Shown: positions 1 through 64,000 of the stretch, piece by piece
Position numbering within the stretch: position 1 is the stretch's first letter
How the letters are laid out: each line of letters opens with the position of its first letter
Source: a virus
Length of the DNA stretch: 64,000 nt
IMG/VR virus record: IMGVR_UViG_3300009506_000004
Coordinates: 32,001 to 96,000 of that record
Reading direction: 5' to 3' (one strand)
The notes under the pieces: model-generated
Told to the model about the DNA's origin: nothing
The model's input: only the letters and a program-made list of their open reading frames with translations
Databases searched by the model: none
Position numbers and translations under genes: made by a program

Positions 1-64
1 CGGCTCATTAGAACAAGTTATTGGAGACCGATTTTTAAGTGTGCTACCATTACACCATACCTAT
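1..64 (-). ncRNA. tRNA-like RNA, probable YrlA-type Y RNA (5' part only, truncated by window edge)
   Basis: Minus strand reads ATAGGTA-TG-GTGTAATGGTAGCAC (acceptor 5' strand plus D-arm). No anticodon arm follows; instead ACTTAAAAATCGGTCTCCAATAACTTGTTCTAATGAGCCG, with CTTG and the start of a GCCG(AA) motif. Confidence 0.5.
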
Positions 65-67
65 CGT

Positions 68-379
68 TTATTCTTTCATTAACCCACAACAGCGATCCTT
101 TTCTTTTAATTCATTATAACAAATATGGCAATGCGTTTGTGGTTCTTTATTTAATTCACAAACAAATTCAACTTTATTTGAATTACCAACTTTTCCAGGA
201 ATATTTCCCCAACCCCTCAAATATATCGTGCCATCTTTATTAACAACTAATTGAACAGTCCTACCATCATCTAATTCAATTTCAATTACAGCTGAATGTG
301 GATCATTAACTTCAATAAATTTTGGCTGTCCCATAACATATGTTCTAGCTATCATTTGTTCCCTTTGTAAAATAATCAT
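68..379 (-). CDS. hypothetical protein with C-terminal Cys cluster (start probably at the second Met)
   Basis: ORF track; CHIC...CC motif; overlaps the upstream gene stop. Confidence 0.7.
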   Translation of the reverse strand: MIILQREQMIARTYVMGQPKFIEVNDPHSAVIEIELDDGRTVQLVVNKDGTIYLRGWGNIPGKVGNSNKVEFVCELNKEPQTHCHICYNELKEKDRCCGLMKE

Positions 380-782
380 TTACAAGATTAACACAAGCTA
401 ACAACGATAAACATAAAATTGGCAAGATTATTATTGGAAGTAAAATTAATCCCATAAAAGGGTCACCCCATAATCCCTTTATTGAATCATAATAATCTTG
501 TTTCCAAGCCCCCTCCGACACATCATCATCATCATCATCATTCCCGCCGCCATCGTCTATTGTCGGAGGGGGCTTAGCCTTCAACCGAAACGCAGATCTC
601 CATTCAGCATCCAATTCATTTTCATCAACTGTTTTAAACTTCTTAAGTTGTTCAACAGAATAAATTGTTTCATTTACACTATTAGGATTTATTCCTTCAA
701 GACAAATATAAACTACACCCTTAAAACCTTTTGGGCTTCTTTTAGTTTGAAGAATTAGTTTATTATTGTCTCTGAAAATCAT
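345..782 (-). CDS. hypothetical membrane protein with poly-Asp tract
   Basis: ORF track; C-terminal hydrophobic helix; consensus promoter directly upstream. Confidence 0.75.
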   Translation of the reverse strand: MIFRDNNKLILQTKRSPKGFKGVVYICLEGINPNSVNETIYSVEQLKKFKTVDENELDAEWRSAFRLKAKPPPTIDDGGGNDDDDDDVSEGAWKQDYYDSIKGLWGDPFMGLILLPIIILPILCLSLLACVNLVNDYFTKGTNDS

Positions 783-796
783 TTGCTTATATCTAT

Positions 797-824
797 ATTA
801 TACTACTTATTCTCTTGTTGTCAA
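797..824 (-). promoter_or_regulatory. sigma70-type promoter
   Basis: TTGACA-16 nt-TATAAT on the minus strand, 14 nt before the ATG at 782. Confidence 0.7.
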
Positions 825-825
825 A

Positions 826-951
826 TTATTTTTTGTTCCAAGCACAGCATATTTGAATAAAAATAACAATTAAAATTAATACAATAGATATAATCCAATA
901 ATCTAATGTTTCATTGCCAATGAAACCACGTTGGAATTCTGACCACCACAC
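826..951 (-). CDS. small membrane peptide (41 aa, GTG start), not in ORF track
   Basis: Manual translation MWWSEFQRGFIGNETLDYWIISIVLILIVIFIQICCAWNKK; start overlaps the upstream TAG. Confidence 0.55.
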   Translation of the reverse strand: MWWSEFQRGFIGNETLDYWIISIVLILIVIFIQICCAWNKK

Positions 952-1184
952 TATTGTCTCTCACTAAGACGCTGACCTATAACTTGTCTACCTAGAAACA
1001 TAAGATTAAATTTACTACCACAAGCATCACATCTAACATTAATTGAACAACCCCCTTCAGGTCCAGTTAGTAAATACCCTATTTTACAATCTGGGCAATC
1101 AGGTTTCTTACTTTCAATAGCAGTAAGTATATATTCAGCTTCTTCTTCTGTAATACATTCATTAATTTCACATGACTGTTTCAT
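951..1184 (-). CDS. zinc-ribbon protein
   Basis: CPDC...CDAC pairs. Confidence 0.7.
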   Translation of the reverse strand: MKQSCEINECITEEEAEYILTAIESKKPDCPDCKIGYLLTGPEGGCSINVRCDACGSKFNLMFLGRQVIGQRLSERQ

Positions 1185-1202
1185 ACAAAATCCCCTAAAT
1201 TA

Positions 1203-1391
1203 TTATTCATCAGAAACATATTCATCCCAGACTTCCAATACTTTCGCAAGAATACATTTTACATTATTTTCTTCTTCATGAGAACAACATTTATCTGACA
1301 TAACAGTACAAAAGGCATCAATAATCGATTCACGTAATTCAGTAATTATATCATTTTTTTTCATTGTTTCAAGTTTGTACACATTTATCAT
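1203..1391 (-). CDS. hypothetical protein
   Basis: ORF track; ATGA overlap with the upstream gene. Confidence 0.6.
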   Translation of the reverse strand: MINVYKLETMKKNDIITELRESIIDAFCTVMSDKCCSHEEENNVKCILAKVLEVWDEYVSDE

Positions 1392-1585
1392 GTAAAATCC
1401 CCTATGGTGGTTACATCTTTGATATCGAACATTTTGGCTGGTTTAAATGATCTGAATCCATCCTCAGTCCTACAAAGGAGGTTACTACCTTGCCCACCTA
1501 ATACCAAAGCAAGTCTTTCCTTATCGTGGTATGTAAATGTCCACCAAGGACATCTAGGGGCTTGAACAAATTCACAACTAATCAT
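1388..1585 (-). CDS. hypothetical protein
   Basis: ORF track; ATGA overlaps at both ends. Confidence 0.65.
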   Translation of the reverse strand: MISCEFVQAPRCPWWTFTYHDKERLALVLGGQGSNLLCRTEDGFRSFKPAKMFDIKDVTTIGDFT

Positions 1586-2001
1586 TGGAATCCTCCCTTA
1601 TTGATATTACATGGTTCACATAAAGTTTGATAGTTATCTATAATGTTTAATCCACCACTAGATTTTGGTATTATATGGTCCTTTGTCAACATTACAACTT
1701 GCCCACTAGGTTTAATTCCATATAAATTAAAATGCCCATTTGATCGCCTAGTTCTTTTAACATCAAGACACATAATTCTTCCAACTACACCACAATATGC
1801 ACATGCACAAGATTTCTTGAATACTTTGTATCTTTGAGAAGCTAGATTAATTTTTAATTCATATAATTTAACTCTATCTTCTTTTTCCATTAAATCAAAT
1901 ACAAATTCTGGTGTAAATTGTGCTATATGAGTATTACCAGAATGTCTTGAATCATTTAATTGCATACGTAACATAGCTAGTAATATATCTTCACTTACCA
2001 C
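1582..2001 (-). CDS. HNH endonuclease
   Basis: CAYC...DHIIPKSSGG..N..NYQTLCEPCNINKG HNH signature. Confidence 0.85.
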   Translation of the reverse strand: MVSEDILLAMLRMQLNDSRHSGNTHIAQFTPEFVFDLMEKEDRVKLYELKINLASQRYKVFKKSCACAYCGVVGRIMCLDVKRTRRSNGHFNLYGIKPSGQVVMLTKDHIIPKSSGGLNIIDNYQTLCEPCNINKGGFQ

Positions 2002-2242
2002 TGATTACCTCCAAATAAAGTCTAGCACATTCTGGACAAGCATGTTTCATAGATTGAGGATTTATTTCACAAGCAACATCCCATCCACCAAATTTCAAAT
2101 CAACTCTACCACATAAACTTGGGGTATCAATACCACCACTCATATGCTGACCAGTTTTTGTTAATGGTCTGATATGCCACTTAGAATAACTATTAGCCAT
2201 TACTGACTCACAGTAGGAATATCGAGTTTTCTGTATTGCCAT
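1991..2242 (-). CDS. hypothetical zinc-binding protein
   Basis: ORF track; H...SLCG...CPEC pattern. Confidence 0.65.
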   Translation of the reverse strand: MAIQKTRYSYCESVMANSYSKWHIRPLTKTGQHMSGGIDTPSLCGRVDLKFGGWDVACEINPQSMKHACPECARLYLEVISGK

Positions 2243-2475
2243 TTGTTGCTTCTTTCCTTTCTTGTCACAGTTTCAAAAGCCCTGTCTCTATCTTCTATCT
2301 TAGCATATTTTTTATACGTGTGCCATCTTTTTATTCCATCATAATATCTCCTACCAAGAGCATTTATTAGAATATCTTCACCAACAAAACGACACTGAAT
2401 AATAAATGGTTTAGGCTTAGATTTCTTGTAGTGTTTTGGTCTTTCTTCCTTCTTATTTCTATCATATTTTTTCAT
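2200..2475 (-). CDS. hypothetical basic protein
   Basis: ORF track; consistent with operon packing. Confidence 0.65.
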   Translation of the reverse strand: MKKYDRNKKEERPKHYKKSKPKPFIIQCRFVGEDILINALGRRYYDGIKRWHTYKKYAKIEDRDRAFETVTRKERSNKWQYRKLDIPTVSQ

Positions 2476-2540
2476 GGTGTCAATTCTGTACTAAAATTGA
2501 GTGGTATTATTAACTTTTCTTAGTTAACTGTTCTACTAAA

Positions 2541-2897
2541 CTAGCCATCTTTAAAATACCTTTGTGCTCTATAAAACATTTCTTCGATAGCCTCTTGAAT
2601 AGGGTATTCAAAGAAAACTGAACCGTCCGGATTGTATCCCATAACTGATTTAGGATTGATATTAGACACAAAATCAGGATTAATAGGATTGACATTAGAC
2701 ACAAAATCTGGGTTATTTAAAATTTTTCTAGCTCTACCAGTAGCAATATTTTTACCAATAGTTTTATCAAAATCATCTACTTCATTACATTGACTCCATC
2801 CAATAGCAAAGTTAGTACCTTCACCAACTGCTGCAACACATCCAATTAACTTATGTGCTTTAAATGGATGTCTAACAAATTTAATTAGTTCATACAT
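2541..2897 (-). CDS. hypothetical phage protein with internal 11-aa duplication
   Basis: IGWSQC...D.FDK.IG..IA.GRA pattern; NPDFVSN repeated. Confidence 0.75.
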   Translation of the reverse strand: MYELIKFVRHPFKAHKLIGCVAAVGEGTNFAIGWSQCNEVDDFDKTIGKNIATGRARKILNNPDFVSNVNPINPDFVSNINPKSVMGYNPDGSVFFEYPIQEAIEEMFYRAQRYFKDG

Positions 2898-2898
2898 T

Positions 2899-3120
2899 TT
2901 ATTCCTCTCTTATTGAAGTTAGAATTAAATCAGATCTTGGTATTACTAACGTATCACTATAGAATTCCTCAAATTCATTATCATTAAGACATAATGCATT
3001 TATATTATCTATTGTAATAGTCCTAATGTACAATTCTTCTTTGTATTCAAAAGTATCACCAATTTCTATACTTTCAAAAGGAATATTTACTTTATAATTT
3101 ATTTTATTATCAATTCTCAT
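2899..3120 (-). CDS. hypothetical protein
   Basis: ORF track; tight packing. Confidence 0.65.
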   Translation of the reverse strand: MRIDNKINYKVNIPFESIEIGDTFEYKEELYIRTITIDNINALCLNDNEFEEFYSDTLVIPRSDLILTSIREE

Positions 3121-3292
3121 TTTTTAACCTCATTAAAGCTTCCAACCGCCTAGATTTTTCATCTTCTAACTGTTTAATTCTACTATATAAATAAGGTAAT
3201 GTTGGGTCATCTTCTACTTTTCTAAGCAAATCAGATATTTCTATTTCTAACTTTTTTATTACTTCTACTAATTCATTCACTTTCACACTCAT
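3110..3292 (-). CDS. hypothetical coiled-coil protein
   Basis: ORF track; heptad-like Leu/Ile pattern. Confidence 0.6.
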   Translation of the reverse strand: MSVKVNELVEVIKKLEIEISDLLRKVEDDPTLPYLYSRIKQLEDEKSRRLEALMRLKNEN

Positions 3293-3620
3293 CTAGAATC
3301 ATAGATTCGTAGTATTCTATATCATCTTCTAAATATCCCCAAACTAATTTATTAAGTTCTGTAAATAAATCAGAATTATCAACATGATAATCACCATCTT
3401 CATTTGTGTATTTTGTTATAATAAGACTATTGATATTTACACTAGGTGGTGAACCTGGATAACCACGAGCATAACCACGTTCTCTAAAATCTGGTTCTTC
3501 ACCTGGGGTATAATCATAGAGCAAAGTGGCTTCTACATCAATAATCCCTAAACCTAATTCAGTAGCATCGATTTCCTCAAAAGTAGCTTCGTATGTTTTT
3601 GCCATTACATTCCTCCACAA
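3273..3620 (-). CDS. hypothetical acidic protein
   Basis: ORF track; likely start at MAKT with GGAGG RBS. Confidence 0.7.
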   Translation of the reverse strand: MWRNVMAKTYEATFEEIDATELGLGIIDVEATLLYDYTPGEEPDFRERGYARGYPGSPPSVNINSLIITKYTNEDGDYHVDNSDLFTELNKLVWGYLEDDIEYYESMILDECESE

Positions 3621-3741
3621 ATTTTCTTATTTGCTTATAACATTTATTATCAACTATATCCATATCTCCTGCTTCGATAGCTCTATCTAATAAAGCTTTA
3701 ATTTGTCTTGCTTGTTTTTCACCTAAAACTATGCTAGTCAT
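3577..3741 (-). CDS. small hypothetical protein (54 aa), not in ORF track
   Basis: Manual translation MTSIVLGEKQARQIKALLDRAIEAGD...; fills the gap and has an AGGAG RBS. Confidence 0.55.
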   Translation of the reverse strand: MTSIVLGEKQARQIKALLDRAIEAGDMDIVDNKCYKQIRKFVEECNGKNIRSYF

Positions 3742-4840
3742 TTCTAGTCTCCTTTAAACAATCAAACATACTAGGAATAGAAAATTCAAAATCAAAATCT
3801 ATTTCATCTTTTATAACACAATCTCTACAACCCGTAAAATGTTCAACATTTAAAAATTCTAGTGAATCTGCTTCAGGTATTTCATGGCATCCTTCACTTT
3901 CAATATGTATTCCATACCTACATTTATATTTAATTTTTGGAAAAGTAACTCTTACATGTACTTCCTTAGCATACCGTTTAATTTGTGGTACCAAATATTG
4001 CATAGTTGGTCCACGTACGATTGAATCATCAACAAGTATAACACACTTATCCCATAATGCTTCAGGAATTAATGTATATTTATTTTCTTGTCCATTCTCA
4101 GTTATAAATGTCCTATCTGTTCCTCTATTTCTAACAATAGCACTAACACAAGGTATACCAGTTTTTTCTGATAGTGCTTCAGCAGCAGCTATAGCCGAAT
4201 CGGGTACTGGTACAATTATATCAGCTTTAGGAACATTTATTAATTGCCCAAGTTCCCTTCGTCTAGCCCATGTACCTTTATTAGTTACATGCGAAAAATA
4301 TACATCTTCAAAACAACATTTGTGACTTGATGAATAATAAAATCTATATACGTTACCATTGGCTAAATTAACTATAGTACCTGGATCCACCTCTGTCCAA
4401 TTTAATTTTGGGTCTGCTGTAGTCTCTGAAGCTACTGCATAGCCCCAATCACTCCATGCAACATATAGCGGGTGGAATCCAAATGGATCCCTCCCAGCCA
4501 TCATTTGATTACCATCTTTCCAAACAAATGAATATGCACCAGCTATTCTTCCACCGTGAAATAAAGTTTTGGCTAATTTAACAGTATCCCCATCTTTAAC
4601 TTCACCATTAAATGCTGTCCAAGTACTTTTATAAAAGTATGGTTGACAAACAGAATCCTCATTAGTTACATACCTAACATGACCAATACCAAAATCATTA
4701 ATTTTTTCTAATTCATTAACTCTATTGGCTAATAGCCGTGTGAAACCAGTAACAATTCCACATTGAGCAAACCCCCTATGTTGAATTCTTGACAACATTT
4801 CAACAAGATTAACAGTATATCCTCCAACTATCCCGCACAT
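3734..4840 (-). CDS. purF: amidophosphoribosyltransferase-like (class II glutamine amidotransferase plus PRTase domain)
   Basis: N-terminal MCGI nucleophile, HRG, GHVRY, NG, RDPFGFHPL, ASE, PVPDS, VDDSIVRG PRPP loop. Confidence 0.88.
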   Translation of the reverse strand: MCGIVGGYTVNLVEMLSRIQHRGFAQCGIVTGFTRLLANRVNELEKINDFGIGHVRYVTNEDSVCQPYFYKSTWTAFNGEVKDGDTVKLAKTLFHGGRIAGAYSFVWKDGNQMMAGRDPFGFHPLYVAWSDWGYAVASETTADPKLNWTEVDPGTIVNLANGNVYRFYYSSSHKCCFEDVYFSHVTNKGTWARRRELGQLINVPKADIIVPVPDSAIAAAEALSEKTGIPCVSAIVRNRGTDRTFITENGQENKYTLIPEALWDKCVILVDDSIVRGPTMQYLVPQIKRYAKEVHVRVTFPKIKYKCRYGIHIESEGCHEIPEADSLEFLNVEHFTGCRDCVIKDEIDFDFEFSIPSMFDCLKETRND

Positions 4841-5028
4841 TAAAACCCCTCAGTATTTTTATTAAGAAATTTACGAATTTCTGTTAATGCTTTACCAATA
4901 GCTTTATCTTCTCTTTTTTCACTAAATTCATAAAGCATAGAACCATCGATTGTTACCGAAGCTCTATAATAACTTTCATTGCTTCCTCTTTTGACATAAA
5001 TATGGTCAGTTTCAATTTCTATTTTCAT
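4840..5028 (-). CDS. hypothetical protein
   Basis: ORF track; AGGAGG RBS; TAATG coupling to purF. Confidence 0.7.
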   Translation of the reverse strand: MKIEIETDHIYVKRGSNESYYRASVTIDGSMLYEFSEKREDKAIGKALTEIRKFLNKNTEGF

Positions 5029-5196
5029 AAATTCCTCCTTAATTCTTCCAAATAGTGGACATGATCAGTACTGCCCTGATGTCCTAGCAACTCTAACGGC
5101 TTTTCACTAGCGCTTTTAACCGCTTCCTCAAAGGACGAATTGTAGTCGAATCTAGTTCATGCCCAAACATTTATCAACTAATTCAATATCTTCCAT
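5025..5196 (-). pseudogene. possible frameshifted small gene
   Basis: MEDIELVDKCLGM then a stop; removing one base near 5156 gives a 56-aa ORF that fills the gap exactly. Confidence 0.3.
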
Positions 5197-5826
5197 CTAT
5201 ATTAGCTCCATACCAGTTAAAGCTACTTCTTGGTTTCTATCAGAAATTAATTTATCAAAACAATACCTTAGAAATGTTTCTGTATTATTCTCATAATAAC
5301 TGTTCCATGGTCTAGGGACGATAACAGCTCTTCCACCTCTACCAACAAAACCTCTACAAAGTTCATTATTATCGTCAATTATTAAGTCACCATTAGATGC
5401 TGCTAACTCAATTTTATTTGGTGTAATAAAAAATTGCCCTTGTAACCAAATTGGTAGAGAAGTTTGAATCCATTTCATTTTACCAGAAGCACAGTCAACA
5501 TCACATTTATGATTAAGAGTATTAGAAGTAGCAATGAATATTCTATTGCGTGGTACTAATTCTTGTGCAAAATCCAAAATTAAATTAAATTCTTTGCTTA
5601 ATGGTGCTTCTGCCCAACACCATTCTGGTATAGATTCCCAAAATTCATCAGACGTCCACTCTCTTTCAGTTAATATTGAACAAGCTTTAACAATATCATA
5701 TTCACCTGGACACGGGAATTTATTGTAATCATATGGTCTGATATTTAAATTAAAAACTTTCCCCAAAATAAACATAGTAAGAGAATTAAGTGTATCATCT
5801 ACATCTATAAAGATTCTTTTAATCAT
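5197..5826 (-). CDS. 5'(3')-deoxyribonucleotidase-like HAD phosphatase (NT5C)
   Basis: IFIDVDDTL motif I, K..W, IIDDN motif IV, PWN. Confidence 0.82.
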   Translation of the reverse strand: MIKRIFIDVDDTLNSLTMFILGKVFNLNIRPYDYNKFPCPGEYDIVKACSILTEREWTSDEFWESIPEWCWAEAPLSKEFNLILDFAQELVPRNRIFIATSNTLNHKCDVDCASGKMKWIQTSLPIWLQGQFFITPNKIELAASNGDLIIDDNNELCRGFVGRGGRAVIVPRPWNSYYENNTETFLRYCFDKLISDRNQEVALTGMELI

Positions 5827-6166
5827 TAAGAAAACCCTTTAAACCTATTTCTTTTGGTAAGCATCCTATTAAACTACATTCTAAAGATTCATATTCTTTC
5901 ATAGATAAAGTAAAAATTAAATCTTTTACTAACTGTTTCCAACCTCTTGCATCACATTCATCACCAGCCTCATTTCTATGTAAAGCTTCAATAGTATCAC
6001 GAAGCAATATCAATTTTGTATGTATAGTAAATTCATCCCAATGTATCTTAATCCAATCAATACAAGATCCAACAATGTAACTGCGTCTGCCCAAACAATA
6101 ACGATGTGCAGCTGTTACCATTAACTGGCTATTCGTACCTTCTGATATTTTCATTACCAAGTCCAA
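5819..6166 (-). CDS. hypothetical phage protein
   Basis: ORF track; A.RYCLGR.SY motif seen in small phage proteins. Confidence 0.7.
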   Translation of the reverse strand: MDLVMKISEGTNSQLMVTAAHRYCLGRRSYIVGSCIDWIKIHWDEFTIHTKLILLRDTIEALHRNEAGDECDARGWKQLVKDLIFTLSMKEYESLECSLIGCLPKEIGLKGFLND

Positions 6167-6258
6167 AAAGTAGACACACGGAATGCATCACCAAGAAGTG
6201 CATCATAACAATAAAATGCTGCAATAGCTACACAAGTCCAAAAAAGCAAATCTTTCAT
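6154..6258 (-). CDS. small hydrophobic peptide (34 aa)
   Basis: Manual translation MKDLLFWTCVAIAAFYCYDALLGDAFRVSTFWTW; GAGG RBS; TAATG coupling. Confidence 0.45.
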   Translation of the reverse strand: MKDLLFWTCVAIAAFYCYDALLGDAFRVSTFWTW

Positions 6259-6289
6259 TTTAACCTCTCTTTCTTTCTAACTTTCTTAG

Positions 6290-6365
6290 TTGGCATGAGT
6301 GGACTTGAACCACTGAAACCTCCTGTTTATAAGACAGGCGCTCTGACCAACTGAGCTACATGCCA
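6290..6365 (-). tRNA. tRNA-Ile(UAU)
   Basis: TGGCATG/CATGCCA acceptor, TAGCTCAGTTGG D-arm, CCTGT-CTTATAA-ACAGG anticodon arm, GGTTCAAGTCC T-arm; no encoded CCA. Confidence 0.92.
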
Positions 6366-6366
6366 G

Positions 6367-6438
6367 TGAGACCGGCGAGATTTGAACTCGCAATCTTTTG
6401 ATTAAAAGTCAAATGCATTACCATTTTGCTACGATCTC
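6367..6438 (-). tRNA. tRNA-Lys(UUU)
   Basis: GAGATCG/CGGTCTC acceptor, TTTGA-CTTTTAA-TCAAA anticodon arm, GAGTTCAAATCTC T-arm. Confidence 0.9.
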
Positions 6439-6776
6439 TAATTAATTCTTGCAAATTCTTCATGATATTTCCTTGCTGCTTCTTTGTAAGTTTTAACTGC
6501 TTCTTCTATATCTTCAAAAAGACCTAAATGTTTTCTTTTACCATTTATTTTAATATATGCTCTCCACTTTTTGGCATTATTATCCCAGCAAACACCTTTA
6601 TAACCACTAGTATTATTTTTCTGTTTTCCTTTATTCATACAATTTTGAGAACGAGTTGCAGACCTTAAATTTTTTCTTTTACATTTTAATACACACCATT
6701 TCCATTGATTTAAATACTCATAATCTTCATCAGAAACTATAGCATATTTACCTTGTGTCAATTTTATTCTTTTCAT
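6438..6776 (-). CDS. AP2-domain protein; HNH-AP2 homing endonuclease derivative lacking the HNH core
   Basis: Aligns with both halves of ORF 34011-34877 but lacks the MHR...DHINGDKLDN segment. Confidence 0.8.
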   Translation of the reverse strand: MKRIKLTQGKYAIVSDEDYEYLNQWKWCVLKCKRKNLRSATRSQNCMNKGKQKNNTSGYKGVCWDNNAKKWRAYIKINGKRKHLGLFEDIEEAVKTYKEAARKYHEEFARIN

Positions 6777-6803
6777 ATTACCTTTAATCTAATTAAAAAT
6801 TCA

Positions 6804-6838
6804 TCGGCATAAGTAAATAGCTAGTTTACTTATGCCGA
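6804..6838. repeat. perfect 14-bp inverted repeat
   Basis: TCGGCATAAGTAAA-tagctag-TTTACTTATGCCGA. Confidence 0.9.
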
Positions 6839-6949
6839 CCAGGAACATTTACCTGTCTCATAGGGTGCTTAACTAGGTTTAGCCCCTGCGTTGGATCCTA
6901 CTAGTCTAGTATTTCAGTATCCCTTGCGGCACATATGGTGCTATAAAAG

Positions 6950-7023
6950 CACCGAGTGGGGGAATCGAACCCACCATTTTCAGATCGAAGGTCTGATGTC
7001 CTAAACCGTTAGACTAACTCGGC
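6950..7023 (-). tRNA. tRNA-Glu(UUC), C at position 33
   Basis: GCCGAGT/ACTCGGT acceptor, GTCTAACGGTTTAGGAC D-arm, TCAGA-CCTTCGA-TCTGA, GGTTCGATTCC. Confidence 0.88.
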
Positions 7024-7168
7024 ATTTGCTTCTTAACTCCAGACGGGTCAGCCTTCTTTGCTAAGAAGCATCGATCACCCTAGTTTTTGTTGATCAAGTA
7101 ACTAACTCTAGTCCTTCCGGACGCCTATAAAATAACGTAGACACTTGTCAGTGTCCTGTTACATCTAA

Positions 7169-7197
7169 ATTATGGCACGAAAAAAGCCCGCTGTCAA
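7169..7197 (-). promoter_or_regulatory. sigma70-type promoter for tRNA cluster 1
   Basis: TTGACA-17 nt-CATAAT with extended -10 TG. Confidence 0.65.
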
Positions 7198-7205
7198 GAG
7201 CGGGC
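7180..7205 (-). terminator. intrinsic terminator
   Basis: GCCCGCT-CTTGAC-AGCGGGC followed by TTTTTT on the minus strand. Confidence 0.8.
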
Positions 7206-7865
7206 GAATAATTTTTCTATTCTATTAATCTTCTGTCCAGTCTTACTATTCATATCAGTCTTGACAGGCTTCTTCCAAATTGCTTCAAAGTCTGATGGTG
7301 CCTCATACTCAGAAACTAGCACAACTCCTGACAAATTTCTAGCCCAATCCCAAAATTGATCAGAATTAAATTTACCACTACTAAAATTAGTTGTGTCTTT
7401 GTATGGTGGATCACAATAAATTATATCTGCATCACCAGAATAATCTGAATAATCTTGTTGGTAAAAATCAACATCTTTAATTGATTCTGCAAGTTTTACT
7501 AGACTACTTGATGCATTATAAGCATAATTTCTTTTTGTATTATCTTTAGCATAACCACCAAAGAATTTACCACCAAAGCTACAACCAAAACCAACAAAGC
7601 CTCTTAGAACACTTGGTTCTTTATTTTTTAATTGATTGTATAATTCTTCAGAAACCTCGGTAGGGCCAACCCAATCATTTTGAACAGCCTGTAATAATAA
7701 AATAAGATCAGGGTGGATATCAGCGCCAGACCTATAAGGTAATTTGACATACCTACCAACACTATACACACCACAAAATGGCTCATGATAAGTTTTGGCT
7801 TCAATAGAATTTATAATGTTTGCAATTTGTTTGCCTATTCTATGTTTACCACCAAAATATCTCAT
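7194..7865 (-). CDS. Dam-like (D12 class) DNA adenine methyltransferase
   Basis: YFGGK, EPFCG (motif I), SFGG, YCDPPY (motif IV), VSEY. Confidence 0.9.
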   Translation of the reverse strand: MRYFGGKHRIGKQIANIINSIEAKTYHEPFCGVYSVGRYVKLPYRSGADIHPDLILLLQAVQNDWVGPTEVSEELYNQLKNKEPSVLRGFVGFGCSFGGKFFGGYAKDNTKRNYAYNASSSLVKLAESIKDVDFYQQDYSDYSGDADIIYCDPPYKDTTNFSSGKFNSDQFWDWARNLSGVVLVSEYEAPSDFEAIWKKPVKTDMNSKTGQKINRIEKLFARS

Positions 7866-7872
7866 AAATATC

Positions 7873-8103
7873 TTATTTCTGATATGTCATTCCAACAGAC
7901 GCTAAACCAGCCGATGCAACAGCTATTTGTATCAATGCTAATATTAATTCACATTCTTCCGTGTCTAATACAGCCATATGTTCACTGCTGAAAGGTCTCA
8001 ATTTCATTACAAGTTCCTCTATTCTTTCCCATGGCTGTGCATCATTAAAAATCGCAGTTAACTGATCATTAGTATGAATAAGCTGTAATAATTTAGCGTC
8101 CAT
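7873..8103 (-). CDS. hypothetical protein
   Basis: ORF track. Confidence 0.65.
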   Translation of the reverse strand: MDAKLLQLIHTNDQLTAIFNDAQPWERIEELVMKLRPFSSEHMAVLDTEECELILALIQIAVASAGLASVGMTYQK

Positions 8104-8263
8104 CTAAAATTTTCTCAATTCTTTTTCTAGATTTTATTAATTCTGATTTAACATATTCAGCATAAATAGACTTTTCACTCATATTATCATCATATATTAT
8201 AGCAGATGCCTGATCACTAAAATGACAAAAGCGAATAAATTCTTCTCTTAATTTAGCGTCCAT
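8093..8263 (-). CDS. small hypothetical protein (56 aa), not in ORF track
   Basis: Manual translation MDAKLREEFIRFCHFSDQASA...KILDGR; fills the gap. Confidence 0.6.
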   Translation of the reverse strand: MDAKLREEFIRFCHFSDQASAIIYDDNMSEKSIYAEYVKSELIKSRKRIEKILDGR

Positions 8264-8423
8264 AATAATCTTTCAAATCTTGTTTATCGCGGTGCCTTGA
8301 AGCGCGATTCATTTTCTTTTTTGAAAACCTTCCAGGTTTTTGTATATTTTTTCCCTCTCCATTAGCACGTTTACTCCAATAATCATATCCAGGGTCTTTT
8401 TCCCCACGTTTAGTATCACTCAA
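8253..8423 (-). CDS. small basic protein (56 aa, TTG start), not in ORF track
   Basis: Manual translation MSDTKRGEKDPGYDYWSKR...YYGR; GGAGG RBS; TTGA overlap. Confidence 0.6.
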   Translation of the reverse strand: MSDTKRGEKDPGYDYWSKRANGEGKNIQKPGRFSKKKMNRASRHRDKQDLKDYYGR

Positions 8424-8698
8424 TTATCTTCCTCCAATGTTTGTATCTGTGATAACAATACATCTACTTGTTTTCTTAATTCTTTCAATTTTTCTTTATG
8501 TTTATGTTCTTCCGAATCCTTACGTGCTACTGCCATTCTAGCAGTAAAAGATTTCTTATCTTTTATTGCTTCAACAGAAAACCATTTTTCGCTATTATAT
8601 AAACCATAATAATTACTTGCAACTAAATAAGAAGAAAAAGATTTAGTAAAATAATCAGGACCAATTTTATACTGAACTAAAAGTATAGGATCATTCAT
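8420..8698 (-). CDS. hypothetical protein with C-terminal coiled coil
   Basis: ORF track. Confidence 0.7.
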   Translation of the reverse strand: MNDPILLVQYKIGPDYFTKSFSSYLVASNYYGLYNSEKWFSVEAIKDKKSFTARMAVARKDSEEHKHKEKLKELRKQVDVLLSQIQTLEEDN

Positions 8699-9386
8699 TT
8701 AAATCTCCAAAAACAGTTGGCCAAAAAGTTGAAAACTTAGTTAACATATCTTTAAATAAACCTCTTATTTCCCATTGTGCATGTTTATTTAAGCCACGCT
8801 CTTGAAATACATGCCGCCACATGCGGCAATTAAATGTAGTAGCAATTTCTGTTTTACATGCATTAGGAAGATTAAATCTAGCATCTTCTGGTGGAATTTT
8901 TTCATCCAATTCTTCCAAATATTCTTCATATTCTAATGCGCGTAACCTTAACCATCTCCATTGTCTAATATTTAATTTAGATAATATCCCATCTAATGGC
9001 GGAAAATTATAATATATATTACTATTTGATTCATCTATTTCATATATACCTTCAGGAATTCCAATAGAAGGTGGACAAATTACTTGTAAACCCTTCTTAC
9101 CATAATGACAATAGCGTTGCGATTCTTGACTATATGCTGCAATTCTATGCCTCACCAACTGGTGTGAACAAGCCCTACTACATACTATTCTAACAGATAT
9201 TGAAGCATGTTCAAGTACTGATATATGATTATTTCGACAAATCATTCTTACGAATTTGTCAGCAGAGTCATTGGTGATACAATCTTCACTTTTGTAGCAA
9301 GTCCTACCACATTCCTCAATATATTTTGTTAATTCATCAGGGAATCTTATAAATTCCCAACTAGGTTTCACTACTGTAATATTCAT
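8691..9386 (-). CDS. thyX: FAD-dependent thymidylate synthase
   Basis: H.SVLEH, SRACSHQLVRHR...SQESQRY (RHRx7S), EDARF.LP, HAQWEIR. Confidence 0.95.
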   Translation of the reverse strand: MNITVVKPSWEFIRFPDELTKYIEECGRTCYKSEDCITNDSADKFVRMICRNNHISVLEHASISVRIVCSRACSHQLVRHRIAAYSQESQRYCHYGKKGLQVICPPSIGIPEGIYEIDESNSNIYYNFPPLDGILSKLNIRQWRWLRLRALEYEEYLEELDEKIPPEDARFNLPNACKTEIATTFNCRMWRHVFQERGLNKHAQWEIRGLFKDMLTKFSTFWPTVFGDLNE

Positions 9387-9546
9387 TTATCAACATTCTC
9401 TTTTCTAAATCTCTCACCATTGCCTCAAGTTCCTCTATTTTTTTACTTAAAACTCTGTTTGTCTCTAATATTTCATTTTTAAGATATTTAATAGCTAAAT
9501 CTTTTCTGTCTTGTAATTGATTAATTCTTGTTTCTGTACCGTACAT
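9361..9546 (-). CDS. hypothetical coiled-coil protein
   Basis: ORF track. Confidence 0.6.
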   Translation of the reverse strand: MYGTETRINQLQDRKDLAIKYLKNEILETNRVLSKKIEELEAMVRDLEKRMLINEYYSSET

Positions 9547-9551
9547 ATCTA

Positions 9552-9842
9552 TTACTCTAAACTTAAAAAATCACTATAAGCTGCTGAACATGCTTCACAA
9601 CCACATTGACCCTTACAATTATAAGGGCAGTTATATTCACATGTACATGGTATTTCTTCGTAATATCCATCTGTATCAGGATAATTTATCTTTCCTTTAA
9701 GAGTTGGTTTATAAGGAGACATGTCGTCGGGAAAATTAGGACTCATATTTATACTTCTTTTCTCACATGAATAAAACAACACTAAAATTAACGGCAGCAC
9801 AAAGCGCCGCAACACAAATCCCAAGAAAAAACATAACACCAA
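9552..9842 (-). CDS. Cys-rich hypothetical protein (true start probably at MSPNF)
   Basis: CTC..NC..NCKG.CGCEAC cluster. Confidence 0.6.
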   Translation of the reverse strand: MVLCFFLGFVLRRFVLPLILVLFYSCEKRSINMSPNFPDDMSPYKPTLKGKINYPDTDGYYEEIPCTCEYNCPYNCKGQCGCEACSAAYSDFLSLE

Positions 9843-9893
9843 TACTAAAAAAGAATAGCCATGTCATATCACAAAGTATCCCCCAGATTGTTT

Positions 9894-10412
9894 TCATCGG
9901 TTATCACCCGAACCTTGAATAACGCCACGATCTTTTCTTGAGAATAATTTATCAATATTCTGTTGAGCTATATCACTTAAAGATATATCCATTTCTATAG
10001 TATATTCTTTCAATGCATTAAGAATAATCTTCAACCCATATTGTATCTTTATTATTTTTTCAGGAAGAAGAATACCATTATTATCACGTAAAATTTTCTT
10101 TATTGTTTCTAAAACTTCAGCTAATCCTTTTGCTAATTCTATTATAATCCAATCAGCTTTTGGATAACCTTCAAGTTCTTCAAATGTTTCAACGCCTGCT
10201 ATCTCAGATAATTTCAAATCACAATCAGATGCGATAGCAGCAATATACCAACATATATCTCCTATTTCTTTTGAAATCTCTACAAGTGACGGATCTCCCA
10301 TTTTTGCTAAAAATTCAAATGTTTCTCCACCCAATCCAAGCGCCGGATAGATAAGGGTTTCTTTATAAACTGCTGTTTCTTTTGCTAATTTTTGGTACTC
10401 ATCAAGATTCAT
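9894..10412 (-). CDS. mazG: MazG-like nucleoside triphosphate pyrophosphohydrolase with internal duplication
   Basis: YQ..A..TA.Y, LGLGGE..E, KEIGD..WY, N..KL..R..RG...GSGDNR. Confidence 0.85.
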   Translation of the reverse strand: MNLDEYQKLAKETAVYKETLIYPALGLGGETFEFLAKMGDPSLVEISKEIGDICWYIAAIASDCDLKLSEIAGVETFEELEGYPKADWIIIELAKGLAEVLETIKKILRDNNGILLPEKIIKIQYGLKIILNALKEYTIEMDISLSDIAQQNIDKLFSRKDRGVIQGSGDNR

Positions 10413-10635
10413 CTTCTTTTCTTTCTATCGTTATATCTAATCCAAGCGCATTTAGTACACTTATAACTTCTTCAAAATCATGTATACTTGTCATAAAATC
10501 AAAATGATTTTCTATCAACCATTTAATCCAACATGTAACACAATTACTTGTTGGTTTTCGTTTAGCTTGATATCTTGAATGGTCAATACATTGAACAACA
10601 TCATCAATAACTTTAATTTTTGTTATCACAGTCAT
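10402..10635 (-). CDS. hypothetical protein
   Basis: ORF track; C..H..Y...RKP...C..CW. Confidence 0.65.
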   Translation of the reverse strand: MTVITKIKVIDDVVQCIDHSRYQAKRKPTSNCVTCWIKWLIENHFDFMTSIHDFEEVISVLNALGLDITIERKEDES

Positions 10636-10640
10636 ACCTC

Positions 10641-10874
10641 TTATGTATAATGTCCTTCAAAAACAAAATTAAGACCATAACATCCATAATCTTTTTTATC
10701 TGTAAAACCACAAAAACCAGTATGAGGAATTTGAATTGTTAATACAGCACCTTCTGGTGTTTCTATTTCAACATAATAATCGGTCTCTTTCTTTTCGACA
10801 TTAAGAATCTTCATTACAAATTCCCATAAAAACAGAAAATTTTTGTTTAGGACACTCTTGGCAAGGGTGTGCAA
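10641..10874 (-). CDS. hypothetical protein (start probably at MKILN)
   Basis: ORF track. Confidence 0.55.
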   Translation of the reverse strand: MHTLAKSVLNKNFLFLWEFVMKILNVEKKETDYYVEIETPEGAVLTIQIPHTGFCGFTDKKDYGCYGLNFVFEGHYT

Positions 10875-11067
10875 GTTTATTTAATGGGTGTTTACCAGTA
10901 GACACTGTACATTTACATTCATCACAATAATATCTAAAATAGCTACATTTTAATTCACCACAATAAAAACATTGACGCCATCTTTCCATAATGACTGATT
11001 TAGGTAATAATTGCATACCACCAATAAACCATTGGTACATAGCTTTAATGAAACGATTAATCACCAC
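10801..11067 (-). CDS. Cys-rich zinc-binding protein
   Basis: R...C..C......C..C.C...K.....CP..K pattern. Confidence 0.7.
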   Translation of the reverse strand: MVINRFIKAMYQWFIGGMQLLPKSVIMERWRQCFYCGELKCSYFRYYCDECKCTVSTGKHPLNKLAHPCQECPKQKFSVFMGICNEDS

Positions 11068-11449
11068 GTTCTGCCTGCGCTTCTGCTAACTTAGCAAGTT
11101 CATTTATAATAGTATATCTTATTTGATGCATTTCTGCTGTGAATGGCTTCCATTCTCCTCCATCCTTATATTTTTCAACACCCATCCAGCGATTACAAAA
11201 TTTAGCCAAATCCGTGTCATGGACAGCAATGTCATGGTTAACAAATGGTAAGTCAGAAATTAAATCACAATCAACCATAAACTTTTGTGGGCCACCACTA
11301 TTAGTCCATTCATCTAATAATTTAGCATTTTTTTCTTTGATGTCAAGCGCAATTTGCCTAATAAAATGATGGGCTAATAAAGTTCTAGAAGATTCTGGCA
11401 TTCTTCCTTTCATTTTCAGTATAATAGTTGATATATCACTAACTTTCAT
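11057..11449 (-). CDS. hypothetical protein
   Basis: ORF track. Confidence 0.7.
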   Translation of the reverse strand: MKVSDISTIILKMKGRMPESSRTLLAHHFIRQIALDIKEKNAKLLDEWTNSGGPQKFMVDCDLISDLPFVNHDIAVHDTDLAKFCNRWMGVEKYKDGGEWKPFTAEMHQIRYTIINELAKLAEAQAERGD

Positions 11450-11720
11450 AATTTACCCTATAAACAAAAGCCACATTTTCCATAATGGGAATATCTATAT
11501 TTTCTGTAATTATAAAACCATTTTTTATAGTTTTAACTTTTAATAGTTGTTCACCATCAAAATAAAAAATATCCCCGCCGTCAATAGCTGCTAAGCGCAA
11601 AAATTCTTTATATCTTTTAATCCCAAACCAATGCCAAATTCTACCAAACATATCCTTTATTGGAGTTGAATTAATTTCAAAAGCGAATTTTTCTAAACAA
11701 TTCATTTCTATAATCCTCAT
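11439..11720 (-). CDS. hypothetical protein
   Basis: ORF track. Confidence 0.65.
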   Translation of the reverse strand: MRIIEMNCLEKFAFEINSTPIKDMFGRIWHWFGIKRYKEFLRLAAIDGGDIFYFDGEQLLKVKTIKNGFIITENIDIPIMENVAFVYRVNYES

Positions 11721-12315
11721 AAAATCTCACATCATCATGGCCAGATCTTTTTGCCATATAATTATAGATTTCAATTTCACTTACAGGACCATAATATCCC
11801 CATAATTTGTAAATATTATCAACACCAATATCTAATGATCTACGTTGAGGGAAAAGAAAATCTAAATCTTCTTCTCTCATTCCGTGTATATGACCATATA
11901 AATGACCCCATCCCTTATGTGATCCATCCCAAAAAGCGTGTGGATAATGAGAAATAAATAATTTAATAAAATCATTGCCTTTATCATTATATGCTTTACA
12001 ACGTATTATATCAGGTATTTCTCCAAATATATTTGTATTTATCTGAGGTTTATCATGATTACCTCTAATTAATCTAATATGTCTACATTCTATTTTGGAT
12101 CTATATTTACCTGGAGTAGTCCAAGCAAAATCACCAGCTACAATTAATTCATCATCTTTATTAACTAGGTTATTTATTTGGTCTATTAAATGTTGGTCAT
12201 GCTCCTCAGTAGATGAAAATAATTTACCATCTGGGCCTACACGTGACATCATTTTAATAATGCCACCCCTTTCATTTATATGTCCAAAATGAGTATCAGC
12301 TGTAAAAAATCGCAT
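11677..12315 (-). CDS. calcineurin-like metallophosphoesterase
   Basis: DTHFGH, GDF, GNHD, HYP, GHIH. Confidence 0.9.
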   Translation of the reverse strand: MRFFTADTHFGHINERGGIIKMMSRVGPDGKLFSSTEEHDQHLIDQINNLVNKDDELIVAGDFAWTTPGKYRSKIECRHIRLIRGNHDKPQINTNIFGEIPDIIRCKAYNDKGNDFIKLFISHYPHAFWDGSHKGWGHLYGHIHGMREEDLDFLFPQRRSLDIGVDNIYKLWGYYGPVSEIEIYNYMAKRSGHDDVRFYEDYRNELFRKIRF

Positions 12316-12524
12316 TAACCTGGATCCACTCTTCCATAGCCACCAACACCACGACCACGCCTTGGATGCATAGGGGAAAGTGTATCGTGGTAAATTACTT
12401 GTGTTATTTGTTTAACTAATTTATTTTTTCCGCAAACTGGGCATTTTCGTTTTATTTCACCAACTTCTAATAAAAATTCAGATTCTCTTTCACATTCGTT
12501 ACATTTAAAAACGTAAATTGGCAT
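12315..12524 (-). CDS. FmdB-family zinc ribbon protein
   Basis: MPIY.F.C..C...CP.CG. Confidence 0.8.
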   Translation of the reverse strand: MPIYVFKCNECERESEFLLEVGEIKRKCPVCGKNKLVKQITQVIYHDTLSPMHPRRGRGVGGYGRVDPG

Positions 12525-12527
12525 CTT

Positions 12528-12800
12528 TTACTCCGCAAAAGGAATTATATTATTTCTACCAATAATAGCTAACCTATCAATAGAAGTTATAGATATAGGA
12601 TATCCATCACCTCTTAAACCTTCTACTTTAATAGCACCAGTATAAGTAAGACTTATATTTTGCACGGTTAAACGATTCATCCACATATGAGAACCACGTC
12701 TAACAGGGTAAACACAAATATCACCAACTTTGATCACTCGATCAAACATATCTTTTGCTTGTTCCATTTTAAAGTTCCTTATTACATTTCCTTGTACCAA
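12528..12800 (-). CDS. hypothetical SH3-like protein
   Basis: D.FDR.I.VGD..VY pattern. Confidence 0.65.
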   Translation of the reverse strand: MVQGNVIRNFKMEQAKDMFDRVIKVGDICVYPVRRGSHMWMNRLTVQNISLTYTGAIKVEGLRGDGYPISITSIDRLAIIGRNNIIPFAE

Positions 12801-13555
12801 ATTCCCTCTGAAACGAGGGGTATATCATTTTCTTCTGCTATTTTTGTACAATAATTTTTAGAAATATCAGTTGTTGTACATGACCAACCATTTTGAATAC
12901 ACACTCTAAATGTGGTACCAGTACCAGCAAACGGATCAAAAACAGTACCATTTTCTGGTGTGGACATCAATAAACAATCTTCAATTAATCCTTCTACTAA
13001 TTGTGTTTTATGCCATTTCCTTCTTTGTTTACTATTTCCTGTTATTCGTGCATATTCCAAAAAATCAGTATACCAAACATCACCGGGTACACGGCCTTTA
13101 GGATTCGCTCTCTTATCCCCTATCTTCATTCTCTTACTTTCACAGCGTGTTTTGTCTGGGAATCGTGTAGCGTCATTTCTCATAAGGCGGATGATTGGCC
13201 GGAAATTATTGGCAAAATCATAATTGTTATGCTCCCCAAAAGTAAACCCTTGTATCAATAAGCGCGGTTCAATTCTATACTGTGAAGCTAAACAGTATAA
13301 AATATGCCCCATTGCCATAAAATATTTAGCATTAAAGCTAATAAATGAAATTTTAGCGTGTCTAAAACAAGTCCTAACTAAATTTTCTAAAAGAGAATAA
13401 TATGTTGTATCATCTAAATGATCATCATATTCATCATATTCTAAACCAATATTATCAGGTGGATCTGCAAATATTGTATCAAATTGACTAAGTACTGGCA
13501 TCATATTATGCGTGAACTTTTGATAATTACCATGAAGTATTTTATACTTTGGCAT
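12782..13555 (-). CDS. beta-class N4/N6 DNA methyltransferase with atypical DPPD motif
   Basis: FADPPDNIG (motif IV), DVW, VFDPFAGTGTT (motif I). Confidence 0.85.
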   Translation of the reverse strand: MPKYKILHGNYQKFTHNMMPVLSQFDTIFADPPDNIGLEYDEYDDHLDDTTYYSLLENLVRTCFRHAKISFISFNAKYFMAMGHILYCLASQYRIEPRLLIQGFTFGEHNNYDFANNFRPIIRLMRNDATRFPDKTRCESKRMKIGDKRANPKGRVPGDVWYTDFLEYARITGNSKQRRKWHKTQLVEGLIEDCLLMSTPENGTVFDPFAGTGTTFRVCIQNGWSCTTTDISKNYCTKIAEENDIPLVSEGIWYKEM

Positions 13556-14759
13556 CTTCTAATTCCTTTATATTAGCCCGAGCATCTCGCATACTTTTTC
13601 TATGTTTAATTAAATATGCCTGTAATATTGCCATACTTATATTTAATTGGCTAACTTTTTCACCAAATTCACTAGCATTTTTACATCCGGGGAAAAATCT
13701 TTTATACATTTCTCTTGCTTGGTAAGCAGTAGCATTTGGTAATGCTATTTTTAAATCTATCCTACCTGGGCGAATTAGTGCTGGATCCAATTTATCTACA
13801 TGATTAGTAGTCATAAAGACTAAGCGCCCTTCTCCTGCATTTACACCATCAAGCGCATTTAATAAAGTTGATAAATTAGGGCCATTGTTTTTTTCGTCTC
13901 TATTTGCAAGTATACAATCAATATCCTCTAATAATAAAATACTTTTACCATAAATTCTTGAAAAAAGATCTGATAGCTCTTTATCACCCATACCATTAAT
14001 ATTAGCAATATAAATATCTAAATCTAATTCACTTGCTACAGCTGTAACAAGTGATGACTTTCCATTTCCAGGAGATCCACATAGTAAATATCCTCGTCTC
14101 CATGGGACACCAATTTTCTTAAACCATTGTTCAGAATTAAGAAATTCATTTATATCATTTAATAATTCTTCTTTTATACCAATTGGTAAAATTACGGAAT
14201 CTATTAATCTTTTTCTTCTCTTAGCAACTTGCTCCCAACTTCCATATTGTGGTTCTCTTATATTTATAAAAGACTCTCTTTCCTGCTCTGATACATTTTT
14301 ACATTCATCAATAAAACCCTTGACTCTTTTTCTATTTCCAATCATCCTGATTTTCCAAGATTCCCTGAAAACAGCATTTGTAAAATCTGATCCTTCTTTT
14401 CGTATTCTAGTAATAATAAGTGGTCTATACCTCCACCATAATAAATGGCTTCCAGGTGCTGGTGTAATACTAGAGCTATTTTTAGAAATAGAAATCTTTT
14501 TAGATTCTACAGTTATCCGTTTTGACTTACTTGAATACTTATGCTCAGCTAACCAATCAGTCACCCATTTAAATGCGTCAGTTTTATCTGGAATATCTAT
14601 TTCAGTTATAAATAAAAATCTAGAAATTCTAATTAATCTAAGAGGTATCCTTTTTAGATAATTAAGAACTATAGCAAGCGCACCAAGAATAGCACCACCA
14701 GCGAGTAAATCATTTTTACTAATTTGTTCTAGTACAAATTTGTAAAGTTGTTCTAGCAT
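13542..14759 (-). CDS. Bcs1-like AAA+ ATPase with N-terminal transmembrane helix
   Basis: TM helix, F.WV..WL, P.PG.H..WW (BCS1_N-like), PWRRGYLL.G.PG.GKSS, LLEDID, LLNALDG, MTTNH, LDPALIRPGRID. Confidence 0.88.
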   Translation of the reverse strand: MLEQLYKFVLEQISKNDLLAGGAILGALAIVLNYLKRIPLRLIRISRFLFITEIDIPDKTDAFKWVTDWLAEHKYSSKSKRITVESKKISISKNSSSITPAPGSHLLWWRYRPLIITRIRKEGSDFTNAVFRESWKIRMIGNRKRVKGFIDECKNVSEQERESFINIREPQYGSWEQVAKRRKRLIDSVILPIGIKEELLNDINEFLNSEQWFKKIGVPWRRGYLLCGSPGNGKSSLVTAVASELDLDIYIANINGMGDKELSDLFSRIYGKSILLLEDIDCILANRDEKNNGPNLSTLLNALDGVNAGEGRLVFMTTNHVDKLDPALIRPGRIDLKIALPNATAYQAREMYKRFFPGCKNASEFGEKVSQLNISMAILQAYLIKHRKSMRDARANIKELEDAKV

Positions 14760-14931
14760 AATTAACTATCTGACCTAAGTTAAATAAACAATCGGATAAA
14801 TAACTGGCTAAAATAAAATCTGGTGTATGTAGCACATTATCAATAGAATACTTATTAAGCAAAGCTATTAATTCCTTTACAAAATCATCACTTATTTTAT
14901 CAGTCAGCATTAGTAAACTCCACTGGTTCAC
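14719..14931 (-). CDS. hypothetical phage protein
   Basis: L.NKYS.DN...TPDFILA.YL motif. Confidence 0.7.
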   Translation of the reverse strand: MNQWSLLMLTDKISDDFVKELIALLNKYSIDNVLHTPDFILASYLSDCLFNLGQIVNYARTTLQICTRTN

Positions 14932-15175
14932 TAATTAAAGGTGGCATATAAGGACGAAGCACAAAATGAAGTTCAGGAATCAAGTCCCCTTGCTTCATTT
15001 CACTAGGAAGTACCACAAATTGAAATTGTGCATACTCCATCTCCGCACCAGTTTTTTTCATATTCTCTTCAAGTCCACGAAATATTTCAAGCAATTGTGG
15101 GCCACTAATATTACTAGACGATATCCTCATAGCAGCTAGTTTATTGATTTTCGACATATTTTTCCTTTCTTTCAA
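14900..15175 (-). CDS. hypothetical protein
   Basis: ORF track. Confidence 0.65.
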   Translation of the reverse strand: MKERKNMSKINKLAAMRISSSNISGPQLLEIFRGLEENMKKTGAEMEYAQFQFVVLPSEMKQGDLIPELHFVLRPYMPPLISEPVEFTNAD

Positions 15176-15416
15176 TTATAACATTTTTTGGAAGCCTATG
15201 CTTTCTTGAGATACCTAATTCTTTTTTAATTAGAGCACGTGCTTCACTACAAGTGACAGCAACAACAGTACCACTTTGACCATTATATTCATAATACCAC
15301 TTATTAGGTATATTATCACCAAAATAGCCAGCAGCCCTATTTGCCCTACAAATTACACGATTCAAATAATTAATTTTAGCTTCCAGTTTATTTAGTAAGC
15401 ATCCTCTTGTTTTCAT
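15141..15416 (-). CDS. hypothetical basic protein
   Basis: ORF track; SEARA.IK..LG motif. Confidence 0.65.
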   Translation of the reverse strand: MKTRGCLLNKLEAKINYLNRVICRANRAAGYFGDNIPNKWYYEYNGQSGTVVAVTCSEARALIKKELGISRKHRLPKNVIIERKEKYVENQ

Positions 15417-15901
15417 AATATTTCTTTCTGAAATATATAAGCCTCTACTATGTTACCATATCTTTCAAACTTATTTTCCTCTATTCTAACACATTTATAA
15501 CCCATTGTAACTAACCATTCAGAAATATCGTATGGATCCATTTTTCCAAAACAAGAAGTTACTGGAGTAGTAAATTGTATTAATTTAGCACCTAATTTAT
15601 ATACACTAAATTCTATTGAATTTAGAAATAATTCATCGGCTCCTATTTTCTTTCCAGCAATCTTTACAGCAAATTTGTGTATATATGCTATTTTTTCATC
15701 TTCCACATATTCTATCAAAGCAAATCCTATAGGTGTATGGTCAAGTGTTAATACCGATATTCTCCAATTTTGAAAATATTTTCCTATAGTCTGCCAATCA
15801 TTTGTTGTATAAGGAATTTCATTTGATTTTAAATCAATATCAACAAGATGATGCGCATCACCAGGTTGCATGGGTCTTATATCAATATTTAATTGTTCCA
15901 T
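15413..15901 (-). CDS. GNAT (RimI-like) acetyltransferase fold protein
   Basis: IRPM...D...LV.ID, IGF, YIHKFAV......IG, GY..V, terminal AY.F. Confidence 0.7.
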   Translation of the reverse strand: MEQLNIDIRPMQPGDAHHLVDIDLKSNEIPYTTNDWQTIGKYFQNWRISVLTLDHTPIGFALIEYVEDEKIAYIHKFAVKIAGKKIGADELFLNSIEFSVYKLGAKLIQFTTPVTSCFGKMDPYDISEWLVTMGYKCVRIEENKFERYGNIVEAYIFQKEIL

Positions 15902-15908
15902 TTACATC

Positions 15909-16904
15909 TTATCGTGCAGTATAAAACTTGGCTGGTCTTGCACAAGCTGCAAAAAAATCACCTTCTGCTGTACCATCAGATAACATAGAAAAAACAGTAG
16001 AATTTAATTCTTCACATTTTTTGTTATTTTCTTGTTCACTTAATTCTGTAAAAATATATCCACTTTTAATGGCATTCCACATTGTAATTAAGCGCTGCCT
16101 TAAACTAAATTGATATTCTTTTGAAACTTGGCTTTTATGATTTGCTATACGCAATAATGGAGGGCCAATGGGTGGTCTAGATGGTTTTGATGCTATTTGC
16201 TCTATACAAACAACCATTTTTTCAGACCCTACTTCTTCTCCCATCATCCACCCATACATAGATAATTGATCAGCCCAGTCAATACTCACATGCTCCATAT
16301 TAAATTCATTTATAGTTAATCCCATAAATTCTTTTGGTTTATATAATCCATGAGATTTATGATTTGAACGACTTGGTTTTAACCACCCCTCGCCATCCCT
16401 ACACAGTGCATATCCCTTATTTGGTGAAACAGGATTTTTACTACAATATCCATTTACTTTCCAGTCTAAAATTATATGAGCACCATTTTTATGAATAAAC
16501 CTACAATCAGGTTTACCAGATATAGGTATATCACAAATTGTTGAATAAGCTTCAAACTCAAATTTGGGATCTTCTTGTGCCCCTTCCATTAAATATAATA
16601 AATCTATATAAGCACCACAGTATTCATAATTTTCTAATATATGTTTACCTGCTTCTATAGCAAAATCCCTATTTTGTTTCTCTACTTGTGCTTCAAATAA
16701 TTTATCAAAAACATCATCTTTATTAAATAAGTCTTTTTGTAGTTTAGCTTTAACATATGCATCAAAAGCAGACCCAGCTGCTGCTGCTGGTAATTGTGGT
16801 TCTTTTTCTATTTTTGTTTCACATAAATAAGTTAAATAAAAACTCTCTTTATTTTTTTCAAATGTAGCTAAAGAACTAGGACTAATATTAGTAGGTTGTC
16901 TCAT
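15909..16904 (-). CDS. PD-(D/E)XK exonuclease (RecB/Cas4-like)
   Basis: ISPSSL..F, GSAFD, GKPD, ILDWK, QL..Y. Confidence 0.8.
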   Translation of the reverse strand: MRQPTNISPSSLATFEKNKESFYLTYLCETKIEKEPQLPAAAAGSAFDAYVKAKLQKDLFNKDDVFDKLFEAQVEKQNRDFAIEAGKHILENYEYCGAYIDLLYLMEGAQEDPKFEFEAYSTICDIPISGKPDCRFIHKNGAHIILDWKVNGYCSKNPVSPNKGYALCRDGEGWLKPSRSNHKSHGLYKPKEFMGLTINEFNMEHVSIDWADQLSMYGWMMGEEVGSEKMVVCIEQIASKPSRPPIGPPLLRIANHKSQVSKEYQFSLRQRLITMWNAIKSGYIFTELSEQENNKKCEELNSTVFSMLSDGTAEGDFFAACARPAKFYTAR

Positions 16905-17866
16905 TCAAAACTCCAATGCTGCAAATACATTGACCACTCATCATTAGTTGGGGATGGAGAATATCTTGCATTCATACCAAAACCAACTTGATTAGGACCA
17001 GAAGTAAAAAAACTAGTCCTACTAACTGAAATTAATGTAGACCAACCATATCCAGTATTAGAGTACTTAAAATATAAATTAGTTCCATTATCTTCCAATT
17101 GAAACCAAAAACATTGTGGCCAAATAACATATCTACCATAACTTTTAACCCATCCATAACCTGTTGTTTCATCTGTATAATTGTAAACAGCTAAATCACC
17201 ATCGTTTCTCATAAAAATAGCTGTAATCTTAGACGTGCTACTTTCTCTAAACCACATTTGAGCTAATGGTAATTGATTAACAGCATCCCTATCTCCCCAA
17301 GCTGACCATGAAAATCTCCCACTAACTGAATATGGTGTCGAGGGTGCACTAATTACTAACCCTTGCAAATTAGGTCCACCCAATGTATGTGTAAGGCAAG
17401 TTAATCTAATTTCACCATTATCCATTTCGGTAGCAACTGCATCCCCTTCTGTAGAATTTTGGTTAACCCATGTCCAATCAGTTAAATCAATAGCATTATC
17501 TGAGCCATCCATCATATGACCTACACCTTTTCCCTCGCCATATAATGGAACCCTATCAACCATATATTGATTCAATGCAGCAGCAGTAATAATAGAATGA
17601 ATATAAGTACCAGCTGAATGTGAGGCAGCTGTTGTCCCTTCAACCTCTCTTTCTACTGTTAACTCGTTTGTATCAGAATCAACAGCAGTTACTAGCATAA
17701 TTTCACTATCAATAATAATACGGAAATCTTCTGAAGTTGGCAATCCACTTACAGTACTGGCCACTAAAGTTGTAACACTGTCATTTATATCAGCTACTAA
17801 TGCTGCAACGTAACTATTAACTAATTGTTCTCTTTGAATTGCTGACATAACTATTCTTCCACCCAT
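16901..17866 (-). CDS. putative virion-associated protein: fibre-type N-terminal repeat plus ConA/lectin-like domain
   Basis: FRIIIDSEIMLVTA...TVER...GT.AASH domain; beta-rich C-terminus; paralog of the next gene. Confidence 0.7.
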   Translation of the reverse strand: MGGRIVMSAIQREQLVNSYVAALVADINDSVTTLVASTVSGLPTSEDFRIIIDSEIMLVTAVDSDTNELTVEREVEGTTAASHSAGTYIHSIITAAALNQYMVDRVPLYGEGKGVGHMMDGSDNAIDLTDWTWVNQNSTEGDAVATEMDNGEIRLTCLTHTLGGPNLQGLVISAPSTPYSVSGRFSWSAWGDRDAVNQLPLAQMWFRESSTSKITAIFMRNDGDLAVYNYTDETTGYGWVKSYGRYVIWPQCFWFQLEDNGTNLYFKYSNTGYGWSTLISVSRTSFFTSGPNQVGFGMNARYSPSPTNDEWSMYLQHWSFE

Positions 17867-18762
17867 TGTACAATAGTAATGTTACCAGCTGCTGTAGTAT
17901 CATTTGAATTAACATAGAATCCAACTTGATCTGCACCATTTGTTAAAAATGTAGTTCTAGCCTCACTAGCAACTAATTGAAATTCCATTCCATTAGTAGA
18001 AGTATAAAACAAAATATTTGTATTATTATCTTCTATTCTGAACCAATGCGGAAACCCAAATAACCATACTTGAGCGCCATATAAATCAGCACTAAAAACT
18101 GTAGGGCTAGTGTATTTAAGAATTCTAAGTGTTCCATCTGCCAAACAAGCATGGGTTATTAACCTAGAAGAAACACTATCTCTAGCAACTATACCACAAT
18201 GCCCAGCTGTACCACTTCCACTCCAGTTAGGTTGTGGTATAAATGCAGCTGTAACTGTCCAAGGTGCAGATTGAGGGATTGCTTTTTGTAAAACTCTCAA
18301 ATTGGCACCAGTACCTGTTTGTGCTATTAATTGTATTCCCCCACTGGATAAATCAGATACAGTAGATGTACCTTGATTAACCCATGTAAAATCAGTTGAA
18401 TCTATAACACTGCCACCACTTACGAGACTATTCATTGGTGCAAGTAAATTATCATCATCTACAAATGGAGTATAATCCATCAATAAACGCTTCATAGATT
18501 CTTTTGTCAAAATTAAAGAAACAACAGCTTCGTCACTATGTGATGCTGCTTCTGATCCACCATCCCCTCTTTCTACAGTGAACGTGTAACTAGAAATAGC
18601 AGTTACTAGCATAATTTCATTATCAATAATGATACGAAAGTTTCCAGCTGATGGAAATTGAGCTACGCTATCAACTATTACTGATGTAGTAGTTGAATTT
18701 ATACCACCATTTAAAGTAGTCTGTGCCCCATTTGAAAATTGTTCAAATTTATTTGTGCCCAT
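17851..18762 (-). CDS. putative virion-associated protein, paralog of 16901-17866
   Basis: Same architecture (FRIIIDNEIMLVTA, TWVNQ, EDN.TN..F..S..G, QVGF). Confidence 0.7.
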   Translation of the reverse strand: MGTNKFEQFSNGAQTTLNGGINSTTTSVIVDSVAQFPSAGNFRIIIDNEIMLVTAISSYTFTVERGDGGSEAASHSDEAVVSLILTKESMKRLLMDYTPFVDDDNLLAPMNSLVSGGSVIDSTDFTWVNQGTSTVSDLSSGGIQLIAQTGTGANLRVLQKAIPQSAPWTVTAAFIPQPNWSGSGTAGHCGIVARDSVSSRLITHACLADGTLRILKYTSPTVFSADLYGAQVWLFGFPHWFRIEDNNTNILFYTSTNGMEFQLVASEARTTFLTNGADQVGFYVNSNDTTAAGNITIVQWVEE

Positions 18763-18774
18763 ATTTTTACCCGT

Positions 18775-19854
18775 TTATTCTACCTCTCGCTTACGCCAAT
18801 ACCTAGCTTCTTTTGGTATTCCATCATCAGAAAATTCTCGGTATTTAAATGTAATTTTTTCTCCTAGTTTAAAATACAGTCCTTGAAAATTATTGGGCAT
18901 TTCTTCACCAGGATGTTCTATGGCATACGAAACCATATCATTTGTTTCAAATCTTCTTTCTACATCTGTAAATCCTGATAATTCTAGGCGTTTTCCATTA
19001 TAATCTAGTATAATAGAACCTATTAGACCTAACAATTTTGAACCTTTATTTGTTTCCCTCCCACTTATAAAGCCTATGATAGTACCTTCATCATCATTCC
19101 ATGGTTTAAATTTAAGGCATGAGGAAACACGTTTTGGTGTCCATTTAGAATTTGGATTACGTAGAATTATACCTTCTGCACCTTGCTCTAATAAATTATC
19201 TAAATGTCTATTTAACTGAATTAGTGCTTCATTTTTATCATTTGGTAATATTATTTGCCTATGTATATAAACTTGATCATCCCATTTATTCCAACTTCTC
19301 ATAGCAAATAACTCTTGTTCAAAAGAAGCATTAATTGGTGGTGCTATTAATTGCTTTTGAATACCATTCAACCATATTTTTATATGCTCCCAATTAATAG
19401 AGACATGCATATTAGTATTATTTATAATTCCTGTTTGAAATAAATTAGCCCATGGTGGACTTGAAAAAACAGCAAAATAAATCTGGTCAAACCTAGCATC
19501 TGGCTCATCACCACCACATATAGAACGACATAATTGAAAATTTCCACGGCCAGCCCAAAGTTCACCATCGCACGGAAATGGCGGTAATTTATTTATAAAC
19601 CAATCAGGAACTATAATTGGGTTTCCATATCTAGACCAAAGTCCAGTTGAAAATGGTTTTATTTTTGTTTTTAATTCACCAGTTTTAGGATTATTTATTG
19701 AAGCCCATGGTACATCAATAGTTCTTATACCACGAGTAATACCACCATCCCATAAGCATCTTGTCCCATCCAATTTTTCTGATAAGAACCACCCAGTTAT
19801 ATCATCTTTGCCAGGTCTAAAAGTTTTTGCTAATTGTAAAAACTCTCTTTTCAT
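18775..19854 (-). CDS. ATP-dependent DNA ligase
   Basis: SEKLDG.R motif I, DGELW, EGIILR, LKFKP, OB domain with TFKY...DGIPK. Confidence 0.9.
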   Translation of the reverse strand: MKREFLQLAKTFRPGKDDITGWFLSEKLDGTRCLWDGGITRGIRTIDVPWASINNPKTGELKTKIKPFSTGLWSRYGNPIIVPDWFINKLPPFPCDGELWAGRGNFQLCRSICGGDEPDARFDQIYFAVFSSPPWANLFQTGIINNTNMHVSINWEHIKIWLNGIQKQLIAPPINASFEQELFAMRSWNKWDDQVYIHRQIILPNDKNEALIQLNRHLDNLLEQGAEGIILRNPNSKWTPKRVSSCLKFKPWNDDEGTIIGFISGRETNKGSKLLGLIGSIILDYNGKRLELSGFTDVERRFETNDMVSYAIEHPGEEMPNNFQGLYFKLGEKITFKYREFSDDGIPKEARYWRKREVE

Positions 19855-20496
19855 TTATTCTCCAGTATACTTTTTAGCTATTTCCAGAAGTTTTATTCCA
19901 ACATAATCAGATGATTTATTTAATTTTTTTGCTATTTTCCTATTAGACAAACCCTCTATTTTTAACTGCATAATTTGCTGTTCTAAATCAGATAATTTAT
20001 CAATAAAATCATTAAACCAAATTTCACTAAATAAATTCCCGTCTAATGCTTCAATATCACTTATTTTTAGTTGTCTACTACTAATTTTATTTATCTTATC
20101 TTGACTCCATTCTCTTCCGTCATGGTGAAATAAACTTCCAGGAGGAATAGAAACTGGTAATTTTGACCTTACTACCCATTTTTTAACAGCACCTAGACAT
20201 TCCTTTTTGACATAGCCAATAAATCCATGCGCTGTAAAATTTTTCCCTAATGATTTATTTACAAACTCTGTTAGTGCTAGTAAAGATTCACCAATCAAAT
20301 CATCCTTTAAATTTAAAAATTGGGCATTATTTCTAATAAACCAATCAACTTCATTAATTACGAAACCTATCAATCCACTTATTAAATCATTTACAACTGA
20401 TTCATCACCAGCAGCTAACCTTTCCATATCTTCATTAGAAGGTATATGTTCATTTGGTAAATTATCCATTATTCCATTCCATTTTAATATGCTCAT
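19855..20496 (-). CDS. sigma70-like RNA polymerase sigma factor or transcription regulator
   Basis: DDLIGE..LAL region-2-like segment; C-terminal LSDLEQQI...GLSNRKIA region-4 HTH. Confidence 0.7.
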   Translation of the reverse strand: MSILKWNGIMDNLPNEHIPSNEDMERLAAGDESVVNDLISGLIGFVINEVDWFIRNNAQFLNLKDDLIGESLLALTEFVNKSLGKNFTAHGFIGYVKKECLGAVKKWVVRSKLPVSIPPGSLFHHDGREWSQDKINKISSRQLKISDIEALDGNLFSEIWFNDFIDKLSDLEQQIMQLKIEGLSNRKIAKKLNKSSDYVGIKLLEIAKKYTGE

Positions 20497-20969
20497 GAAT
20501 GTGTTGTATCTTCTATCAAGAAAAATTGTAATGGATTAAAATCTTGGTCTTTATTCCAAGCCCATTTATAACCGCGTGGGTCATAAAATTGCCGTTCTTC
20601 TTTACACCAAGCTACTGCGTGTGGCATTTTAGCAGTAGTGCCAAATACAACACCATCACCAAATAAAAATGCTTCAAAGAACCTTTCTTCACCTAACAAT
20701 GGAGTATGATCTATAATCATATTTCCATGCATTAATGCTGGATGTCTCTCTACCATAGTCATTGAATATCCTTTTAAAAGGAGGATATCTACAAATTCTT
20801 GTGGGTGAAAACTTCTAAAACAATATGGTTCTGGTGGTGCGTTTTCATCTAAAATTCTTTCCATACCATTGTGGCCCAATTGCTCTATTAGACTTTCCAT
20901 CGTCTCATTTAGTACCATCGCAAAAGATGCTACAACACATTGTGGTGATTCTGCTTTAATTAATTTCAT
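20493..20969 (-). CDS. papain-like (C39-type) cysteine peptidase fold protein
   Basis: QC..AS.AM (Cys), HAVAW (His), YDP (Asp). Confidence 0.65.
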   Translation of the reverse strand: MKLIKAESPQCVVASFAMVLNETMESLIEQLGHNGMERILDENAPPEPYCFRSFHPQEFVDILLLKGYSMTMVERHPALMHGNMIIDHTPLLGEERFFEAFLFGDGVVFGTTAKMPHAVAWCKEERQFYDPRGYKWAWNKDQDFNPLQFFLIEDTTHS

Positions 20970-21159
20970 TTCTTTTTCTTTTCTTTTTACTATTTTTTAT
21001 AGCTTGTCCATCAGCTAATGCTCTACGCTTTGCACTATTTCTACTTTTTGTATTTCCTTTTATATAAAAATGAATTTTTCCATCATTCCAACAATAGCCT
21101 ACTTTTTCGCCCACAATTACTCTCTTCAAGGGCATTATCACACTCCTCCAGCAATTCAT
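20956..21159 (-). CDS. small basic protein (start probably at MPLKR)
   Basis: MP..R....K.GY.W...GK.....AK..A pattern. Confidence 0.65.
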   Translation of the reverse strand: MNCWRSVIMPLKRVIVGEKVGYCWNDGKIHFYIKGNTKSRNSAKRRALADGQAIKNSKKKRKRNEIN

Positions 21160-21547
21160 CTATTGTGGGTTGCTGATCCCAAGAACTTTTCCAATAATCT
21201 CTCCAATTAGGTTTTCCGAATAATTTTTTGTATTCTTCCGACATAAAATCAAAATTACATTCTTCTTTACTCGATGCGCCTAAAATCCATATCCCTATGT
21301 TATATTGTTCCCAAATAGGCCATTTTATTTTCTGTGCTTTAGTAAAAGCATATTTACCATAAACTTTAAAATCTACCCATCTAGTTCCAAATTCATTATG
21401 AGCAATATAAACATCTGGTATACCATATTGACTGATGTTTCCTGTTAATCTTTCTATATGCCATTTCTTAGCTTTTAAAAAATTAATCCATTTACCCTGA
21501 ATATAAAATTCAGGACCATGATAATTCCTGGGTTCAAAGGGTTCCAT
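21083..21547 (-). CDS. VRR-NUC-like PD-(D/E)XK nuclease or resolvase
   Basis: E..IQ, GIPD, WVDFK, FT.AQ. Confidence 0.75.
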   Translation of the reverse strand: MEPFEPRNYHGPEFYIQGKWINFLKAKKWHIERLTGNISQYGIPDVYIAHNEFGTRWVDFKVYGKYAFTKAQKIKWPIWEQYNIGIWILGASSKEECNFDFMSEEYKKLFGKPNWRDYWKSSWDQQPTIDELLEECDNALEESNCGRKSRLLLE

Positions 21548-24094
21548 TTAATCACCACATGAGCCTCCTTTTGTTAAGGAGCATATATTCATTGAATATT
21601 CTTCAACAGCATCCTCGTATCTAATAGGCACTAATGGTTGTCCACCACGAGCACCATCTGGATAAACTGTTATTCCTCTTAATTTAGATAAATATTTTAA
21701 TAAAATAGTTCCAAAATTATTTAATGTACTTTCGTTATTTAACTCACTTCCCCATCTGGGCAGATTAATCGTGCTACTAATAGCATGGTCAACATATTGC
21801 TGAACCCAAGCTTGAAAGGCTATTCTACGTTCTGGGTCACTAGCAAGATCATATGCGTCTTCAATAAGGTCTGGTCTCACACCATTTTCAATAAGTCGTT
21901 TAGCACAAGGATCCACAACTTTCTGCGAAAACCAGACATTTCCTTTTAAATATCGCCTTTCATAAGCTACACAAAATATAGGCTCAATTCCAGTTGTTGT
22001 CTCTGCTACTATTCCAATAGTCCCTGTTGGTGCTATAGCTCTAGTTGCAACTGGTGTTGATATTTCCCATTCATTAGCATATTTTTCAGCATATTCATCA
22101 GTTTTTAAATACACTTTCAAATATTTTTCTAACTCTTCATCAGGTCCGTATTTCTTACCATGAGTTAAGAGCCATTCATGAACACCCATTAATCCTAATC
22201 CAAGACGTCTATTAGCATTTCTTACTTTATCAACTTTAGGATATGGTACATCTGAATATAAAGTACCAGCTAAAAGAAACATAATAGCTAATTCAACAAC
22301 TTCTTCCATTTCCTCTAAACTATGAATTCTTGATAAATTTATAGATCCAAGATTACAAATATCAGAATCATTAGCACTAGTGACCTCCGTGCAATTAGAT
22401 AATCTAACACCTTCAGCTATAAATGAATGTTCTTCTACTCCAACATTACAACAATAAACATCTTGAATAGCACCATTAGTAATATTTATTACTTTTAATT
22501 CAGATTGCCTATAAGATTTATAACCCCTAAATTTTCCTAAATTCAATCTTTTACAAGGAATTATTTTTGCAAATCTAGCGATGCTACTAGATAAAACTAT
22601 TAAATTTCTAGTATCTTGTTTTCCATCAAAACCAGATTTAATTGGTGCTGATATAGTTGACAGTATTCCTAAACACTCTAATAAACGCCTAGCTTCAATT
22701 AAAAATTCAAATTTTCCAGATAATCTAATCATCACTTTATTTGAATCAAAAGAACCATCAGCATCAAACCAACCTGCTAAAAATGAAAATGCACAATTAA
22801 CATCAGGTATATGATCTTTTATTGTTTCACTAACTAATGAATATCTATCATATCCTCTCTTATCATTATATTTTGTACAAAGTCCTACAATATATTTCTT
22901 TAATCTTTTCTTTTCTTCAGTACAAAATGATACACTTTTCTCAGAATCATCACCAAATAAAAATCCAGCTGTATATGCTTCTTTATCCAGAATTCCATCA
23001 AATTCAAGTTCAGGTAAGGAAACATCTAAATAATCATTAATCTCTAAATCTTTAGCTTTAACTTTTATAATATTTAATTTTCTACGCTTTCCAGCACCAG
23101 TATATTTTCTTACAAAAAATTCATGGTCTAAATCACAAGTTATAAATCTTTTTCCAGTTATCTCAATAGTTATTGTTTTAACATTTTCTTTTGTTTTAAC
23201 AAATGTTGCTTCTGACCATTGATAACCAGTCCACAATTTAGTAGGTATTCCAATAATTTCTTTTACTTGTTTATAACCATCTTTTGTTAATACAAAAGTA
23301 TCACTAGAAATTGGTGCATTCCTTAAATCTTCACCAACATTATGTCCACAATTGACACTAAAACCAGGTTCACCAGTTTTACACATTCTACGTATAACAG
23401 TCCAATAAATTCCATGGGCTAATGAATGTTGTGGATCTTCTGGGTCATTATAAGCTTCAAAAAATTCATCATCTAATCCAATACTGATGTTTGTCATATC
23501 AAGTGTAGCTGGAAAATTAAAATCTCTTTCTTTTAATTCTCTAACCTCTTGAATCCAATCCTTTGCTACAATGAATTTATGTGCGTCAGGGTGTTGCCAG
23601 TTCAAACCAGCCCAAATAGCTGCTCGTCTTGACCCACCTTGAATTATGCCACGGCCACATTCGTTTATCATTTGCATCAAAGCCAATGGACCAGTTGCAG
23701 TACCACCAGTGCGCCTAATTTTAGCCCCTTCTTCACGAATTAAACTATATTCAATACCTATTCCAGCACCAGTCATAAGAGCCATACTGGCCTTGTGGAG
23801 TAATTCTGACCACCCTTCCCGGCTATCCTCTGCCCTAAGCATTAAACAATTTTGAGTCTGATGGAAAGAGTTTCCTGCTGCTGCTAAATATCTACCACCT
23901 GGAATAAATTTACGTTCTCGTATAAGTTTATGAATTGCTTGGCAATATTTACTTCGCATATTATAGCCAGCAGCCTTCATAACATGTTTAGTTGTCCTAT
24001 AAGCTATATTATTCCAATTTTCCTTAGAACCATCTTCAAGAGTATGACTATATTTATGCTCCATAATAGTACGAGCAAAATTTGACATTTCCAT
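21548..24094 (-). CDS. nrdJ: class II (B12-dependent) ribonucleotide reductase precursor containing an intein
   Basis: FIPGGR, NC, QGG.RR.A, GEPG, NA|CTE, CNLGS, RRLGLG, IAPTGT, ISSTINLP, C-terminal C......C; no class I beta subunit in the window. Confidence 0.9.
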   Translation of the reverse strand: MEMSNFARTIMEHKYSHTLEDGSKENWNNIAYRTTKHVMKAAGYNMRSKYCQAIHKLIRERKFIPGGRYLAAAGNSFHQTQNCLMLRAEDSREGWSELLHKASMALMTGAGIGIEYSLIREEGAKIRRTGGTATGPLALMQMINECGRGIIQGGSRRAAIWAGLNWQHPDAHKFIVAKDWIQEVRELKERDFNFPATLDMTNISIGLDDEFFEAYNDPEDPQHSLAHGIYWTVIRRMCKTGEPGFSVNCGHNVGEDLRNAPISSDTFVLTKDGYKQVKEIIGIPTKLWTGYQWSEATFVKTKENVKTITIEITGKRFITCDLDHEFFVRKYTGAGKRRKLNIIKVKAKDLEINDYLDVSLPELEFDGILDKEAYTAGFLFGDDSEKSVSFCTEEKKRLKKYIVGLCTKYNDKRGYDRYSLVSETIKDHIPDVNCAFSFLAGWFDADGSFDSNKVMIRLSGKFEFLIEARRLLECLGILSTISAPIKSGFDGKQDTRNLIVLSSSIARFAKIIPCKRLNLGKFRGYKSYRQSELKVINITNGAIQDVYCCNVGVEEHSFIAEGVRLSNCTEVTSANDSDICNLGSINLSRIHSLEEMEEVVELAIMFLLAGTLYSDVPYPKVDKVRNANRRLGLGLMGVHEWLLTHGKKYGPDEELEKYLKVYLKTDEYAEKYANEWEISTPVATRAIAPTGTIGIVAETTTGIEPIFCVAYERRYLKGNVWFSQKVVDPCAKRLIENGVRPDLIEDAYDLASDPERRIAFQAWVQQYVDHAISSTINLPRWGSELNNESTLNNFGTILLKYLSKLRGITVYPDGARGGQPLVPIRYEDAVEEYSMNICSLTKGGSCGD
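22394..23314 (-). mobile_element. 307-aa intein with LAGLIDADG domain in nrdJ
   Basis: PISSDTFVLT..G block A, TCD.DH block B, FLAGWFDADG, DVYCC...HSF.A.G...SN|C; removal restores LRNACTEV. Confidence 0.9.
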
Positions 24095-24103
24095 TTCACT
24101 ATC

Positions 24104-26584
24104 CTAGACTGTAAGTGATTCCATTACTAACTCTTTATCGTAAGTAACATGTAACATATTATTACTACCACCTTTTTCAGACCAATTCTTCATTTTCTTG
24201 CACCACTTGATACCAATAAGAGGAACTTCCGACCTAAAAGATTCAACTGTCTCTCTAACAATCTCAGCTTCCTTCTCTACATAATCTGGATGTGTCACAG
24301 ACATTATTTCATCATGGATATTCATTGGCATAACAACAAATTCATGTAAACCATATGGTTGTAATCTCCAAATAGCTAGTTGAACAGCTTTGGTTATATC
24401 AGCGCCAGGGGATTGAATTTCATGATTCGCAGCAGCCCTAACATTGGAATCAGCTACTCCTCTTGCTGCACCATAAAGAGCTGAAGAAAGAGCACCCCAT
24501 GCCTTTTGCACCCCTCTATAAGTACTTCTTACTACAGGAGTATTGCATTTACGCCACTCTTTAGGAAGATTTCTAGCTAAATCAAATAAAGCTCTAATTA
24601 TCTTCTCTTCAAGAGTAAAATATCGTCTGAACCCTAAGAAAGATTCAACATATTCTTTTGGTTCTGACCAAGTAATAGCTGTTCCTATTCCACCCGGTTG
24701 AAGTAAACATTGAAAATCATTTATAATACGTTGGCGGCTCTTAGCAATTCCAGGGAACATCTTGCACCACTCTGCATAAGCCTTTTCTGCTACTTCTATA
24801 AGAACACCAAGATTCCTATTCAATGTGTTAGCATTTCCGCCATAAATTAAAGCAAATACACCAGACTTAGCTTTAGTATACATATTTCCAAATTCATAAT
24901 TTTCTGGGTGCTTTTCGCTGTCTAAAATTTGTTCATATGTATAACCTGGATATAATAATGTTCCAAATAAACCATGTAATTTCTGTCCAGATACAATAGC
25001 GCGCCGCAAATCAGGATCATTATAAACAGCATCAGCTAATGTTACCTCAAAACTATCAAAATCACCACCACATAACACATACATTCCATTAGCCAATGGA
25101 AACTTACCTCTAACGGCTGGATCCTTTTTTATTCCTTGAGGATTTAATCCATCACCACCAGCCATTCTAGAAGATAAAGTACCAATAACTTTAAAACTAG
25201 CATGAAACTTACCAGAAATTAAAAGCTTATCATAAAGTTCTATTTCTTTTTTAGCTATCTTAATATCAAGTATTTCTTTAGCTTTATCGGCAACTGGATG
25301 CGGACCTTTCTTTAAAATTCCTTCATCACTACAACGTTTACAATTAGGTTCAAACCCTAAACATTTAGTGCATACTTCTTCCTCATGAATTAACCACTGA
25401 GACATTTCTTGTAATCTAGCTTTCCTAGTTGTTTCTTCTAAGAAAGTCATTTCTGTATCATCACAATATTGATTTAAGTATGCTCTAATTTCTACAGGTT
25501 TATTAGTATTTATAGGTGATTTAATAACAACTTGAACAGCTTTTTCTCTTAATTCTTTAATACCATCAACATCAATTTCAAATCCATGCCACCTAACTGA
25601 AGCTACCATACAAGCTAAAATACTATCTACATCACCATGTACTGGTTCATTGAAGTGATAATAAAGCCCACGTGTGTATACAATGTCATCATTGGCATAC
25701 TCTCTAGCTTCTTTATTAAAATGCCAATGGTCTATGTGATGTTTTATAACACCAGGCCATTCATATCCAATTACTTTTTCTTCACCTTTATCAGTAGTTT
25801 CCCAAACTTTCCAATCTTTATCAGCACTTGATAAAGTTGTACAATAAGGTGCATAACCTAATTCCACTGGGAATAATTCAGAATCAATAGCAATATCTTT
25901 ATGTTTATACTTTGGTGGAATTTTTAAAGCATGTTCAGCTAAAGATTTTAAAGAACCATCAGCATGAAATTTTAAAACTACATCGGCAAAATTCTTATCT
26001 TTAATACCATCTTTTTCACGATCCATAACAGTCCATCTAGGAGCATCAGGATCACAAGTACGCGCAAAATAAATCCCATCAAATTCAATAATTTTTTCAA
26101 GATGATTTGCTACGGCATAAGCCATAGGTACCATTTGCCCTTCCCATTCTACTGGTGTCAATGGAATACGCTTGATTCTGATATCGCTTCGGGCCATAAG
26201 AGATTGATATGGCCCCTTACGACTATGAAGCATTAAATCCAGAGCACTGTAAGGCTTAAGACATAGGCAATCAGTACATGTGCGCTCAATAGCTGAAATA
26301 AGATCTATATGTTCTTCTGGTATTGTATCACCATAGCCAAGGCGAATCATTTCTGACCAAATAGCATGAATCTTTTGTATATGAAACCAGTCGAAAGAAA
26401 GATTAAACCCAACTACAATATTATCAGCAATCCATTCAAGAACTTCTATTGTTTCTTTGAATGGTTTTTTCCAAATTTCCCATAGTTGAATTTCACCGTC
26501 TTTACCAACAGCAAACTGAAGCAAAACCATCATGCTATGAAGTCCACAAGTTTCACTATCAATAAAAATTAATTTCTTTCCCAT
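24104..26584 (-). CDS. polA: family A DNA polymerase with 3'-5' exonuclease
   Basis: ExoI DSET, ExoII FNLSFD, ExoIII YANDD; motif A DFDSFE, motif B K...F.LIYG, motif C HDE. Confidence 0.92.
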   Translation of the reverse strand: MGKKLIFIDSETCGLHSMMVLLQFAVGKDGEIQLWEIWKKPFKETIEVLEWIADNIVVGFNLSFDWFHIQKIHAIWSEMIRLGYGDTIPEEHIDLISAIERTCTDCLCLKPYSALDLMLHSRKGPYQSLMARSDIRIKRIPLTPVEWEGQMVPMAYAVANHLEKIIEFDGIYFARTCDPDAPRWTVMDREKDGIKDKNFADVVLKFHADGSLKSLAEHALKIPPKYKHKDIAIDSELFPVELGYAPYCTTLSSADKDWKVWETTDKGEEKVIGYEWPGVIKHHIDHWHFNKEAREYANDDIVYTRGLYYHFNEPVHGDVDSILACMVASVRWHGFEIDVDGIKELREKAVQVVIKSPINTNKPVEIRAYLNQYCDDTEMTFLEETTRKARLQEMSQWLIHEEEVCTKCLGFEPNCKRCSDEGILKKGPHPVADKAKEILDIKIAKKEIELYDKLLISGKFHASFKVIGTLSSRMAGGDGLNPQGIKKDPAVRGKFPLANGMYVLCGGDFDSFEVTLADAVYNDPDLRRAIVSGQKLHGLFGTLLYPGYTYEQILDSEKHPENYEFGNMYTKAKSGVFALIYGGNANTLNRNLGVLIEVAEKAYAEWCKMFPGIAKSRQRIINDFQCLLQPGGIGTAITWSEPKEYVESFLGFRRYFTLEEKIIRALFDLARNLPKEWRKCNTPVVRSTYRGVQKAWGALSSALYGAARGVADSNVRAAANHEIQSPGADITKAVQLAIWRLQPYGLHEFVVMPMNIHDEIMSVTHPDYVEKEAEIVRETVESFRSEVPLIGIKWCKKMKNWSEKGGSNNMLHVTYDKELVMESLTV

Positions 26585-27081
26585 TTATAAACACTTTCAT
26601 TACAAATCTTATATTTCACTTTTATTAGGTCACCATTGCATACATAACAAGGTAAATGATCAAATGGTAAAAATTTACAAATCCTATGTTCAAATGAATT
26701 TCCTGTAACCAAAATTCCAATTAAATCAAGACTTTCAAATATATCCCACTCTAATACTATTTCTTCTGGCTCAATAATTTTTTCTTTAAAATGTGTTAAC
26801 TTAGGCTCATAAACAAATTTTCTATCATTATTAACTAATGAAGTTCTTAAGTTAATTGAAAAAATTTTACTTTGTCTTTGGAAAATATGGTCACATTCTT
26901 CGTCTAGCAAAAAATCATCTATTGAATCGAAATCTATTGAATCGGTAGCTTTTAATTCTTCAGCATTACTTCCTCTTATTAAACTTCCTGTAAAACCAAG
27001 AGCTAGTAAAGTAGTAGAAGATTTCAAAAAATTCCTACGTTCAATCTTCTTTCCACAACTCATATTTACACCCTTTAACAA
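26569..27081 (-). CDS. twin-arginine signal-bearing protein
   Basis: ERRNFLK, h-region, SNA|EE; C-terminus resembles ORF 49023-49637. Confidence 0.7.
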   Translation of the reverse strand: MLKGVNMSCGKKIERRNFLKSSTTLLALGFTGSLIRGSNAEELKATDSIDFDSIDDFLLDEECDHIFQRQSKIFSINLRTSLVNNDRKFVYEPKLTHFKEKIIEPEEIVLEWDIFESLDLIGILVTGNSFEHRICKFLPFDHLPCYVCNGDLIKVKYKICNESVYKWERN

Positions 27082-27415
27082 TAATCATTGCACCAATTAT
27101 TATACCTGTAGTAATTACTGATGCATCTGAAAAAATCATTACTAATCTTAAACCTTTACCTATCCAATCTTTTATATCATATTTTAATAAAGGACAATAA
27201 CTATTTATATCTACACAAGGTTTTTTTGGGAGAACACGAGAACCAGAATCTATTACATATGTAATCTTATCTGTTTTGTTTACAGTTATCTTATAAATAA
27301 ATGTATCTGTATCAACCCAAACAATTGTATCATGTGATAATTTACTAGGAGTTATACCACCTAATTTTTTCTGGCTTTCTTTTAAAGCTTCAATTTCCCT
27401 ATTTCTTGTACTCAT
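27041..27415 (-). CDS. hypothetical protein
   Basis: ORF track. Confidence 0.7.
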   Translation of the reverse strand: MSTRNREIEALKESQKKLGGITPSKLSHDTIVWVDTDTFIYKITVNKTDKITYVIDSGSRVLPKKPCVDINSYCPLLKYDIKDWIGKGLRLVMIFSDASVITTGIIIGAMIIVKGCKYELWKED

Positions 27416-28206
27416 CTAAGCCAATTTTTTCTTTCTCTTAACCAACGTAGGCTTTTTATTAAACCAGCTTCACTAACATCCCCAATAGTCCAACTTACCA
27501 ATCTTAAAAAATTAGGGTTAAACCCCTCGTGTAACAATTTAGTTATTAATTTCCTAACTTCTGATTTTTGTCTTATTATTCCTTTATCACCTTTTAAAAA
27601 AATTGTTTTTCTCTTAGTTTTTGCTGCACCTATTAATTTCCGTGCAATAGCTTCTGGATCATCTGATTTTTCTATTAACAATAAATCTTTGTCAGTAAAT
27701 TTTCTTAGTGCCGCATTTTTCTTAACAAAATCGGGCATCAAAATTAAATCACGTCTAACTTTAACCCATATTTTAGGTTTATTTAATTCCTTAGCTATAG
27801 ATTCTATTGTTCTATAAACAGGGAATATTTTATCTATAGCTAAAGCTTCTTCCCATATATTAAGATCCTTTCTTCTTAAATTTTCATCAAAATTTAACCT
27901 AACCATTTGTTCAGGAGATAAACCTATTTTTAATATTGCCGGAATAGTTTTAAGACCAAGTATCTTAAAAGCTATTGTCCTTCTTTCGCCACAAATAAGT
28001 TTATACTTAAAACCTTCTGGTACCCCTTGACATTCTTCAGCTAACTGAACCATAATTGGAATATGCAAACCATCATTTCTAATTGATTCTGTTAAATCTT
28101 CAACAGATTCGTCAGAAACATTTTTTCTACAATTAAATTCTGGATCTATCCAAATTTCAGAAACTAATATGTCAAATGTATCATATTTTGAATCAGCTAA
28201 CTCCAT
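27412..28206 (-). CDS. parB: ParB-like protein (ParB N domain plus HTH)
   Basis: L..SI...GL..PI.V, LICGERR, EN.RRKDL...EEA, HTH. Confidence 0.88.
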   Translation of the reverse strand: MELADSKYDTFDILVSEIWIDPEFNCRKNVSDESVEDLTESIRNDGLHIPIMVQLAEECQGVPEGFKYKLICGERRTIAFKILGLKTIPAILKIGLSPEQMVRLNFDENLRRKDLNIWEEALAIDKIFPVYRTIESIAKELNKPKIWVKVRRDLILMPDFVKKNAALRKFTDKDLLLIEKSDDPEAIARKLIGAAKTKRKTIFLKGDKGIIRQKSEVRKLITKLLHEGFNPNFLRLVSWTIGDVSEAGLIKSLRWLRERKNWLR

Positions 28207-28211
28207 ACTAT

Positions 28212-28240
28212 ATTATACCATATATTTAATATTTTGTCTA
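28212..28240 (-). promoter_or_regulatory. sigma70-type promoter, probably leaderless transcript
   Basis: TAGACA-17 nt-TATAAT with extended TG; ATG 5 nt after the -10 box. Confidence 0.6.
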
Positions 28241-28249
28241 CTATATTTG

Positions 28250-28912
28250 TCAAAAACCTTGCACAACTTTTATTTGTTGCGTTAATTTAGCCCTAATTCT
28301 CTTATCAATATTACATATCATACGACCATCTTCTTCAATATCAATGTTATAACCAAATCTTTTCATAAATCCACCATATTGTCTATTCATTAAATATTCC
28401 ATTATTCTTTTACTATCATCAGATTTAAAATAAGTAGTCCATGGATTTTTACCTTGTGTCTTATGTGCTTGATTATATGGTAATCTAAAATCATCATTTT
28501 TAGGGTCATTCGTACGCCTACCAAATACCCATCTTAAATCCTCTTCTAAATCTTCATAATAACACCAAATTTCAGCAGATTTCCATAATCCTCTAAGTGG
28601 TGTTGCAACTAATACATGGTCTCTATTATCCCATGCCCATTTTTCAAATGGTCCATTTCTACCAGGACTTACACGCCATTTTGTTATCAATACATCAAAT
28701 GGATTCCTAATTGTACAAATTATTTGGTATTCTTTTATATCTTTTGTAGATATATGTTCTCGCCTCCAATTAGTTAATTCATCAACATCAATATGATGAT
28801 GACCAAGTGTTGAAGCGCCACCTTCTTCCCTTAGTAATTTATCAGTTGCTCTACTTGCTGTATGAGGCTCAAATAAATAAATCCATTTTTGTTGTACGTT
28901 AATTAATGCCAT
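28250..28912 (-). CDS. sulfotransferase-family-like protein
   Basis: IYL..PHTASRA (5'-PSB-like), IRNPFD (3'-PB), YEDLEED. Confidence 0.65.
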   Translation of the reverse strand: MALINVQQKWIYLFEPHTASRATDKLLREEGGASTLGHHHIDVDELTNWRREHISTKDIKEYQIICTIRNPFDVLITKWRVSPGRNGPFEKWAWDNRDHVLVATPLRGLWKSAEIWCYYEDLEEDLRWVFGRRTNDPKNDDFRLPYNQAHKTQGKNPWTTYFKSDDSKRIMEYLMNRQYGGFMKRFGYNIDIEEDGRMICNIDKRIRAKLTQQIKVVQGF

Positions 28913-29414
28913 AACCTAATTTCTCCATTTCGTCTTTATAAGAATCAACAATCATTGATTTTATTTTAGGTGTATAAAGTGATTGCCATTTAATTCCTTT
29001 TGGGCGTTTAGATTTACTTCTAATTAATGGTCTAAATTCTAAGCCAGCGGTATTACATAAAGTAGCCCATTCATTTTCTAAAGATTCATATCTAAGAATA
29101 TAATTTGAATTAAATTTACTGTATAATGTAACTGGTTTTAAAAATGAATGCTTGCCATCAAGAACATTTTTAATAAATTCTTCAAATGGTGTAGATGAAC
29201 ACCGCCAATACCACCATGATACTAATACATCACAATGATGCCTGACAGATTCTACAATTAAAGTATCCCATTGAGTTAATACTGGTGGGTCATGATGTTC
29301 ACCTATTTTATTACCACCCATTTCTAAAATAGTTGTACCAACTGCTGTACTACCAACTCTATAATTACAACAATAAACTACAGGATAATCTTTACCTTGT
29401 ATAAAATAGGCCAT
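28899..29414 (-). CDS. sulfotransferase-family-like protein (divergent)
   Basis: YRVGSTAV, VRHHCD.LVSWW, LRYESLE, W..LY, D....GY. Confidence 0.65.
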   Translation of the reverse strand: MAYFIQGKDYPVVYCCNYRVGSTAVGTTILEMGGNKIGEHHDPPVLTQWDTLIVESVRHHCDVLVSWWYWRCSSTPFEEFIKNVLDGKHSFLKPVTLYSKFNSNYILRYESLENEWATLCNTAGLEFRPLIRSKSKRPKGIKWQSLYTPKIKSMIVDSYKDEMEKLGYGIN

Positions 29415-30727
29415 TAAATATCCTCCAATCCTGGAATAAAATACCGAGTTGGTTTTTCTAAGAAAGATTTAAAATTCCTAATATGTGCATTTATTCTCCA
29501 CGTAATTCCATGCTCAAAATTTACACCATGAAACCATTGTGTTGGTTCAGTATAACTATTATATCTATTATAAACATATGCATCAGAAGCAACCCAAGGT
29601 CCATTTATTACAAGTTCACCGTCCAAATCACCAATCATAGCAGGTTTATGAAAATGACCACAAACTTGGTAACGAATTCTTGGCAGACCAGTAGCTTGAT
29701 GTAATGATGATATACGTCTAGTCCGTCTTTCCAGACCATACCATGGGATTCCTAAAGAATTATTACGGATATCATCACCATGAAAAATTTGGAATCCAAC
29801 ACCATCTATATCTATATTAGCACAATAACAATCAGGTATTTGAAAAGAAACATTATCTAATTCTCTACAATGTTCTTGTGCGACTCTTCCAACTACATAA
29901 TCCCAATTATCATGTGCGCCATGGTAATCTTTCTTTTGTGATCTTCGTCCATGATTCCCAGGCACATAAATCACATTGACAGAATCAAAAAAGCTAGATA
30001 ATTCAGCAATCATACATCCATGTAATTGACCTATACCAAATGAATTTTTAAATTGGTTACGAAAATAAGATCTATTAACAGCACCATGTATTTCACCACT
30101 AGTATGATCACCATAAGCTAATATCCATAAAGTAGAAAATTTGTAAGTATTACCTACAATTCCTTGCGTATAACGTAATACACGATCTACATATCTTTCA
30201 GCACGCCTAATAGAAGTTGGAAAATCATGTTTTTCTAATCCACCACATTCTTCACTTTTAACTGTTTGGTCATGGTGTCCGTCAGATAAATGCATAACTA
30301 ATGTTTCTTGGATCAAACCAGTCTTTTTTATACCAGTTGGTCTCTTTGATTTAAATGATTTTATTGGCTTTATGCGATTCCCCATTTCTTCGACAACAGC
30401 TTTAAAAATAGATGCATCCTTTTTTGTAGCTTGATATTTTTTAGCAGTATGTCTTTTTTCTTCCCTTAAAGCCTCTATTTCTGATTCTAGTTCAAGAATT
30501 CTTTCATTTGTGGGGTCATATTTTGGGATTCTTTTTTGTGGTCCAGATAATTTAGGTTTATGCTCTTCTGGCCATTTTACATCTGACCAAAGTCTACCAG
30601 AATCAATATCACTTATTGTTGATCTACTTACTCCGTATTTCTTAGCTATTTGTTCTTGTGTTAAATTACCCTCTACTATTAATTTCTTGATGTTTGCTAC
30701 TTTGCAAACATTTAATTTTCTCATCAT
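29414..30727 (-). CDS. HTH plus coiled coil plus calcineurin-like metallophosphoesterase
   Basis: TQEQIA..YGVSRSTIS HTH; LSDGH, GD, GNHGR, HGD, GHFH. Confidence 0.85.
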   Translation of the reverse strand: MMRKLNVCKVANIKKLIVEGNLTQEQIAKKYGVSRSTISDIDSGRLWSDVKWPEEHKPKLSGPQKRIPKYDPTNERILELESEIEALREEKRHTAKKYQATKKDASIFKAVVEEMGNRIKPIKSFKSKRPTGIKKTGLIQETLVMHLSDGHHDQTVKSEECGGLEKHDFPTSIRRAERYVDRVLRYTQGIVGNTYKFSTLWILAYGDHTSGEIHGAVNRSYFRNQFKNSFGIGQLHGCMIAELSSFFDSVNVIYVPGNHGRRSQKKDYHGAHDNWDYVVGRVAQEHCRELDNVSFQIPDCYCANIDIDGVGFQIFHGDDIRNNSLGIPWYGLERRTRRISSLHQATGLPRIRYQVCGHFHKPAMIGDLDGELVINGPWVASDAYVYNRYNSYTEPTQWFHGVNFEHGITWRINAHIRNFKSFLEKPTRYFIPGLEDI

Positions 30728-30926
30728 CTTTTACCTTCAATGTCAAAGATTCTATCTGATCAGGGAAATACCTAGTTTTATCTTCAGATAAAAAACCTAC
30801 GTGAGCGATTCTATCCTGCATTTTTCTAGCTAAATCCCTTCCTCGTATACCTAAATAAAAAGTTTTATGCTCCTTGCCCTCAACAGCAACAATGCACAAA
30901 ATATAATCTTGTTCTTCTTTATTCAT
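30666..30926 (-). CDS. hypothetical protein
   Basis: ORF track; GAGG RBS. Confidence 0.6.
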   Translation of the reverse strand: MNKEEQDYILCIVAVEGKEHKTFYLGIRGRDLARKMQDRIAHVGFLSEDKTRYFPDQIESLTLKVKDDEKIKCLQSSKHQEINSRG

Positions 30927-30934
30927 ACTTTACC

Positions 30935-32023
30935 TCAATGAAATTCTGTACCACCGTGTCTAGATTCATAGTCCACACTAATAGATTTTGCAATAAGCCT
31001 ATCATTTAAAATTGGTGAATATGTTTCTTTTAATGGGGTAATAACAATACCTTCCCTTCCTTTAAAAACAGATTTGAAACGAGAAGGATGATTTACCACA
31101 CTACCACCATCTGTAAAATGATTCACAGAACACCATGAGAAACTACCAATAAATAATTCAGGAACAGTTCTTATTTCATATTTTTCACAATATTGTTTAA
31201 CTTCATCCCAATCAATATATACCCCATCAACCTTAATATCATAAATACGTAATTCCGGATTTTCATAACCATAATCTAAATCTTGAATTCCCCTACCAAA
31301 CATTTCCCCATAAATAACAACTGGCACTTCTTCATTACAAGCATCATTAAGTAACTCCATTACGTTTTCAGAAAGCATATTCCAATATTTATTACGAATA
31401 CCTTTAGAATTAAATTCCTTCAGGATCATATAGTGAGAACCAACCATAAATCTCCAATCACCATCATGTGTGTCCCTCACTACACCAAGCCTAATATTTG
31501 TACCATGAATCTTTTCAGTAATTCTTACTTGAGTCCCATCTTTCCAAGCATTAGGGTAAAGTTGAATCCTCTTTATCTTTGTGTATCTTGGGAATTCTGA
31601 GTGCTCTGTTCTTTCTATATCGCCAGCAAGGTTCAACGGTATAGGTGGCTCATATTTATATACACCATAATGAGTATCTAGATCCTGTTCCCAAATAGAT
31701 CTATCTAAGCTGATAAAACCATATGAAGGAATGCCTCTCAATCTAGCTGCAACAATCCTACATTTAGCTTTTTCACCATTTTTATACTGAGCATCCCTAA
31801 GATATTTATCTACACCTAATTCAACAGCTTTTTCTGGATCAATACAAATATCAGTCGGAAAATGTGCTACTATTTGGCCAACTTTTAATTTATTGGCTTC
31901 TTCTAAATTATGGATAACAGTAAACTTACCTACTTGGAGTATAGCTAAATTATCAGCATTAGGATGTTTAGCTATTGAATTAATTTTTCTATATGAAATA
32001 AATTCAGACATTATAATCCTCAC
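30935..32023 (-). CDS. ATP-dependent RNA ligase, DRB0094/Rnl2-type with N-terminal OB domain
   Basis: HPNAD.L, RLRG.PS.G, FP.YT, TEKIHGTN motif I, YGE.FG, REGIV, K.IS. Confidence 0.9.
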   Translation of the reverse strand: MRIIMSEFISYRKINSIAKHPNADNLAILQVGKFTVIHNLEEANKLKVGQIVAHFPTDICIDPEKAVELGVDKYLRDAQYKNGEKAKCRIVAARLRGIPSYGFISLDRSIWEQDLDTHYGVYKYEPPIPLNLAGDIERTEHSEFPRYTKIKRIQLYPNAWKDGTQVRITEKIHGTNIRLGVVRDTHDGDWRFMVGSHYMILKEFNSKGIRNKYWNMLSENVMELLNDACNEEVPVVIYGEMFGRGIQDLDYGYENPELRIYDIKVDGVYIDWDEVKQYCEKYEIRTVPELFIGSFSWCSVNHFTDGGSVVNHPSRFKSVFKGREGIVITPLKETYSPILNDRLIAKSISVDYESRHGGTEFH

Positions 32024-34007
32024 TAAAATTCCCTAAAGTCATTAATTCAACCTTTCTGTTATCTTTCAAAACATTCAATACTCTTCTGTCAGTTGGTAAA
32101 TGAAAAAGATCAACAATAGTAGCACCACCTGTCATACCAGTTCTATGTATTCTATCTTCTGCTTGTGTTCTGCTAGCTGGGTCAAAATCATTACTATAAA
32201 AAACAGCTACAGTAGAACCAGGTATCTTACCTTGTGGGCATAGTGTTAATGAAACACCACCAGATTTTGGATGTGCTATAAATGCTACTTTGTTATTATT
32301 TGGATCAGTCCAATAATCAAGTGGGTTTGGTAATTTTATAACTTCTGTCTTTAATGAACCATCTTCATTTTGTGCCCTAATTAATTTTTCAATACGCCAA
32401 CCTCTACCATCAACACGCATTGTATCCCATCCTTCTTTTTGCGCTGTTTTTATTAACCTATCAATAGACCCAGTAAAACCAGCAAAAATCACAATTCTTC
32501 CATCATCACTAACTTGGTTGAGTAAATCTACTATCGCATCAATTTTTGGACAAGCAACTTCGCGCGTTATTCTTTTATATTTTACTATTTTTCTTGAACC
32601 ATTACAAACAGTACATGAAATTGTTCTCTGTTGTAATTCTGATACAAAATCAGATGAAAGCAAGTCAATATCTCTTATAGTAGCATCAGGATCATTTGGA
32701 TGAAAATACTGTAACTCAGTACCATCTGTACAAGCATTACAATCTTCAAAACCATCTTCTATCTCACGGTACTGAAATCCATCAGACAATTCTCGTAATT
32801 GAGTTAAACCAATTATCACATTCTGAGCTGTTCTAACTAAAGCTCCAGCTACACGTAATATAGCTGGTTTTGGTTCACAAATAATCTCTTTATATACTTT
32901 ATCTGGGAGATCTAAACAATCTTCTTTATGGACTACAGTTACTAATCCTTTTAATCTTTGATATAAAAGAGCTACTTCATTAGTTGATTGTTTATATGTG
33001 TGTATATCAAAATTAACATCTTCACAAATAATTTCTCCATCATTTAAAATATGGTGGCCAAATTCCAAATAATGACCACACTCAGCACAACGTTTTTCAT
33101 CATTCTTCCAAGCTACTCTAACAGGATATATTTGACCAGATAAATTATCTTCAAGTCTAAAAAAGCCTAATCTTTTTTCAAATGCTTCTATAGAACCTTC
33201 TTTCACAAACCCAGGCCAAGTAACTTCACATTGAGACCACCAATCTCTTGGTGCCTTTGGTGAAGGTGTTCCTGTCATAAGAATTACGTATCCATTCTTT
33301 CCATATTCATCACGTATAGTATTAGCTAATTGTTGAGCGCATTGAGCCCTCTGAGTAGTTGGCGTTTTTATATTTTGAGTTTCATCAAAAATAACCCCCT
33401 GTGGTGCCGGGTCACCAGATTTCCACTCCCTCATTTTCTTCTTTAAACCATCATACGAAAGCATTACTGGGCAAATATTTTCATCCAATCCCCATTTTAT
33501 AAATTCTTTTCGTATTCCGTATAATGAAGATTTAGGTCCAATCCACCACCAAGGTTTAACACCAGATAATTTCATTACTGCAATAGCTGATAAAGTTTTA
33601 CCGACCCCTAAACCAGCAGCCCAAATTTGGTAATGATAAGTTAATGCAATATCTGACATTAATTTTTGGTGTGCCATTAAATCAAAATATCCGAAATCGG
33701 CACTACCGAATTTCGGATAATCATGTGTTATAATTGGTCTATCAAACCATTCATATGGATTTCCACCACTCAAATAATCAATTTGAAATAAATTTCTATG
33801 AGTGTTGGCTATTGTCCAAATTTTTCTAGGGTGACTAATATCATTTCCGCACCAATGCGAACCCTGCATTGACTTAATCTCATCTTTAAGAGCAAATGGA
33901 AGTTTAAGGAATTCAATTCTCGACCCATCTATCTTGTATTCTACTGGAAACTTATATGTACCTTTTTTCGTTTCATGAATAAACTTAGTCTTTATAACTT
34001 CACACAT
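32004..34007 (-). CDS. SNF2-family helicase with zinc-finger insertions
   Basis: GLGVGKT, DETQ..K, MTGTP, QLR, SGG..LTL, QAEDRIHR.G. Confidence 0.88.
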   Translation of the reverse strand: MCEVIKTKFIHETKKGTYKFPVEYKIDGSRIEFLKLPFALKDEIKSMQGSHWCGNDISHPRKIWTIANTHRNLFQIDYLSGGNPYEWFDRPIITHDYPKFGSADFGYFDLMAHQKLMSDIALTYHYQIWAAGLGVGKTLSAIAVMKLSGVKPWWWIGPKSSLYGIRKEFIKWGLDENICPVMLSYDGLKKKMREWKSGDPAPQGVIFDETQNIKTPTTQRAQCAQQLANTIRDEYGKNGYVILMTGTPSPKAPRDWWSQCEVTWPGFVKEGSIEAFEKRLGFFRLEDNLSGQIYPVRVAWKNDEKRCAECGHYLEFGHHILNDGEIICEDVNFDIHTYKQSTNEVALLYQRLKGLVTVVHKEDCLDLPDKVYKEIICEPKPAILRVAGALVRTAQNVIIGLTQLRELSDGFQYREIEDGFEDCNACTDGTELQYFHPNDPDATIRDIDLLSSDFVSELQQRTISCTVCNGSRKIVKYKRITREVACPKIDAIVDLLNQVSDDGRIVIFAGFTGSIDRLIKTAQKEGWDTMRVDGRGWRIEKLIRAQNEDGSLKTEVIKLPNPLDYWTDPNNNKVAFIAHPKSGGVSLTLCPQGKIPGSTVAVFYSNDFDPASRTQAEDRIHRTGMTGGATIVDLFHLPTDRRVLNVLKDNRKVELMTLGNFSEDYNV

Positions 34008-34010
34008 TAA

Positions 34011-34877
34011 TTAAACCTTTGCAAAATTACTATGATATTTCTCAGCTGCTTTTTTGTAAGTTTTAGCTGCTTCTTCTATGTCATCAAAAAGACCTAAATG
34101 TTTTTGTTTACTGTTTACTTGAATTTTCACTTGCCATTTATTACGATGCCAACTAACACCTTTATGACCACTAGTATTATTTTTCTGTTTTCCTCTATTC
34201 ATTTTATTTTGTGAACGAGTAGCAGATCTTAAATTTTCTCTTCTATTGTCTAATTTATCACCATTTATGTGGTCAATATCATTAGATAAATCTAATCCCA
34301 TCCGTTCTGCTATTTCTCTATGCATAAGAATGGTTCTATAAGCATAACGATTATAACACCAACTAAATTGACTAAGATCATAGTCTTCTTCAGAAACAAT
34401 AGCAAATTTATTTTTAGGTAGTAAAATTTTCTTTCCAAGTAGTAAAATTACATTATTTGTAGCAAATTCTCCAAAATATTTTTCAGCAGCTTCTTTGTAA
34501 GCTTTAGCTGCTTCTTCTTTATCTTCAAAACAACCTAAATGTTTCTTTTTACCATTTATTATAATTCGTGCCTCCCATTTATTACGATGCCAACTAACAC
34601 CTTTATGACCACTAGTATTATTTTTAGGTTTTCCACTATTCATCATATTTTGAGAACGAGTAGCAGACCTTAAATTTTCTCTTCTATTATCTAGTTTATC
34701 ACCATTTATATGATCAATTTCGTTTGATAAATCTAATCCCATTCTTTCTGCTATTCCTCTATGCATAAGAATATTTCTACGAGCATAATCTTTATAACAC
34801 CAATTAAATTGACTAAGATATTCAAAATCTTCTTCAGAAACAATAACAAATTTATTTCTAGATAATTCAATCCTCAT
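34011..34877 (-). CDS. tandem double HNH-AP2 homing endonuclease
   Basis: Two copies of MHR...DHINGDKLDNRRENLR...N plus an AP2 domain (SG.KGVSW...HLG.F...EEAA). Confidence 0.9.
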   Translation of the reverse strand: MRIELSRNKFVIVSEEDFEYLSQFNWCYKDYARRNILMHRGIAERMGLDLSNEIDHINGDKLDNRRENLRSATRSQNMMNSGKPKNNTSGHKGVSWHRNKWEARIIINGKKKHLGCFEDKEEAAKAYKEAAEKYFGEFATNNVILLLGKKILLPKNKFAIVSEEDYDLSQFSWCYNRYAYRTILMHREIAERMGLDLSNDIDHINGDKLDNRRENLRSATRSQNKMNRGKQKNNTSGHKGVSWHRNKWQVKIQVNSKQKHLGLFDDIEEAAKTYKKAAEKYHSNFAKV

Positions 34878-35365
34878 TTTAAAAATTTCACATTCCCAAA
34901 AACAGTATCATGAATAAAATTATCAAGGTCATATTTTGCAAATTGAGAATAGCATACTTTTCCCCACTCTTTTACAGAATTATTATAATCAGTAGAATGT
35001 TTTAATGCCAATGACCATTGTTCTCCATCACCTGTAAAAATTACGGATAGTATACCACGATTCTCTTTACTTTGTAGGCAACGTAAATTATGTGGAAAAC
35101 CCATCACATCTATTATATCAAATTCTGGACCAGCGCATAACATTCCAAAATGCATCATCCCAAATAAATTACTTAATTCGTCGATCTTTGAGGTATTACC
35201 GCAGTCATTAAATAGTTTAAAATAAGCTAATAAATAAGCATATTTGCTTTTTGGTCTCTTACAATTTTGGAGTGTTGCAGCTGTATTTATACCTATTAAC
35301 TGTTCACAAAAGGAGTGGAAAGAATCATTCAAAGTACTTATAGAAATCATTTCAGCATGTATCAT
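34874..35365 (-). CDS. hypothetical protein
   Basis: ORF track. Confidence 0.7.
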   Translation of the reverse strand: MIHAEMISISTLNDSFHSFCEQLIGINTAATLQNCKRPKSKYAYLLAYFKLFNDCGNTSKIDELSNLFGMMHFGMLCAGPEFDIIDVMGFPHNLRCLQSKENRGILSVIFTGDGEQWSLALKHSTDYNNSVKEWGKVCYSQFAKYDLDNFIHDTVFGNVKFLK

Positions 35366-35711
35366 TACGCCACCGCCAATAATCCGTATAAATACGTGAA
35401 TGTTCTATACCCCACGTATCTGAGTGTTGTCCATCATGATCACCTTCTTCAAATGGTCCATTTCTATGGTTATCAAGTATATGTCCTAATTCATGTAAAA
35501 TCGAATCCACTAATCTATTTGCATCAACCCTTCTAGACAACCAAAGTATATATGTACCGTCTGGTCTTGGATCAAATAATGCATCGCATTCCTCACCTTT
35601 ATAAATAATTTTAGGTTTAGTCCTAAACCTAATAGTTAAACCAGGAAAATATTTTTTAGCCCATTTTACTGTCTCTTTAACAATATTATTTTTTATAGCT
35701 AATTTTCCCAT
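35352..35711 (-). CDS. zincin-like metallopeptidase (HExxH)
   Basis: SILHELGH plus a downstream H...W. Confidence 0.75.
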   Translation of the reverse strand: MGKLAIKNNIVKETVKWAKKYFPGLTIRFRTKPKIIYKGEECDALFDPRPDGTYILWLSRRVDANRLVDSILHELGHILDNHRNGPFEEGDHDGQHSDTWGIEHSRIYTDYWRWRNDTC

Positions 35712-35726
35712 CTGTTCACCTTAAAA

Positions 35727-35806
35727 GTCTAGGTACAAGAATTGAACTTGATTTCTTTGTTCCATACACAATATATGCACTGCCCGCACCCAGCGAGTCA
35801 CCTAAA
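35727..35806 (-). ncRNA. non-canonical tRNA-like element (8/4 fold, TAT at loop centre)
   Basis: TTTAGGTG/TACCTAGA 8-bp acceptor, CTCGC-TGGGT-GCGGG D-arm, GTGCA-TATATTG-TGTAT, CAAG-TTCAATT-CTTG T-arm. Confidence 0.55.
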
Positions 35807-35968
35807 CTATTTAGTTAAAATTTCAATATCATCAAGACTATCAAGCCAAATCAAATCCTCCAAAATATTAGGCAATTCAACAAATTCTCCATTAAGTGCT
35901 TGTTGTAAACCTTCTATAACAAGATTCAATGCATCTTGATTTTTATAAAGCCATGTTTCATCTATCAT
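35807..35968 (-). CDS. small acidic antitoxin-like peptide (53 aa), not in ORF track
   Basis: Manual translation MIDETWLYKNQDALNLVIEGLQQALNGEFVELPNILEDL...; fills the gap between tRNA-Pro and the tRNA-like element. Confidence 0.6.
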   Translation of the reverse strand: MIDETWLYKNQDALNLVIEGLQQALNGEFVELPNILEDLIWLDSLDDIEILTK

Positions 35969-35981
35969 ATGATTATCTTAG

Positions 35982-36055
35982 TCTAGATGGTAGGACTCGA
36001 ACCTACGACCCCGTGTGCCCAGGACACGTGTTCTACCAAACTGAACTACATCTAG
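35982..36055 (-). tRNA. tRNA-Pro(UGG), C at position 33
   Basis: CTAGATG/CATCTAG acceptor with A73, CGTGT-CCTGGGC-ACACG, GGTTCGAGTCC. Confidence 0.88.
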
Positions 36056-36306
36056 CTTTCTAGTGATTCTTCTTTTCTTGCTAATCTTATATTAAATGCT
36101 GGTGATGAAATAATACCTCGTTTTACAATTAAAGTATCTGGGCTAGGAGTTTCTAATTTTGTAGCAACATCATCTATTTTTTGTGCTGCTACTGTTTTTG
36201 CTTCTTCATCAGATAAACCTAAATCACTAATAAAACTAACAAGCACATATTCTTTACCATCATCAGTAGTTACCCAAATTTCATATGGTGTTAATGCTAA
36301 TGTCAT
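36052..36306 (-). CDS. hypothetical protein
   Basis: ORF track; AGGAG RBS. Confidence 0.75.
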   Translation of the reverse strand: MTLALTPYEIWVTTDDGKEYVLVSFISDLGLSDEEAKTVAAQKIDDVATKLETPSPDTLIVKRGIISSPAFNIRLARKEESLES

Positions 36307-36331
36307 ATTTTATATCTCCTATTGTAAATAA

Positions 36332-36400
36332 TGGCAGAGACAGGAATTGAACCTGTAAATTCGGCTTATGAGACCGAATGGGATACCAATCCACTCTGCT
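36332..36400 (-). tRNA. tRNA-Met(CAU), initiator-like, short D-arm
   Basis: A1:C72 mismatch, TCGGT-CTCATAA-GCCGA, ACAGG-TTCAATT-CCTGT; 69 nt. Confidence 0.8.
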
Positions 36401-36405
36401 ACAAA

Positions 36406-36541
36406 AGGCGAGAGACAAACCAATACTTTATTATACATATATCCTTAGGTCTTACTATAATGTTTGTTGGTCAAGCGATGACTATACAATACCAATAATT
36501 CGGACGTAAGTGTCAATTATTTATTGTGTTTTTGCCCGCCT
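36406..36541 (-). ncRNA. candidate structured RNA between tRNAs (Y-RNA-like motif)
   Basis: Ends pair (AGGCG..GGCAAA / TTTGTC..CGCCT); internal GTCCGA...CTTGAC bulged helix. Confidence 0.4.
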
Positions 36542-36545
36542 GTAA

Positions 36546-36618
36546 AGCCAGTGGTAGGACTTGAACCCACAACCAATCGGTTACAAACCGATTGCTCTGC
36601 CAATTGAGCTACACGGGC
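36546..36618 (-). tRNA. tRNA-Thr(UGU)
   Basis: GCCCGTG/CACTGGC acceptor (one mismatch), ATCGG-TTTGTAA-CCGAT, GGTTCAAGTCC. Confidence 0.9.
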
Positions 36619-36621
36619 ACA

Positions 36622-36656
36622 GTTATACCATAATATTAATCATATCATGGTATAAC
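36622..36656. repeat. inverted repeat immediately upstream of tRNA-Thr
   Basis: GTTATACCAT...ATGGTATAAC 10-bp arms. Confidence 0.75.
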
Positions 36657-36687
36657 ACAAACAGAAGAACATACATGAACAATTTGC

Positions 36688-37410
36688 TTAAGCAGCAGCT
36701 ATCAAACCAAGAATCTCAGTAGTCCAGTCTTGACCCTCTTGTGCATCTGCCTCTTTAAGAAGCTGAATAATTGTTTCTCGACTTGGGTAATTCTCCACAT
36801 CATTACAAGTATTCACTTCATATTGCCCAGCTGGTGCTACACCAAAGGCAGGATCTGAACCACCAGCCTTAAGTACACCAAGAGCAAGCAAAGCAGCAAA
36901 CCAAAATCGTGGAACCACACCCGCTATTGTTTCTGCAAAAGCTGGATCTGTTGAACCACCAGTTAAACTACCACCATCAACAGTAGTCAATGCCACATCG
37001 CCACGTACTGAATCCCCACTAAATGTAAAAATGGTATTTGAACCACCACTACCAAATGGACCACCAGTCACTACAATATCACCAGCTATGTAACCAGTAA
37101 TACCAGCAGCAATAGCAGCAGCATCAACAGCAGCTTGAGTAACAGTAGCAGTAGCATTATAAGCTAATGTTTCCACATCAAATGTCTGTCCATCAGCTAA
37201 TTCAATAGTCAAATCCATTGTTCCACCAGTCCTATCTCCTGCCGAAGCTGTTTGAACTTCATCAACTGGAGCTAAGGTAGTGTTAGGATACCCAACATTA
37301 CACTTTCTACCAAGTTCTCGCTTTAACTTTTTATAAATGGGGTTAACATCTTCCCCACTAATATCAAAAGTAACGGCGCGAGAAATTGCATCACCTAAAA
37401 TTGTCGCCAT
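36688..37410 (-). CDS. putative virion structural or decoration protein
   Basis: DEVQT...GGT..L...LAYNATA..VQAA...DIVVTGGP beta module; Gly/Ala/Thr-rich. Confidence 0.6.
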   Translation of the reverse strand: MATILGDAISRAVTFDISGEDVNPIYKKLKRELGRKCNVGYPNTTLAPVDEVQTASAGDRTGGTMDLTIELADGQTFDVETLAYNATATVTQAAVDAAAIAAGITGYIAGDIVVTGGPFGSGGSNTIFTFSGDSVRGDVALTTVDGGSLTGGSTDPAFAETIAGVVPRFWFAALLALGVLKAGGSDPAFGVAPAGQYEVNTCNDVENYPSRETIIQLLKEADAQEGQDWTTEILGLIAAA

Positions 37411-37423
37411 CTTAAAACCCTCA

Positions 37424-37690
37424 CTAAATTTTAATCTCTATACCTTTCTGCAAAGCCATTTTCACAGGCTTACGATCTTTTCTCCATTTTGGCCAAAAAA
37501 TTGCAACAGCCATTTCTCCTACTTCACGTGGTTTACCCTGTCGAAAATATTCCACATTAAAAAACTTATTTAATTTATCTGACAAAATTTGTGGATCTAC
37601 TGGTATTTCATTATAATTATAATACCAAGTTTGAGAAACTACAGCAGCATCATAAGTCGTAGGTTTAGGCCATTTTATATAAACAATCAT
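37424..37690 (-). CDS. hypothetical protein
   Basis: ORF track. Confidence 0.65.
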   Translation of the reverse strand: MIVYIKWPKPTTYDAAVVSQTWYYNYNEIPVDPQILSDKLNKFFNVEYFRQGKPREVGEMAVAIFWPKWRKDRKPVKMALQKGIEIKI

Positions 37691-37702
37691 AATAAAACCT
37701 AT

Positions 37703-37734
37703 AAATATAGTACTGGTAAACCAGTACTATATTT
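37703..37734. terminator. perfect 14-bp hairpin, probable terminator after the SSB-like gene
   Basis: AAATATAGTACTGG-TAAA-CCAGTACTATATTT. Confidence 0.7.
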
Positions 37735-37746
37735 TTAATTATGTAA

Positions 37747-38478
37747 TTAACGAACACGTGTAGAAGTTTCTTTTTCTTCTACTTTTTCTACAACTTCAGG
37801 TTTCTTCAAAAATAATGCCAATTTTTCTTGGAATTCTTCTGGAGAAGGCATCTTATTAAATGGTGTCAAACAATCTGAAGCTTTTGGTGCAAACCACATA
37901 TATGGACCCTTTTCCACTAACTGGCTACGCAACGTCATTGGTTTTGGCCCACGTGGTTCTGTTTCATTTGTCAAACCTTTTTCAATCATATCTTGTGATA
38001 CCGGCATATAAGTATTAATTTTTGCAGATTCCACAAGTCCGCTAGCATTACCAGCAAAAAATTCATAATAATTACTAGTACTGCGCTCATATACTAAATA
38101 AGATGGACCATAAGCACATCCACTATCTTTAGTAGAAGATAAAGCTTTGATTCGCTTAAATAAATCAGAATTAACATCATTTGATTCTATTACATTGTCT
38201 AGATCTGACATATCTAATGCTTTTGCCTTACGCCACAAAACTAATACATCAATGGACAAACCCAAATCAATAACTTCTTCTTTAGAAACAGGTACACCAA
38301 AATGACCCTCTTCAACTAACCTCTTTTTAACTGCTTTACCACCACTATATAACTGGATACGTTGTAAAAAAGTAATGGCTCGTGATAAATCAGCGCTAGC
38401 TACTAAAGCTTGTACACCAAGTTCAGCCAATGCGCCATTTGAAAATAAATTATCCAATAACATAATTTCATTACTCAT
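37747..38478 (-). CDS. putative ssDNA-binding or recombination protein
   Basis: FL.RIQL N-terminal motif, OB-like aromatic pattern, location in the replication module; function inferred. Confidence 0.5.
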   Translation of the reverse strand: MSNEIMLLDNLFSNGALAELGVQALVASADLSRAITFLQRIQLYSGGKAVKKRLVEEGHFGVPVSKEEVIDLGLSIDVLVLWRKAKALDMSDLDNVIESNDVNSDLFKRIKALSSTKDSGCAYGPSYLVYERSTSNYYEFFAGNASGLVESAKINTYMPVSQDMIEKGLTNETEPRGPKPMTLRSQLVEKGPYMWFAPKASDCLTPFNKMPSPEEFQEKLALFLKKPEVVEKVEEKETSTRVR

Positions 38479-38485
38479 AATCTTC

Positions 38486-39457
38486 TCACTTTATCTTCTT
38501 TATCTTTATATTTCTGTTTAATCTTAACTGTCTTAATTCTTCCAATTCTTGTGAACGATATTTACCTAAAATTTCAAACCTTTCTTTATCACTCAATAAT
38601 CGTCTTACTTCTCTTACTTTTTTATTTATACTTTCATCATGTAAATTTAATGCCCATTTTAAAGCACATTTTGCCCCATCTAATGGGGTTTCAGCATTTT
38701 CTTGGACTATTATTTGTGATACATTAGATAACCTATCTAACTCAATTAATAAAGAATCCATTGTTTGAATAATAGGTCTTATTGTGTATCTATTATTTGC
38801 CCTTAACTCACCAGCTTCTGTTAAAATTTCATTTACTCTTTTCCCTACGATTAATTCAAACTCACGTCTTGTATATTTTTTAGCTAATCTTAAAAACTTT
38901 CTTTGTTCATCATGGTTTTTGAGCCTAGATAAAATTACAGCTTTACTTAGTGGTAAAGAACCTTGGCGAATCTTGAACTTTGCTTCATAACAAAGTTTAA
39001 GTAATTGCAATCTATCAGAAACCCACTTTGGACTCTTCTTTATTATTTTACCTAAATCTGTCAGAGTAGTAGGTATTCCAGCTTCTTCACGTAAAAGAAT
39101 CATTTTTTGCATTTGCTCTGCAAATTCTATAGGCTTTGTTTCATAGCTTATAGCATTAGCCTGAATTTGTAGAACAAGTATATCTTCGTCTTCTACACCT
39201 ACTTTAATTATACAAGGTATTTCCCCTATGTCAAGTATTTTGCACACAGAAAATCGCCACATTCCATCTATTATTTCATAATAACCATTTTTATTAGGAT
39301 GTTTCCTAACAAGAATACTATTTAAAATACCATATTCTCTGACAGAATCCATTAATTCATAAAATTCAATAGAACTTTCATATACATTCCTAAGCACTAT
39401 AGTTGGTGGAATCAATAAATCTGTCTTAATATTTGCAATTATATTTTGCTCAGTCAT
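38486..39457 (-). CDS. parB: second ParB-like protein
   Basis: L..SV...GIL..I.VR, YEIIDG.WR, AN, HTH (LG..IKKS..WVS.RL.LL). Confidence 0.85.
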   Translation of the reverse strand: MTEQNIIANIKTDLLIPPTIVLRNVYESSIEFYELMDSVREYGILNSILVRKHPNKNGYYEIIDGMWRFSVCKILDIGEIPCIIKVGVEDEDILVLQIQANAISYETKPIEFAEQMQKMILLREEAGIPTTLTDLGKIIKKSPKWVSDRLQLLKLCYEAKFKIRQGSLPLSKAVILSRLKNHDEQRKFLRLAKKYTRREFELIVGKRVNEILTEAGELRANNRYTIRPIIQTMDSLLIELDRLSNVSQIIVQENAETPLDGAKCALKWALNLHDESINKKVREVRRLLSDKERFEILGKYRSQELEELRQLRLNRNIKIKKIK

Positions 39458-39484
39458 TATAATCGGTTCTTATTCAAACGTCAA
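39456..39484 (-). promoter_or_regulatory. sigma70-type promoter overlapping the parB start codon
   Basis: TTGACG-17 nt-TATAAT. Confidence 0.5.
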
Positions 39485-39664
39485 AATAACCTCAAAATTA
39501 ATTTTCCTCGAATTTTTGAGGCATTTTTGCCTGTTATTTTATCACATGTGAGGTTTGAGATTTAAAGTTGGTCCCCGTGCCTCAATATATACAAATGATC
39601 AATTTTTAAAATATATACAGCAAATGTTGCCCCCACCAGCATCAAACTCAAAAAATTTTATTAT

Positions 39665-39692
39665 TTGACACCTTTTTAAAATATGCTATACT
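39665..39692 (+). promoter_or_regulatory. sigma70-type promoter for the primase operon
   Basis: TTGACA-16 nt-TATACT with extended TG; AAGGAG RBS before the ATG at 39732. Confidence 0.7.
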
Positions 39693-39731
39693 TGTAAAAG
39701 GCATTTTGTAGTTTTAAAAAGGAGCATATTT

Positions 39732-42500
39732 ATGATTCAATCCACTGTCAGCCAAGCATTGTCATCGTTTCTTAAAAGTATACCATATAACTATGCTATA
39801 GATATTACTAATAGGTACTCTATAGACATGGAAGTACAAATAATGGTGGATCCAATTAGGGGTAAACCCGTTTGGAAGGATGGTTCTATTGTTAGAAATA
39901 CATGGACACCAGATTCTGATACAGATGATGGCGAACATTTAATCCAAAAATATGGATCATATCAATTTTTTCATATAAGGATACCAAGAAACTCTATGTC
40001 TAATCCAACGTATACCGACATACCAATGAAATACCCATTAGGTGAACATGTTGAATGTGTTGGAATGACTGGTTGGAATTGGGGTAAACGCCAATCAGAA
40101 TGGGTAGCTTTTGATGTTGATGCGATAACTGGTCATGCTGTAGGTGTAGGGATTAACAATGAAATTATGGCTGAAGTAAAAGAACGTGCTTGTTCTATAC
40201 CTTGGGTCCAAGTTAGAAAATCAACTGGTGGTGGTGGATTACATTTTTATGTTTATTTTAATCCTAAAAAATTACCTGAAACAGAAAATCATACAGTTCA
40301 TCAAGCTTTAGCAAGATGTGTTTTGGGTCTTATGGAAAAAGAAACTGGTTTTGATTTTAGAGGTAATATGGATGTTCTTGGTGGTAACATGTGGATATGG
40401 CATAGGAAAATAAATTTAGAAAATCGCGGTTTAGAATTAATAAAAAACCATGATGATTATTGCCCTGAATTACCTAACAATTGGAGAGATAATCTAGAAG
40501 TCATACATGGAAAAACTACTAAAATTAGAGTACATGGTATAAATGATAAAGATTATGTAGCATTTGAAAATCAAGCATCATCTAGAACAAAAATTATTAT
40601 AGATGAAGTACATAAACAAATTGAAGAAAATATTGCAGATTTAGGTTACTCAATAGTTTGGATCCCAGACCATCACTGTTGGCAAACACATTCTAAGGCA
40701 TTTGAAGAGTTACATGAAAAATATCCAGAAGAATATTTAGGTATTTATAAAACTTTGTCTAAGGGTGAAAATAAAGGTAAACCAAATTCATTTGTTTTTC
40801 CTATGCAAAACGGTGGAATGAAAATAGTACGTTTTGGTAAAGGTACTAAAGAACATGAGACATGGATTCAAGATGGTTTAGATTGGACATGGACATATTT
40901 TAACAAATCTTCTACGCTTTATCAAGCAGCTGCGTTTTTTGATGGTTCTGAAGATCCTGATGGTAAAGGCTGGATATTTACTGATATCGAAAATGTAAAA
41001 AAAGTAACTGCATCATTAGGTGATAGATTACCATTAGAGGATTCTTGGGTTGATATTTTTGGGGAAACTCCTAGAAATATTTTACTTAGATCTAATAAAA
41101 ACAATCAACTCGTAGTAGAAATGGATAAAAATCCAGATGAAAAAACTCCAAAAGGTTGGATTGATAAAGGCAGAAAATTTATTAAATTGCTAAGAAATGC
41201 ATCAACTAATCCTATAAAAAATGAAGAAAATTTAGATATAGATAACAGGGTTCGTGCAGTTGTAGACACAAATAATGAATTTTCTCAATGGATGTTATTA
41301 AATGAAGATGGAGATTGGATAGTTCAAACAAAAGACAATGTACGTTCTGCTTTAAGAATTTGGTCACCTGGAGAAGGCGAAGATTTATTAGGACGATTAA
41401 TTATAAGAAATTGGAAAGTTGTCAATGTACCTTTTCAACCAGAATATTTAGGTCATAGACTTTGGAATAGATGCGCACCACATTTTAATATAATGCCAGG
41501 TGAATCTGGTTCACCACACCCTAACTGGGATTCTATACTAGAACATTGTGGACAAGATTTAGATAATGCAATAAGTACAAATATGTGGTGTAGAGAAAAT
41601 GGTATTATGAACGGTGCTGATTATTTAGCTTATTGGCTTGCATTTGTTTTTAGGGATCCTTATTGTAAATTACCATATTTATTTTTCTATGGTCCTCAAA
41701 ATAGTGGTAAATCAACTTTCCATGAAGCTGTTAGTCTTTTGGTGACCCGTGGTGTCCAAATAGCAGATGAAGCACTTAGAAATGCTAATGGATTCAATGG
41801 TGAATTAGCTGGTGCTGTTTTATGTATAGTTGAAGAAACAAATCTTTCTACTACAGGTAGTATGGCATATAATAGGATGAAAGCTTTTGTAACAGGTGAG
41901 TACATTTTAATACACCCAAAAAGATTACAACCTTATATGGTAAAAAATACTACACATTGGATCCAATGTGCTAATTGTAGAAGTTATGTACCAATTTTTC
42001 CAGGTGACACTCGTATTACTATCTTTTTAGTTCCTATGCCAGACGGACCAGAAATTCCTAAGGATTTACTAATGGAAAAATTAAAACTTGAATCACCAGC
42101 ATTTTTAAGAACTTTATTAGATATAAAATTACCACCCCCACCAGGAAGATTACGGTTACCAGTAATAGCTACTGAGAGCAAAATAGAAGCTGAAAGAGAA
42201 GTTGAAAGTTTAGTTGATAAATTTTTATTTTCAAAATGTTATTATATTCCAGGGGCTATAGTAAAATTCTCAGATTTTTATACAAAAATGTGTGAATGGA
42301 TGTCCAGAGATCAAGCATTTATATGGACATATCATAAAGTATGTAATGAGTTTAGAATAAGAGATTTTTTTCCTTATGTATTTGGGAGAGCTTTAAATAA
42401 TATATCGTGTATAGGAAATTTATCGTTTGATCCAAATCAAGAGCATTCAGCATCTTGGATACGGAAAAAACAAAGATTAGAAAGAGAAGAAAATGAGTGA
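39732..42500 (+). CDS. AEP-type primase-polymerase fused to an SF3 helicase
   Basis: FDVD (DxD), RKSTGG.GLHFY, Walker A GPQNSGKST, CIVEE, Q.AN, DTR. Confidence 0.88.
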   Translation: MIQSTVSQALSSFLKSIPYNYAIDITNRYSIDMEVQIMVDPIRGKPVWKDGSIVRNTWTPDSDTDDGEHLIQKYGSYQFFHIRIPRNSMSNPTYTDIPMKYPLGEHVECVGMTGWNWGKRQSEWVAFDVDAITGHAVGVGINNEIMAEVKERACSIPWVQVRKSTGGGGLHFYVYFNPKKLPETENHTVHQALARCVLGLMEKETGFDFRGNMDVLGGNMWIWHRKINLENRGLELIKNHDDYCPELPNNWRDNLEVIHGKTTKIRVHGINDKDYVAFENQASSRTKIIIDEVHKQIEENIADLGYSIVWIPDHHCWQTHSKAFEELHEKYPEEYLGIYKTLSKGENKGKPNSFVFPMQNGGMKIVRFGKGTKEHETWIQDGLDWTWTYFNKSSTLYQAAAFFDGSEDPDGKGWIFTDIENVKKVTASLGDRLPLEDSWVDIFGETPRNILLRSNKNNQLVVEMDKNPDEKTPKGWIDKGRKFIKLLRNASTNPIKNEENLDIDNRVRAVVDTNNEFSQWMLLNEDGDWIVQTKDNVRSALRIWSPGEGEDLLGRLIIRNWKVVNVPFQPEYLGHRLWNRCAPHFNIMPGESGSPHPNWDSILEHCGQDLDNAISTNMWCRENGIMNGADYLAYWLAFVFRDPYCKLPYLFFYGPQNSGKSTFHEAVSLLVTRGVQIADEALRNANGFNGELAGAVLCIVEETNLSTTGSMAYNRMKAFVTGEYILIHPKRLQPYMVKNTTHWIQCANCRSYVPIFPGDTRITIFLVPMPDGPEIPKDLLMEKLKLESPAFLRTLLDIKLPPPPGRLRLPVIATESKIEAEREVESLVDKFLFSKCYYIPGAIVKFSDFYTKMCEWMSRDQAFIWTYHKVCNEFRIRDFFPYVFGRALNNISCIGNLSFDPNQEHSASWIRKKQRLEREENE

Positions 42501-42954
42501 AATAGAATTAAAAGAATCAAATCCAAAAGAAGCAAGTGGTGATACTAAGTGTCCATTAGCATTAGTACCTGATACAATAGATGTTGAAGTAGCTATGGCA
42601 TATTTAGAAGGTGCTCTTAAATATGGTAGGTATAATTGGCGTATAAAAGGTGTACGTGCATCAACTTATGTATCTGCTGCTAAGCGTCATTTAAGTAAAT
42701 GGTTTAATGGTCAAGAATGTGATCCATTAACAAAAGTTAAGCATTTAGCAAATGCCATTGCATGTATTGGTATTATATTAGATGCAGATTTGTGTGGAAA
42801 ATTGGAAGATGATAGACCTCCTTCTATCCCAATAGATAAACTTATGGAAGACCAAAAACCACTAATTGAGCACTTAAAAAAGTTATATGGAGAATGTAAC
42901 CCAAAACAATATACAATAGCTGATAGTGAGAATGATCAAAATGATTATGAATGA
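42493..42954 (+). CDS. DUF5664-like dATP/dGTP diphosphohydrolase domain protein
   Basis: NPK...G..K.PL.LVP, GA.KYG..NWR, A..RHL..W..G...D, HLA.A, DDR. Confidence 0.82.
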   Translation: MSEIELKESNPKEASGDTKCPLALVPDTIDVEVAMAYLEGALKYGRYNWRIKGVRASTYVSAAKRHLSKWFNGQECDPLTKVKHLANAIACIGIILDADLCGKLEDDRPPSIPIDKLMEDQKPLIEHLKKLYGECNPKQYTIADSENDQNDYE

Positions 42955-43561
42955 ATTAAAATCTTTATCTAATTTATATGGTAACCCATTAGCATCAATA
43001 GATGTTGAAACTACTGGCAGAGTAGGTGGCTATCATGAAATTATTCAAATTGCAATAGTTCCTATGAATATGGATTTAACTATTGCTAATGTATCACCAT
43101 TTAATTTTTATATAAAACCAGAATACCCAGAACGCGCAGAAAATGAAGCTACAAGAATACATGGTATTGATATTTTTGATTTACAACTTAATGCGCCATC
43201 TTCCAGCAAAGTATTAGAATATTTAATAGATTGGTTTAAAAATTTACCAATTAGTTTCAATAAACGGCTTACACCATTAGCCCATAATTGGGCTTTTGAA
43301 CGGAGTTTTCTTTTACCGTGGATGGGACCTGAATTTATGGATTCTATTTTTACTCCATATCCACGTGATACTATGCTCTTAGCTAATAGTTTTAATGATA
43401 GAGCTGCTTTAATAGGTGCAAAAATTCCATTTCCAAATATTGGATTAAAAGCTATGTGTAGAATTTTTGGTATAGATCACCAACAACACCATAATTCTTT
43501 AAATGATGCAATAGTTACAGCTAAATTATATTCCAAAATGATATATAGCTCATTTAGATAA
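42926..43561 (+). CDS. DEDDh 3'-5' exonuclease (DnaQ/RNase T-like)
   Basis: IDVETTG, AHN..FE, RDT, H.SL.DA. Confidence 0.9.
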   Translation: MRMIKMIMNELKSLSNLYGNPLASIDVETTGRVGGYHEIIQIAIVPMNMDLTIANVSPFNFYIKPEYPERAENEATRIHGIDIFDLQLNAPSSSKVLEYLIDWFKNLPISFNKRLTPLAHNWAFERSFLLPWMGPEFMDSIFTPYPRDTMLLANSFNDRAALIGAKIPFPNIGLKAMCRIFGIDHQQHHNSLNDAIVTAKLYSKMIYSSFR

Positions 43562-43570
43562 AATAAAACT

Positions 43571-43894
43571 TTATTCTCTATATTTACATTCTTTACAAAT
43601 ATCGAAAGATACTTGGTCACCTCTATAATTACATTCACCATTTTTGCATATATGCATAGGTTTATAAGTACCATCACGATCAAGCATTATTCCAGTAAGC
43701 CTATATGAACATCCTACACCATTTGGTTTAAGAATTCTTTCATTATCTTGATCTGGTTCATATCCTTGAATCTTTAAAATAGTTTGCCCCTCTAAAAATT
43801 CAATAGATCCATCCCCATGTAATGTAGGCATATTAGTTTTTATTACAGTTTTAACTGGAATTTTAGACGGACTACCACATCCTCCACATGCCAT
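43571..43894 (-). CDS. Cys-rich small protein at the end of the tail operon
   Basis: ORF track; C..C at both ends; GGAG RBS. Confidence 0.7.
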   Translation of the reverse strand: MACGGCGSPSKIPVKTVIKTNMPTLHGDGSIEFLEGQTILKIQGYEPDQDNERILKPNGVGCSYRLTGIMLDRDGTYKPMHICKNGECNYRGDQVSFDICKECKYRE

Positions 43895-43905
43895 AATTTA
43901 ACTCC

Positions 43906-46900
43906 TTATGTTGGTAAATCACATGCATCACCAGCTGCTAATTGAAATACAGACCACGAACCATCATTTCCAGCTTCATACTGATGGCCAATCATGCCAC
44001 CTTCTTGTCCGGGTTCTGGCATTTCACAACCAGGTTGTATGTAGTCAAATTTTGTATAATAAACAGGATGATTAGCCCCTACAGTAGTTTTACTATCTAT
44101 CAAAGATTGTAAAGCTTGTGCAGCAGCATCACGAGCAGAAGCTGAATCAAAATGTAATGTCTCAGTAGGCTCGGCTACTTGGTTACCTACCCAACAGCCA
44201 TATTTCTCTGGTTCACTACAATAACACCAACCATTTGGCCTATTACATAAATATGGTGGTAATGGTTTTCTATCATCACACCATTCACCATTAGCTATAC
44301 GGACAGTTGTTACTGTTATTGAATAAATTGTTAATGACCAAAAACATTTATTTTGTTTACGTAATTCTTCATCATCTGGTAATTCATCGGCATATTCTTT
44401 CTGCTTATCACCATCATCAGTTTCTGTTCCACCAGTATCATTAAGGCTACCAGCCCCATCACCAGTACCTGCTCCTTGAGTGGAACCAGTACCAGTATTA
44501 CCAACACCAGTTAGTTGATTTTGTAAAGCACTATTAGTACCTTCTTGTTGAATGTTATTTGCGTCAGCATTTAATTTTGTTTGACTATATTCATTAACAG
44601 GTGACTGTTGCGGTGGAACTTCTGTATTATCATTATGTATAGGAACAGTTGGTGTAGTATCATCAATATCAGATGGTTGCTGGTCACCATGATCTGGCCT
44701 ACATCTCCCTTGTAGATCAATTGGTCTAGTATAAGTTGCTCCACCACTAATACTACTACAAGGTGAGTCACTACCAAAACTAAAACCTTGAGTTAATTGT
44801 AATGGGCTTCCTAAAACATGGCCGCTTGGGGCATCAACATCAACATTAGGTCCAGAACCACCAGCATTGCCAAATTGTAAATCTTCATTAGTTGGATGAA
44901 GTGTATCTATTGATATTTGTGACGGGTAATGAAATGGATAGGCTGTCATTTCCCCAGCTCTTACTGGAGTTTGAAGTACCAAATCAATAGCATGATCTTC
45001 TGAATTATAGACAGCTGTTTCAACTCTACATTTAATTATTTCATCAGCTATATCCGGTAAATTTACATAACATCCGTCTATTGATTCAAGTGCTAATTTA
45101 CTTATTGGGACTTGGCACATAATTCTTTTCCAAGTATTAGCCATTCTAATTAACCAAAAAGTAGCTGACTTAGTTACTAATTTTTGAGTGTTAAAACAAT
45201 AAAAATCAAATGTTTCTTCTTGTGTCCCGTATTTTCTAACATTATATCTAACAATAACTTTATACGGATCCTCTAAGTCAAGCGATGGTCGCCATTCAGC
45301 TATGAGTTTAGTAACTAAATCTTCTGTATTAGTATGATCCATTATTAATGAATTAGCTAACACATCACTTTCTGTTATTATACCATCTTCTGCTGGTTCT
45401 TCTGATAAATATGTTAAATGAAATTGGTCATTTCTTAATGTTAAAGCACATCTATTTTGGAATGACATCTCTTGTAGTAATTGTAATATATTTTTTCTAC
45501 CAGGAACCCTAAAATTCATAGGATATTTTACCATTTTTGTCCTGACTTCATCAAAACTATCATCCCATGTAAAATTAGTGTATTTGTTAATTAACCATTT
45601 CATTATATCAACCATATTTGGTCCTATGGTTGATGTTAATGTTACATAAATATCATCCTCCCATCCATCACCGCGAGAAGATAGTGATTGTGTTAACACA
45701 ACTTCAGATACTAAATATTCCTGGAAATTAGAATTTCTAGCATACCAATATGTATTTGGTACAGTTGTAAATTGACGTAAGTTACTGACACTAAACGTTT
45801 TCCATGCTTTTAAATAATGGACTGTAGAAGGTAATAAATTTACAATATATACATATTCATCGTCACCAATTAATGTAACTTCTGATCCTGGGTCAGCCCA
45901 GAAAAATCCTACTTCTCTAAAACTCGATAAATAGTTCCATGCTTCTTGCTCTAAACTAGTGTCATTTGCACCAACTAAATAAGCAGAGGAAGTCATAGAA
46001 ATTTGCCAACCACTACATTCTGGTGGGAGCACACATGACTGAATATATGGGTCAGTATTAGCACTATTATCAGTACCATAACCTGTATCACAACCGAAAT
46101 TTTTGATTTCAGGTATAGGTACTGTTTCTAAAGCTGGATGTATATATCGTTCAACACGGAAAGTATCACCATAGAATTTACCACTAACTTTAGCACCTGC
46201 AATATTTAAAGTAATAAATTTCTGCTGTGGAAACTTAGAGCCATTTATTATTTCTATTTCTTCATATTCATATTGTTGTTGCACAGCTAAATTTAATTCA
46301 GCTTCACAATAAATAGCTCTTTTTTTACATTCACATCTAGCATCTGTATTATATTGAGCTTCAATCTTTAATGGAGCAGCACCCCATACATTAGTAGCAT
46401 GAGCCCATGAAGTTCTAAACCCTATGAATATAACTGGGCAGCAAACTTGCCTTGCTTGCTCAGCTCTAGGAGCAAGCATATAATCATGTATACCAAATCC
46501 AGTTTTTAAAATACCTGTCCTGGGGGATCTAGTTTTTAAAGCTGGTGAATTTTTTACTCTACCAAAGATAAGTGGCCATGGTTGACCTTGTAGATATTCT
46601 GGTACATATGTAAAATCACCCTCCTCCATTGAAAAACCAACTTCAGCATCTTCAATCCTTGTAATAATATCAAAAGATACTGTTCTATCACCTTCATTCC
46701 ATTGCATTGGGCTAGAAATTTGCCCCTTAAATATTAAAAATTTGTCATCTAGTGATAAACCTGTAAACCATTGATAAACCCAACATGGTTGCTTATGAAT
46801 ATCATTTTGATTTATTATATTTTTTATTGTACCATCACTATCATCTATTGTTATAGATATTTGCTGTGAATCACCTGAAGTACCACTTTGAACACCTTGT

Positions 46901-47085
46901 ACTACGACAGAATTATCTAAATCACTAACGGCTAAAATTTTGCCTTCATTAGCATTTAAATCTTTATCAGAATAAGTATATATTGAGCCGCCATCAACCC
47001 ATTGAACTTGAATAATTATAGCTGGTTCTACTCCTAAACTTTGCTCTAAATATTCTTGTGCATTATCAGAAATTTGCCTAACCAT
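43906..47085 (-). CDS. tail tip or hub (host-specificity-type) protein
   Basis: IF.G.I.SP..W, G.PWPL.FG.V motifs; position after tape measure and Dit-like genes. Confidence 0.75.
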   Translation of the reverse strand: MVRQISDNAQEYLEQSLGVEPAIIIQVQWVDGGSIYTYSDKDLNANEGKILAVSDLDNSVVVQGVQSGTSGDSQQISITIDDSDGTIKNIINQNDIHKQPCWVYQWFTGLSLDDKFLIFKGQISSPMQWNEGDRTVSFDIITRIEDAEVGFSMEEGDFTYVPEYLQGQPWPLIFGRVKNSPALKTRSPRTGILKTGFGIHDYMLAPRAEQARQVCCPVIFIGFRTSWAHATNVWGAAPLKIEAQYNTDARCECKKRAIYCEAELNLAVQQQYEYEEIEIINGSKFPQQKFITLNIAGAKVSGKFYGDTFRVERYIHPALETVPIPEIKNFGCDTGYGTDNSANTDPYIQSCVLPPECSGWQISMTSSAYLVGANDTSLEQEAWNYLSSFREVGFFWADPGSEVTLIGDDEYVYIVNLLPSTVHYLKAWKTFSVSNLRQFTTVPNTYWYARNSNFQEYLVSEVVLTQSLSSRGDGWEDDIYVTLTSTIGPNMVDIMKWLINKYTNFTWDDSFDEVRTKMVKYPMNFRVPGRKNILQLLQEMSFQNRCALTLRNDQFHLTYLSEEPAEDGIITESDVLANSLIMDHTNTEDLVTKLIAEWRPSLDLEDPYKVIVRYNVRKYGTQEETFDFYCFNTQKLVTKSATFWLIRMANTWKRIMCQVPISKLALESIDGCYVNLPDIADEIIKCRVETAVYNSEDHAIDLVLQTPVRAGEMTAYPFHYPSQISIDTLHPTNEDLQFGNAGGSGPNVDVDAPSGHVLGSPLQLTQGFSFGSDSPCSSISGGATYTRPIDLQGRCRPDHGDQQPSDIDDTTPTVPIHNDNTEVPPQQSPVNEYSQTKLNADANNIQQEGTNSALQNQLTGVGNTGTGSTQGAGTGDGAGSLNDTGGTETDDGDKQKEYADELPDDEELRKQNKCFWSLTIYSITVTTVRIANGEWCDDRKPLPPYLCNRPNGWCYCSEPEKYGCWVGNQVAEPTETLHFDSASARDAAAQALQSLIDSKTTVGANHPVYYTKFDYIQPGCEMPEPGQEGGMIGHQYEAGNDGSWSVFQLAAGDACDLPT

Positions 47086-47096
47086 TATATACTCCT

Positions 47097-47489
47097 CTAA
47101 TTCTGCTGGAAACCTTCAAACTCAACTTGAATTTGATGTTGAGAATAATTTCCTGGAGAGGCTACAGCTCTACGTATTGACTCAAATTCAAATGGATTTG
47201 ATGTAAAATAACCAATATAAATTTTATTTAAATGATCAGTTATTTTAATTTGTTCTGAGTTAAAAATATCAAAAAAAGCTTGTAGTTCCAAAGATTTTGC
47301 TTGCGAAAGCACAAAAGTCCAAACCATTTTCTTTCTAGAATCTCTAGACTTGACATAAATATATCTAGTACCATCTTTTGCAAATTTTTTATCTAGTGAA
47401 CAAGTTGGTGATATAGAATCTCCTAATTGTGGATTTGGTAAAAAAGTTGTTAAACTTATAGCAGGATAAGGTGCTTGTAATATAAACAT
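47097..47489 (-). CDS. distal tail (Dit/gpM-like) protein
   Basis: 130 aa, position; LP.P..GD, DG, L..FF, ITDH pattern. Confidence 0.6.
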   Translation of the reverse strand: MFILQAPYPAISLTTFLPNPQLGDSISPTCSLDKKFAKDGTRYIYVKSRDSRKKMVWTFVLSQAKSLELQAFFDIFNSEQIKITDHLNKIYIGYFTSNPFEFESIRRAVASPGNYSQHQIQVEFEGFQQN

Positions 47490-48937
47490 TATGGTGAAAC
47501 CTTTACTACATCAGCAGATTGAGAAAGAATTAATGTATTGCAAGCATATAATTCCAAATAACTATTAATAACTTCTAATTCTAGTGATAAATCATTTAAA
47601 TTAGTACCATTACGTATTACAGGATTATTTGGTGTAGTTATAATTCCAATCCAGATTCTACCAGTCCAATCTCTAAAACTTACTAATTGACCGAGAGTTA
47701 TTTCTAAGAAGTTTAATATATCATAAACTTCACTATCTTTGATTCCACTAAAATCCATTACAATGGATCTTTGTTTTGGCCAAGTAGGATCTCTAAATAT
47801 TCTTAAAGATCCACCACGTGATTCCCTGTTTATTCTATTATATTGACTTCTGTCTCTGTCACCAAAATTAGGTGTTCTTAATATTATTAATTCAGTAGCA
47901 AGGCAACTAGAACCAGCTGGATAATAAAATTCAACATCATTGTGAACAATTATATCTGGTGGTATAGGTCTAATTAATGGTGAACCATTACCACCAGAAA
48001 ATGGAGAGTATAATTCAGTAACTTTACAAGTACCTTGTGTGCTTATTATTTCACCATTCCTTAATTGAAACCAAGTAAAATTATGGTTAAAATTAATTGT
48101 ATTACTTGCTGTTAAACTTCTCCAATGATTACAAATTACAGATTGCTCAAATTCAATAGTTTGAGTTACAGATTTACCAGCATTACCATAAGATGATTGT
48201 GTAAATACAATAGTATTTTCAGCCGTTAATTCTATTGGAAATATAGCACTTTGTACAAATGTTAAAGTACTAGTTGCTGTTAAAGCAGTTGCACTAGCTT
48301 TTAATATATATCTGTTATTAGATTGAGAAAACTCTATATCATTTGATGCTGTTAAAGGTATAGCATCAGTGTACTGAGTAAATCTATTACTATGTTGTAT
48401 AATTAAGAATTCATTATATGCTGTTCTAGTCAGTAAACCAGGCGCAGCAGATTGAATAAAGTTAACTGTATTACTAGCTGTTAATTCCCTAATACCTGAA
48501 ATTTGTGCAATTTGTACAAAATTAATTTGATTATTAGCAGATAGGTTTAATATATTTTTAGCATTACTTTGGCTAAATTCAATGGTATTACTAGCAGTTC
48601 TAGTAAAAGGCCCTCTGGCGCTTTGAGAAAATTCAATATAACTTTCAGCACTATAAGAAAATGAACCAGTGCGATTGGCAACATGTGCAAAAGTTATATT
48701 ACTAGTAGCAGTTCTATCCTTATATTTTTCTCTTTCATTTGTTTGTACAAAAGTAATAGTACTACTTGCAGTAAGATTAAATATAGTTGCTTCTGACCTT
48801 GAAGCACCATAAGCTAGTGTTAATGATTTTCCTAATACAGATAAGGAAATACCAGGGATTGATGTCAATTTACCACTATCGTTTCCTACTTGTGAAAATT
48901 GAATCGTACTTGTAGATGTTCGGTCGTAAATTGACAT
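47489..48937 (-). CDS. tail protein with about 13 beta repeats plus a Dit-like C-terminal domain
   Basis: Repeats of LTASNTIxFxQS; C-terminus parallels ORF 47097-47489. Confidence 0.7.
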   Translation of the reverse strand: MSIYDRTSTSTIQFSQVGNDSGKLTSIPGISLSVLGKSLTLAYGASRSEATIFNLTASSTITFVQTNEREKYKDRTATSNITFAHVANRTGSFSYSAESYIEFSQSARGPFTRTASNTIEFSQSNAKNILNLSANNQINFVQIAQISGIRELTASNTVNFIQSAAPGLLTRTAYNEFLIIQHSNRFTQYTDAIPLTASNDIEFSQSNNRYILKASATALTATSTLTFVQSAIFPIELTAENTIVFTQSSYGNAGKSVTQTIEFEQSVICNHWRSLTASNTINFNHNFTWFQLRNGEIISTQGTCKVTELYSPFSGGNGSPLIRPIPPDIIVHNDVEFYYPAGSSCLATELIILRTPNFGDRDRSQYNRINRESRGGSLRIFRDPTWPKQRSIVMDFSGIKDSEVYDILNFLEITLGQLVSFRDWTGRIWIGIITTPNNPVIRNGTNLNDLSLELEVINSYLELYACNTLILSQSADVVKVSP

Positions 48938-48957
48938 ACAATCACCTGTTTATATTA

Positions 48958-48999
48958 TAAAAAGAGTCCGGAATAGCACATTACTATTCCGGGTCTCTT
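48958..48999 (-). terminator. intrinsic terminator
   Basis: CCGGAATAG/CTATTCCGG stem with AAGAG extension and T-run on the minus strand. Confidence 0.7.
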
Positions 49000-49022
49000 A
49001 GCAAAGAAATTAACAGTATATA

Positions 49023-49637
49023 CTAAGCACTAACAGTGTATGTAATTTTTAATTGGTCCCCGTTCACAACAGCAGTATCACCTTGATCAAATAAAGCAGT
49101 AGCCCAAAGTGTGCCATCAGATGCATGGTCACCTTTAGTATCAGAATTAACTCCACCACCAACAAGACCTAATCCCTTAACTGTTCCAGATCCAGTAATA
49201 TCAAAAACAACTTGTGTACTGTTTGATATAGACTGACCTGAAGCTGGGTCTGGGCTCCAAGCTGGTCTAGTTACTGTACTATCACCATTACCAGGATCTG
49301 TATAAGATTTAAATTCATCCCAGCCATTACCAGCTTGATCAATATTGTCATATGTATCAGCATCATCTAATGCTGTAAAGTTTGCATTGTCAATTAACAA
49401 CATATACCATGTTGTGATTTGTGTAGCTGCATCAAAGTAAATATCAAATATTGAATCTTTACCTTCATCTGTTATTCCATTAGGACCCATATAAGTGGCA
49501 ATCCATAATCCTTGCCTGTAATGTTCGACATTGGCCCAACCGCGTAGGGTAAATAATGAACGTGTACGACCAGCAAGTTTACCACTTCTCCCTTTAGCAA
49601 CAGAGGCTTTTTGATGAAAATTTACCTTTGTTATCAT
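49023..49637 (-). CDS. minor tail or structural protein
   Basis: N.IT..G, WY..LI, GTL.A...F, V.NGD.L.ITYTVS pattern; position in the tail module. Confidence 0.7.
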   Translation of the reverse strand: MITKVNFHQKASVAKGRSGKLAGRTRSLFTLRGWANVEHYRQGLWIATYMGPNGITDEGKDSIFDIYFDAATQITTWYMLLIDNANFTALDDADTYDNIDQAGNGWDEFKSYTDPGNGDSTVTRPAWSPDPASGQSISNSTQVVFDITGSGTVKGLGLVGGGVNSDTKGDHASDGTLWATALFDQGDTAVVNGDQLKITYTVSA

Positions 49638-49661
49638 AAATCTTTCTCCAATAGCCGTGAG

Positions 49662-52600
49662 TTATCTACCTAATTTAGAAGAAGTGCCACGTCTATACTC
49701 ACGGCGAAGTTCTGACAAGACACGTCTGGCAGTAGCATCAGGTGATGCTGTGCCTATAACTTTAATATCACCAATATTAACACTATTATTTACTACAGTT
49801 CCACCTTCGGCTCTATAAATTGGGTTAACACCAGCATTCATTGCAATTAATTGAGAAGCAAATTTCTTAGAAGCATTAGAATTAACAACAAATTCTCCAG
49901 GTGTCAACATAGCAGGAACAGTATCTGTTCCTCTAGTAAATCCACCAATACTTCTATAAAGTACTGGTCCACCAAACATTTTAGATTGTCCACCATTCGC
50001 TTGTGCTTGGTTTAATTCTCTTTGTTTATCAATGGCTTTTTGAATTTGCCCTACTAAATTGACATAACTTTGAGAAAGGTTATTATTAACTGTATCAGTA
50101 CTTAGCTGAATAGCACCAGTTAATTCACCTTGCCTATTGATTGGTTCATTTAATGCTTCACTTATACCACCAATTTTTTCATTTAGTGATCCTTGTTTTT
50201 CAAGTGAATCTTCTATTAATTTAATTAAATTTATATAAGATTCTTCTTCAGCTTGGATACGTCTTAATTGAGGTTTTTGACCAATAGTTTCATCTTGCGC
50301 TTTTTGTAATGCTTTTAATTGATCTAATATTGTACCACGAACAGCGGTTTCTCCCCATGGAGTTAATCCAGGGATATCAGCAACTTTATTTAATTGGTCA
50401 ATTAATCTAGCGGCATTTTGAAGATCTTCATCAGAAATAATATTCTTATTGGGATCTATAATTTTAGCAAATTTTTGCTCTATACGATCAATACCTCTAG
50501 TAATATTTGTAGTATCAATACCAAATTTTTCAATTGTTTGCCCAGTTTCCCTAGCATGACTAAGTGCTTTATTCCATGAACTTTCAACTTTACTTCTTGC
50601 ATTTATTTCATCTTGAAGTTGGGTATTTATATTTCCTTGTTCTTGTTCAAGTTCTTTGGATGCCTTTAAAGCAGCCTGACGTATTTGGTTAATACCAGCC
50701 AAAGGTTGTGCTGGATCAAATGTAAATTCTAAACCTAATTGTTCAGCTTTGCTAACTATAAATTCAACAGGAACTTGAGCTACTACATTACTAGCAGCTT
50801 GTGAAACAGTATCTTTTAAATTCTGTTGAGTTTTAGTGGGGTCAAAACTTAATTGTCTAAGTTGTTCATTGACTTTAACACCTAAATCAGCAACACCCAT
50901 TATTTCAGCAAAACTTAAATCTTCTCTGCTTAGAGCAGATTGCTGAATTTTATCAAATGCTTCCTTAGCATTTTTTATTGCTGCATCACGCTCAGCTTGA
51001 GGAAGTAAAGAACCACCATCTTGAAATAGACTAAGGTTATCTTTAAGTTGTTTTACATTTTCTTTAAGATCTGCAAGTTTTTGTTTTTCTTCAGCTTGTC
51101 TACTAGCAGCAGTAGCTGTTGCTTTATCATCTAAAGCTTGTTGTGCTTGTTTTGTTTTTAGTTGTTCTTTAAGAACAGCATCTAAAGCTTTTTCAGCTTT
51201 ATAGAGTTGAGCACGATTACCACTTTTCTCTGCTGTTTGAACAGCTTCTTCTGCTAATTTTTCAGAATACTCAAGAAGTTTTACTCTTTCTTCTAATCCT
51301 TTTTGTGTAGCTGGAGTTTGTCTAGCTTTAGATAAAGCTTCTTCGGCTCTTTGAGTTTGTTTAAAGGCTATAGTTAAATCATCTAAATGTCTAGTTCTTC
51401 TATTAAATTCATTGTCGTCTATTTTTTGGCGAATAGAAGCTTGGTCATCAAGATTTTTAGTTCTCCTGTTTTCTGCTTCAGAAATTCTTTTATCTATTGC
51501 ATTAACATATGTTGTTCTAGCAGAGACTAAATTATCTAAAATATCACTAGTTGTTTTTACAAAAGAATCATTTTCTTGTCTTATAACCTCTCTTGCTTCA
51601 TTTGCTGCTTCTTGAAGTTTATTAAAAGCTTCGTCACCTTTTTTACCAAGTTCATCTAAAGATTTTAAAGCTTCTGTAGTGTCTTTACTTATTTTTTCAA
51701 TATTATCAAGTTTTATTTTATCTAATCGTTCAAATTCGTCATTAAACTCAGCTAAAGTACTCTTTTTATCTAAAAATCCTATTAATTCACCAAGGGCATA
51801 ACCTATACCACCAGCTAATAATAAAGTACTTGCAGCAGCTGATGCAGCACCTACCTGTACAGTAAATAAAGCTTTCCCAGCCAATGTGGCTTTAGCTGCA
51901 TATGCTGTTAAAGAAGCAACACCAATACCAACTAAAGTCCCAGAAAGATTGTGAACTGCTCCTGAAACTAATCCTAAACCTTTTGTTATAATAGGTAAAG
52001 CATTTTGAGCAAGTACTAAAAATTCATTTTTTAATTGTTCTAATGCTTTTCTGAATTTAACAGCATCTTGTTCATTAAATTTTTCTAAAACTTTATCTAA
52101 ATAGGAAGTTGCTTCATTAGCTGCATCACCAATTTTCTTAATATTTTCAGCTAATAATTCACTTTGTGAAGATAAAGCTTCAAAAGCTGTTCTAGCACGA
52201 ATATTTGTGAAAAATTGAGCAATTCTAGAAGAATCACCTTGTGCTTGTGCAGCAATAGCTTGTATTACACCTTGTAATCCACCAAATTTTTGAATAGCCT
52301 CTTGAATATTAGCTACTTTAAATACTTCAGTAAATAATTTTTGTAATTCTTTTGTTGGCTTCTGTAATTGGTTAATAATAGCGCGTAATTGTGTTAATGC
52401 TCTAGTAGGTGAGACACCAGCTCTCGTAATGGTAGCTAAAGAAGCCCCAACTTCATTAAAAGAAATTCCAGCACTTCGCGCTAATGGTGTTACATTACCT
52501 AATTGATCAGCTATATCTTTTAATCTTGTGCGACCCAATTCTATTGTCTTGAATAAAGCAGCAGATACTTGGTCAGAAGATTGAACACTTAAATCATAAG

Positions 52601-53267
52601 AATTTAATACAGAAGATAATGCGCCAACAGCCTCAGAAACTTCAGAAGATGATATTCTAGCAAGTTTTAGAGAAGAAGTAAATAATGCATTACTGTCAGC
52701 TGATCCTTTTACTTGGTTAGAAAATTCTTGATATTTAGCTTCAGCTAAATCAAGTACATCAAAACCAAATTGATTTGATAGATTTATTAAATCAGTATTT
52801 AGATTATTTACTTCTGAATCAAAATTTTGAATACCTCTTGGCGAAATAGCAGCAGCTTCAGCAAGAGCTATTCCAAATTCTTCAGCAGTTCCAATGGCTT
52901 CTCTAAATTGTGATTGTAAAGCATTTAATGATCTTACTATACCTTGAGCTAAAGCAATTCTTCCAATTGTTTGCCAAGATAATAAAAATCCACGAGAAGC
53001 TTGTGTAGCTCCTTGAGTCTTTTTAGTAACATTATCAATTATTTTTCCTGCTTTATTTAATTTACCAGCAGCCTTAGCTGTGCTGTCTATTTGCTTACTT
53101 AAAGTAGAAAAATCATTTGATAATTTGTTAGCATTAAACTTTTTTAATGCATCAGCTGACCTAATTAAAGCATTATTTAATCCATTTAATGCATTTATTA
53201 CTTGATTAATACCTTGGATTGCACCACTAGCATCAAAACCTAATGACTGTATAATTTGATCGCTCAT
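49662..53267 (-). CDS. tail tape measure protein
   Basis: 1201 aa Ala-rich helical protein, TP901-like core, C-terminal GTDTVPAMLTPGEFVV. Confidence 0.92.
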   Translation of the reverse strand: MSDQIIQSLGFDASGAIQGINQVINALNGLNNALIRSADALKKFNANKLSNDFSTLSKQIDSTAKAAGKLNKAGKIIDNVTKKTQGATQASRGFLLSWQTIGRIALAQGIVRSLNALQSQFREAIGTAEEFGIALAEAAAISPRGIQNFDSEVNNLNTDLINLSNQFGFDVLDLAEAKYQEFSNQVKGSADSNALFTSSLKLARISSSEVSEAVGALSSVLNSYDLSVQSSDQVSAALFKTIELGRTRLKDIADQLGNVTPLARSAGISFNEVGASLATITRAGVSPTRALTQLRAIINQLQKPTKELQKLFTEVFKVANIQEAIQKFGGLQGVIQAIAAQAQGDSSRIAQFFTNIRARTAFEALSSQSELLAENIKKIGDAANEATSYLDKVLEKFNEQDAVKFRKALEQLKNEFLVLAQNALPIITKGLGLVSGAVHNLSGTLVGIGVASLTAYAAKATLAGKALFTVQVGAASAAASTLLLAGGIGYALGELIGFLDKKSTLAEFNDEFERLDKIKLDNIEKISKDTTEALKSLDELGKKGDEAFNKLQEAANEAREVIRQENDSFVKTTSDILDNLVSARTTYVNAIDKRISEAENRRTKNLDDQASIRQKIDDNEFNRRTRHLDDLTIAFKQTQRAEEALSKARQTPATQKGLEERVKLLEYSEKLAEEAVQTAEKSGNRAQLYKAEKALDAVLKEQLKTKQAQQALDDKATATAASRQAEEKQKLADLKENVKQLKDNLSLFQDGGSLLPQAERDAAIKNAKEAFDKIQQSALSREDLSFAEIMGVADLGVKVNEQLRQLSFDPTKTQQNLKDTVSQAASNVVAQVPVEFIVSKAEQLGLEFTFDPAQPLAGINQIRQAALKASKELEQEQGNINTQLQDEINARSKVESSWNKALSHARETGQTIEKFGIDTTNITRGIDRIEQKFAKIIDPNKNIISDEDLQNAARLIDQLNKVADIPGLTPWGETAVRGTILDQLKALQKAQDETIGQKPQLRRIQAEEESYINLIKLIEDSLEKQGSLNEKIGGISEALNEPINRQGELTGAIQLSTDTVNNNLSQSYVNLVGQIQKAIDKQRELNQAQANGGQSKMFGGPVLYRSIGGFTRGTDTVPAMLTPGEFVVNSNASKKFASQLIAMNAGVNPIYRAEGGTVVNNSVNIGDIKVIGTASPDATARRVLSELRREYRRGTSSKLGR

Positions 53268-53809
53268 TAGCCCACCCTAATTGCTTTAAATTTAAGTGTT
53301 TTCCAAGGAGAAGGTAAACCCATTACTGTCTTTGTATATTCCCTAAAAGCTTCAGTTCCTTTTTCTTGAAAATGATAAGGACCAGGTGTTTTTAAATTTG
53401 AAAACACTCTTCCAGCTTTTCTATTTGTATTAGCATTGTTATATTCATTAAATATTAAATGCTCTAAAGTAGTGCTATATTTAAAAGTTACAATACCACT
53501 TTTAACATTTTTTGTATCTACTTCACCTTCACTTTTAGCAAACCCAACACTTTCACCAAGAGCATATTTCCCATCTGGTGTAACAATTGGGTTTATAGAT
53601 ATAGCGAAGCCGATAGATCTAGCTAATTTTAAAAATGTTGCTTTTGAAGCACCAGACCAAACAGGTATTACTGATAGTGCTGTAGCATTTAACCAAGCTA
53701 TGCCAGCTAAATGAATTTCATCTATTAGCATTGCTGCTAGAAGTTTTTCCCATTTTTGGTAATCAATTCTAATTTCTTTAAATCTGGCTGTAAATTTTGG
53801 GTTTTTCAC
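53267..53809 (-). CDS. putative tail completion (HK97 gp10-like) protein
   Basis: IPVWSG motif, basic composition, position. Confidence 0.5.
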   Translation of the reverse strand: MKNPKFTARFKEIRIDYQKWEKLLAAMLIDEIHLAGIAWLNATALSVIPVWSGASKATFLKLARSIGFAISINPIVTPDGKYALGESVGFAKSEGEVDTKNVKSGIVTFKYSTTLEHLIFNEYNNANTNRKAGRVFSNLKTPGPYHFQEKGTEAFREYTKTVMGLPSPWKTLKFKAIRVG

Positions 53810-54072
53810 TATCTACCTCGTTTACGACCACCTTGATATTTTGGCAGTGGCTTAGGCTTGATATTAAAAGCCTCAGATTCCTCAAAACAAAATCTTTGAT
53901 AGTAAGCAATAATTAAGGCTTGTGTCCATGAATCACAATCATCCCATGATTCTTTGACACCAGGTGGTTTTACTCCTAGTTGGGCACATGCACGCCAAAT
54001 TAAGAAGTCTGTGCTTGGGTATTTTGGCCAGAGGTATTTTTTTCCGCCACTGCCTGACCAAGTAGAAAAACC
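53809..54072 (-). CDS. tail assembly chaperone, -1 frameshift extension (gpT-like)
   Basis: ATG-less open -1 frame ...KYLWPKYPSTDFLIWRACAQLGVKPPG...GRKRGR*; slippery G GTT TTT and G GAA AAA AAT. Confidence 0.8.
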   Translation of the reverse strand, partial: GFSTWSGSGGKKYLWPKYPSTDFLIWRACAQLGVKPPGVKESWDDCDSWTQALIIAYYQRFCFEESEAFNIKPKPLPKYQGGRKRGR

Positions 54073-54503
54073 TGCCTAGCTGCTTCTAATTTTTCTTCAT
54101 CTAAAGAATTGGCTTCCATAACAGTATTTTTTATAATATTTATTTCTATAGCAGAAAAACCAGAATCTTTTAATTCTTGCTCATATTGTAACCAAGTAGA
54201 TGGGTTATCAAGTTTAACTGTTTCCCATTCAATATTACTTGGTTTCAATGATTCTAAAATAACCCAAGCTATACGTCTAGTATTATAATTAATAACTTGC
54301 TGTTTATATCCATCATCATCAAGATTATTTATTTTTTCCCCATTTTTTAAGATAACAGGTGGAATTGGATAATGTAAATAATCATCTAATTTTGAAAAAT
54401 CAGACACAGACTCAGCTACAATAACAATTGGTTCACTGTTTTCTCGTGGAAATACAACAGTTTTTTTATTTTTTCCTTTAATTTCTTTGCCATTAATCTT
54501 CAT
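54000..54503 (-). CDS. tail assembly chaperone (gpG-like)
   Basis: Between tail tube and tape measure; slippery sites near the 3' end. Confidence 0.8.
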   Translation of the reverse strand: MKINGKEIKGKNKKTVVFPRENSEPIVIVAESVSDFSKLDDYLHYPIPPVILKNGEKINNLDDDGYKQQVINYNTRRIAWVILESLKPSNIEWETVKLDNPSTWLQYEQELKDSGFSAIEINIIKNTVMEANSLDEEKLEAARQVFLLGQAVAEKNTSGQNTQAQTS

Positions 54504-54522
54504 ATTTTTTCCTTTAATAAAG

Positions 54523-54559
54523 AAATAACAGAGACAGAAACTTTCTGTCTCTGTTATTT
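54523..54559. terminator. perfect 18-bp inverted repeat after the tail tube genes
   Basis: AAATAACAGAGACAGAAA-C-TTTCTGTCTCTGTTATTT. Confidence 0.75.
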
Positions 54560-54563
54560 ATAT

Positions 54564-55301
54564 TTACGTACGTGTTAATGTAGGTTTAACTGCATTACAA
54601 CGACCAGTCATAGATAATGTTGAAGCAGATAAATCAGCTTCAAATGTATCATATCTAAAATCAGGTAATAATGTTGTTTCTGTTTCTGCCCCACCACATG
54701 GTGGAACATGATCAACTTCTAAATCTACTGCGTATGGTTCACATGGATCACTAGAACTTGAAACCCATTCAGAAGCGCCACCTGTACCATTTAAAGCATC
54801 AAAAGGTGTAATAGTCTCAGATGTCCCTGTAGTGATAAATTCGTAAACACTATCTAAAGTAACATCTAGGGGTTGCTGGTCACCTTCACGAACAGTATCA
54901 AGATTACCGCGATCAAGTAAGTATTCAAATTCTCGATTGACTGTCCAAACAAGATTCCCATCACCCATTTTTACTTCAATTTGCTGATTTAAAAATGTGA
55001 CTGTATCATCATTAGCATAAGTACCAGCACCTAAAGCAGGTGAGAAATCTATATTTGTAGTTGCACCAGTGGATGGTGTACGGTCTGTAACAGTATGCAC
55101 TTGTGTAACAGTTTCACCAGTTAAAGTAAATCTTGCTCCAATAGGAACTTGTGTTGTTACTGCACTATTTAATGATACAGTATCAATATCAAATTCGGTA
55201 TCAGTAGCAGCTGGTGGAGTTGAAGGCTCATTAACTAAAGCCGTACCAGATAAGCCATCTTTGATGCGAATTGTTGCATCACGAAGTTCAATTCTTGCCA
55301 T
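54564..55301 (-). CDS. major tail tube protein, copy 2
   Basis: Synteny (terminator-tube-chaperone-tape measure); GGAGG RBS; paralog of 55314-56042. Confidence 0.75.
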   Translation of the reverse strand: MARIELRDATIRIKDGLSGTALVNEPSTPPAATDTEFDIDTVSLNSAVTTQVPIGARFTLTGETVTQVHTVTDRTPSTGATTNIDFSPALGAGTYANDDTVTFLNQQIEVKMGDGNLVWTVNREFEYLLDRGNLDTVREGDQQPLDVTLDSVYEFITTGTSETITPFDALNGTGGASEWVSSSSDPCEPYAVDLEVDHVPPCGGAETETTLLPDFRYDTFEADLSASTLSMTGRCNAVKPTLTRT

Positions 55302-55313
55302 ATTATCCTCCTA

Positions 55314-56042
55314 TTATGTAGTACGTGTTAATGTAGGTTTAACTGCATTACAACGACCAGTCATAGATAATGTTGAAGCAGATAAATCAGCTTCAAATGT
55401 ATCATATCTAAAATCTGGAAGTAATGTTGTTTCTTTTTGAGCACCACCACACGGAGGAATATGCTCTACTTCAATGTCAACAGCATATGGTTCACAAGGA
55501 TCACTAGAACTTGAAACCCATTCAGAAGCATCACCAGTACCATTTAGAGCATCATACGGAGTGATAACTTCAGATGTGCCTGTAGTTATAAACTCATAAA
55601 CACTATCTAAAGTAACATCCAAAGGTTGTTGGTCACCTTCGCGAACAGTATCAAGATTACCTTTATCAAGCAAATATTCAAATTCTCGATTGACTGTCCA
55701 AACAAGATTCCCATCACCCATTTTTACTTCAATTCGTTGACTCTGAAATGTAATTACTGCATCATCAACAACACCAGTCGCAAGTGCTGGTGTAAAAGTA
55801 ATATCAGTTGTTGGACTTGAAGCTGTTGGTGTTCTAGCTGTAACTGTATGTACTGGAGAACCAGTCTCAGCAGCAATAGTGAACCTTGCACCAACTGGTA
55901 CTAAATCAGTGTCTTCAGTATTCAACACTATTGTATCAATACCAATAGTTGTACCAGTTGGAGTGGTTTCATCAACAGCAGCAGTACCAGAAAGACCATC
56001 CTTAATTCGGATAGTTGCATCTCTTAATTCAATTCTTGCCAT
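55314..56042 (-). CDS. major tail tube protein, copy 1
   Basis: Same synteny and paralogy as copy 2; GAGAGG RBS. Confidence 0.75.
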   Translation of the reverse strand: MARIELRDATIRIKDGLSGTAAVDETTPTGTTIGIDTIVLNTEDTDLVPVGARFTIAAETGSPVHTVTARTPTASSPTTDITFTPALATGVVDDAVITFQSQRIEVKMGDGNLVWTVNREFEYLLDKGNLDTVREGDQQPLDVTLDSVYEFITTGTSEVITPYDALNGTGDASEWVSSSSDPCEPYAVDIEVEHIPPCGGAQKETTLLPDFRYDTFEADLSASTLSMTGRCNAVKPTLTRTT

Positions 56043-56059
56043 TTTTATACCTCTCCCAC

Positions 56060-56554
56060 TTAGGGATAGATGTCCATTTCAAGATTAACGTCCACTGAGA
56101 ATTGACGTAACCTGTCTTCAGGGTTAATCTCTCCAAAGTGGAAAACTTTAATACCCTCTTTTCGCCCACGCCTAAGAGTAAGGCACCCAATCAACGATTG
56201 GTCATCATCTACCCCACTGCCATACTTATAAACTGGTATTGCTTGAGCGGCAACTTGGGCTATGTCACCAGCCATTTGTGTACCATAGTATGCGTTAGGT
56301 TCAATGCCACCCATGTGAGAATAAATTAAAATGTTGGCATCTACTTCAAAACGCCAATAATTATGACTTAATTCTTTTATAGATGGCCCATTAATACGAA
56401 TTTCCACACGATTAGTTGAAGTCATGAAATCTGTAGTTCGTTCATCTACACCTTCAATTAAAGATTTATAGCCTTTTGTAATAGCACAACTTTTAAAATG
56501 ATCTCCAACTGACGCCTGCACCCACCTTGGCCAATTTTCATTATAAGTTGTCAT
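56060..56554 (-). CDS. putative tail terminator
   Basis: Size and position just upstream of the tail tube. Confidence 0.55.
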   Translation of the reverse strand: MTTYNENWPRWVQASVGDHFKSCAITKGYKSLIEGVDERTTDFMTSTNRVEIRINGPSIKELSHNYWRFEVDANILIYSHMGGIEPNAYYGTQMAGDIAQVAAQAIPVYKYGSGVDDDQSLIGCLTLRRGRKEGIKVFHFGEINPEDRLRQFSVDVNLEMDIYP

Positions 56555-57147
56555 TACACTACTCCACTAGCTAATTGTTGGAAGTCCAAGATACTATAAC
56601 CAGTAAGATTGTGGATCTGTTCTGGTATGACGCCAATCAATTCTGTACCCATTACTTCCCAAAGTGTATCAAATTCGTTATCTTTTACTTGTTTTATTTC
56701 ATATTTTTTACCACCATAAACAATCCAATCATCTTGAGCAATTTCATATCCTATCGGCAAATCTCTAGGGTCTATATAAAACCATCTTGAAGCACGATCA
56801 TACGTTCCACCATAAACAAATTGCTTATCAGATGAAATCATTGATATAGTTTGTGTTTGTGTACGTTCTATTTTTACTGGTAGTATAATAACACGTGAAA
56901 TAGTAATAACTGTTCTACCAGGCCAAGTTTTAACACCTGTTTTTGTATCAGTAGTTGGATTCCCTTGCCTATACAAGAAAATAGAACCACCATACAATCT
57001 CTTTAACTTATATATTGTATTTCTAATGCGTATTGTCACGTATCTACCTACTATCCTAGAATTTGGTGCAACTGCTTGTGGTACTAATCCTGATGGTAGT
57101 AAACCACTTCCAGGGCTTATGCCATAGCCATACATTACAATTGTCAT
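56554..57147 (-). CDS. putative head-tail joining (stopper) protein
   Basis: D..TG, DDWIVY.GKKYEIK pattern; position. Confidence 0.6.
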   Translation of the reverse strand: MTIVMYGYGISPGSGLLPSGLVPQAVAPNSRIVGRYVTIRIRNTIYKLKRLYGGSIFLYRQGNPTTDTKTGVKTWPGRTVITISRVIILPVKIERTQTQTISMISSDKQFVYGGTYDRASRWFYIDPRDLPIGYEIAQDDWIVYGGKKYEIKQVKDNEFDTLWEVMGTELIGVIPEQIHNLTGYSILDFQQLASGVV

Positions 57148-58388
57148 AGCACTTCCATTTTATTTCTTCTCTCGGCACCTTGTCCACGATATTTCTGAGA
57201 ACCATCTACATCTTCGTATATATCAGCCTGAAGTAATGGAGAACCATCATCATCATAAACAATAAGCTTACCAGTATCAGGATTTGTTTCTAATCTATTT
57301 GTAGTAATCTTTCTGGTCATTTGTACGTCTGTTCCGTCAACGAAGCCACATTTTACTACTGTTGTTCCATTACTTCCATCAGTTAATAATCCTGTTCCTC
57401 TTATAACTATATGGCCACCTGTACATGTTTCATCTAAAATAAGACATCCAGGATCCATATCAACTGATGCATAACACCCAGCTGTGAAATTTTCAAATTT
57501 TATTATACCAGAATAATTTCTTAAATTAAAATTAACATTAGAACCAAAATCAATAATAGGTGGTATATCTTCTGATATTTTACTTACACATGAATAAAAA
57601 CTAACAATAGCATCATTATCAATTACTATATCAGATTCAATGTGACATTCTCTAAAAATACCATCTAATCCAACCAAAATACCTAAAGTACATTGATCTG
57701 CTTCTATTTGGCCCTCCATTGTTCCTTCAATAGATATATTATGGAAATCACAATTATTTACATCAAAACCACCTATATTAATAGTGTCAGAAATTTCACC
57801 ACCAGTCCCTTTAAATGACCAATTTGTAATATTTCTGTCTAATGTAAAACTTCCTCTGATATTAAATGCTCTTAATTTATCTCTTACAGCTATAGTAAAA
57901 GCATCTGCTATATTATCTACAGGATTAGTTGGTGTTCCAACACCTTCGGCTGTACCAGGTACACCATTAAATTCATCTACATAAACAGCTTGTAATAATT
58001 GAGTTAAATCTAATCTAGCAACAGAAGCATCAACTAAATTAGAAACTCTGTGTGTTACAAGAACTGTATAAGTACCAAGAGTAGGAATAACTGTAGATTC
58101 ACCATAAGGATCAGTATATAAATTACCAACGATTAATAATTCATGATCAGCTTCTTGTGGTCTTATTTTCCACCCATTTATTAAAAAGTAAGTTGAACCA
58201 AGATTTTGAACATCAGAAATTGGGTCACCACCTACAGCTCTTAATGCAGGTGCCCATTTCATATTGTCATCAAGTTGTACCTCTTCCTTCCAATCAGAAT
58301 ATAAATCTACTTGTACATCCAATTCAACAACACCCGGCTTCAAAATGAATATCCGGTTTTCCCAGTCTGCTGTCCATTTTGCTGCCAT
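57144..58388 (-). CDS. putative virion structural protein
   Basis: LYS.WKE, GGDP, YFL.NGWKIRP N-domain; GT..NPV; C-terminal YDDDG. Confidence 0.65.
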   Translation of the reverse strand: MAAKWTADWENRIFILKPGVVELDVQVDLYSDWKEEVQLDDNMKWAPALRAVGGDPISDVQNLGSTYFLINGWKIRPQEADHELLIVGNLYTDPYGESTVIPTLGTYTVLVTHRVSNLVDASVARLDLTQLLQAVYVDEFNGVPGTAEGVGTPTNPVDNIADAFTIAVRDKLRAFNIRGSFTLDRNITNWSFKGTGGEISDTINIGGFDVNNCDFHNISIEGTMEGQIEADQCTLGILVGLDGIFRECHIESDIVIDNDAIVSFYSCVSKISEDIPPIIDFGSNVNFNLRNYSGIIKFENFTAGCYASVDMDPGCLILDETCTGGHIVIRGTGLLTDGSNGTTVVKCGFVDGTDVQMTRKITTNRLETNPDTGKLIVYDDDGSPLLQADIYEDVDGSQKYRGQGAERRNKMEVL

Positions 58389-58400
58389 TTAATTGATTCC

Positions 58401-60443
58401 TTATGGGTTAGAATAATTTCTATCAAATTGTTGTTGAATAGGAATAGAAGTGTTTACAGTAGGCATTAGGTAATTTTCTATTCTAATTGGAACATACTCA
58501 ATATGATGGATTATAATATCAACATATGAATTTGTATCAGCTGTAAATGTAAAACTAGTACCAGAATTTTCAACACCATCTACTTCTGTTGTAGTCCCGG
58601 CCTCATAAACTCTTACTTCTGTATTTGCTATTAAGCCAGTTAATGTAACATCAGCAGTACTATTTACTGTAGTAGAACCACCACCTGTATCATCTATTTC
58701 ATCTTCATCAATATTACTTTCAGAGGCGTTAATCGTTACTGTACTAGCACTACTATTCTCACCATGCCATTTAGGTGTACCAGTACTTCCAAAGCCAAAG
58801 AAATTTAATCTACTAGCTGTATAGGAGCCAGATGATGGGAAATGAGTATGATGTTCAATATTATTAGAAATCCAAGCTTGCCCTAAAGCAGGCCCACTTG
58901 ATACAGTAGATGTATTTCTAGCTCTAACATAATATATTGGAATTTTAGCTTCAACATCCCAATCATATGTTCCCCAATCTGATGGCAATGTCCAAGATAC
59001 AGTTTGTGAACCACTAACTGTGAACCCAGTAGTATTATCAGTAACACCACTTAAAGCTGACCAACTTGATCCATCCCAATATTCCCATGTTATAACATTA
59101 CTTGCTCTAGTAGTTGTAGTATTTACTGTTATTTCAGTAAATTTTCTCTCACTACCAAAACTAATATAATCACCAGAATAATAAGGTAAAGCAACATCGT
59201 TGGATGTAGAATTATTAATATCTGTTGTGTCTTCATATACAGGTGGATAAGCTGCTGTACTGTATATCAAACAATATTTAAGTGGTATATCAGTGTCTAC
59301 ATCTGCTATAAAATTAATTTGTTTTATTTGATGGCTACTAACAAATTCTAATCCTCTATCAGGAACTGGGCCAATAATTGTATTATTCAAAAATTCAACA
59401 GTATTTGGTTGAATTTCGCCACATTTAATAAATGTACAACCAATTATGTCTGTTATTGTTGACCCAGCAAATTGAGAAACACCCAATCTCTTAAAAGTTG
59501 TACCGTAAAAATTACAACTATCAATATCAGAATTATCTGTTTCTTGGTCTATTTCTATATAGTCACCATCACTTGAGATAACACCACCTAAAATACCCTT
59601 TCTGTCGTCACCAGATCCAATTACTTCCCCTAATTGAAAATCAGTCGTACCAGTGGAATTTCCTTGAAATACTAACTTAAAACAACCATTTTGTGATAAA
59701 GAGCCACCACGAAAATCATTATTTCTAACAAATATTTTTGCATTAGTATTATCTGTAAAATCAACACTATTTGATCCGGATCCATCACCAAAAATTAATT
59801 CACCAGTTAATAAATAACCACCTCCAGATAATGTTTGTAAAATTCCATATTTATTAGAAGTACTTTCATCATCAGCTGCAATTTCCTCAAAACCCTTCCC
59901 CGGAGTAGTATTTGTTCCTGTTATAATTAACCCTCTACCAAATCTAATTGCATCAATGAATACATTATCAGCTCTATTAGGTTTAGCTGAAGAATATGTT
60001 GATAAACCTATTCTTCTAACTGAATTCCAAGCAAAAGTACCACCACCGGCATTATAAGGATCTGTATTAGTGTCTACATATACATATTGCCAAGCTGGAG
60101 AAGGTACATAACGATAAGTACCAGGTACTCCTCTTCCTATACGGTAATAAAGCCATGCACTAGCACTATCATAAAAAATTAAATCTATTGTTGTAATTTT
60201 GGCTATTTCCATTAAACGATACCAAATTCTTACAACAGTATCTGTTAAATCTACATTACTTCCATAATCATATACTAATTCAGATGTACCAGCAGCATCC
60301 ACTTTACCAGAATAACATGAAGAACCTTGTAAATATTCATCTGTGTTATATGCAGCAGTAATATTAGTTGCATACCAGGTACCAGATTCACTAGATTCAG
60401 CTAATGTCCAATTTGTTAAGTTTGGTGTAATAGTAAGTGCCAT
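58401..60443 (-). CDS. putative receptor-binding or appendage protein C (intact, 680 aa)
   Basis: Carbohydrate-binding-like N domain, beta-helix, WEYWDG module, C-terminal QQFDRNY.NP. Confidence 0.75.
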   Translation of the reverse strand: MALTITPNLTNWTLAESSESGTWYATNITAAYNTDEYLQGSSCYSGKVDAAGTSELVYDYGSNVDLTDTVVRIWYRLMEIAKITTIDLIFYDSASAWLYYRIGRGVPGTYRYVPSPAWQYVYVDTNTDPYNAGGGTFAWNSVRRIGLSTYSSAKPNRADNVFIDAIRFGRGLIITGTNTTPGKGFEEIAADDESTSNKYGILQTLSGGGYLLTGELIFGDGSGSNSVDFTDNTNAKIFVRNNDFRGGSLSQNGCFKLVFQGNSTGTTDFQLGEVIGSGDDRKGILGGVISSDGDYIEIDQETDNSDIDSCNFYGTTFKRLGVSQFAGSTITDIIGCTFIKCGEIQPNTVEFLNNTIIGPVPDRGLEFVSSHQIKQINFIADVDTDIPLKYCLIYSTAAYPPVYEDTTDINNSTSNDVALPYYSGDYISFGSERKFTEITVNTTTTRASNVITWEYWDGSSWSALSGVTDNTTGFTVSGSQTVSWTLPSDWGTYDWDVEAKIPIYYVRARNTSTVSSGPALGQAWISNNIEHHTHFPSSGSYTASRLNFFGFGSTGTPKWHGENSSASTVTINASESNIDEDEIDDTGGGSTTVNSTADVTLTGLIANTEVRVYEAGTTTEVDGVENSGTSFTFTADTNSYVDIIIHHIEYVPIRIENYLMPTVNTSIPIQQQFDRNYSNP

Positions 60444-60452
60444 TTATCACTC

Positions 60453-62513
60453 CTACGGATTATCGTAATTTCTATCAAATTGTTGCTGAATTGGGATAGT
60501 TGTATTTATTGTAGGAATTGTATATCCTTCTATTCTAATTGGAACATACTCAATATGATGTATAATAATATCTACATCAGAACTAACATCTGCACTAAAT
60601 GTAAAACTAGTACCAGAGTTTTCAACACCATCTACCTCTGTTGTAGTTCCGGCTTCATAAACTCTTACTTCTGTATTTGCTATTAAGCCAGAAAGTGTAA
60701 TATCAGCTGTGCTGTTAACAGTAGTAGAACCACCTCCAGTATTTTCTATTTCATTTTGAGCAATATTACTTTCAGAAGCATTAATTGTAACTGTACCAGC
60801 ACTACTATTCTCACCGTGCCATTTAGGTTCACCAGCCGGGCTAGTACCGATGAAATTCAAATTACTAGCAGTAAATGTTCCTGATGATGGAAAATGGACA
60901 TGATGTTCTACAACATCATTTAAGAATACTTGTGCTAATTTAGGGATATTAGATAAAGCAGATGATATTCTTGCACGGATATAATATAACGGTGTTTCTA
61001 AATCAATGGCTACTTTTGCCCAATCACTTGGAGGATCGAAAGTAACATCTTGTAAACCACTTACACTAAAACCACCAGTATCATCTACCAAACCACTGAG
61101 AGGTTCCCAAGAATCACCATCCCAATACTCCCATACTATTAAACCATCAGCTCCAAAACTCCAGCCACTATTACCACCTTGATCAAGGACTGTGCCATCA
61201 GTAGCATCTATTGCAGAAGTAACATATGTACATACAGAATCTAAAACATTACAATATGATGCTGACCCGGTTATTCCACTTGCTAAATTAAAATTTAAAT
61301 TATCAATATTTAATTGAGTACCATTAACTCCACCTAAAGTTAATATGCCTCCATCTAAATCAAATGTTCCATCATTCATATCATAATCAGTACCATTATG
61401 AAATCTAAATCCAGTAGATCCATTTATGCTTACATTTCCATCACTCCAAACTGTATATCCAGCTAGGTCAAAATCACCATCTATACCAGTGAAAGAATCT
61501 GTATATAAATCTGAAGCAAGTGTCAAACTACCACCAGATTTATTTACTTCAATATCATCTAAAATACTCCCATAATTATCAGTAAATATTTGATCATTAG
61601 TACCAGAAAAAATTATAGTACCTGTTCCTTTTGACCAATAACTATCAGTAGAATTATAATCAATATAAAGATCACCTTGAAATTCTAAATCTGGATTATT
61701 GATAGAACAATTAAAATGTACTTCATTAGAACCAGATACTAACCCTATTCTGCATTCATCTGTAAAAATGGGACAAGTTGAACCAACTCTAATTTCTACA
61801 TCAGCATCATTTCCTTGTGTACTAAACCATATAGGTATATTTATTGTCCCTGTTCCACTTAGCAAAAATGGACTTGATGCATCATCGCCCCAAATAGAAT
61901 ATGTTATAGCTGCATCACCATTTAAACTACCATTTACAACAGCTTCTTTTAGGATAATTATACCAGGTTCTTCTGGTGGATCGGTGTTATTACATATTAA
62001 GATTGCATTATTTTCTATAATTAATTTATTTATTATTTTTATACCAACTCCAAAATCTAAATAAGTAGCACCATTAACTATGGTTAAATCATATAAAGCA
62101 TTAGTTTTCCCACAATTATGTGTATTATAAGAACCTGTTAATCTTATATGTGATGTACCATAAGTCCAGGTACCTTGAGTATAACAATAAAAATTTCCAC
62201 CTACTGTTAATGTACAATTACCTAAATCTACAGCAGAAGTAGAACCAGCAAAATTACAACTATCAATTATATTATGACTATAAGAAGAATCAGCAAAATC
62301 TAATAAACCATCAAAACTTGTTATTACAATTTTATAACAATCTATTGCTATATCAGTAATACAAGTTCCACTACCAGTATAAGATCCATCAAATGTAGCT
62401 GTATCTGCTGTCCCAGGTACACCAGCACCACCCGAACCACCAGATGATGTTGACCAATTACCTGAATTATTCCAATAACTACTTGATGCACCAACCCAAT
62501 ATAATATAGCCAT
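60453..62513 (-). CDS. chimeric appendage protein B (foreign beta-helix N part plus C-type C-terminus)
   Basis: YWVG...NWS..SGG.GGA.VP...D...FD start; the last 232 aa are paralogous to protein C. Confidence 0.75.
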   Translation of the reverse strand: MAILYWVGASSSYWNNSGNWSTSSGGSGGAGVPGTADTATFDGSYTGSGTCITDIAIDCYKIVITSFDGLLDFADSSYSHNIIDSCNFAGSTSAVDLGNCTLTVGGNFYCYTQGTWTYGTSHIRLTGSYNTHNCGKTNALYDLTIVNGATYLDFGVGIKIINKLIIENNAILICNNTDPPEEPGIIILKEAVVNGSLNGDAAITYSIWGDDASSPFLLSGTGTINIPIWFSTQGNDADVEIRVGSTCPIFTDECRIGLVSGSNEVHFNCSINNPDLEFQGDLYIDYNSTDSYWSKGTGTIIFSGTNDQIFTDNYGSILDDIEVNKSGGSLTLASDLYTDSFTGIDGDFDLAGYTVWSDGNVSINGSTGFRFHNGTDYDMNDGTFDLDGGILTLGGVNGTQLNIDNLNFNLASGITGSASYCNVLDSVCTYVTSAIDATDGTVLDQGGNSGWSFGADGLIVWEYWDGDSWEPLSGLVDDTGGFSVSGLQDVTFDPPSDWAKVAIDLETPLYYIRARISSALSNIPKLAQVFLNDVVEHHVHFPSSGTFTASNLNFIGTSPAGEPKWHGENSSAGTVTINASESNIAQNEIENTGGGSTTVNSTADITLSGLIANTEVRVYEAGTTTEVDGVENSGTSFTFSADVSSDVDIIIHHIEYVPIRIEGYTIPTINTTIPIQQQFDRNYDNP

Positions 62514-62515
62514 AA

Positions 62516-63862
62516 TTAAATTCTCACAGTACTAGTATTTATACCTAATTTTGAAAAATGACTACGAGAGCCAAAAACAATATGCCCTAGATATGAACTA
62601 TCTGCTACAATAACATCATCTGATGTAGAATCATTTGCTTCATCAGTATATTCAGTATATGCACTAGTTACAGTACTGTAATGATATACTTTTCTAATTG
62701 GTTGATCTTCAGTTGTGCCAGCGATGAAATCAATTTGTTTTATTTGATGTCCACTTACAATTTCTAATCCACGATCAGGAACTGGGGCAATAATTGTGTT
62801 ATTTAAAAATTCAACAGTATTTGGCTGAATTTCATCACACTTAATGAATGTGCAACCAATGGCTTCTTGAGTTGTTGAACCAGCCATTTTTATATTACTA
62901 GCATTTTCAAATGTTACACCATACAAATTACAACTATCAATATCTGAAGAATCTGTTTCTGAATCAAAAGTAAATTTTTCATCTTCAGAAACAAATGTTG
63001 GGCCTAAAGCACCTTGTCTATCGTCACCTGTCCCATTTAATACACCTAATTCAAAATCAGTAGTCCCTGTAGCATTTCCTACAATTGAAATATTATAAAT
63101 TCCAGTATTATCTAAAGTACCAACTATTTTTTCGTTGGTTCTCATAAAAATAACAGGTGCATCTGTATCTGTAAAATCTACACTACTTGACCCAGAAGAA
63201 TCACCAAAAATTAATTCACCAGTTAAAAGATAAGCACCACCTTCTAATTTTTGCAAAATACCATATTTATTAGAAGTGCTTTCATCAGTATCTGCAATTT
63301 CTGCAAATCCTTTTCCAGGAATAGAATTCGTACCAGTAATAATTAACCCACGACCATATCTTATAGCATCAATAAAGACATTATCTGAACGCGCTGGTTT
63401 AGTAGTCATAAAGCATGACATACCAATTTTTCTTAATGTACTAAAGCTAACAGTACCACTACCAGTATCAAAAGGTGTATTTACATCAACTACATAGTAA
63501 TTCCAACCTTCTTTAGTTACATCATTACCACCAACATACCATTCTCCCCAGTTCCCAGATCCATCAACCACGTAAATACGTATACCACCATTAGCTTTAG
63601 AATAATATTTATTTATTTCGCCATGTCTAGCCCAAATTCTAATAACTTGATTTGAAAGGTTTTGATTACTCCCATAATTATAAATCATATAAGAGCGAGT
63701 GGCAGCAGTTTTTACAGTACAAGACCAACAAGATGATCCTTGTACATATTCATCTGTGTTTTGCCCCCAACCATTATTAACTTGTAAAACTTCCCAAGAA
63801 CCTGATTCACTAGATTCAGCCAATGTCCAATTTGTTAAATTTGGTGTTATAGTAAGAGCCAT
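62516..63862 (-). CDS. truncated appendage protein A (paralog of the N-terminal two thirds of C)
   Basis: Starts MALTITPNLTNWTLAESSESG like C, with GAGGA RBS; the ORF track start at 63946 adds 28 aa. Confidence 0.75.
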   Translation of the reverse strand: MALTITPNLTNWTLAESSESGSWEVLQVNNGWGQNTDEYVQGSSCWSCTVKTAATRSYMIYNYGSNQNLSNQVIRIWARHGEINKYYSKANGGIRIYVVDGSGNWGEWYVGGNDVTKEGWNYYVVDVNTPFDTGSGTVSFSTLRKIGMSCFMTTKPARSDNVFIDAIRYGRGLIITGTNSIPGKGFAEIADTDESTSNKYGILQKLEGGAYLLTGELIFGDSSGSSSVDFTDTDAPVIFMRTNEKIVGTLDNTGIYNISIVGNATGTTDFELGVLNGTGDDRQGALGPTFVSEDEKFTFDSETDSSDIDSCNLYGVTFENASNIKMAGSTTQEAIGCTFIKCDEIQPNTVEFLNNTIIAPVPDRGLEIVSGHQIKQIDFIAGTTEDQPIRKVYHYSTVTSAYTEYTDEANDSTSDDVIVADSSYLGHIVFGSRSHFSKLGINTSTVRI

Positions 63863-63956
63863 TGGTTCCTCATTTGTTTTTACATTTGCATATTGTTTTA
63901 AAATTAATCCAGATTTTGCCGATAAGTTTTTCTTTTTACGGGGCATAATTCGACAA

Positions 63957-63982
63957 AATTGGGCTAGAAAACTAGCTCAATT
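63957..63982 (-). terminator. hairpin, possible terminator of an upstream gene
   Basis: AATTGAGCTAG-TTTT-CTAGCCCAATT. Confidence 0.4.
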
Positions 63983-64000
63983 CCTTTTATGGATTAGAGT

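Follow-up and report, generated by a model that had tools for sequence, protein, structure and literature searches.

A free-standing-type beta-helix gene lodged inside a domain of a phage fibre paralog, probably through a single non-homologous insertion

The question raised by this locus is how one member of a phage fibre family came to lie in two adjacent open reading frames, the second of which begins with an unrelated module. The material is an uncultured marine-sediment phage with a complete, metagenome-assembled genome of 129,439 bp (129 kb), and the window is a 64,000-nt stretch of it (positions 32,001 to 96,000 of IMG/VR record IMGVR_UViG_3300009506_000004). Three genes on the minus strand make up the locus. 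Gene C (58401..60443) is an intact 680-aa paralog with the order N-module, module J and tail module T. Gene A (62516..63862), written A' in its present truncated state, is by the ORF list, the sequence and homology to C a truncated fibre paralog of 448 aa, in which a CBM-like N-domain and a beta-helix precede strands 1-3 of module J. Gene B (60453..62513) is a 686-aa chimera composed of a module X, the rest of J (J2) and T; it starts with an ATG 5 nt downstream of the stop of A, in another frame. The ORF list and the sequence reproduced the coordinates and frames that an earlier note had given for the three genes.

The retained parts of A and B were complementary when compared with C. Residues 1-436 of A aligned with residues 1-435 of C (244/447 identical, 55%, E 1e-151), and by eye the colinearity went on for 11 residues further, to A R447 = C R446. 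Homology of B to C started only at B 455, where residues 455-686 of B aligned with 447-680 of C (162/234 identical, 69%, E 9e-108); the aligned part of T (B 535-686) had 81% identity to its counterpart. No residue was missing or duplicated at the joint, and the two alignments bear out the earlier reckoning that 447 residues of A and 232 of the B tail give 679 residues in a colinear joint, against 680 in C. The figure of 447 holds for the residues of A that match C, whereas A itself has 448 residues to its stop: it ends R447, I448, TAA, and I448 and the stop codon come from the insert. Where A and C have identical residues the codon was also identical in a fraction of 0.69, and the value for the B tail and C was 0.68, while codon usage predicts 0.52; this equal synonymous divergence is consistent with an origin of the two from a single former gene. 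For the tails of B and C, gene conversion was rejected, as there was no tract of identical DNA and the top 20-codon window (0.93) lay in the most conserved protein stretch. A match between A and C that seemed to run past the stop of A, with one TAA inside it, was short and weak and lay in a frame other than that of B. Frameshifting or read-through linking A to B was also rejected, with no slippery heptamer seen by eye in the A frame ahead of the TAA. A possible alternative start for A, the ATG at 63946, lies 29 codons upstream and would give a 476-aa form, which is gene call P0008 in the protein collection; a comparable basic N-terminal extension occurs in the first of two tandem paralogs in the syntenic locus L006. 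Pfam and PHROGs searches of A, B, C and a 414-aa neighbour returned only a weak, CBM-like match in A (Mann_GBD_bact, E 0.0075), which is below the cut-off.

Module J (C 404-525) is a beta-sandwich of about 122 aa. In the AF2 model of C (pLDDT 84.9, pTM 0.82) the strands at 426-431 and 435-444 are followed by a loop at 445-450 and then by strands from 451-456 to 519-528. The cut falls in the hairpin loop between J strands 3 and 4, inside the domain and not at a domain border. The first part, J1 (62522..62653, minus strand), comprises A residues 404-447, that is, the N-terminal 43-44 positions of J, and remains at the end of A. The second part, J2 (60921..61151, minus strand), comprises B residues 455-531 and corresponds, by BLAST of J against B, to J positions 44-122 (strands 4-8). 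The cut had been described as parting a "head" from a C-terminal module; instead, it bisects a beta-sandwich. Among viral-locus ORFs, 80 of 83 had BLAST matches to J that began at or before J position 31; the corresponding counts were 77 of 79 for collected proteins and 19 of 20 for metagenome-locus ORFs. The five later starts besides that of B were all internal to longer ORFs, so J was undivided in every other carrier examined. Behind J2, the tail module T of B (60453..60920, minus strand) covers residues ~532-686 and the stop codon. The last 80 residues form T2, which ends the protein in 74 of its 75 carriers, and by these comparisons the C-terminal module is shared and portable.

The genes A and C appear, by homology and gene order, to belong to a modular family of 680-720-aa phage fibres encoded in a virion structural gene block, and a location in the virion is predicted. 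C had 47 homologs at E <= 0.001, the best with 56% identity over 100% of its length, and full-length homologs of 680-720 aa are known, with P0002-P0004 covering 100% of C. The nearest relative of A in the N-module, P0011 (68% identity), continues unbroken past the joint, and homology of A to it ends about 40 residues upstream of the joint, near the start of J. Many combinations of the modules N, J, T1, T2 and X occurred, including N-module with T2, J with T2, and N-module with J. On one side of the locus is a P22-type major capsid gene; on the other is a gene whose head-closure match is weak (E 0.006), and beyond it are the tail genes. The same gene order was found in loci L005-L007 and L078, and in syntenic phages, too, tandem paralogs stand at this place. 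Foldseek matches of C included a capsid turret protein, a phage portal-tail complex, carbohydrate-binding modules (CBMs) and GH87. The capsid turret protein and the carbohydrate-binding modules are both among the best structural matches of C, and receptor binding by these genes is conceivable.

The insert (61152..62521, 1,370 bp, minus strand) consists of an 8-nt leader, made up of an Ile codon, a TAA stop and TT (62514-62521), and the 454 codons of X (61152..62513, minus strand; B residues 1-454), which runs from its own Met to the C-terminal GGN..W.F motif of its family. It was correctly recognized at the outset as a gene-sized piece with its own stop and start that splits the paralog and whose ORF is in frame with the C-terminal part of that paralog. 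X had 15 free-standing relatives of 440-514 aa, whose homology begins at residue 1 and which end 15-35 residues beyond the motif at which B is fused; matches to the family span B 1 to 453-458. The C-terminal tail of 15-35 residues and the stop found in these relatives are lacking from X, which makes the insert a truncated fragment and not a complete unit. Among 204 collected proteins, 75 have X alone, and X together with J or T occurs in B only (1/204). By these comparisons X is an almost whole member of a widespread family of free-standing proteins. The opposite strand of the insert carries a 121-aa frame.

X is predicted to be a right-handed parallel beta-helix, its model (AF2; pLDDT 89.9, pTM 0.89) being built of stacked three-stranded coils. 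In VIA-align comparisons with solved beta-helices the model reached Z 13.6 (7akv_G, 325 aligned, rmsd 5.5), 13.5 (6bea_A, 339 aligned, 5.2) and 12.6 (1bhe_A, 246 aligned, 4.0); 104 chains had Z >= 8, and phage tailspikes had Z ~10-11.6. Autotransporter passengers, pectate lyase/polygalacturonase and phage tailspike depolymerases are alike to X in fold (Z 13.6 to 9.3), but fold is all that they have in common with it, at 7-13% identity, and X has no Pfam or PHROG family. Foldseek of X against PDB gave no match at E <= 0.001. For X the ESM Atlas returned nothing beyond clusters without names, most of them viral, and recognition stayed under the usual mark; this serves as a lead only. A search of the genome for a second copy or donor of X gave none at E <= 10. 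The codon usage of the insert is inside the range of the genome (distance 0.096, against a mean of 0.077 and sd of 0.043), and its composition gives no sign of foreign origin or recency.

Several familiar kinds of inserted element were considered for this segment and rejected. Rfam families had no match at E <= 1 in 57000-64000, and group I and group II introns were set aside, with no ribozyme match. In locus L085, searched for a group I intron near the capsid gene, Rfam likewise had no hit at gathering level. The insert is not an intein, since it supplies a stop codon, and a new start codon in a different frame. For an insertion sequence or transposon, the beta-helix ORF fills the coding capacity of the insert on the B strand and there are no terminal inverted repeats. 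A homing endonuclease as the inserted ORF was likewise rejected, as B has no Pfam or PHROG match and X is predicted to fold as a beta-helix.

A single, fixed, non-homologous insertion is the best explanation for this anatomy, with a probability of about 0.75. It is supported by the fact that A and the B tail complement each other exactly when set against C, by the undivided form of the family and by the self-contained X family. Two independent events would meet at the same codon of a gene of about 680 codons only around once in several hundred cases, which strongly favours one insertion. The ancestor, "A-full", would have been a full-length fibre gene, paralogous to C, with the order N-module, J and T. 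It may have captured one foreign DNA fragment in one non-homologous event. That fragment would have begun with the 8 nt directly preceding the start codon of a free-standing beta-helix gene, X, and would have ended shortly after the conserved C-terminal motif that X encodes. This fragment would have landed in the hairpin loop between J strands 3 and 4 without loss of a base from the recipient, so that the leader stop now terminates A', the X start opens B, and X leads into J2 and T in frame. As a route, double-strand-break repair that captured a piece of DNA is likely, or else a template switch during replication, out and back.

The split arrangement was seen in one genome only. Megablast of 58300-64000 against 50,697 phage records gave no match, and IMG/VR single-protein scans with C and with X gave no relative. 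An IMG/VR profile scan, from which 80 loci were kept (best 38% identity), and a metagenome scan, which gave 27 loci (best 54% identity, on a 1.5-kb contig), included none with the insert or with a near-identical empty site. As no relative with the same insert or empty site was found, our reading of the direction and age of the event is based on the family-wide comparison, from which we infer insertion and not deletion.

What the insertion did to the protein is less certain than the insertion itself. Tentatively, it may have made a natural protein-fragment-complementation fibre, in which translationally coupled A' and B assemble into one two-headed fibre; we regard this as a possibility deserving serious consideration, somewhat short of an even chance. 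The close spacing of the A stop and the B start suggests that A and B could be made together. The three J1 strands of A would then slot between the J2 strands of B and rebuild the sandwich, and the resulting fibre would carry the original CBM/beta-helix head of A and the new X beta-helix on one shared tail. In a complex model of A and B, from which X was omitted, ipSAE was 0.81 (runs 0.81, 0.77 and 0.82), and the best of three controls reached 0.00. Of 80 solved complexes 58 attained the mark applied, as did 2 of 110 mismatched pairs; these counts hold only roughly here because our own alignments were used in the complex model, and split-gene halves tend to pass such a test because their alignments derive from undivided homologs. 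At least 93% of contacts agreed among runs, partner pLDDT was at least 83, and the modelled contacts joined A 427-432 with B 510-514, and A 437-441 with B 488-492 and 529.

It is a little less probable, and on its own unlikely, that the same insertion took place but was followed by no re-assembly, A' being a dead and decaying stump and B functional alone, or neither product functional. The predicted position of the J1 strands between the J2 strands would leave each half alone short of part of the sandwich. The divergence of J1 relative to the N-module in A is slightly above that of other pairs (ratio 0.64 vs 0.71, a noisy value from 44 residues) and would fit relaxed selection on a useless stump, and no second genome shows that the arrangement persists. 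The Shine-Dalgarno-like sequence of B is weak by eye, and expression of B is putative. Against decay, A retains an open frame of 448 codons, with 37 of 37 family-invariant N-module positions kept and six nearly invariant J1 positions intact (T406, D416, G431, F436, I441 and T445 in A numbering); the placement of the B start directly behind A and a complex model that reaches its mark also count against it.

It is very unlikely that the split state is ancestral, with C-like genes arising by deletion, or that truncation of A' and fusion of X to the tail of another paralog happened separately. The high modularity of the family is in favour of such histories, but J is whole in all other carriers, two breakpoints at the same codon are improbable, and the synonymous divergence from C is equal on the two sides of the joint.

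A reversible or mobile cassette, in which X is excised and integrated by site-specific recombination that switches the head on the tail module, had been proposed in the earlier note and is now scarcely tenable. The insert is gene-sized and precisely bounded, and would close into a self-contained ORF. The arithmetic of the proposed 455-aa circular gene is sound (1362 nt of ORF + ATT + TAA + TT = 1370), but it is a consequence of the layout and no evidence for a circle. GA is indeed present at both ends of the insert, but it is only 2 nt, with a chance expectation of 1 in 16, and a repeat search of 60900-62800 found no direct or inverted pair sitting on both junctions. The statement that no recombinase is visible in the window was extended by a search of the complete genome, in which tyrosine (PF00589) and serine (PF00239) recombinases had no match at E <= 1. 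Reverse transcriptase (PF00078) also had none in the complete genome, which leaves a diversity-generating retroelement without its defining enzyme there. The positive controls for PF00589, PF00239 and PF00078 were found in 14, 13 and 4 of 14 control genomes. X is single-copy in the genome, the architecture of B is unique among the 204 collected proteins, and the truncated state of X also speaks against a mobile unit. In the invertible tail-fibre C-segments of Mu (G/Gin) and P1/P7 (C/Cin), inversion needs a serine invertase and inverted cix/gix sites. Alternative fibre parts on a constant gene part are common to those systems and this locus, but there is no invertase and there are no inverted sites here. 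The event is likely not to have been site-specific recombination, and there is no indication of reversibility. The 2-nt GA could be a target-site duplication.

Reads and contigs were compared with the assembly. Logan contigs of three runs contained no empty-site or circle joint, with 60744-64000 almost uncovered among the contigs listed, and Logan contigs drop rare variants. An assembly artefact, that is, a chimeric contig of unrelated reads, is hardly credible even for a metagenome-assembled genome with this gap in contig cover. There are no junction repeats to mislead an assembler, and a chimera would not preserve colinearity and reading frame exactly at both junctions. Of the sampled 31-mers of 58401-63946, a fraction of 0.99 occurred in runs from two samples, both of one study (which may be the source samples and so are not independent). 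B, A and C each have two contigs on record, and in run X1 the depth of short contigs of words common to the B and C tails was 387-400, roughly double that of the unique flanks (~204).

The closest known parallel is the "genes-in-pieces" arrangement of nrdA in Aeromonas phage Aeh1, a gene that mobE, which encodes a free-standing homing endonuclease, divides in two (Crona et al., 2010; PMC3045599). In both cases a whole foreign gene within a phage gene has given two adjacent ORFs, and the Aeh1 products reportedly must re-associate without RNA or protein splicing. In Aeh1, however, mobE is a selfish endonuclease made as a separate protein, whereas here the inserted gene is of a beta-helix structural type, has no nuclease family match and is fused in frame with the downstream part. 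Re-assembly of the Aeh1 enzyme is reported to have been demonstrated biochemically and to depend on new tails, and is only predicted here. The mosaicism of host-interaction proteins (Smug et al., 2023; PMC10684548) is also alike in that modules combine across proteins, with tandem paralogs at this locus in syntenic phages. The event here differs: homology of A to P0011 ends close to where J starts, but the cut is mid-domain, and a stop and a start were brought in and two genes resulted.

Module swapping is known for phage fibre genes, and its intermediates are seldom caught; here one event is preserved clearly to the base pair. Probably, a gene that was almost whole and had its own start entered a mid-domain loop and left two open genes and no pseudogene. 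If the halves do not re-assemble, this would be an ordinary disruptive insertion at a hypervariable locus. If they do, the event would have grafted a second binding or depolymerase head onto a fibre in one step, with the first head retained, and loop positions of J that tolerate grafts would be suggested, which may be useful for phage-fibre engineering. Re-assembly would also carry the "genes-in-pieces" idea over to virion proteins from enzymes that selfish endonucleases interrupt, and would mean that host-binding heads can be added by non-homologous capture away from domain borders and rescued by strand complementation.

The earlier note had read the truncated fibre paralog A (62516-63862, minus strand) and the tail of the 686-aa chimera B (60453-62513, minus) as parts of one gene resembling the intact 680-aa paralog C (58401-60443, minus), and this observation was correct: by ORFs, sequence and BLAST, the two abut exactly on C. 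A 1-447 corresponds to C 1-446 (55% identity over the BLAST segment, E 1e-151) and B 455-686 to C 447-680 (69% identity, E 9e-108), and the segments adjoin with neither gap nor overlap. Past the joint, A has one further codon (Ile) and then TAA; B's ATG follows 2 bases later in a different frame. The fraction of identical codons among identical residues was 0.69 for A and 0.68 for the B tail, each against C, compared with a codon-usage expectation of 0.52, and no recent gene-conversion tract was seen between the B and C tails. A and the B tail are thus of equal age with respect to C, which fits the halves of one former paralog.

Related genomes, whose comparison the earlier note had proposed, place this split among undivided genes. 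C has a family whose full-length members are 680-720 aa long, and profile scans showed that four syntenic phages (L005, L006, L007 and L078) have either a single undivided copy or a pair of them at this locus. The joint between A and B falls at position 43/44 of module J (C 404-525, about 122 aa), which comparison of 80 viral loci revealed as a discrete, widely travelled module that occurs at many positions in many different proteins. BLAST matches to J started no later than position 31 in 80 of 83 ORFs from viral loci, 77 of 79 collected proteins and 19 of 20 ORFs from metagenome loci. Besides B's, five late-starting matches were noted, all internal to longer ORFs, and among the ORFs and proteins compared B alone had J beginning at 44 straight after an unrelated domain, suggesting that J is normally undivided and that its division is derived. 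P0011, the protein nearest to A in its N-module (68%), reads through the site, its J being of another type. The modelled structure of C (pLDDT 84.9) places the joint within a loop (445-450) flanked by beta-sandwich strands 435-444 and 451-456, so the insertion is predicted to bisect a domain, the beta-sandwich J.

Further fibre homologs were observed. The syntenic phage L006 carries two full-length tandem paralogs (9594-15025; stop-to-stop frames of 915 and 895 residues), the first with a basic N-terminal extension resembling that of A in its 476-aa form. The 338-aa protein P0087, from a contig of 3,053 bp, has its Met just before J strand 3, followed by the rest of J and the tail; it may be a second gene starting inside J or a miscalled start. 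A GC-rich metagenome homolog (L092) has an in-frame TGA at a conserved aromatic position in the N-terminal part of J (2379-2381), with the frame open on each side; this may reflect nonsense mutation, error or stop-codon recoding.

The insert (61152-62521, minus) is 1,370 nt long and consists of an 8-nt leader and 454 codons, which encode X, the first 454 residues of B. X matched no Pfam or PHROG family and had no relatives elsewhere in the same genome. HMMER run in full against 1.84 billion representatives returned 2,226 matches to B at E <= 0.001, whose edges drop sharply at B 453-458, and X is a member of a large family. It stands alone in 75 of the 204 collected proteins. Fifteen free-standing relatives (440-514 aa) start at residue 1 with B's N-terminal motif and end 15-35 residues past a conserved motif, GGN..W.F, and the fibre tail in B is fused immediately after that motif; the insert is therefore nearly a whole gene, from 8 nt 5' of the start codon to just short of the end. 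The AlphaFold model of X (pLDDT 89.9) predicts a right-handed parallel beta-helix. Foldseek by itself gave no significant match for this model, and VIA-align gave Z scores of 13.6, 13.5 and 12.6 against autotransporter passengers and polygalacturonase and of about 10-11.6 against phage tailspikes. Codon usage of the insert is ordinary for the genome, so it is either an old resident or from a similar phage.

Integration of a cassette, possibly reversible and swapping the head domain on a shared C-terminal module, had been proposed in the earlier note, and nothing supporting it was found. The complete genome encodes no tyrosine or serine recombinase, no reverse transcriptase and no second copy of X, and Rfam gave no match at E <= 1 in 57000-64000. 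The natural 3' end of X-family genes is missing from the insert, and B's architecture was not present in any other of the 204 collected proteins. Contigs of three runs, among which 60744-64000 was almost uncovered, showed no empty-site or circle joint and so say little either way. The GA reported at both insert ends is indeed shared, but it is merely 2 nt and no longer flanking repeat accompanies it. Invertible fibre segments require an invertase and its sites, both absent in this phage. The insertion is most likely a fixed one-off. With no recipient base lost and no repeat left, the simplest explanation would be that a linear fragment was captured where both strands had broken, or that replication switched template out and back.

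A' (the truncated product of A) retains an N-terminal CBM-like domain, a beta-helix and three J strands and has no tail module, and B comprises X followed by five J strands and the tail T. T2, the final 80 residues, is C-terminal in 74 of 75 carriers, making it a candidate constant assembly or docking end. Either the halves of J in A' and B re-associate or at least one of the products is crippled. Every family-invariant position is kept in A, which favors function of A', and against it the J part of A is somewhat more diverged than it is in other pairs (0.64 vs. 0.71, a noisy measure). Complex prediction used B 455-686, which leaves out X, and A 300-448, with alignments made by us from undivided homologs. 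The ipSAE was 0.81 (runs 0.81, 0.77 and 0.82), and the best of three controls scored 0.00; of the calibration sets, 58 of 80 solved complexes attain the mark applied, as do 2 of 110 mismatched pairs. Contact agreement among runs was at least 93% and partner pLDDT at least 83. In the model, A strands lie between B strands, A 427-432 pairing with B 510-514 and A 437-441 with B 488-492 and 529. This prediction supports A'-B binding without demonstrating it, as halves of split genes tend to pass anyway.

The source record (129,439 bp, IMG/VR, direct terminal repeats, rated complete; the window is its bases 32001-96000) has a GC content of about 32%, and GC3 of the A/B/C-region genes is only 8-14%. 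Public runs containing the stretch are marine sediment metagenomes from one study. A, B and C lie within a virion block in the order large terminase, portal, adaptor, scaffold, P22-type major capsid protein, a 699-aa unknown, A, B, C and a 414-aa unknown, followed by a gene whose head-closure match is weak (E 0.006), tandem genes of 242 and 245 aa, and the tape measure. The tandem paralogs (54564-56042, minus) share identical first 15 residues; both match one 260-aa protein (stop-to-stop frame) in L005 and L006, and one has a weak PHROG match to a distal tail protein. A terminator-like hairpin (63947-63987 and 63963-63976) lies past the 699-aa gene, ahead of a possible upstream start of A, and A, B and C may be transcribed as a separate unit. 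A 194-aa candidate nuclease ORF (L085 3972-4556, genome 99872-100456, minus) lies directly 5' of the major capsid ORF, some 4.5 kb away from the insertion; its Endonuclease_7 match is below threshold (E 0.0016; 18.7 bits, cut-off 23.6), and Rfam gave no match at gathering level in L085. A nuclease at this distance could bear on break-driven recombination. Among the best structural matches of C are a capsid turret protein, a portal-tail complex and carbohydrate-binding modules; given these mixed matches and a locus between head and tail genes, the receptor-binding role of the family is putative.

Fragment mosaicism of phage host-interaction proteins, as outlined in PMC10684548, forms the background to this insertion. 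The closest published parallel is nrdA of Aeh1, which is split by mobE; there, according to PMC3045599, a whole gene was likewise inserted into a phage gene and both products re-assemble. The Aeh1 insert, however, is an endonuclease that remains a separate protein, whereas X is fused into the chimeric B. The insertion described here is a real, cleanly kept whole-gene insertion in mid-domain that yields a chimeric fibre gene, and re-assembly of the split domain is a testable hypothesis.
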